Shown piece by piece: positions 1-26,365 of a stretch of 26,365 nt of DNA. The position numbers and the translations under genes were made by a program. Below the pieces are notes generated by a model. The model ran no database searches. It saw only the letters and a program-made list of their open reading frames with translations, and was not told where the DNA came from. Within the stretch, counting starts at the first letter, position 1. Each line of letters opens with the position of its first letter. Source of the stretch: Gemmatimonadota bacterium (lineage in GTDB: Bacteria; Gemmatimonadota; Gemmatimonadetes; Gemmatimonadales; GWC2-71-9); the NCBI GenBank assembly GCA_029884275.1, contig JAOUIC010000001.1:1-26365 (forward strand). Direction: 5' to 3'.

Positions 1-458
1 GTCATCCGCTTGCCGTCAGGGTGGTCGGGAGGGACCTGGACTTCGAGGTCGCGCTGGTCCAGCGCCGGATCCGCGAGGGGGCGGTAAACGGTTTCCAGCG
101 TGATCCAGCTGTGGCCCCGCCGGGCCGGATCGATCCATGCCCGCACCCTGACCACGTCGGAACCGAGCCGCCGTGCGCTGGTGGGCGCCTTGGTGGTCGC
201 GTCGAACCACGCGGTCTCGATGTATCCGTCGCGCTCTTCCACCCGCGTGACCGGCAGCGAGTCGGCCTCCAGGATCTCGGACAGGACCCTGGTCGCGGTC
301 GGGACATCGAGGAAGATCTCTTCGCGGGCGGCGCCCCTCACCGGCGGGAAGTTGGGCCGGGGCGTGTACGGCTGGCACCCGGTGATGGCGACGAGCAGCA
401 GGAGCGCTGCGTGGGCAGCGACGAGCCGGATCATCGCCGGTCCGGTGATCCGGGTCAT
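1..458 (-). CDS. Hypothetical lipoprotein, 3' end truncated by window edge
   Basis: Not in the ORF track because it has no stop in the window. ATG at 458 overlaps the upstream TGA (ATGA). Frame is open to base 1: MTRITGPAMIRLVAAHAALLLLVAITGCQPYTPRP...DQRDLEVQVPPDHPDGKRM. Hydrophobic stretch ends in a lipobox-like ITGC. Confidence 0.75.
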   Translation of the reverse strand, partial: MTRITGPAMIRLVAAHAALLLLVAITGCQPYTPRPNFPPVRGAAREEIFLDVPTATRVLSEILEADSLPVTRVEERDGYIETAWFDATTKAPTSARRLGSDVVRVRAWIDPARRGHSWITLETVYRPLADPALDQRDLEVQVPPDHPDGKRM

Positions 459-1291
459 CGTGGTCCCTCGATGGCGCGGCGGACCTCGTCGAGGATCGAG
501 CCCACCAGGCTGGCGCTTCCGCTTTGCAGCGCGTGCGCCGGCTTGATGGCGCCGCGCTCGAGATGGTCGAGTGCCCGCTCCAGGCCGAGCAGGGTACGCG
601 CCGGGACCGGCCGGAACCGCTTGCTGATTCCCCACCCGGCTCCGAGCGCCAGGGGCAGTGGCGCGATCGCAATCAGCCAGAACGCCGAGAGGACGCTGAG
701 CACCACAGTGGCGGCGACCCCCACCGAACCGACGGCGGCGATGCCGCCGATGTTCGCGGCCCGGACGGGGCGGAGATCCGCCGTCAGCGCCACGTGGCAG
801 TATCCGGGCTCGAGCCTCGTGACCGTCGCGACGAGCGTGGCGGCGCGGGCGAGCATGAACTGGCGGTTCCGCCCGAACACGGCGCTGCCACGCTTGAGTG
901 CGGCCTTCATGCCCCGGAGTGGCTCCCAGGTGATTCGGCCGGCCTGCTGGCGCTGGATGGTCAGGAGCTCCTCGTCCTCGACGTAGGCGATGAGCGCCCG
1001 TTCGACATCCTCGGGTTCTCCCCGCACGACCCGCTGGGCCGTCACGACCCCGTCGCCCATGGCGCGGTCGAGGAACCCGCGCGGCGGCGGGACCATGAGC
1101 CGGCCGCGCTCCTCGAGCAGCGCCTGGCGCAGGTAGGGCTCCGGGATGCCCACCTCGCGGCCCAGGGCGATCACCTCGTCGGGGGTGAGCGACTCCCCGA
1201 TGTCGCGCTCGCCGGTCTGGAGTTCCGCGGCGCGCTGGATGATCCGTTCGATCGCGGCCCGGTCGACCCGGGCGGGGAGATGTTCGCTCAT
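455..1291 (-). CDS. Hypothetical membrane protein (278 aa)
   Basis: True start is MSEHLPARVD at 1291, an ATGA overlap with the thiolase stop; the ORF-track extension to 1834 lies in a wrong frame of the thiolase. Helical N-terminus (IERIIQRAAELQ...LTPDEVIALGREVGI) and a C-terminal hydrophobic hairpin (IGGIAAVGSVGVAATVVLSVLSAFWLIAIAPLPLALGAGWGI). Confidence 0.8.
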   Translation of the reverse strand: MSEHLPARVDRAAIERIIQRAAELQTGERDIGESLTPDEVIALGREVGIPEPYLRQALLEERGRLMVPPPRGFLDRAMGDGVVTAQRVVRGEPEDVERALIAYVEDEELLTIQRQQAGRITWEPLRGMKAALKRGSAVFGRNRQFMLARAATLVATVTRLEPGYCHVALTADLRPVRAANIGGIAAVGSVGVAATVVLSVLSAFWLIAIAPLPLALGAGWGISKRFRPVPARTLLGLERALDHLERGAIKPAHALQSGSASLVGSILDEVRRAIEGPR

Positions 1292-2493
1292 GCCAGCGCC
1301 TCGACGATGACCGCCTGTCCTTGTCCGCCGCCAATGCACGCGGCGGCGAGGCCGAGCCGCTTTCCGCTCCGTCGCAGGGCGTGCAGCAGGTGCAGGGTGA
1401 GCCGCGCCCCGCTCGCGCCGAGCGGGTGGCCGACGGCGATCGCGCCTCCGTCGACATTCGTGCGCGCGCGGTCCAGCCCCAGCTCGCGCTCCACGGCGAG
1501 GTACTGGGCCGCGAAGGCCTCGTTGATCTCCACCAGGTCCATGTCCTTGAGGCTCATCCCCGCCCGCTGGAGCGCCTGCCGGCTCGCCGGCACCGGCCCG
1601 ATGCCCATGATGCCCGGGTCCACTCCGGTCACGCCCCACGCCACCAGCCGGCCGATCGGCCGGAGGCCGTGCGCTGCGGTGAATTCCGGCGAGGCCAGCA
1701 CCAGCGCCGCGGCGCCGTCGCAGATGCCGGAGGCGTTGCCGGCCGTGACCACGCCGTCCTTCCGGAAGTACGGGGCGAGACGGGCCAGCCCCTCGGCGGT
1801 GGTGTCGGGGCGCCGGTGTTCGTCCTCGGCCCACGGCGCGGTCTGCCTTGTCTTGCGGTTGGTGACCGGGACCGGGACCAACTCATCGGTGAACACGCCC
1901 GCCTCCCATGCGGCCGCCGCCCGCTGCTGGCTCGAGAGCGCGACATCGTCCACCTCGGCGCGAGTGAGCCCGTGACGCTCGGCCAGCGCCTCGGCGGTCT
2001 CCGCCATCGAGCGGCTGCACCAGGAATCGCGCAGCGCCTCCCACAACAGGTCTTCGAGCGGGGAGGAGGCGCCGAGTCGCAGCCCCCAGCGCGCGCCCCG
2101 GACCACGTGTGGCGCCTGGCTCATGGATTCGGTGCCGCCGCAGAGGACGACCCGTGATTCCCCCAGCAGGATCTGGTGGGCCCCTTGGACGATCGCCTCG
2201 AACCCCGACCCGCAAAGCCGGTTGACCGTCACGGCTGGAGTCGAGATGGCGCAGCCGCTCCGCAGCGCGATGTGTCGCGTGAGGTAGATGGCGTCGGCGC
2301 TGGTCTGCAGCACGTTGCCGAACACGGCGTGGTCCACTGCCTCGGGGGAGATCCCCGCCCGGGCCATCGCGCCACGGGCCGCTACCTCGCCGAGATCGCT
2401 GGCGGAATGGTCCTTCAGCGTACCGCCGAAGGTGCCGAATCCAGTGCGCACGCCGGAGAGTATCAGCGCGGCCGGGGCGGTGGTGCCTGTCAT
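1288..2493 (-). CDS. Acetyl-CoA C-acyltransferase (thiolase)
   Basis: Thiolase motifs NRLCGSG (nucleophile Cys), VEINEAFA, GHPLGASG (His) and CIGGGQG (second Cys); 401 aa. Confidence 0.96.
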   Translation of the reverse strand: MTGTTAPAALILSGVRTGFGTFGGTLKDHSASDLGEVAARGAMARAGISPEAVDHAVFGNVLQTSADAIYLTRHIALRSGCAISTPAVTVNRLCGSGFEAIVQGAHQILLGESRVVLCGGTESMSQAPHVVRGARWGLRLGASSPLEDLLWEALRDSWCSRSMAETAEALAERHGLTRAEVDDVALSSQQRAAAAWEAGVFTDELVPVPVTNRKTRQTAPWAEDEHRRPDTTAEGLARLAPYFRKDGVVTAGNASGICDGAAALVLASPEFTAAHGLRPIGRLVAWGVTGVDPGIMGIGPVPASRQALQRAGMSLKDMDLVEINEAFAAQYLAVERELGLDRARTNVDGGAIAVGHPLGASGARLTLHLLHALRRSGKRLGLAAACIGGGQGQAVIVEALA

Positions 2494-2505
2494 CTCAGCA
2501 CGCCG

Positions 2506-2955
2506 CTACTCGCCATCCTTCTCGGCGGCCTTCTCCGCTTCCTTGGCGGCCTCTGCATGGCGTTTGGCGGTGCGCTTCGCGTCCCAGTAGAGCTTCACGA
2601 TCATGGCGCGCCCCGCGGGAGGATCGGCGGAGAGCTCGTACTCGGCGGTGACGAAGACTTCGATTTCGTAGCTGTCGCCCGACATGGACTTCCTGACTCT
2701 GGGTCGCTGGACCCCGGACTGCAGCGGCCGAAGCTCCACCAGCCCGGGGGCGACCTGCGTCTGTGTCCGGTCGCCGAGTTCGACCCGGTAGGTATCACCG
2801 CCTCGGAGGACGACGCGGATGAACTCCCCCCGGGTGGTGAAGCTCTGGCTTGCCAGCAGGGTGTCGGTCGCCTTCTCCGCGGACGGCGCATCCTGGGCGG
2901 CCAGCGGGGCGCCCAGCAGTGCCAGCGCGGTGACGACGGTGGGTGAAATGCGCAT
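2506..2955 (-). CDS. Hypothetical secreted protein (149 aa)
   Basis: Start MRISPTVVTALALLGAPLAAQD has a Sec signal (ALA/AQ-type cleavage). SD AAGGAG lies upstream of the ATG at 2955. Confidence 0.75.
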   Translation of the reverse strand: MRISPTVVTALALLGAPLAAQDAPSAEKATDTLLASQSFTTRGEFIRVVLRGGDTYRVELGDRTQTQVAPGLVELRPLQSGVQRPRVRKSMSGDSYEIEVFVTAEYELSADPPAGRAMIVKLYWDAKRTAKRHAEAAKEAEKAAEKDGE

Positions 2956-3035
2956 ACTTCCTTCTCCTTGTTGAGCCTGGGCGCTGCCACGCTGCACTCA
3001 GGAAAATAGGCGGATTGGCGCCGGACAGGGGCTGC

Positions 3036-4559
3036 TCAGGGCGCCGACCGGGTGTACACCGCCTCGCCCTGCAGCCCGAGGACCGCTTCGCTCGGCTCGC
3101 CCTTCGGATCGAGCCGGAAGGTGACGAAGTCGCGGCCGAGGGAGCGGTCGCGCCAGGTGATCCGGTAGGTGTCGAAGTGCCAGCGGTCGAGATCGCCGAC
3201 GAAGGCCGGCCCCTGGCGCAGGACCGGCTTGTCGTCCTCGATCGCGAGGGTGAAATCGCCGTACATCCGGTGGCGGTAGGTACCGGCGAACCGCTCGACC
3301 GGGAGGGAGGGTTCGGTTCCGGTGATGCGGGAGGAGTCGATCTTCGCTTCGCGCTCCTTGCCCTCCTTGACGATGCTGTCGGTCGCCAGCTTCCACTCAC
3401 GGCTCCAGTCGCGGCCGCCACCGCCGATGAAGGCGTCGAAGATGCGGTATTGCAGCGGGGTGCGGAGCGGAGAGCCGCTGAGATTGGAGAGCATCACAAA
3501 GCCGACACCCTCCTCCGGCATGAGGGCCACGTACGCGGACATCCCGTCGAGGTTGCCGCCATGCTGGATCAGCATGCGTCCCCGGTAGTCCTGCAGGAAC
3601 CACCCCATCCCATACGCATAGAAGTGCCCCTCGGGAACCAGCTTCTGCAGCAGCCCGGTGCGGGGAATGACGGTGTGAGGCGAGTGGGTCTCGGCGATGA
3701 CCGCGGAGTCGACGATGCGGCGGTCTCCCAGGCGGCCGTCACGGAGCTGGAGGCGCACCCACTGCGCCATGTCGGCGACAGTGGAGTTGATGGACCCCGC
3801 GCCGCCGATGTTGTCCACGTTGCGCCAGCCGATCACCTGGATCGTGTCGTGAATCTCCTCATGAGGCGTTGCCACGTTCGCGAGCCCCTCGAGCGCCGTG
3901 ACCGAGGTGTTCGTCTCCAGCATGCCGAGCGGGAGGAAGATCTGCTCGCGCACCAGGCGGTCCCATGTCGTGCCCGCGGCCTTCGCCGCGATCTCCCCGG
4001 CCGCGGTGAACATGATGTTCTGGTAGCCGTAGGTGCTCCGGAAGCTCCAGCTCGGCTGGAGGTACCGGACCCGCTGCACGACCTCGTCGCGGGTGAACGC
4101 CGTCCCGTACCAGAGCCCGTCGCCGCGCGACAGGCCGCTCCGGTGACTGAGCAGGTCACGCAGCGTGAGTTCGCGGGTGACGTACGGGTCGAACACCTGG
4201 AATCCCGGCATGCGGTCGGCGGCGCGGTCGTCCCAGGCAAGCTTTCCGTCGCTGGCGAGCATCCCCACGAGGGTGGCGGTGAACGCCTTGCTGCACGACG
4301 CGATGGCGAACATGGTGTGTTCGTCGACCGGGTCGGGCTTCCCCAGCTCGCGTATCCCGAAGCCGCGGGAGAAGATGACCGAGTCGTCCTTGACGATGGC
4401 CAGCGCGAGTCCGGGCACCTTCCAGTCCTGCCGCATCTGTTCCACGTACGCGCTGAGTCCGTCGAGCGGGTCCTTGCTGGCGCGCTGGGCGATGAGTGTG
4501 GTCGCGCCGGTGGAAGCTGCAACGGCGGCAGTGCAGATGAACCAGCGGGCAGGTCGCAT
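3036..4559 (-). CDS. Serine hydrolase, beta-lactamase/PBP-like family with C-terminal DUF3471-like domain
   Basis: SxxK (IASCSK), YxN (YGYQN) and HGG (LIQHGGNLDG) motifs; signal peptide MRPARWFICTAAVAAST...; start moved to the ATG at 4559. Confidence 0.92.
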   Translation of the reverse strand: MRPARWFICTAAVAASTGATTLIAQRASKDPLDGLSAYVEQMRQDWKVPGLALAIVKDDSVIFSRGFGIRELGKPDPVDEHTMFAIASCSKAFTATLVGMLASDGKLAWDDRAADRMPGFQVFDPYVTRELTLRDLLSHRSGLSRGDGLWYGTAFTRDEVVQRVRYLQPSWSFRSTYGYQNIMFTAAGEIAAKAAGTTWDRLVREQIFLPLGMLETNTSVTALEGLANVATPHEEIHDTIQVIGWRNVDNIGGAGSINSTVADMAQWVRLQLRDGRLGDRRIVDSAVIAETHSPHTVIPRTGLLQKLVPEGHFYAYGMGWFLQDYRGRMLIQHGGNLDGMSAYVALMPEEGVGFVMLSNLSGSPLRTPLQYRIFDAFIGGGGRDWSREWKLATDSIVKEGKEREAKIDSSRITGTEPSLPVERFAGTYRHRMYGDFTLAIEDDKPVLRQGPAFVGDLDRWHFDTYRITWRDRSLGRDFVTFRLDPKGEPSEAVLGLQGEAVYTRSAP

Positions 4560-4573
4560 GGAAACTCCGGGGT

Positions 4574-5125
4574 TCAGTCGCCGTTCGAGGTGAGGTAGCG
4601 CGCCGGGATCGGGTTGTCGGGCCGCTCCCCCTCCCAAAGGACCGTGACGACCCACCACCGCGTTCCGTCCGAGCGCAGCTGGATGCTGTTGATGCCCCTC
4701 GCGAAGGGGAGTGAGTCGGCCTCTGCGTGGCGGCTTTCGTAACTGCTGAAGGCGTGCGCCATGTTGCCATAGCGCTCGCTCTGTCGGGCGATCTCCCGCT
4801 CGAAGAAGCCGTCCGCCTCGAGCTGCGAACCGGCGCGCGTGATGTACTCCTCGACGTCCCAGTTGACCAGGAACCAGGTGCCGTCCCGGCGCTTGCCGGT
4901 CGGGATCAGGCGGGCGCCCGGCGCGAACAGCGAGCGCATCCGGTTCCAGTCGCGTGGCGTTCCGGCCGGGCCCGAGATCACGTCATAGAGCGCGGCGATG
5001 ATGGCGTCCTCCGAGGCGACATCCGCCGGCCGGGCGGTGACCGGCGCGGCGGCAGCGGTGTCCTGTGCCCGGGCCGGCGCAGCGTGGACCGCCAGGAAGG
5101 CTGCCACGAACAAAGAAATCCGCAT
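4574..5125 (-). CDS. Secreted NTF2/SnoaL-like fold protein
   Basis: Signal peptide MRISLFVAAFLAVHAAPARAQD; AIIAALYDVISGPAG..RDWNRMRSLF and RGINSIQL...WWVVTVLW pattern of NTF2-like proteins. Confidence 0.75.
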   Translation of the reverse strand: MRISLFVAAFLAVHAAPARAQDTAAAAPVTARPADVASEDAIIAALYDVISGPAGTPRDWNRMRSLFAPGARLIPTGKRRDGTWFLVNWDVEEYITRAGSQLEADGFFEREIARQSERYGNMAHAFSSYESRHAEADSLPFARGINSIQLRSDGTRWWVVTVLWEGERPDNPIPARYLTSNGD

Positions 5126-5174
5126 GGGTCGGTCCGTGAAGTGTGGGGAGGGAACGCCGGGACCGAACGCTGCC

Positions 5175-5894
5175 TTACTCGGCGACGTAGTGCCCGCAGC
5201 TCACGCAGTGTTTCCAGCCGATCTCGATTTCGGCCTGGCAACTCGGGCAGCGGACCATGCTCTGGTTCTGGCCGCAGTGCGGACAGAAGTTCACGGTGCG
5301 GGTCGAGGGGAGTTTGCCGCCGCAGAAACTGCAGCGTGCTCCCGATTCCCGGCGTCGGGCGGACGGAGGATCGACGTCCGCGACGATGCGGGGCGGGGGA
5401 GGGAGCACGACCGCGGGCGGAGCCGGTTCAGCAGTGAAGGCGACCCGGCGGGCGCTCTCCAGCTGCGGGACCGGCGCGGATGCGGGTGGGGCCGCCGGGG
5501 CCGCCGCCGGAGGGTCGTCTTCCGGCGGTGCGAACTGCTCGTCGGGTCCGGGGCCGAGTGCGTGGGCCAGCGGCTCGGTACACAGCATGAGCTCCGCCCG
5601 CGGATGTTCCCGGAGCACTCCCAGGTCCGGGTTGGGAGAAGTCACCTGGTCGCGAAAGACCTGGGCGATGTCCTCGGAGCTCATCTGGACGTACCCCCCC
5701 TCGCCGGCACAGAGGCGGAGGATGAGCATGTCGTAGTCTTCCGCCGACTCGATGGAGAGCGATCGGCGGTTGGTCCGGTAAGGGATGATGGAGTTCAGCA
5801 GATCGGCCAGCGCGACGGGCCGGTGGAGGCGTGCCGGGTCAATCGCGATTAGGTTATCCACCAGGCGGCGAAAGAGCCGTTCAAGGTCAGTCAT
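5175..5894 (-). CDS. Double zinc-ribbon domain protein
   Basis: Four C-terminal CxxC pairs (CSFC, CPHC, CPSC, CVSC) joined to an N-terminal domain by a Pro/Ala linker; sigma70 promoter directly upstream. Confidence 0.85.
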   Translation of the reverse strand: MTDLERLFRRLVDNLIAIDPARLHRPVALADLLNSIIPYRTNRRSLSIESAEDYDMLILRLCAGEGGYVQMSSEDIAQVFRDQVTSPNPDLGVLREHPRAELMLCTEPLAHALGPGPDEQFAPPEDDPPAAAPAAPPASAPVPQLESARRVAFTAEPAPPAVVLPPPPRIVADVDPPSARRRESGARCSFCGGKLPSTRTVNFCPHCGQNQSMVRCPSCQAEIEIGWKHCVSCGHYVAE

Positions 5895-5903
5895 CGCAGG
5901 CTG

Positions 5904-5932
5904 AGACTAGGGTAGCCCCACCGCAGTGTCAA
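5904..5932 (-). promoter_or_regulatory. Sigma70-type promoter TTGACA-N17-TAGTCT
   Basis: Perfect -35 (5932-5927), 17-nt spacer, -10 at 5909-5904, 9 nt before the ATG at 5894; no SD present. Confidence 0.7.
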
Positions 5933-5945
5933 GCAAGGAGTCTGC

Positions 5946-6809
5946 ATGCGTGTGATTCCGATGACCGCGGGTCTCCTGCTCGTGGCTGGTGCCGCTTGGG
6001 CGCAGGGGACCTGCAAGCCCGGCGATGGCTCCAATGAGGCCGAGGTTTTCCGGGACATGTCGGTCCCGCTGGCATTCAGTCAGGGGCAGGCGCCATGGAC
6101 TTTCCTTCCCGGGGCGATTCTCGCGGTGGCGGAGGTATCCGACGTCCCGACGATCGACGATAAGACCGCCACCCCCTCGAAGTGCCGGCCCGGCACCGGC
6201 CCCGACAACTGGGGGTCGGTCAGTATCGCGCCCAGGCTCCGGGTCGGGTTCTCGCTCTCCAACGCGGCCATGCTCGAAATGAGCTGGACTCCGCCCATTC
6301 GCATCTCGGGGGTCAAGCCCAACCTGTGGAGCTTTGCGCTTTCCCGGACGGTCCCGCTTGGCAAGAAGGGGGCGCTGATGACCGGGCGCATCCACACCAC
6401 GATCGGGAGTATCCGGGCTCCGGTGACCTGTTCAGAGGACGCCGTCGATGACCCCACGGATGTCTGCTACAACGGCGAGGTCTCCGACGACAAGTACAAG
6501 CCTGGCATCTACGGGGGCGAGCTGACCATCGGCAAGGACTTCGCCGGAGGGCGCCTGCGGCCCTACGCGGGCGGCGGGTACAACCTGCTGCGGCCGCGGT
6601 TCGAGCAGGATGCGCGCGATTCGACCGGCCAGAAGCTGGACCAGAAGGTCGAGGTCAACACCGGCCAGTGGATCGTCTTCGGCGGCCTCACCTGGGCCAT
6701 CGCTCCCGCCTTCCACGTGAGCGGCGAGGCCTACTCGGCGCCGGCGGACGCCTTCACCTGGCGGGCCCGGGCGACCTACGTGTTCGGGGGGAAACACAAG
6801 CGGCGCTAG
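5946..6809 (+). CDS. Secreted, probable outer-membrane beta-barrel-like hypothetical protein
   Basis: SD AAGGAG; signal peptide MRVIPMTAGLLLVAGAAWAQG; alternating amphipathic strands (RLRVGFSL, LRPYAGGGYN, WRARATYVF) with a near-terminal aromatic YVF. Confidence 0.7.
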   Translation: MRVIPMTAGLLLVAGAAWAQGTCKPGDGSNEAEVFRDMSVPLAFSQGQAPWTFLPGAILAVAEVSDVPTIDDKTATPSKCRPGTGPDNWGSVSIAPRLRVGFSLSNAAMLEMSWTPPIRISGVKPNLWSFALSRTVPLGKKGALMTGRIHTTIGSIRAPVTCSEDAVDDPTDVCYNGEVSDDKYKPGIYGGELTIGKDFAGGRLRPYAGGGYNLLRPRFEQDARDSTGQKLDQKVEVNTGQWIVFGGLTWAIAPAFHVSGEAYSAPADAFTWRARATYVFGGKHKRR

Positions 6810-6842
6810 CCGCCTCCGTTCTCCCAGGGGCCAGGAGATCGC

Positions 6843-7229
6843 GTGCACGGGCTGATCGAACGACTGCAGGCCGCGCTGGCAGGTCAGTACCGGGTTGACC
6901 GGGAGCGGCACCTCCCCCTTGACGAGAGGGTCGGTCTCATGGGGGAGTGCGCCAGCGCACTCGACTGCGCTCACGCCGCCAGCATCATCCACCGCGACAT
7001 CAAGCCCGAGAATGTCCTGCTGAGCGGTGGCCAGGCCTTGGTCGCCGACTTCGGCATCGCCCACATCGCCGAAGGCGCCCAGCCGCTCACCGAACCGAGC
7101 AGCGGCGCCTGCACGAGGAATTCCGGGCGGTCGCCCGGGACTGATCAGTCGGCGGCGTCCGCGAGGGGAAACTGCTCGCCCCCGGCCAGCCGCCGCTCCA
7201 GCGCTGTGAAGTCCAGGTCGGGGTCGTAA
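6843..7229 (+). pseudogene. Ser/Thr protein kinase remnant with internal deletion and 3' truncation
   Basis: SD AGGAG and GTG start. HRDIKPEN and ADFGIA are intact, but the Gly-rich loop, VAIK lysine and alphaC Glu are absent, and similarity stops after QPLTEP (~7100). The rest of the ORF runs antisense into rnhA. Confidence 0.8.
7124..7139. terminator. GC hairpin just downstream of the rnhA stop
   Basis: CCGGGC-GGTC-GCCCGG, 5 nt after the rnhA stop; no U-tract, so weak support. Confidence 0.3.
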
Positions 7230-7777
7230 CCGGGAAACTGCCCCTTCGCCTGCCGAGTCGAGAGCCAGCCGCCGAACCCCGACTCGACCGCCCCTTGGCT
7301 GGTGACCTGATCGGTCGCCGCCTTCACCGCGAGGTCGTTGGCGTACTCGTTCTTCGGGTGTCCCTGATGCCCCCGCACCCAGGTCCACTGGGCCTCATGC
7401 CGCGCGGCGGAGTCGACCAGCACTCTCCATAACTCCAGGTTCTCGATCTGCCCGCCCTTCCGCGTCCACCCGCGTGATCGCCAGGCGGGCACCCAGTCCC
7501 GCATTCCCTTGACCAGATATTCGGAGTCCGACACCAGCAGCGCTTTCAGCCGCTTGCCCTTCCCGGCAAGGAGCTGGAGCCCCGCGATGGCTCCGGCCAG
7601 CGCCATGCGGTTGTTGGTGGTGTCGGGAGCGTGGATGTAGAAGTCGCGGCGCTGGATCGCACCGGCGGACCGGACCTCGATCAGGCCGGCGGCGCCGCCA
7701 GGCGTGGCGCGGTCCTGGCCGTTGCCGAGGCAGCTCTCATCCAGATGGAGAATTGCGATGGGAAGTGGTGCGGGCAC
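7145..7777 (-). CDS. rnhA: Ribonuclease HI with variant active site
   Basis: [26 protein letters not shown]...GW, NLELW and [18 protein letters not shown] align with type 1 RNase H. GTG at 7777 is the only canonical start near the N-terminus, so the start is uncertain; it overlaps usp by 41 nt. Confidence 0.88.
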
Positions 7778-8606
7778 CGGAGGGGACGGGTGGCATGTGG
7801 ACCAGGACCGGGATGTCGGTCGCCCGCAAGATAGCCTCGGTGTGGGAGGGGACCAACCACGCCTCGCCCTCCTTGGTGGCGCCGGCGAAGACGGTATCGG
7901 CGCCGAATCGCTCGACCGCCTCACCGATGCCCTGCTCGAGGTCGCCCTCGACCGAGTGCAGATCGAACGAGACCATGGCCAGGGAGAGCGCGCCGGAGGC
8001 GCGGGCGATTGCCCGCGCTCCCGCTTCTGCATCCCGGGAGACGTGCACCACGTCGAGATGGGCGCCGGTGATGCTCGCGAATCGGGTGGCGAAGGCGAGC
8101 GCTCCCTCGCTGGCGGGCCCACCGCCGTACGCCACCAGCACCCGGTCCATGGCGGTGGTGGTCGTGCCGCACACCAGCACCGGCCGGGGGCAGCGGCGGA
8201 TCAGCTCTCGGGTTTCGGGACCAAGCGGGTCCTTTGCTCCCTGGACCCCGGTTCGGCCGACCACGACGACGCCCACGTCTTCGGCCAGTGCCCGCAGGAT
8301 GTCCGGCACCAGGCCCTGACGCCAGATGGTCTCTACTTCCAGCCCGGCGCGGCGGCCCGCGCCGGCGCTCTCCTCGAGCATGTCGCGAGCGGCCTGTTCG
8401 TGCTGAACGCGTGAGGCGGGTATGCTGCCGGGGGTGAACTCCATCCAGGGCGCGCCGAGCGCCATCTCACCCGTCTGTCCCGGGGGCGGGGTGACGTGGG
8501 CGAGGACGAGGCGGGCACGGAATCGCTGGCCGATCTTGATGGCCTGCGAGAGCGCCACCTCCGCCTGGAGTGAGCCGTCGAGGCCCACGAGGATGGAGGT
8601 GAACAT
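7737..8606 (-). CDS. Universal stress protein, tandem two-domain
   Basis: MFTSILVGLDGS...LVLAHV, VVVGRTG...LG..TRELIRRCPRPVLV, then a second domain RVLVAYGG...ILRATDIPVLV; 289 aa. Confidence 0.9.
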   Translation of the reverse strand: MFTSILVGLDGSLQAEVALSQAIKIGQRFRARLVLAHVTPPPGQTGEMALGAPWMEFTPGSIPASRVQHEQAARDMLEESAGAGRRAGLEVETIWRQGLVPDILRALAEDVGVVVVGRTGVQGAKDPLGPETRELIRRCPRPVLVCGTTTTAMDRVLVAYGGGPASEGALAFATRFASITGAHLDVVHVSRDAEAGARAIARASGALSLAMVSFDLHSVEGDLEQGIGEAVERFGADTVFAGATKEGEAWLVPSHTEAILRATDIPVLVHMPPVPSGARTTSHRNSPSG

Positions 8607-8612
8607 GGCCTG

Positions 8613-8641
8613 AGGGTGGCACCCTGCCGCTGCCCCGTCAA
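8613..8641 (-). promoter_or_regulatory. Sigma70-type promoter TTGACG-N17-CACCCT
   Basis: -35 at 8641-8636, 17-nt spacer, -10-like hexamer at 8618-8613, 6 nt before the usp ATG; no SD. Confidence 0.55.
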
Positions 8642-8678
8642 GTAGCAGCTGGGAACGGGCCCGCGGTGCACGACGGCG

Positions 8679-8900
8679 TCAGACCTCTCCCAGCACCCTC
8701 AGGTCCTGCAAGTCCTCGAGAATGAAGGCCATCTCGTCACCCGTCATTGGCAGCCTGCCGATCAGCGCCTCCCGGCCCCCGATCTGGGTCATGCGGACGG
8801 CGGTGACGATGAACTCGGTGCCTCGCCGGTCTACGGCGACCCGGCGGCCGTCTCGCACCGCGCGCTCGAGCTGGTCGAGTCGTTCGGGGCTCCAGCGCAT
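8679..8900 (-). CDS. Small hypothetical protein (73 aa), possible Sm/SH3-type WYL-like fold
   Basis: ATG at 8900 lies 2 nt after the selD stop. MRWSPERLDQLERAVRDGRRVAV... reads as one helix followed by beta strands. Confidence 0.75.
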   Translation of the reverse strand: MRWSPERLDQLERAVRDGRRVAVDRRGTEFIVTAVRMTQIGGREALIGRLPMTGDEMAFILEDLQDLRVLGEV

Positions 8901-8902
8901 CG

Positions 8903-9973
8903 TCAGCGCCCTCCCGTCTCGACCATGATCGTCCCCGTGGCCGTGGTGAGCTCCCCCACCACGGCGGCGCAAGGGGTCCCGGCTCGTTCGAGTGCCGTGA
9001 GCAGGAGTGCGAGGCGCGCCGGTGCAACTGCGAGCAACAGCCCCCCCGAGGTCTGCGGATCGGCGAGCAGCAGCTGGTCGCTGCGCGTGGTGCCGCGGCC
9101 CCATTGCACCTGGCCGAGCGCGTCGAGGTTCCTGGTGGTGCCACCTGGCGCCACGCCCTGTTCGGCGAGCGCCCTGGCCCCGGCCAGCAGCGGCACCTCG
9201 GCGGTCCGGATATTCGCCCCGACCCCACTCGCCTCGACCATGTTCGCGAGGTGGCCCAGCAACCCGAATCCCGTGACGTCGGTGGCGCTTCGCACCCCGG
9301 CGGCGAGCGCGGCGTCCATCGCGCCACGGTTGAGGGTGGTCATCACCATGATCGCCTCGGCCAGATCCGACTCCGGCAGAAGGTCACGCTTGAGCGCGGT
9401 CGTGAGGATGCCGGTGCCGATCGGCTTGGTGAGCACCAGCAGGTCGCCGGGGCGCGCGGTGGCATTGGTCAGCAGACGGTCCGGATGGGCCTCGCCGATG
9501 ACCGCAAGTCCGACGTGGGGCTCCGGGCTGTCGATCGAGTGGCCGCCGACGATCGGGCAGGCCGCAGCGGCCGCCACCTCGCCTAACCCGCCGATCACTT
9601 CCTCGAGCACCGTGAACGGGACGGTGTCGCGCGGCCACCCGACCAGGCTCAGCGCAAAGAGCGGCACCGCGCCCATGGCGTAGCAGTCACTCAGGGCATT
9701 GGCCGCCGCGATCCGTCCCCAGGTGAACGGATCATCCACCACCGGCGCAAAGAAGTCCGTCGTGGCCACCAGGGCGCGATCGCCGTCCAGCCGGTACACG
9801 GCGGCGTCGTCGCGGGTGGCCGCGTCCACCAGGATGCGCGCATCCCGGACCGGGGGCAGGCGGCGCAGCACGTGCGCCAACTCGGCGGGGCCGAGCTTGC
9901 AGGCTCAACCCGCGCCGTGCGACAGCTGGGTGAGCCTGATGCGGGGGCGCTGGTCTCGGGGAGTGTCTGGCAT
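8903..9973 (-). CDS. selD: Selenide,water dikinase (selenophosphate synthetase), selenocysteine-containing, 356 aa
   Basis: DDAAVY, TTDFF, AAANALSDCYAMG, GGHSI, DVTGFGLLGH and DPQTSGGLL motifs. The frame extends upstream of the ORF-track TTG through an in-frame TGA (9907-9905) to ATG 9973: MPDTPRDQRPRIRLTQLSHGAG-U-ACKLGP. Confidence 0.95.
9876..9904 (-). promoter_or_regulatory. Candidate bacterial SECIS hairpin
   Basis: Directly after the UGA: GCCUGCA-AGCUCGGC-CCC-GCCGAGUU-GGC, an 8-bp upper stem with one G-U pair, and GCC/GGC able to close a lower stem. Confidence 0.55.
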
Positions 9974-10069
9974 GGTGCGCTCGCGGCACGAGTGATGGGA
10001 CCGGAACAAAGGATACAGCCTCCGCGACCGTCACACACCCTCCGCCTGTCCGGACGGCCACGGGGGCGC

Positions 10070-10075
10070 CATACT
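10070..10075 (+). promoter_or_regulatory. -10-like element CATACT
   Basis: 7 nt upstream of ATG 10083 with no SD; the -35 position is a poor match. Confidence 0.4.
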
Positions 10076-10082
10076 TGTCGCC

Positions 10083-10814
10083 ATGCTCGCGACCTTCCTG
10101 CCGCTTCTGACCGCGCTCATGCTGGGGTTCCTCCACGCGCTGGAGGTCGATCACATGATCGCGGTCACCACCTTCGTGAGCGGGCGTCCCGCGCTCAGCG
10201 ATGCCGCGCGATTCGGCTTCCGCTGGGGCGTGGGCCATTCCGCTGCGGTCATGGTGCTCGGTGGCGTCCTGCTGGTGAGCGGGATCCAATGGCCGGCGCG
10301 CTACGACGCGGTGGGGGAGGGCCTGGTCGGCGCCATGCTGATCGGGCTGGGGCTCTGGGCGCTTCGGTCCGGTCGTGTCCTTCATCTGCATCCCCCCGAG
10401 CAGCACGGTGACCACGCCCACCTGCACGTGCATGGCCACGCTCACGACGGTCATGACCATCCGCACCAACCGCCGCAGCGTGAGGAGCATGTGCATCACG
10501 ACGGCCACGACCACCGGCACCATCACGGGCATGGCGTCACGTTGGTCGGGTTGCTGCACGGCCTGGCCGGCAGCAGCGCGGTGGTGGCGCTCCTGCCGGT
10601 GACGCTCATCGGCCGGCTCGATGTCGGGTTCGCCTACCTGCTGGTGTTCGGCGCGGGAGTCACCGCAGGAATGGTCTGCTACGCGCTGGTGGCGGCGTTC
10701 GCCATCCGTCGGGCGGCGGCCCGGTCGGTGGCGCTCGGTCGTCGCCTGAGCCAGGCGGTGGGGGTGGCGGGGGTCGTGGTGGGAGGGTGGTGGGTGTCGC
10801 GGGCGGTGGGATGA
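10083..10814 (+). CDS. His-rich NiCoT/UreH-like nickel/cobalt transporter family membrane protein
   Basis: GFLHALEVDHMIAV resembles the HAxD/ExDH metal motif, plus GLLHGLAGS, about six hydrophobic helices and a central His-rich loop. Confidence 0.85.
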   Translation: MLATFLPLLTALMLGFLHALEVDHMIAVTTFVSGRPALSDAARFGFRWGVGHSAAVMVLGGVLLVSGIQWPARYDAVGEGLVGAMLIGLGLWALRSGRVLHLHPPEQHGDHAHLHVHGHAHDGHDHPHQPPQREEHVHHDGHDHRHHHGHGVTLVGLLHGLAGSSAVVALLPVTLIGRLDVGFAYLLVFGAGVTAGMVCYALVAAFAIRRAAARSVALGRRLSQAVGVAGVVVGGWWVSRAVG

Positions 10815-10818
10815 TCGC

Positions 10819-10849
10819 GGGCGGGCCCGCCCATCGCGCGTGCCCGCCC
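10819..10849. terminator. GC-rich inverted repeat between convergent genes
   Basis: GGGCGGGC (10819-10826) pairs with GCCCGCCC (10842-10849); it also contains the perfect palindrome GGGCGGGCCCGCCC. No U-tract. Confidence 0.4.
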
Positions 10850-10874
10850 ATTGAACGCGCTGTCTTGCGCGGCC

Positions 10875-13800
10875 TTACCTCCCCCGCCGCCCGTACCTCA
10901 GATACAGCGCCGGCATCAGGAACAGGTTCAGAATCGTCGAGGTCACCAGCCCGCCGACGATCACCACCGCCATCGGGTGTTCGATCTCGTGCCCCGGTCG
11001 TGCGCCACCCAGGATGATCGGGACCAGCGCCAGGGCGGTGACGCTGGCGGTCATCACGATCGGCACCAGTCGTTCATCGGCTCCGCGCAGCACCAGGTCC
11101 CGGCCGAAGGGCACTCCTTCCTGTTCCTCCAGGTGCCGAAGGTGGCTCACCAGCATGATGCCGTTGCGGCCGGCGATCCCCAGCACGGTCACGAACCCGA
11201 CCAGCGAGCCGAGCGACAGCACCCCGCCGGTGACCCACACCGCCGCCACGCCCCCGATCAGCGCGAACGGCAGCGACACGGCGACCAGCAGTGTCAGTCG
11301 CAGCGAGCCGAAGTCGGTGTAGAGCAGCAGCAGGATTCCCACCAGCGCGATCGCGGAAAGCGCCAGCAGCCGCGATTCCGCGGCCTTCCGTTCGGCGTAC
11401 TCCCCCAGGATGGAGGCGTGGTGCTCCGCCGGGAACGGGAGCCGCGCCAGCACCGCCTCGATGTCGCGCGCCACGCCGCCGAGGTCCCGGCCCGCCACAT
11501 TGCAGGTGACGTCGAGCTTCCGGGTCGCGGCCTCACGAGTGATCTCGTTGAGCGCCGGCATCAGCGCGACGTCGGCCACGGCACCCAGCGGAACGCCCGG
11601 GCCGGCGGGGGTGTCGAGCAACAGTCGGCTTAGGCTGGACGGATCCTGCCGGACAGTCGGCACCCCCCAGACCACCACGTCGAATGATTTCTGGTCTTCG
11701 TAGAATTCACCCACCTTGGCCCCCCGCACCAGGGTCGAGACGGTGTGCTGCACCTGCTCGGGAGTGACCCCGAAGCGGGCCGCCGCCTCTGGCCTGTAGC
11801 GAATCTGGATCTGGGGAACGAGGGTCTGCGCCTGCACCTTGAGGTCGATCACCCCGCGAATGCCGGCGATGCTGTCGCGGATCAGCTCGGCCTGGTGCCG
11901 GAGCGTCTCGAGGCTCGGCCCCGAGACCCGCACGACTACCGTGGCCCCCTCGCCGCTCAGCACCTCCTTGATGCGCTCGCGCAGATGGGTCAGCACATCC
12001 CGGTAGATGCCGGGATACCCGTCGACGACTTCCTGGATCCGCTCCACCGTGCCCTCGTAGTTCACCGCTGGGTCCACGCTGATCCATAACTCGGTGAAAT
12101 TCGGCCCCACCACCTCGTCGGCCACCTCGGCCCGGCCGATGTGCGAGCCGAAGTTGCGGACTCCCGGGATGGCCCGAAGCTCCCGGCTCACCCGTTGCGT
12201 GATCCGGGCCATCGCCTCGATGGAGATCCCCGGCTTCTCGATCCAGTGCATCAGGAAGTCGTACTCCCGGAACCGGGGCAGGAATTCCTCGCCCAGACCG
12301 ACATACGCCACCGCCGCAATGCCCAGAGACGCAGTCAGGGTCCGGATCGCGAGCACCGGCCGGTCCACCAGCCGCGGGAGCAGCGCCCGGTATCGCGCCT
12401 TGAGCCAGTGTACCAGAGGCGTCTCCCGGGTTTCGCCGCCGTCGGTCCGGAGCAGCAGCAGCGCCAGCGCGGGGCTGATCGTCAGGGCCACCACCAGGGA
12501 CGCGGCGATCGCCAGGACGTAGGACAGCGCCAGCGGCCGGAAGAAGACCCCCGCCAGGCCGGGGAGGAAGAACACCGGCAGGAAGACCAGGATCACCAGC
12601 AGGCTGCCGAAGAGCACGGCGCTGCGCACTTCGAGGCTCGCGTTCAGCACCACCTCGAGCATGGGGCGGGGTGCGGCCAGCTGGCGGTTCAGCCTGAGCC
12701 GCCGGCTGATGTTCTCCACGTCGATGATCGCGTCGTCCACCACCTCGCCCAGCGCGAGGACCAGGCCGGCGAGCACCATGGTGTCGATCGTGCCACCACG
12801 CCAGCGCAGCAGCAGCGCGGCCGCGATCAGTGACAGCGGAATCGCCACAATGCTGATGAGGCCGGTCCTCCAGTCACGGAGGAAGGCGGCCAGCACCAGG
12901 ACCACCAGCAGGCAACCGAGGAGCAGCGCCTTGCTCAGATTGGCGAGCGCCATCTCGATGAACGTGGCCGGCCGGAAGATCGTGGGATCGACCTCCACGC
13001 CGGCGAGCGCCGGCGCCAGTTCTTCCAGCGCGGCCTCGACGCCACGGGTCACCTCGACGGTATTGCCCCAGGGCTGTTTCTCGACCACGAGCAGCAGACC
13101 CGGGCGGTCATTGATCACCGCGTCGCCGATCGGTGGCTGATGACCCTCGGTGACCACCGCGACCTCTCCCAGCGTCACCGGGGCGCCATGCCGGTACTCG
13201 GCCACCATCTGCGCCAGCTCGGCGGCGCTGGTGAGCGGCGTCCGGTGGACCACGGCAAAGCGCTGGTTCGGCGTGTCGACGAACCCGCCGCCACCGATCG
13301 CCGTGGCGGCGCGCGTGGCCTCTTCCACCTCGGCCAGGCTCACGCCGTTGGCGTGCAGGCGGTCCGGGTCCACCAGCACCTGGAGCTGGCGGTCGCGCTG
13401 TCCCCAGATGGCGACGTTGGCCACGCCGGGAACCGCCATGAGCTTCGGGCGGATGGTCCACTTGGCCAGGGTTGTCATCTCGATCTGGGAAAGCGAATCC
13501 GAGCTGAGGCCGATCTTGAGAACCCGGCTGGCCGAGCTGAGGGGGGAGAGAATGACCGGCGGCTTCACGACCGCGGGCAGGATCGCGGCCACCCGAGCGA
13601 CGCGCTCCTGGACCAGTTGTCGCGCGCGGATGACGTCGAGGTTGTGCGGGAAGAACAGCACCACCGAGCTGAGTCCGAGGACCGATTTCGACTGGATCTG
13701 GGTCACCCAGCTGGTGCCGACCAGCGCGTTCTCGATCGGGATGGTGACCAGACTCTCGACCTCGTCGGTCGAAAGCCCCGGCGCCTCCGTCTGGATCTCG

Positions 13801-13940
13801 ACCCGGGGCGGGGCGAACTCGGGGAAGACGTCGAGGGGCACGTCGTGCAGCGCGGCCGGGGCGGCGAGCACCGCCACCACCGCCAGGGCGACGACCGTCA
13901 CGCGGTGCCGCAGCGACGCCGCGATGATCGCGCGAATCAT
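10875..13940 (-). CDS. CzcA/CusA-family heavy-metal efflux RND transporter
   Basis: 1021 aa; [34 protein letters not shown] (TM4), [17 protein letters not shown] and [11 protein letters not shown]. Confidence 0.95.
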
Positions 13941-15136
13941 CAGTCGTCGTCGTGTGGCGTGGCCTGCCCGACCGGACCGAACTCCGTGCTGAACAGCTCC
14001 ATCACGCCCGTGCGGACCACCACCGCGCCCGGCGCCAGCCCCTCGGCAAGCAGCGCCTCGTCTCCCACCACGTAGCGCAACGCGACGCGCCGGCGGGTGT
14101 ACACCTGGTCGCCGGTTCGTTCGTACACCCAGGTCCCGCCACTCACATCCCGCACGACCGCTGACCAGGGGACCACCAGTCCGGTTTCTCCCTGCCGGAG
14201 CCGCAGCACCACCCCGACCCGCTGGCCCGCCCGGAACGCGCCGTCACGGTTGGGCGCCTGGAAATAGAGGTCCACCGTCGCGGCGTCGGCGTTGGCCGAC
14301 GGCGGGCCGGTCACCATCCCTGCCCGTCTGCCACCGGTGCCGGGTGGATCGCCCATGCCCTGGATCTGTGCGCCCGCGGCCGGATCGATGTCCCTGAGGT
14401 CTCCGGCGTAGACCGGCACCCGCACCCAGATCGGGTCGATGCCTTCGAGCGACATCAGTTTCACCCCCTCGCTCACCCGCTGACCCGTCGCGACGTGAAT
14501 TCCGGTGACGATGGCGTCGATCGGGGCGTTGAGGGCGAGCGGCATCGCCGAAGTGTCGCCCGCCGTGTTGGCCACGGTCGACAGCCGGGCCTCCGCCGAG
14601 CGCAGCACCGCCTGCGCCGCCAGCACCTCCGCCTCGGTGTCTTCCAGCTCCTGGGCTGTGACCGCCTGCAGCTTGAACAGCTCGCTGGCCCGCTCGTGCC
14701 GCCGCTTCGCGGTGGAGAGCCGCGCCTCCGCGATGACCACGTCCTGCCGCCCACCGAGCAGATCGCTCTCGGCTGGCAGCGCGACGAATCGCGCCAGTTC
14801 GTCACCCGCGAGGACCTTTCGGCCGGTCACCGGGATGTGCCCGTCGGCGGGTGGCAGCACGGTGCCGGCGCGGGGCGCCGTGATCATCACGTCCGCGCCC
14901 GGGCGGAGAATCACCTCCCCGCCCACTGTCCTGAGCCGGGGCAACTGGCGGCGCTCGACCGTGGAAGTCTCGATGCCGATCCGGCGCTCGGCCTCCGGCG
15001 TCAGCCGGACGCGGGTGAGGTCGGTCTCCTTCACGGGGTTGTCGAGCGTCGCGGGAGGCTGGCGAGCCGGGGCGGCCTCGCCCTCGCAGCCGAGGAGCAC
15101 CGGGCAGAGGCCGAGGAGGAACAACGAGAGTCTCAT
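13940..15136 (-). CDS. RND efflux periplasmic adaptor (MFP), lipoprotein
   Basis: Lipobox LLGC; lipoyl half-motifs (APRAGTV, APIDAIV); VVPWSAVV and [12 protein letters not shown]; TGATG coupling to the RND gene. An alternative GTG start is at 15139. Confidence 0.92.
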
Positions 15137-15203
15137 CACGGAGGGCCCTGCGAATGCTGGGGAATGAGATTGGAGACGACGACGTGGCTCCGCCGGCCTC
15201 GTG

Positions 15204-16574
15204 CTAGAAAGCCGTTCTCAGCGAGTCTGCCAGATAGAGCTGTCCCCGCACCATGACACGCTCGATGGCCCGGGTGTTCCGGATGTCCGCCAGCGGGTTG
15301 GCGGTGAGAATGATCAGGTCGGCCGCCTTTCCCGGGGCGACCATGCCGAGCGAATCCGCCCCGAGGAGCTGGGCCGCGTTGTGCGTCGCGGTCTGGATGG
15401 CGTCGAGGGGAGTCAGCCCGGCCGCCACCAGCAGCTCCAGCTCGGTGTGCAGGCTTCGGCCCGGGATCAGCATCGGCCGGGTGGCGTTGGTTCCGGCGAC
15501 CAGCTTCCCTCCCGCCGACCGGAACTCGCGCACGAAGAGATCCTGATTGGGTCGCGAGGCCCGGAAGGCGGCGAACACATCGGTTCCCCACCCGGCGCTC
15601 GCGATCAGCGCCGGCACGTTCCAGTTCTCCAGTTCGACCCGCGGAATCGTCGAGAGGTCGGGGTGGCTGAGGATGGCGGGGTCGTCGAGCCGGCTCCAGG
15701 TCTCATGCATGACCAGGGTCGGGACCAGGACCACGCGGGACTCCGCGAGCGCGGTCGCCACGCGGTGGAGCGAGGCGCTGTCGAGTCCCGCCCAGGCCCG
15801 CTCGAAGGCCGTCCACCCGCGCAGCTTCCCGGCGCGGTGTGCCTCGAAGAGAGAGGCCGGCGCGCGGCTGGCGGCCTCCGGGACTCCCGTCAGGTGCTCG
15901 ATGCTGGCCAGGCCCGCGCTGGCCGCGGCGAGGGCATCCAGCACGCCGAGGTGGCCCGCTGTCCGAAAGGAAAAGGTGCCGGCCTCGTCCAGCACACCCT
16001 TGAGCAGCTCCGCCGTCACGAGCGGCCCGATCTTCAGGTAGTCGACTCCCGCGACGGCGCGGTCGTCCACCGCGCGGCGTGCCTCGCTCACGGTGCGAAC
16101 CTCGGTGGCCCCGAGCTCGGCGGTTCCCGGACCGTCGATCATGGCGGAGGCGGAGAAGATGCGGGGGGACACGAGGCCGCCGAGCCCCGCTTCCTCCTTC
16201 AGGTTCAGGATCGAATCCCTGACCCCGTGCAGGTCGCGCACCGCGGTGACGCCCGCCGCGACGTATCGGTCGAGCGCCCAGCGCGCCACGTGGGCGTGGC
16301 CGTCGATGAACCCCGGGACGATCCACCGGCCGGACACGTCGATGATCTCGGTGTTCTTGGGGATCTGGATGTCCGCTCGCGCGGCGACCGCTTCGATCGT
16401 CCCGTTGCGGATGATGACCACCGCATCCGGCAGGGCCGCGTCACCCGCGCCGCTGATCACCGTCCCGCCAACCAGGGCGATCCCGTCCTTCTCGGCCGGG
16501 CCGCAGGCCAGGGCGGCCAGGGCGAGGACGCCGAGCGCGATCCTGAGCGGGTCAGTCGCTCGAGGTGTGGTCAT
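15204..16574 (-). CDS. Amidohydrolase family lipoprotein
   Basis: Lipobox ALAC; PGFIDGHAH (HxH), YLKIG (Lys), AGHLG, IEHLTG, SLHTELELLVAAGLTP and GKAADLIIL..NPL. Confidence 0.9.
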   Translation of the reverse strand: MTTPRATDPLRIALGVLALAALACGPAEKDGIALVGGTVISGAGDAALPDAVVIIRNGTIEAVAARADIQIPKNTEIIDVSGRWIVPGFIDGHAHVARWALDRYVAAGVTAVRDLHGVRDSILNLKEEAGLGGLVSPRIFSASAMIDGPGTAELGATEVRTVSEARRAVDDRAVAGVDYLKIGPLVTAELLKGVLDEAGTFSFRTAGHLGVLDALAAASAGLASIEHLTGVPEAASRAPASLFEAHRAGKLRGWTAFERAWAGLDSASLHRVATALAESRVVLVPTLVMHETWSRLDDPAILSHPDLSTIPRVELENWNVPALIASAGWGTDVFAAFRASRPNQDLFVREFRSAGGKLVAGTNATRPMLIPGRSLHTELELLVAAGLTPLDAIQTATHNAAQLLGADSLGMVAPGKAADLIILTANPLADIRNTRAIERVMVRGQLYLADSLRTAF

Positions 16575-17013
16575 GCAGGATCTTCCAGCCATCGGGGCGC
16601 CGCTCCATTACCAGGGAGAAGGGACCGCTCGCAGAGGTGTTGCCGCCGCTGAAGAGGACGAATCGTGCGGTCACCAGCGCCACCCTCGGCGCCAAGGGGC
16701 GCACTTCGAAATTCTCGAACCGCAGGCTGTCGCGCGTCGCGCCGGGCGCGAAGCGCGGGGCATACCCCGCCCGGATCCGGTCGAACCCATGCTGCACTCG
16801 GCCACCCGTCACGTATCCCGTGAGGCTGTCCTGGACGTAGTCGGCCATGAAGGCATCGAGGTCGCCCCGAGTCCAGGCCTCGGCCGAGCGGGAGAATTGG
16901 GCGATGATCGTGTCGCGCAGGGCGATGGGATCCGGGAGGACCTCCCCGCTCCCGCCCGGAGGCGCCGAACAGGCCGTGAAGACGAGAAGGACCAGCGCTC
17001 GCGCCGGATGCAT
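16552..17013 (-). CDS. DUF4440/NTF2-like lipoprotein
   Basis: Lipobox FTAC; AEAWTRGDLDAFMADY and FSLVMERRPDGWKILHDHTS. Confidence 0.88.
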   Translation of the reverse strand: MHPARALVLLVFTACSAPPGGSGEVLPDPIALRDTIIAQFSRSAEAWTRGDLDAFMADYVQDSLTGYVTGGRVQHGFDRIRAGYAPRFAPGATRDSLRFENFEVRPLAPRVALVTARFVLFSGGNTSASGPFSLVMERRPDGWKILHDHTSSD

Positions 17014-17038
17014 TCATGACCTGTCGTCGTATGGTTGA

Positions 17039-17067
17039 AACGTGGGCTGCGCCGACGGACAATGCAA
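17039..17067 (-). promoter_or_regulatory. Possible promoter TTGCAT-N17-CACGTT
   Basis: Correct spacing, but the -10 is only a partial match; lies upstream of ATG 17013. Confidence 0.35.
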
Positions 17068-17071
17068 GCAC

Positions 17072-17111
17072 GCGGGCCGGAATCAGGCGTGAACTGCCGA
17101 TCCCGGCCCGC
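17072..17111. terminator. Long GC hairpin downstream of the histone-like gene
   Basis: GCGGGCCGGAATC pairs with GATCCCGGCCCGC (13 bp, one mismatch) plus an inner GGC/GCC stem. Confidence 0.5.
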
Positions 17112-17135
17112 CGACTCGCCCGCCGGTACGACCGG

Positions 17136-17519
17136 CTAGCGCCGCTTCTTGCCGCCCTTCTTCCTGGCCGCCTTCTTTGCGGGCCGCCTCGCCACCCGCT
17201 TCTTCGCCGGCTTCCTGGCGACCTTCTTCTTGGCCGCCTTCTTCGCCGGCTTCCTTGCGGCCTTCTTCTTGGCCGCCTTCTTCGCCGGCTTCCTGGCGGG
17301 CTTCTTCTTGGCGGGCTTCTTCCTGGCGACCTTCTTCTTGGCCGGCTTGGCCGCCTTCCTGGCGGCGGGCTTCTTCGCGGCGGCCGCGGGTGCTGGCGCC
17401 GCTGGCTCCATCCAGAGCGAAGCAGGAGGCGTTGCTGGCGGCGGTGTCATCGGCGCCGGCGCCGGGTCCATCCAGCCGGAATCGCTCCAACTCATTTCCA
17501 TATCATGCATCTCGGCCAT
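17136..17519 (-). CDS. Lys/Ala/Pro-rich histone-H1-like (AlgP/Hc2-like) protein, 127 aa
   Basis: SD GGAGG 8 nt before ATG 17519; 79-aa tail with 33 K, 11 R and no acidic residue, built of KKPARK/KKAARK/KKVARK-type units. Confidence 0.85.
   Translation of the reverse strand: MAEMHDMEMSWSDSGWMDPAPAPMTPPPATPPASLWMEPAAPAPAAAAKKPAARKAAKPAKKKVARKKPAKKKPARKPAKKAAKKKAARKPAKKAAKKKVARKPAKKRVARRPAKKAARKKGGKKRR
17222..17294. repeat. Coding tandem repeat, 39-nt period
   Basis: An identical 34-mer CCTTCTTCTTGGCCGCCTTCTTCGCCGGCTTCCT occurs at 17222-17255 and 17261-17294, with degenerate copies on both sides (13-aa xARKPAKKAAKKK). Confidence 0.9.
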
Positions 17520-17603
17520 GCTGAGTTCCTCCGGGGCATGCCGCGGCGCGGGACCCGCCGCTGGTCGCGCGGGCTCGCCGCCCGCGAGGACGAATGCTGG
17601 AAT

Positions 17604-17631
17604 AAGATGCACCGTCAGGGCCTCTTGGCAA
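17604..17631 (-). promoter_or_regulatory. Possible promoter TTGCCA-N16-CATCTT for the histone-like gene
   Basis: -35 at 17631-17626, -10-like at 17609-17604; partial consensus only. Confidence 0.35.
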
Positions 17632-17662
17632 GCCACCCCGCCGCATCCCCGGCACGGCGACT

Positions 17663-17691
17663 TTGACGTTGCTCTCCCAATGCGCTAAGCT
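17663..17691 (+). promoter_or_regulatory. Sigma70-type promoter TTGACG-N17-TAAGCT
   Basis: Near-consensus hexamers with a 17-nt spacer, 39 nt upstream of GTG 17731. Confidence 0.7.
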
Positions 17692-17730
17692 CTTGTCAGC
17701 CAAGTGGTTCGACGCCTGCCAGGGGGTATC

Positions 17731-20415
17731 GTGAAGTTGGTCCCCGCGCTGCTGTTCTCCCTTTCGCTCCTAGCCGGCTCCCTCAGCGGGCAGGTTGCGG
17801 TTGATTCGGCCGCGCTCCGCCCGGTGGATTCGGGCCGCACCGCGGTGGACCTGTCCGGGCCGGCGCGGGGCGGCGCCTACGTGAGCGCGGTCGGGCGCCG
17901 CGCTCTGGCCATGGGCGGCGAGACCGGCGGCTTCGAAGTCTGGGCCTGGCCGCTGAAGCTGCTCCACAACTTCGAGCTCAGCTTCCAGACGCCGCTCTTC
18001 CCCGAGCCCATCGTGGGCCGGAAAATCGCCCGCCACGTGGAGGTGACCCCGACCGGTCCGGTCATCACCTATACCCACGCGGCCTTCACGGTGCGGCAGC
18101 GCGTCTTCGCGGCCCGCGAGGAGCCCGCCGTCGTGATCCTCCTCGACGTCGAAGCGGTTCGTCCCATGGAGATCGTGGCCGAGTTCGTCTCCGACCTGCA
18201 GCTGGCCTGGCCCGGCGCGATCGGTGGCCAATACGTGTTCTGGGATGATGGCCTGAAGGCGTTCGTGCTCAGTGAGAGCACCCGGCAGCACACAGCGCTG
18301 GTCGGGAGCCCCTTCACCCTGAGCGCCACCAACCAGCCCTCGCACAGTGTGCCGGACGCGCCCAACCAGCTGCGCATCGCGGTGGGAGACCCGTCCCGCG
18401 TCCCCATGCCCCGTCCCGGCGAACCGGCCGGGAGACTGACGACCCTTCGCGTCTCCGGCATCCCGATCGTCATCGTCGGGGCGATCGCCCATCGCGACTC
18501 GGTGAAGGCGCTCTATCGGCGTGTGCTTGACGACATCCCGGGGCTGTACCGGTCCCGCCTGGCCGCCGCCGATTCGGTGCTCGAGCGCTCGCTCTGGATC
18601 GAGTCGCCCGACCACGACCTCGATACCGCAATCCGGTGGGCCGGACTCAACCTTGACGAGGCCCTGGCCTGCAACCCCGACCTCGGGTGCGGGCTGGTCG
18701 CGGGCTACGGTCCCAGCGAATCCCGCGGCGCCCGGCCCGGCTTCGGCTGGTACTTCGGCGGCGATGCCTCGATCAACTCGCTCGGTCTCGATGCGCTGGG
18801 CCAGTACGACCTCGCCCGCCAGGGGCTCGAGTTCTTCATCCGCCACCAGCGGTCCGACGGGAAGATCGCCCACGAGATCTCCCAGAGCGCCGGCCGGATC
18901 AGGTGGTTCGACGACTTCCCCTACGCCTACTACCACGCGGACACCACGCCCTACTGGCTGATGGCGTGGGGAGACTGGTGGAAGGCGACCGGTGACTCCA
19001 CCACCATCCGGCGAGCCTGGCCCGCCATCCGCAAGGCCTACGACTGGTGCCGATCCACGGTGGACAGCACCACCGGGCTGATGCTCAACTCCAAGGGCGG
19101 CCTCGGCGCCGTCGAGGTTGGGGACCTCGGCGTCGGTGTGCGCTCGGACATCTATCTCGCCGCGGTGTGGATCGAGGCGCTTGACCGGATGGCGCGCATG
19201 GCCGGCGTCATGGAGCCCGCCAGGCGGGGCCGCAAAGGGCCCACGCTGTCGGAAGAAGCTGGTCGGCTCCGCGAACAGGCGCTCGCCAGCCTGCGGGACC
19301 GGTTTTGGCTGCCGGAACAGGGGATGTACGCCTTCGCCCTCCTCGAGGGCGGCGAGATCCGGCCGGAGCTCACCGTCTGGCCCAGCACCGCCCTGGCCTT
19401 CGGGCTGCCGGACGAGGACCGCGGCTTTCGTGGCGCGACGGCGCAGGCGCGCGCCGCGCTGGTCACAGACTGGGGCACCCGCTCACTCGGCGCGACCAGC
19501 GGGCTCTTCGACCCGCTGCACTACAACAACGGCACCGTCTGGCCCTTCGTGACCGGCTTCACCGCTCTCGGCCAGTACCGCTACCGCAATCCCGTGGCGG
19601 GGTACCAGGCTCTCCGGCACATCGTGCGGAGCGGCTCTGGCTGGGGGCTGGGCCGGAATCCCGAGGTCTTCGCGGGGATGCAGAACGAGCCGCTCGAGAC
19701 GGCGGTGCCGCAGCAGTTCTTTGGCACATCGTTCCTGCCGACCGTGCTGGTTCGCGGTCTGCTGGGGTGGGAGCCGGATCTGCCCGCGCGCGCCATCCAC
19801 CTCTCCCCGCAGCTGCCCGCCGAATGGGACTCCCTCCAGGTGCACAACGCGGCCGCGGGATCGGCGAGGTTCGACCTCGAGTTTCACCGGACTCCGGAGC
19901 GGTTCCGGTTCCGTCTGCGGCGGACCGACGCGGGCCCCAGCCCCGCCGACACCCTGGTCTTCACCCCGCGGTTCCCGGCGGGTGCGGCCTGCGCCGCCGC
20001 CGCGGGTGACGGGGAGTGGGTCCCGGTGCGGCCGGAGGGGCGCTCCACACCCCGCGACGTCGAATACCAATTTCGGGTGAGGCTCCAGGACGAGATGAGC
20101 CTCGAGATGGTCTGCCGACCCGGGTATGAGGTCCTGCTGCCAAACCGTCCGTCGTCTCGCGGAGAACGATCGAAGGAACTTCGGTTGATCGATCACCGGC
20201 TGGAGGGTGCGCACTCTTCCAACCTCGGCGAGGCGACGCTGGTTGCCCTGCTCGAGGGACCGGCCGGCACCACCGCCGACGTCGAAATCCGTCGCGGCAA
20301 GGCCCGGAAGGTGCCCGTGGCCTTCCCGCTCCCGGGAGATCCGGTGGACGGGTACAGCCGGACCGAGCTCAGAGTCCAGATGCCGTGGGATTCCCTCGAG
20401 GGCGCCAGCCCGTGA
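17731..20415 (+). CDS. Exported glycoside hydrolase, amylo-alpha-1,6-glucosidase/GDE_C-like (alpha/alpha)6 barrel
   Basis: AGGGGG SD-like motif and GTG start give the signal peptide MKLVPALLFSLSLLAGSLSGQ. Motifs GWYFGGDA (WFGRD-like), GKIAHEI, YYHADTTPYWL, DWGTR, YNNGTVWP and PEVF. Confidence 0.85.
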   Translation: MKLVPALLFSLSLLAGSLSGQVAVDSAALRPVDSGRTAVDLSGPARGGAYVSAVGRRALAMGGETGGFEVWAWPLKLLHNFELSFQTPLFPEPIVGRKIARHVEVTPTGPVITYTHAAFTVRQRVFAAREEPAVVILLDVEAVRPMEIVAEFVSDLQLAWPGAIGGQYVFWDDGLKAFVLSESTRQHTALVGSPFTLSATNQPSHSVPDAPNQLRIAVGDPSRVPMPRPGEPAGRLTTLRVSGIPIVIVGAIAHRDSVKALYRRVLDDIPGLYRSRLAAADSVLERSLWIESPDHDLDTAIRWAGLNLDEALACNPDLGCGLVAGYGPSESRGARPGFGWYFGGDASINSLGLDALGQYDLARQGLEFFIRHQRSDGKIAHEISQSAGRIRWFDDFPYAYYHADTTPYWLMAWGDWWKATGDSTTIRRAWPAIRKAYDWCRSTVDSTTGLMLNSKGGLGAVEVGDLGVGVRSDIYLAAVWIEALDRMARMAGVMEPARRGRKGPTLSEEAGRLREQALASLRDRFWLPEQGMYAFALLEGGEIRPELTVWPSTALAFGLPDEDRGFRGATAQARAALVTDWGTRSLGATSGLFDPLHYNNGTVWPFVTGFTALGQYRYRNPVAGYQALRHIVRSGSGWGLGRNPEVFAGMQNEPLETAVPQQFFGTSFLPTVLVRGLLGWEPDLPARAIHLSPQLPAEWDSLQVHNAAAGSARFDLEFHRTPERFRFRLRRTDAGPSPADTLVFTPRFPAGAACAAAAGDGEWVPVRPEGRSTPRDVEYQFRVRLQDEMSLEMVCRPGYEVLLPNRPSSRGERSKELRLIDHRLEGAHSSNLGEATLVALLEGPAGTTADVEIRRGKARKVPVAFPLPGDPVDGYSRTELRVQMPWDSLEGASP

Positions 20416-20513
20416 GCCGGTTCCCGCACCGCTGCCCGGGGAATTCCTCTGCACGGCCCGATGGGCGATACTCCATGCGGGAGAACGGCTACCTGACGGA
20501 CTCATTCGGGCAC

Positions 20514-22727
20514 ATGCGTGCACTGCGCCAGGCAATTCGGTCCTCCGCGGTCCTCCTGGCGGCCTCGCTGGCTGGACCGGTGCCAGCGGCTGCCCAGGCG
20601 GTCGCGGAACTCTATGTCACGCCCGACACCATGCTGCTCTCCGCCGGCGAACGTCGCGGGTTGACCGTCCAGGCGTTCGATGCGGCCGGGAACATCATCC
20701 TCGCGGTTCGCTACAAGGTCGCCGACACCGCTGTGGCCAGCGTGACCGAGAATGGCACTGTCACCGGCCTCCGGGGCGGTCGCACCAGTGTCACGGTCCA
20801 GTCCGGCAAGAAGAGCGCGGCCGTCGTCGTCATCGTGGCGGGTGCGGCCCAGCGGGATACCGCGCCCGATCCGGCGGCGGCGTCGGTCGTGCGGCTCGCC
20901 GCCGCCCCCGCTGCGATCTCGCTCCTCCCGACCGAGCGTGCCCGGGTGGTCGTCTCGGCTTACGGTGCCGATGAGGCGGCGGTGCCGCTGCCCCGGCTCC
21001 GGTGGCGCTCCCTCCGGCCGGACGTGGTTTCGGTCGTGGACACTTCCGGTGTGATCAGCGGGGTGGCTTCCGGGCAGGCGACCGTCGAAGCCAGCGTGCC
21101 GGGAGGTGTTGCCGTGACCATCCCGGTCACGGTCGCGCTCGCACCTTTCGCGCTCGATCGCTCCGCGGTCGCGCTCGCACCGGGCGGCACCGACACTGTG
21201 GTCGCTTCAGTGCCGGCTCAGGGTGGCCGGCGGCTGCGTGGTGACGATCTGATCTGGCAGGTGCTGGATCCCTCGGTGGCGGAGGTCTCGCCATCGGGGA
21301 GCGTGCGCGCCCGCGGGATGGGCCGCACCGAACTGGTGGTGGCCGGCTTCCTGCAGGAGCGGAGGATTCCCCTCGTGGTGCATCCACCGGTGTCCTATTT
21401 CCTCGCCCTGCCGAGGGTGTCGGAGCCGATCCGCATCCCCGTCTCCGCCTCGCGCGCAGTTGAGGTCGCTCCATACGCCGCCGACAGCACCCCGATCCCG
21501 AATGTCCCGATCACCTGGACCGTGGGCGACACTACCGTCGCCGTGTTCGACACCGCCACCCGGCGCCTCACCGGACGCGGCGTGGGGCAGACCACGCTGA
21601 GCTTCGCCGCGCGCGGCTTTCTTCCCCGCGGCTGGGAGGTGGAGGTTGTCGCCGGGACCCTCGGGTTCGCCCGAAACCGGGCGGTGCTGCGCCCGGGCGA
21701 AGAGGTCACCTTCAAGGCGGGCCTGGTGGACGCGGCGGGACGGATCATCGGCCCGGCGACCGACCTTCGCTGGAGCTGTTCCGATACTGCGAGGGGGAGC
21801 GTGTCGGCGCAGGGCACGTTCGTGGCCCGTACACCGGGCCGCGTGACGGTCCGCGCCGAACTCGAGGGGGGCGCCGCCGCGGAGGCGGTGGCGTTCATCA
21901 CCGGGGAAGCCCTGCTCGCCTCCAACCGGAGCGGTCAGGTGGGTATTCATGCCGTCGCTTTCGCCGCTCGGGACACGGTCTACCCGGTCGTCGTGGAGGC
22001 GGGCCGCAACGTGGACGGGACGTACGCGCCAGACCGGACCCGGATCGCGTTCAGCTCGGATCGGGGCGGCAACCTGGACATCCATGTCGCGGATGCGGAC
22101 GGTCGAAACCCGGTCCGGCTCACCTCCGATCCCGCCAACGAGGTCCAGCCGGTGTGGTCCCCCGACGGCCAGCAGCTCGTCTTCGTCGCCAGCCGCGGCG
22201 GCCCCGGCCAGCTCCTGGTCGTGCCGGCCTCCGGTGGCGCGCCGCGCACGCTGACTTCGCTCCCGGGGGGCGCCGCCGACCCGGTCATCTCGCCTGACGG
22301 CGCCACGGTCGCGTTCACCACCTACCCCAATGGGCCGGACAAGCCGGGCGACATCGCCACCGTGCCTTTGGCGGGCGGCGTCCCGACCATGGTCACGGCG
22401 ACCCGGGATCGCCGCGAGTTCAACCCCATCTACCTCGCCCGGGGCGAGCTGGCCTGGATCGAGCAGTCACGTGACCCGAACGAGCCCGATCTGATCACCA
22501 GTCGGACCGCCGGGGGGACGCCGGTAGTCCTGGCTCGCTCCAGCAACCAGATCGTGGCGGCCAGGGCGTCGTACGACGGCACCATGCTGGCCTGGGTGAT
22601 CGGTCAGGCCAGCGAGCGGGACAAGAAGGCGGTGGACTACCTGCTCCGGATTCGCTCGCTCGCGGGCGGGCAGGAACGGTTCATCCGGTTCCCACCAGGC
22701 GAACGAATCGCCAGCGTCGGGTTTTGA
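20514..22727 (+). CDS. Secreted protein with five Ig-like (Big_2-type) repeats and a TolB/PD40-type beta-propeller
   Basis: Signal peptide MRALRQAIRSSAVLLAASLAGPVPAAAQ; five repeats of the form W..D..VA.V...G.V.....G.T.V; PD40-like YAPDRTRIAFSSDR, WSPDGQQLVF and ISPDGATVAF. An alternative ATG is at 20475. Confidence 0.85.
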   Translation: MRALRQAIRSSAVLLAASLAGPVPAAAQAVAELYVTPDTMLLSAGERRGLTVQAFDAAGNIILAVRYKVADTAVASVTENGTVTGLRGGRTSVTVQSGKKSAAVVVIVAGAAQRDTAPDPAAASVVRLAAAPAAISLLPTERARVVVSAYGADEAAVPLPRLRWRSLRPDVVSVVDTSGVISGVASGQATVEASVPGGVAVTIPVTVALAPFALDRSAVALAPGGTDTVVASVPAQGGRRLRGDDLIWQVLDPSVAEVSPSGSVRARGMGRTELVVAGFLQERRIPLVVHPPVSYFLALPRVSEPIRIPVSASRAVEVAPYAADSTPIPNVPITWTVGDTTVAVFDTATRRLTGRGVGQTTLSFAARGFLPRGWEVEVVAGTLGFARNRAVLRPGEEVTFKAGLVDAAGRIIGPATDLRWSCSDTARGSVSAQGTFVARTPGRVTVRAELEGGAAAEAVAFITGEALLASNRSGQVGIHAVAFAARDTVYPVVVEAGRNVDGTYAPDRTRIAFSSDRGGNLDIHVADADGRNPVRLTSDPANEVQPVWSPDGQQLVFVASRGGPGQLLVVPASGGAPRTLTSLPGGAADPVISPDGATVAFTTYPNGPDKPGDIATVPLAGGVPTMVTATRDRREFNPIYLARGELAWIEQSRDPNEPDLITSRTAGGTPVVLARSSNQIVAARASYDGTMLAWVIGQASERDKKAVDYLLRIRSLAGGQERFIRFPPGERIASVGF

Positions 22728-23761
22728 GGGCCCTCCTGCTCAGCGGAACTGGCGGTCTCGACCGGCTGGCGCCGGGGGACATCCCGCGCCCGGTGCTCTC
22801 CGAGCCCGGGGACGTGCGAGTTCGCCTGCGTGCCACGGCGCTCAACCGCCTGGATCTCTGGGTGGCGGGCGGGGTTCCCGGCGTCACCTATTCCTTCCCG
22901 CACGTCATCGGCTCCGACGGCGCCGGCACCGTCGAGGAAACCGGGCCGGGTGTTGCCGCCTTCGCGGTCGGTGACCGGGTGCTGATCAACCCGGGAGTGT
23001 CCTGCGGCCGCTGTGAATGGTGCCTCGGTGGCGAGCAGCCGCTCTGCCCCTCGTTCGGAGTGCTCGGTGAGCACCGTCCTGGCACGATGGCGGAGGAGAT
23101 CGTGGTGCCGGACCGCAACCTCGCTCACCTCCCCGCCGGGCTCAGTTGGATCCAGGCCGCGGCGCTGCCGCTGGCCACCATCACGGCCTGGCGGATGCTG
23201 ACCACCCGCGCCGGTGTCGGACCCGGCGAGACGGTGCTGATCTGGGGCATCGGCGGCGGGGTGGCGCTCGCGGCGCTGAAGATCGCGAGGCTCCTGGGTG
23301 CCCGGGTCATCGTGACCAGCGGCTCGGACGAAAAGCTGGCGCGAGCGCGGGCACTCGGCGCGGAGCTCGGCATCAACCACGCGACCGAGGACGTGCCCGG
23401 CAGGGTGAAGCAGTTCACCGGGCGGCGCGGCGCCGAGGTGGTGATCGACAGCGTCGGGGAGCGCACCTGGGAGCGGTCGCTGCGCAGTCTCGCGCGTCGG
23501 GGCCGCCTGGTCGTCTGCGGCGCGTCGAGCGGTCCCATGGTGACCACCGATCTCCGGCGGATGTTCTGGTTCCAGTGGTCACTGCTCGGTTCGACCATGG
23601 GGAGCGACGCGGAATTCCGCGCGGTGGTCGCGGAGGCCGCCGGCGGGCGCCTGCTCCCGGAGATCGACAGCGTCCATTCCTTCGCGGACGCGATCGCCGC
23701 GTTCCGCCGCCTTGAGTCAGGGGCACAATTCGGGAAGATCGTCGTGGAGATGCCGGTATGA
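22724..23761 (+). CDS. MDR-family zinc-binding oxidoreductase (structural Zn only)
   Basis: TTG start in a TTGA overlap; NRLDLW and GSDGAG at the catalytic-Zn positions; CGRCEWC...PLC structural Zn; WGIGGGV Rossmann motif; FGKIVV end. Confidence 0.92.
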   Translation: MRALLLSGTGGLDRLAPGDIPRPVLSEPGDVRVRLRATALNRLDLWVAGGVPGVTYSFPHVIGSDGAGTVEETGPGVAAFAVGDRVLINPGVSCGRCEWCLGGEQPLCPSFGVLGEHRPGTMAEEIVVPDRNLAHLPAGLSWIQAAALPLATITAWRMLTTRAGVGPGETVLIWGIGGGVALAALKIARLLGARVIVTSGSDEKLARARALGAELGINHATEDVPGRVKQFTGRRGAEVVIDSVGERTWERSLRSLARRGRLVVCGASSGPMVTTDLRRMFWFQWSLLGSTMGSDAEFRAVVAEAAGGRLLPEIDSVHSFADAIAAFRRLESGAQFGKIVVEMPV

Positions 23762-24462
23762 GCGAACTGCTGGATCGACTTGCGGTGGGATGGTCCGAGC
23801 TGACCGAGCTCCTGCCGGGACTGCTCGCCGCGGTCGTCATCATGCTGGCCGGCTATGTCCTGGCGAGACAGCTCCGTCGCTGGAGCGACCGCACCCTCGT
23901 CCACTTCGAATTCCGGCGGCTGGCAGATGCTGGCGGCCTGACCGAGGCCGCCGAGCGGGTGCGCATCGACCCGGTCAGGGCGATCGGCTCGCTGGTATTC
24001 TGGCTCACCATGCTGGTCGCGGTCCTGCTGGCCAGCTCGGCCCTCGGGCTCGAGAACGTGCGCGAAATGTTCGGCCGGATGCTGTCCTTCATCCCGACCC
24101 TCATCTCCGGCACCGTGATCATCATCCTCGGCATGATCATCGGCGAGTTCCTGCGGGCCCTGATCGTGGCATCCGCGGGCGGGGTGGAAGGGGTGGTGAC
24201 CGTCGCCAAGCTCTCCAAGGGGGCGATGGTCGGCATCGCCTTCTTCATGGCGCTGCAGGAAGTGGGTGTGAGCGAGGAGATTGTGACCGCGGCATTCACG
24301 CTGGTGCTGGGCGCCGTGGCGCTGGCGGCCGGGCTGGCCTTCGGGCTGGGAAACCGCGATCTCGCCGCCGCGCTGACCCGCCGCTGGTATGAGGAGGGGC
24401 GGCGTCGCCGCCGCGAGCGGCGACAGCAAGACGCCGGGGAAGAGCCGCCCGCGGAAACCTGA
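23758..24462 (+). CDS. MscS-TM/CmpX-like inner-membrane protein
   Basis: ATGA overlap; LPGLLAAVVIMLAGYVLA, IPTLISGTVIIILG and ALAAGLAFGLG pattern of the conserved TM-helix repeats; no cytoplasmic MscS cage domain. Confidence 0.78.
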   Translation: MSELLDRLAVGWSELTELLPGLLAAVVIMLAGYVLARQLRRWSDRTLVHFEFRRLADAGGLTEAAERVRIDPVRAIGSLVFWLTMLVAVLLASSALGLENVREMFGRMLSFIPTLISGTVIIILGMIIGEFLRALIVASAGGVEGVVTVAKLSKGAMVGIAFFMALQEVGVSEEIVTAAFTLVLGAVALAAGLAFGLGNRDLAAALTRRWYEEGRRRRRERRQQDAGEEPPAET

Positions 24463-24468
24463 GGGGCC

Positions 24469-25578
24469 CTACTTGAGGCGATACCGGCCGATCCCCTGCC
24501 GCCCGTCGGGCTGACGGAGCAGGAGGTAAACGCGGCCATCGGCGCCGAACCCGCCCAGCGACGCACCCTTCGGCATCTCCACCGTGCGAATCGATTTCCC
24601 GTCGCGACCCACCACATCCCACACCGGAACCGAGTCCTCGAAGGCCCGGGCGCGCTGCAGCCAGACTTCGCCGGCGGGGTTCGTGGCTCCGGCCACGAAC
24701 GGCGGCTTCTGGTCGGCGAACGGGTAGGAGAGCGCGATCCCGGCCGGTGCCCCGGTCCGGGTCATCTGGGCTCTGAGCCGGTCGAGGAACATCTCCTTCT
24801 CCTCTGGCGGCACCGCAATCGGGGTGAAGGGGCGGCCGCCGCCTCGGCTCCACTTGCCGTCGGGCGCGCGCCAGTCGACCGAATTGTCCGAGGCCCGGGC
24901 GACCCAGAGCGACCCGTCGGGCAACACGCCGAAGAGATCGCGACCGGAGAAGATCGTGGACACCATCTTCATCTGCTCGCCGAACCTCCCCTGTCCCCAC
25001 ACGGGGAGCTTCAGTTGCGCGACGGTGTCGGCGAGGCTGTCTCCCCGGGCGATCCGAAGGACCTCCAGGCTGTCGAGCCCGATTTCCTCCCCCGGCTCGA
25101 GCCCTCCGAGTACCGAGCGGACGTCCTCCTTGTAGGCGTTTCCCCGATGGTCGTACGCCAGAGGCTGATTGTGCCCCCCGACGCCGCGCCGGTCGAGCGT
25201 GAGCAGGAACTGCCCCTGGTCGTCCCACAGTGTGGTGCGCTCCGCCGCGAAATCCACCAGCCCGACGGTGTCCCCGCCCAGGCGGAAGACGTAGCCCGGA
25301 TACTTGTGCTTGCCTGGCGCCGGGTCCGAGGGGCCGATGGTATCGGCGTGCTCACCCACGGGGGTGATGTCACCGGTGGCGAGGTCGGCGTACAGGAAGG
25401 ACCGGTCGGCCAACTCGGCGAACGCGACCCGGCCATCGCGGAGCTCGACCACGTTGCTGACCTGCTGGAGGGTCCGTGTGAGCTGCGCCTCGGGCTCATC
25501 CAGCACCACGACCGGCGCGGGCGGCGTGTCGCAGGCCGTGAGCAGCGGGAGAATCAGAAGGGCGGTAACGCGTCTCAC
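24469..25578 (-). CDS. Hypothetical lipoprotein, probable beta-propeller (369 aa)
   Basis: SD AAGGAG, GTG at 25578 in a GTGA overlap, lipobox LTAC; repeated D/G-turn four-strand motifs (ELRDGRVAF, VLPDGSLWV, NPAGEVWL, GADGRVYL). Confidence 0.8.
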   Translation of the reverse strand: MRRVTALLILPLLTACDTPPAPVVVLDEPEAQLTRTLQQVSNVVELRDGRVAFAELADRSFLYADLATGDITPVGEHADTIGPSDPAPGKHKYPGYVFRLGGDTVGLVDFAAERTTLWDDQGQFLLTLDRRGVGGHNQPLAYDHRGNAYKEDVRSVLGGLEPGEEIGLDSLEVLRIARGDSLADTVAQLKLPVWGQGRFGEQMKMVSTIFSGRDLFGVLPDGSLWVARASDNSVDWRAPDGKWSRGGGRPFTPIAVPPEEKEMFLDRLRAQMTRTGAPAGIALSYPFADQKPPFVAGATNPAGEVWLQRARAFEDSVPVWDVVGRDGKSIRTVEMPKGASLGGFGADGRVYLLLRQPDGRQGIGRYRLK

Positions 25579-26365
25579 GGGGTCATCTCCTTGGAAGGCG
25601 CCGAGGCCGGCACGATGGGGAACACCAGCAGCCTGACGCCCTGTTCGAATGGTTCGGCCACCAGCAGCTCGCCATCGCCGAGGCCGACCAGGCGACCGAT
25701 GCCCGGATGCGCGAGATAGCGGACCAGCCGCGACGTGGAGTCGACGACCTGGTACTCCCTGACTGTGTCGCCCACGGCCCTGCTCTTGACCAGCCAGACC
25801 AGCCCATCCCGTCCCGTGACGGCATTCTCGAAGGGCGGCTTGATGGCCGAGAATGGGATCTGCTCGACCGTCGGCCGGAGCGAGGCGTCGAATCGTCGCA
25901 GGAAGAGCTGCCGGTCGTTCTCCGTGATGGGGAGGACGCGGTCCGGGAGCTGGAGGCCGCGGCGCCAGGCACCGGCCGGATCGCGCCACTCGACCTGGTT
26001 GGCCCCCACGCGCGCCACCCAGACGGTGCCATTCGACAGAACCCCCCACCGGTCCTGGCCCGAGAGCAGCCGTCGCTCGAGGCGGACTCGGCCGTCGCTG
26101 ATCACCTCGGCAAGATCCAGCGGGGCGAGCCGGGCGATGGTATCGGCCGCCGCCCAGTCCGCCCGCACCCGCACGATGGAGGCGGAGTCGAGGTTGCCGC
26201 GTCCCTCGGGACCAGGGGGAGTGCGGAGCTCGAAGTACCAGTTGCCGCCCTGATCCCGGGCACGGGGGAGCGCGCCACGCAGGCCATCGGGCGCGGTGAG
26301 TGCCCCGATCAGCGTCTCGCCCAGTGACCAGAGTGTCAGGCGCCGCCGCTGCCAGTCCGCGATGT
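25575..26365 (-). CDS. Hypothetical beta-propeller-like protein, paralog of the downstream gene, 5' end outside the window
   Basis: The frame stays open from 26363 (IADWQRRRLTLWSLGETL...) into the ORF-track segment and aligns by eye with 24469-25578. Confidence 0.8.
   Translation of the reverse strand, partial: IADWQRRRLTLWSLGETLIGALTAPDGLRGALPRARDQGGNWYFELRTPPGPEGRGNLDSASIVRVRADWAAADTIARLAPLDLAEVISDGRVRLERRLLSGQDRWGVLSNGTVWVARVGANQVEWRDPAGAWRRGLQLPDRVLPITENDRQLFLRRFDASLRPTVEQIPFSAIKPPFENAVTGRDGLVWLVKSRAVGDTVREYQVVDSTSRLVRYLAHPGIGRLVGLGDGELLVAEPFEQGVRLLVFPIVPASAPSKEMTP

Follow-up and report, generated by a model that had tools for sequence, protein, structure and literature searches.

E. coli RNase HI, the canonical type 1 RNase H, has a DEDD active site formed by D10, E48 on helix A, D70 and D134. 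Its D134N variant stays active, and substitutions of E48 are severe. A different arrangement is reportedly found in LC9-RNase H1, for which a 2013 study is said to have shown the Glu shifted from helix A to strand beta1, where it neighbours the first Asp in the manner of RNase H2; the enzyme is said to have been described, crystallised and mutated more than 10 years ago, in work attributed to Kanaya et al. in 2010 (J Appl Microbiol 109:974) and Nguyen et al. in 2013 (FEBS Lett 587:1418). LC9-RNase H1 comes from a leaf-branch compost metagenome, and its structure, PDB 4IBN, was released in 2013 under a title that presents a type 1 RNase H with a type 2 active-site motif. In the excerpt of PMC4239480 that summarises Nguyen et al., the enzyme has a DEDN motif and is evolutionarily distinct, and an excerpt of PMC6411959 records that it was found by genetic complementation and is active without the conserved DEDD/E motif. 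Type 2 RNases H (RNase HII, PF01351) are a different family encoded by a different gene, and they have the catalytic Glu immediately behind the first Asp.

The window considered here is the whole stretch of 26,365 nt that was analysed (assembly GCA_029884275.1, contig JAOUIC010000001.1), from a Gemmatimonadota metagenome-assembled genome (MAG). Its rnhA gene very probably provides a Gemmatimonadales bacterium with its housekeeping type 1 RNase H and is a member of the LC9-RNase H1 subfamily known from the literature, with E14 standing in for the lost helix-A Glu. Since this arrangement has been published and LC9-RNase H1 was crystallised in 2013, we are dealing with a known subfamily and not with a discovery; the novelty implied in a first-pass annotation of the window falls away, the subfamily being already on record as LC9-RNase H1 and PDB 4IBN. 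A catalytic Glu that changes place while the fold around it is conserved makes a good textbook example of active-site plasticity, and one already described.

The rnhA gene and its product

The gene and the parts of its product on which the comparison turns are as follows.

7145..7777, minus strand: rnhA, LC9-type RNase HI, a 210-aa coding sequence (P0001), assigned by Pfam, PDB match, AlphaFold2 model and VIA-align
7736..7741, minus strand: D13-E14 (GAT GAG) on strand beta1, from codons read directly and alignment
7703..7717, minus strand: QDRAT, residues 21-25, a five-residue insertion in the beta1-beta2 loop that is also present in 4IBN, from alignment
7601..7603, minus strand: A59 (GCG) in TTNNRMAL, at the place on helix A where canonical enzymes have their Glu (E. 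coli E48), from HMMER alignment
7526..7528, minus strand: D84 (GAC), third of the catalytic residues and counterpart of E. coli D70, within SDS, from HMMER alignment
7337..7339, minus strand: N147 (AAC), counterpart of E. coli D134 at the fourth site of the active centre, within NEYAND; it yields a DEDN motif
7148..7300, minus strand: C-terminal extension, residues ~160-210, TSxGxVxSGFxxWL...DPD, from alignment and predicted fold

Translation starts at a GTG codon, an assignment backed by aligned homologues that open with MPA or VPA...PIAVLHLDES at the same position, and ends at a stop codon at 7147-7145. A promoter and terminator scan of positions 6800-8800 returned no candidates. In the HMMER alignment with E. 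coli RNase HI chains, D13 (GAT, 7741-7739) falls on D10, the first catalytic Asp, and E14 (GAG, 7738-7736) on G11. Direct reading of the codons and this alignment bear out what the first-pass annotation had described, namely that D10 and D70 are kept, that E48 has become Ala and D134 Asn, and that G11 has become Glu.

The sole Pfam match of the product is RNase_H (PF00075, E 1.7e-24), and the same search gave no match to the RNase HII domain, PF01351. Against the NCBIfam RNase HI equivalog (NF001236) it scores 113 bits, below the cut-off of 160, as would be expected of a divergent subfamily. An AlphaFold2 (AF2) model built on 40 homologues has a pLDDT of 95.3 and a pTM of 0.91.

Comparison with LC9-RNase H1, E. 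coli RNase HI and type 2 RNases H

The best PDB sequence match is 4IBN (HMMER, E 5.2e-50, 48% identity), and the two proteins have a 16-residue stretch and NEYAN in common; TTNNRMAL, with A59, is likewise identical in 4IBN. Structural comparison of the model gives the same partner, both with Foldseek (E 3.9e-21, 48% identity) and with VIA-align, which places 197 residues at an rmsd of 2.7 A with a Z of 25.4; canonical RNases HI reach at most Z 19.8, with E. coli RNase HI at about 19. Shared with LC9-RNase H1 are the type 1 fold, the D-E pair on beta1, Ala in place of the helix-A Glu, the third Asp, the fourth-site Asn that completes the DEDN motif, the beta1-beta2 insertion and a superposable C-terminal extension. 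The two are nevertheless separate proteins, about 50% identical, ours from a Gemmatimonadales MAG, and they differ in their last ~10 residues.

With E. coli RNase HI, at 33-37% identity, the product has in common the fold, the basic protrusion, the first and third Asp, TTNNRM and SDS. The E. coli enzyme, a canonical DEDD protein, differs in having G11, E48 and D134 where the product has E14, A59 and N147, and in having neither the loop insertion nor the C-terminal extension. In the alignment the beta1-beta2 loop reads GNG-xxxxx-PGG in the LC9-type subfamily, as against GNPGPGG; the insertion is a signature of the subfamily. The product thus departs from canonical DEDD RNase HI in carrying A59 for the helix-A Glu and in scoring under the equivalog cut-off, and it shows each LC9-type character considered: fold and domain, D-E on beta1, Ala at helix A, third Asp with Asn, placement in the clade described below, and the extension.

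The first-pass annotation had also pointed to a C-terminal extension of roughly 50 aa, and this is borne out. The HMMER alignment with E. coli RNase HI stops at residue 156 of 210, leaving ~50 aa, and the extension is retained in homologues of 206-213 aa, with TSxGxVxSGFxxWL common to the LC9-type subfamily in the alignment. The AF2 model predicts it to be folded, with helices at 168-177 and 186-198 and a pLDDT of 97-98 up to residue 200. The sequence alignment with 4IBN runs to residue 174, and the structural alignment pairs model residues 1-205 with chain residues 10-209; because VIA-align covers model residues 1-205 on 4IBN and only residues 4-159 on canonical RNases HI, the extension is common to LC9. 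As modelled, it is a folded part of the LC9-type subfamily architecture.

The adjacent D-E pair is what the product shares with type 2 RNases H. The RNase HII of the source genome lies on another contig, reads GVDEVGRG and is of the normal type. Together, rnhA and this separate, normal RNase HII give the cell one RNase H of each type, 1 and 2, both with adjacent D-E.

Distribution in Gemmatimonadota

We considered how widely the substitutions occur. Among the 120 best clusters of close homologues at 90% identity, which are 73-100% identical to the product and several of which are named Gemmatimonadales, 117 read D-E-A-D-N and three D-E-A-D-D. That D-E-A occurs in 120/120 also means that the substitutions are not specific to this contig; their restriction to it was what the first-pass annotation had set beforehand as counting against its reading. 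Across the class, D-E/A/D is found in all 31 Gemmatimonadetes loci compared (the window's own among them), which represent several families at 43-62% identity. Sixteen of these loci have N at the fourth site and 15 have D; H or T occurs rarely in the subfamily. This position is free to be N or D. Position 148 varies among D, E, H, V, A, M, F, G, T, R and S in the same 31 loci, and H140, the equivalent of E. coli H124, is not conserved in the class-wide loci.

When 201 Gemmatimonadota genomes were searched with the Pfam RNase_H profile, all but two gave one match. One of the two is G154, in which rnhA is divided between two contigs; PF00075 scores are weak in G126 and G154, where the genes are cut by contig ends and are LC9-type. 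The survey includes four unpublished genomes (G057, G097, G157 and G182), and its conclusions are unchanged without them. Within the 181 class-level genomes there is one PF00075 gene per genome, so the cell has no type 1 RNase H besides the LC9-type one. A scan for TTNNRMAL and [AL]DESCLGN[GQ] identified at least 579 GTDB species genomes with confirmed relatives, the best 80 of which are almost all Gemmatimonadaceae or Gemmatimonadota MAGs.

In family f9 and the three families that belong to other classes, the LC9-type enzyme is missing and its place is taken by a short RNase HI of the canonical kind, with TNNQAEY and RAD; the type of RNase HI therefore switches within the phylum. The LC9 enzyme now has a natural home: in eight of the nine Gemmatimonadetes families sampled, no type 1 RNase H other than its type is present. 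The short enzymes at seven loci from f9 and other Gemmatimonadota classes (L033-L037, L118 and L119) are ~140-150 aa long, lack the basic protrusion and read DGA.RGNPGP, TNNQAEY, SDSEL and NKRAD.

Coupling of the two Glu positions

The first-pass annotation had suggested looking for covariation of G11E with E48A, and this is what the sequences display. Two collections were compared, one of representatives drawn at 50% identity from the whole protein universe and the other a second set of homologues. In both, the residue after the first Asp and the helix-A residue occur as E+A or G+E, and the G+A state is absent. Every E14-bearing sequence in the class-wide loci, the close homologues and the second set has Ala at the A59 position, the chimera P0205 aside. 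The 17 D-E/A rows of a maximum-likelihood tree group together in a single clade (SH-aLRT 100, on a long branch of 1.21) that includes P0128, the nearest relative of 4IBN; P0398, which reads DGEDD, falls outside it. The earlier suggestion that the pattern might be lineage-wide and mark a distinct subfamily is thus upheld, by the census (31/31 and 120/120) together with this single, fully supported clade. As judged from these sequences, the Glu swap has a single origin, and surviving intermediates were not found among them.

Two candidates for such intermediates were rejected. P0205 (D-E...E-D-D), the only E+E sequence seen, might be taken for a two-Glu evolutionary intermediate, but it is an assembly chimera on an ENA contig of 1059 bp: its N-terminal half resembles Palauibacter-type LC9-like enzymes and its C-terminal half canonical Myxococcota-like ones, with the join at TTNNRM. 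It stands as a caution for the mining of 'intermediates'. P0260 appeared as DE+E in a pairwise BLAST alignment and is DG+E in the multiple alignment.

A probable relocation of the catalytic carboxylate

In the mechanism that we propose, the helix-A Glu at the E. coli E48 position is replaced by Ala, and E14 on beta1, immediately after D13, would supply the carboxylate, as in the D-E motif of type 2 RNases H, with Asn in place of Asp at the fourth site. By analogy with LC9-RNase H1, the product is most probably an active RNase H of the two-metal kind, its active site made up of D13, E14, D84 and N147; from the same homologue we infer that the protein of this window would itself be active and that E14 would contact metal. 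The replacement of the lost E48 carboxylate by the new Glu, as the first-pass annotation had proposed, is supported by analogy through the title of 4IBN and the excerpt of PMC4239480, both of which concern the homologue, where the replacement is reported to have been established by experiment.

Loss of both the helix-A Glu and the fourth Asp could alternatively mean that the protein is a catalytically dead RNase H-like pseudo-enzyme that binds hybrids. The severity of E48 substitutions in E. coli RNase HI, for which E48A and other mutant structures are present among the PDB matches, and the score under the equivalog cut-off would both fit such a protein. We nonetheless consider it very improbable, as D13, E14 and D84 are invariant throughout the subfamily, these genomes have no other type 1 RNase H, and the excerpts cited above describe the LC9 enzyme, which is 48% identical and has the same active-site residues, as active and able to complement E. 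coli. There is also a small chance that the protein is active and that E14 replaces nothing, catalysis relying on fewer carboxylates or on a further acidic residue, for instance E144 or D148. D148 is placed directly after N147, but its position varies freely, whereas E14 never changes and always occurs together with A59, and the depositors of 4IBN themselves call the site a type 2 (D-E) motif.

The remaining explanation, that sequencing or assembly errors or recent decay produced the substitutions on the source contig, might draw on the state of the source genome, a fragmented MAG in 579 contigs that is 73% complete. Its likelihood is close to nil: the same residues recur in hundreds of independent assemblies, so that the homologue census refutes it, and the frame is intact, with a pLDDT of 95 for the AF2 model. 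An active enzyme in which E14 takes over from the helix-A Glu is the reading that we retain.

Upstream genes and a small Sm-like protein

On the minus strand, rnhA is preceded in order by a selD-like gene with AIRS domains (9880..8903), a 73-aa open reading frame and a gene for a tandem universal stress protein (Usp).

7737..8606, minus strand: tandem universal stress protein gene (Pfam Usp, E 5.7e-29, in two stretches)
8679..8900, minus strand: gene for a 73-aa Sm-like small protein (P0428), from locus comparison and predicted fold; it is context and not part of the enzyme

The 3' end of the Usp gene overlaps the start of rnhA by 41 nt (7737-7777). Its TGA stop codon (7739-7737) falls within the catalytic D13-E14 codons, GAT GAG. 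Usp adjoins rnhA in only two of 110 related loci, and selD is also rarely a neighbour. The Usp gene has been inserted between rnhA and the small gene in a lineage-specific manner.

The small gene itself, in most Gemmatimonadales loci, lies directly upstream of rnhA on the same strand; this holds for 68/80 Gemmatimonadaceae-type loci and 13/30 class-wide loci, with a median gap of 11 nt. Its family is present in 78 of 96 genomes of family f1, 36 of 38 of f2 and 2 of 3 of f8, with one marginal match in f7 (E 3e-4), and was not found in f3-f6, where the LC9-type enzyme is present, or in f9-f12; the tally includes the unpublished G057, G157 and G182, and the conclusions are unchanged without these. 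Since the small gene adjoins rnhA and was not found in the LC9-bearing f3-f6, it is linked to rnhA and not required by it.

The P0428 family is limited to Gemmatimonadota, and the protein has no sequence match in Pfam, NCBIfam or the PDB. Its model (pLDDT 92.7) consists of a helix followed by five strands and resembles Sm-like barrels, with YaeO/Rof at Z 9.9 and Hfq at Z 9.5-9.8, as well as the WYL domains of CapW, DriD, PafBC and BrxR at Z 8-8.8. Invariant in the family are E12, R13, A14, R20, R25, R26, G27, E29, V32, P51, T53 and G54. Homology to Rof was considered and rejected, as a profile comparison with E. coli Rof gave a probability of 2.6% and the likeness is at the level of fold only. 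Five near-complete Gemmatimonadetes genomes (G045, G122, G125, G103 and G133) gave no Pfam match to Hfq (PF17209) or ROF (PF07073).

It is conceivable, if rather doubtful, that the LC9-type rnhA and the gene for the ~70-aa Sm-fold protein form a conserved two-gene unit in Gemmatimonadales, in which the small protein is a functional partner of the RNase H. Such a partner might, for example, bind single-stranded nucleic acid or R-loops and recruit or regulate the RNase H. We know of no such partner described for RNase HI.

Downstream region

Convergent with the 3' end of rnhA is a further reading frame.

6843-7229, plus strand: Ser/Thr protein kinase remnant

The remnant passes from an N-terminal prelude straight into an 11-residue stretch and DFG, and covers only positions 91-155 of the 263 in the Pkinase profile. 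It has no glycine loop, N-lobe or C-lobe, and is probably a decayed gene or the product of an assembly deletion.
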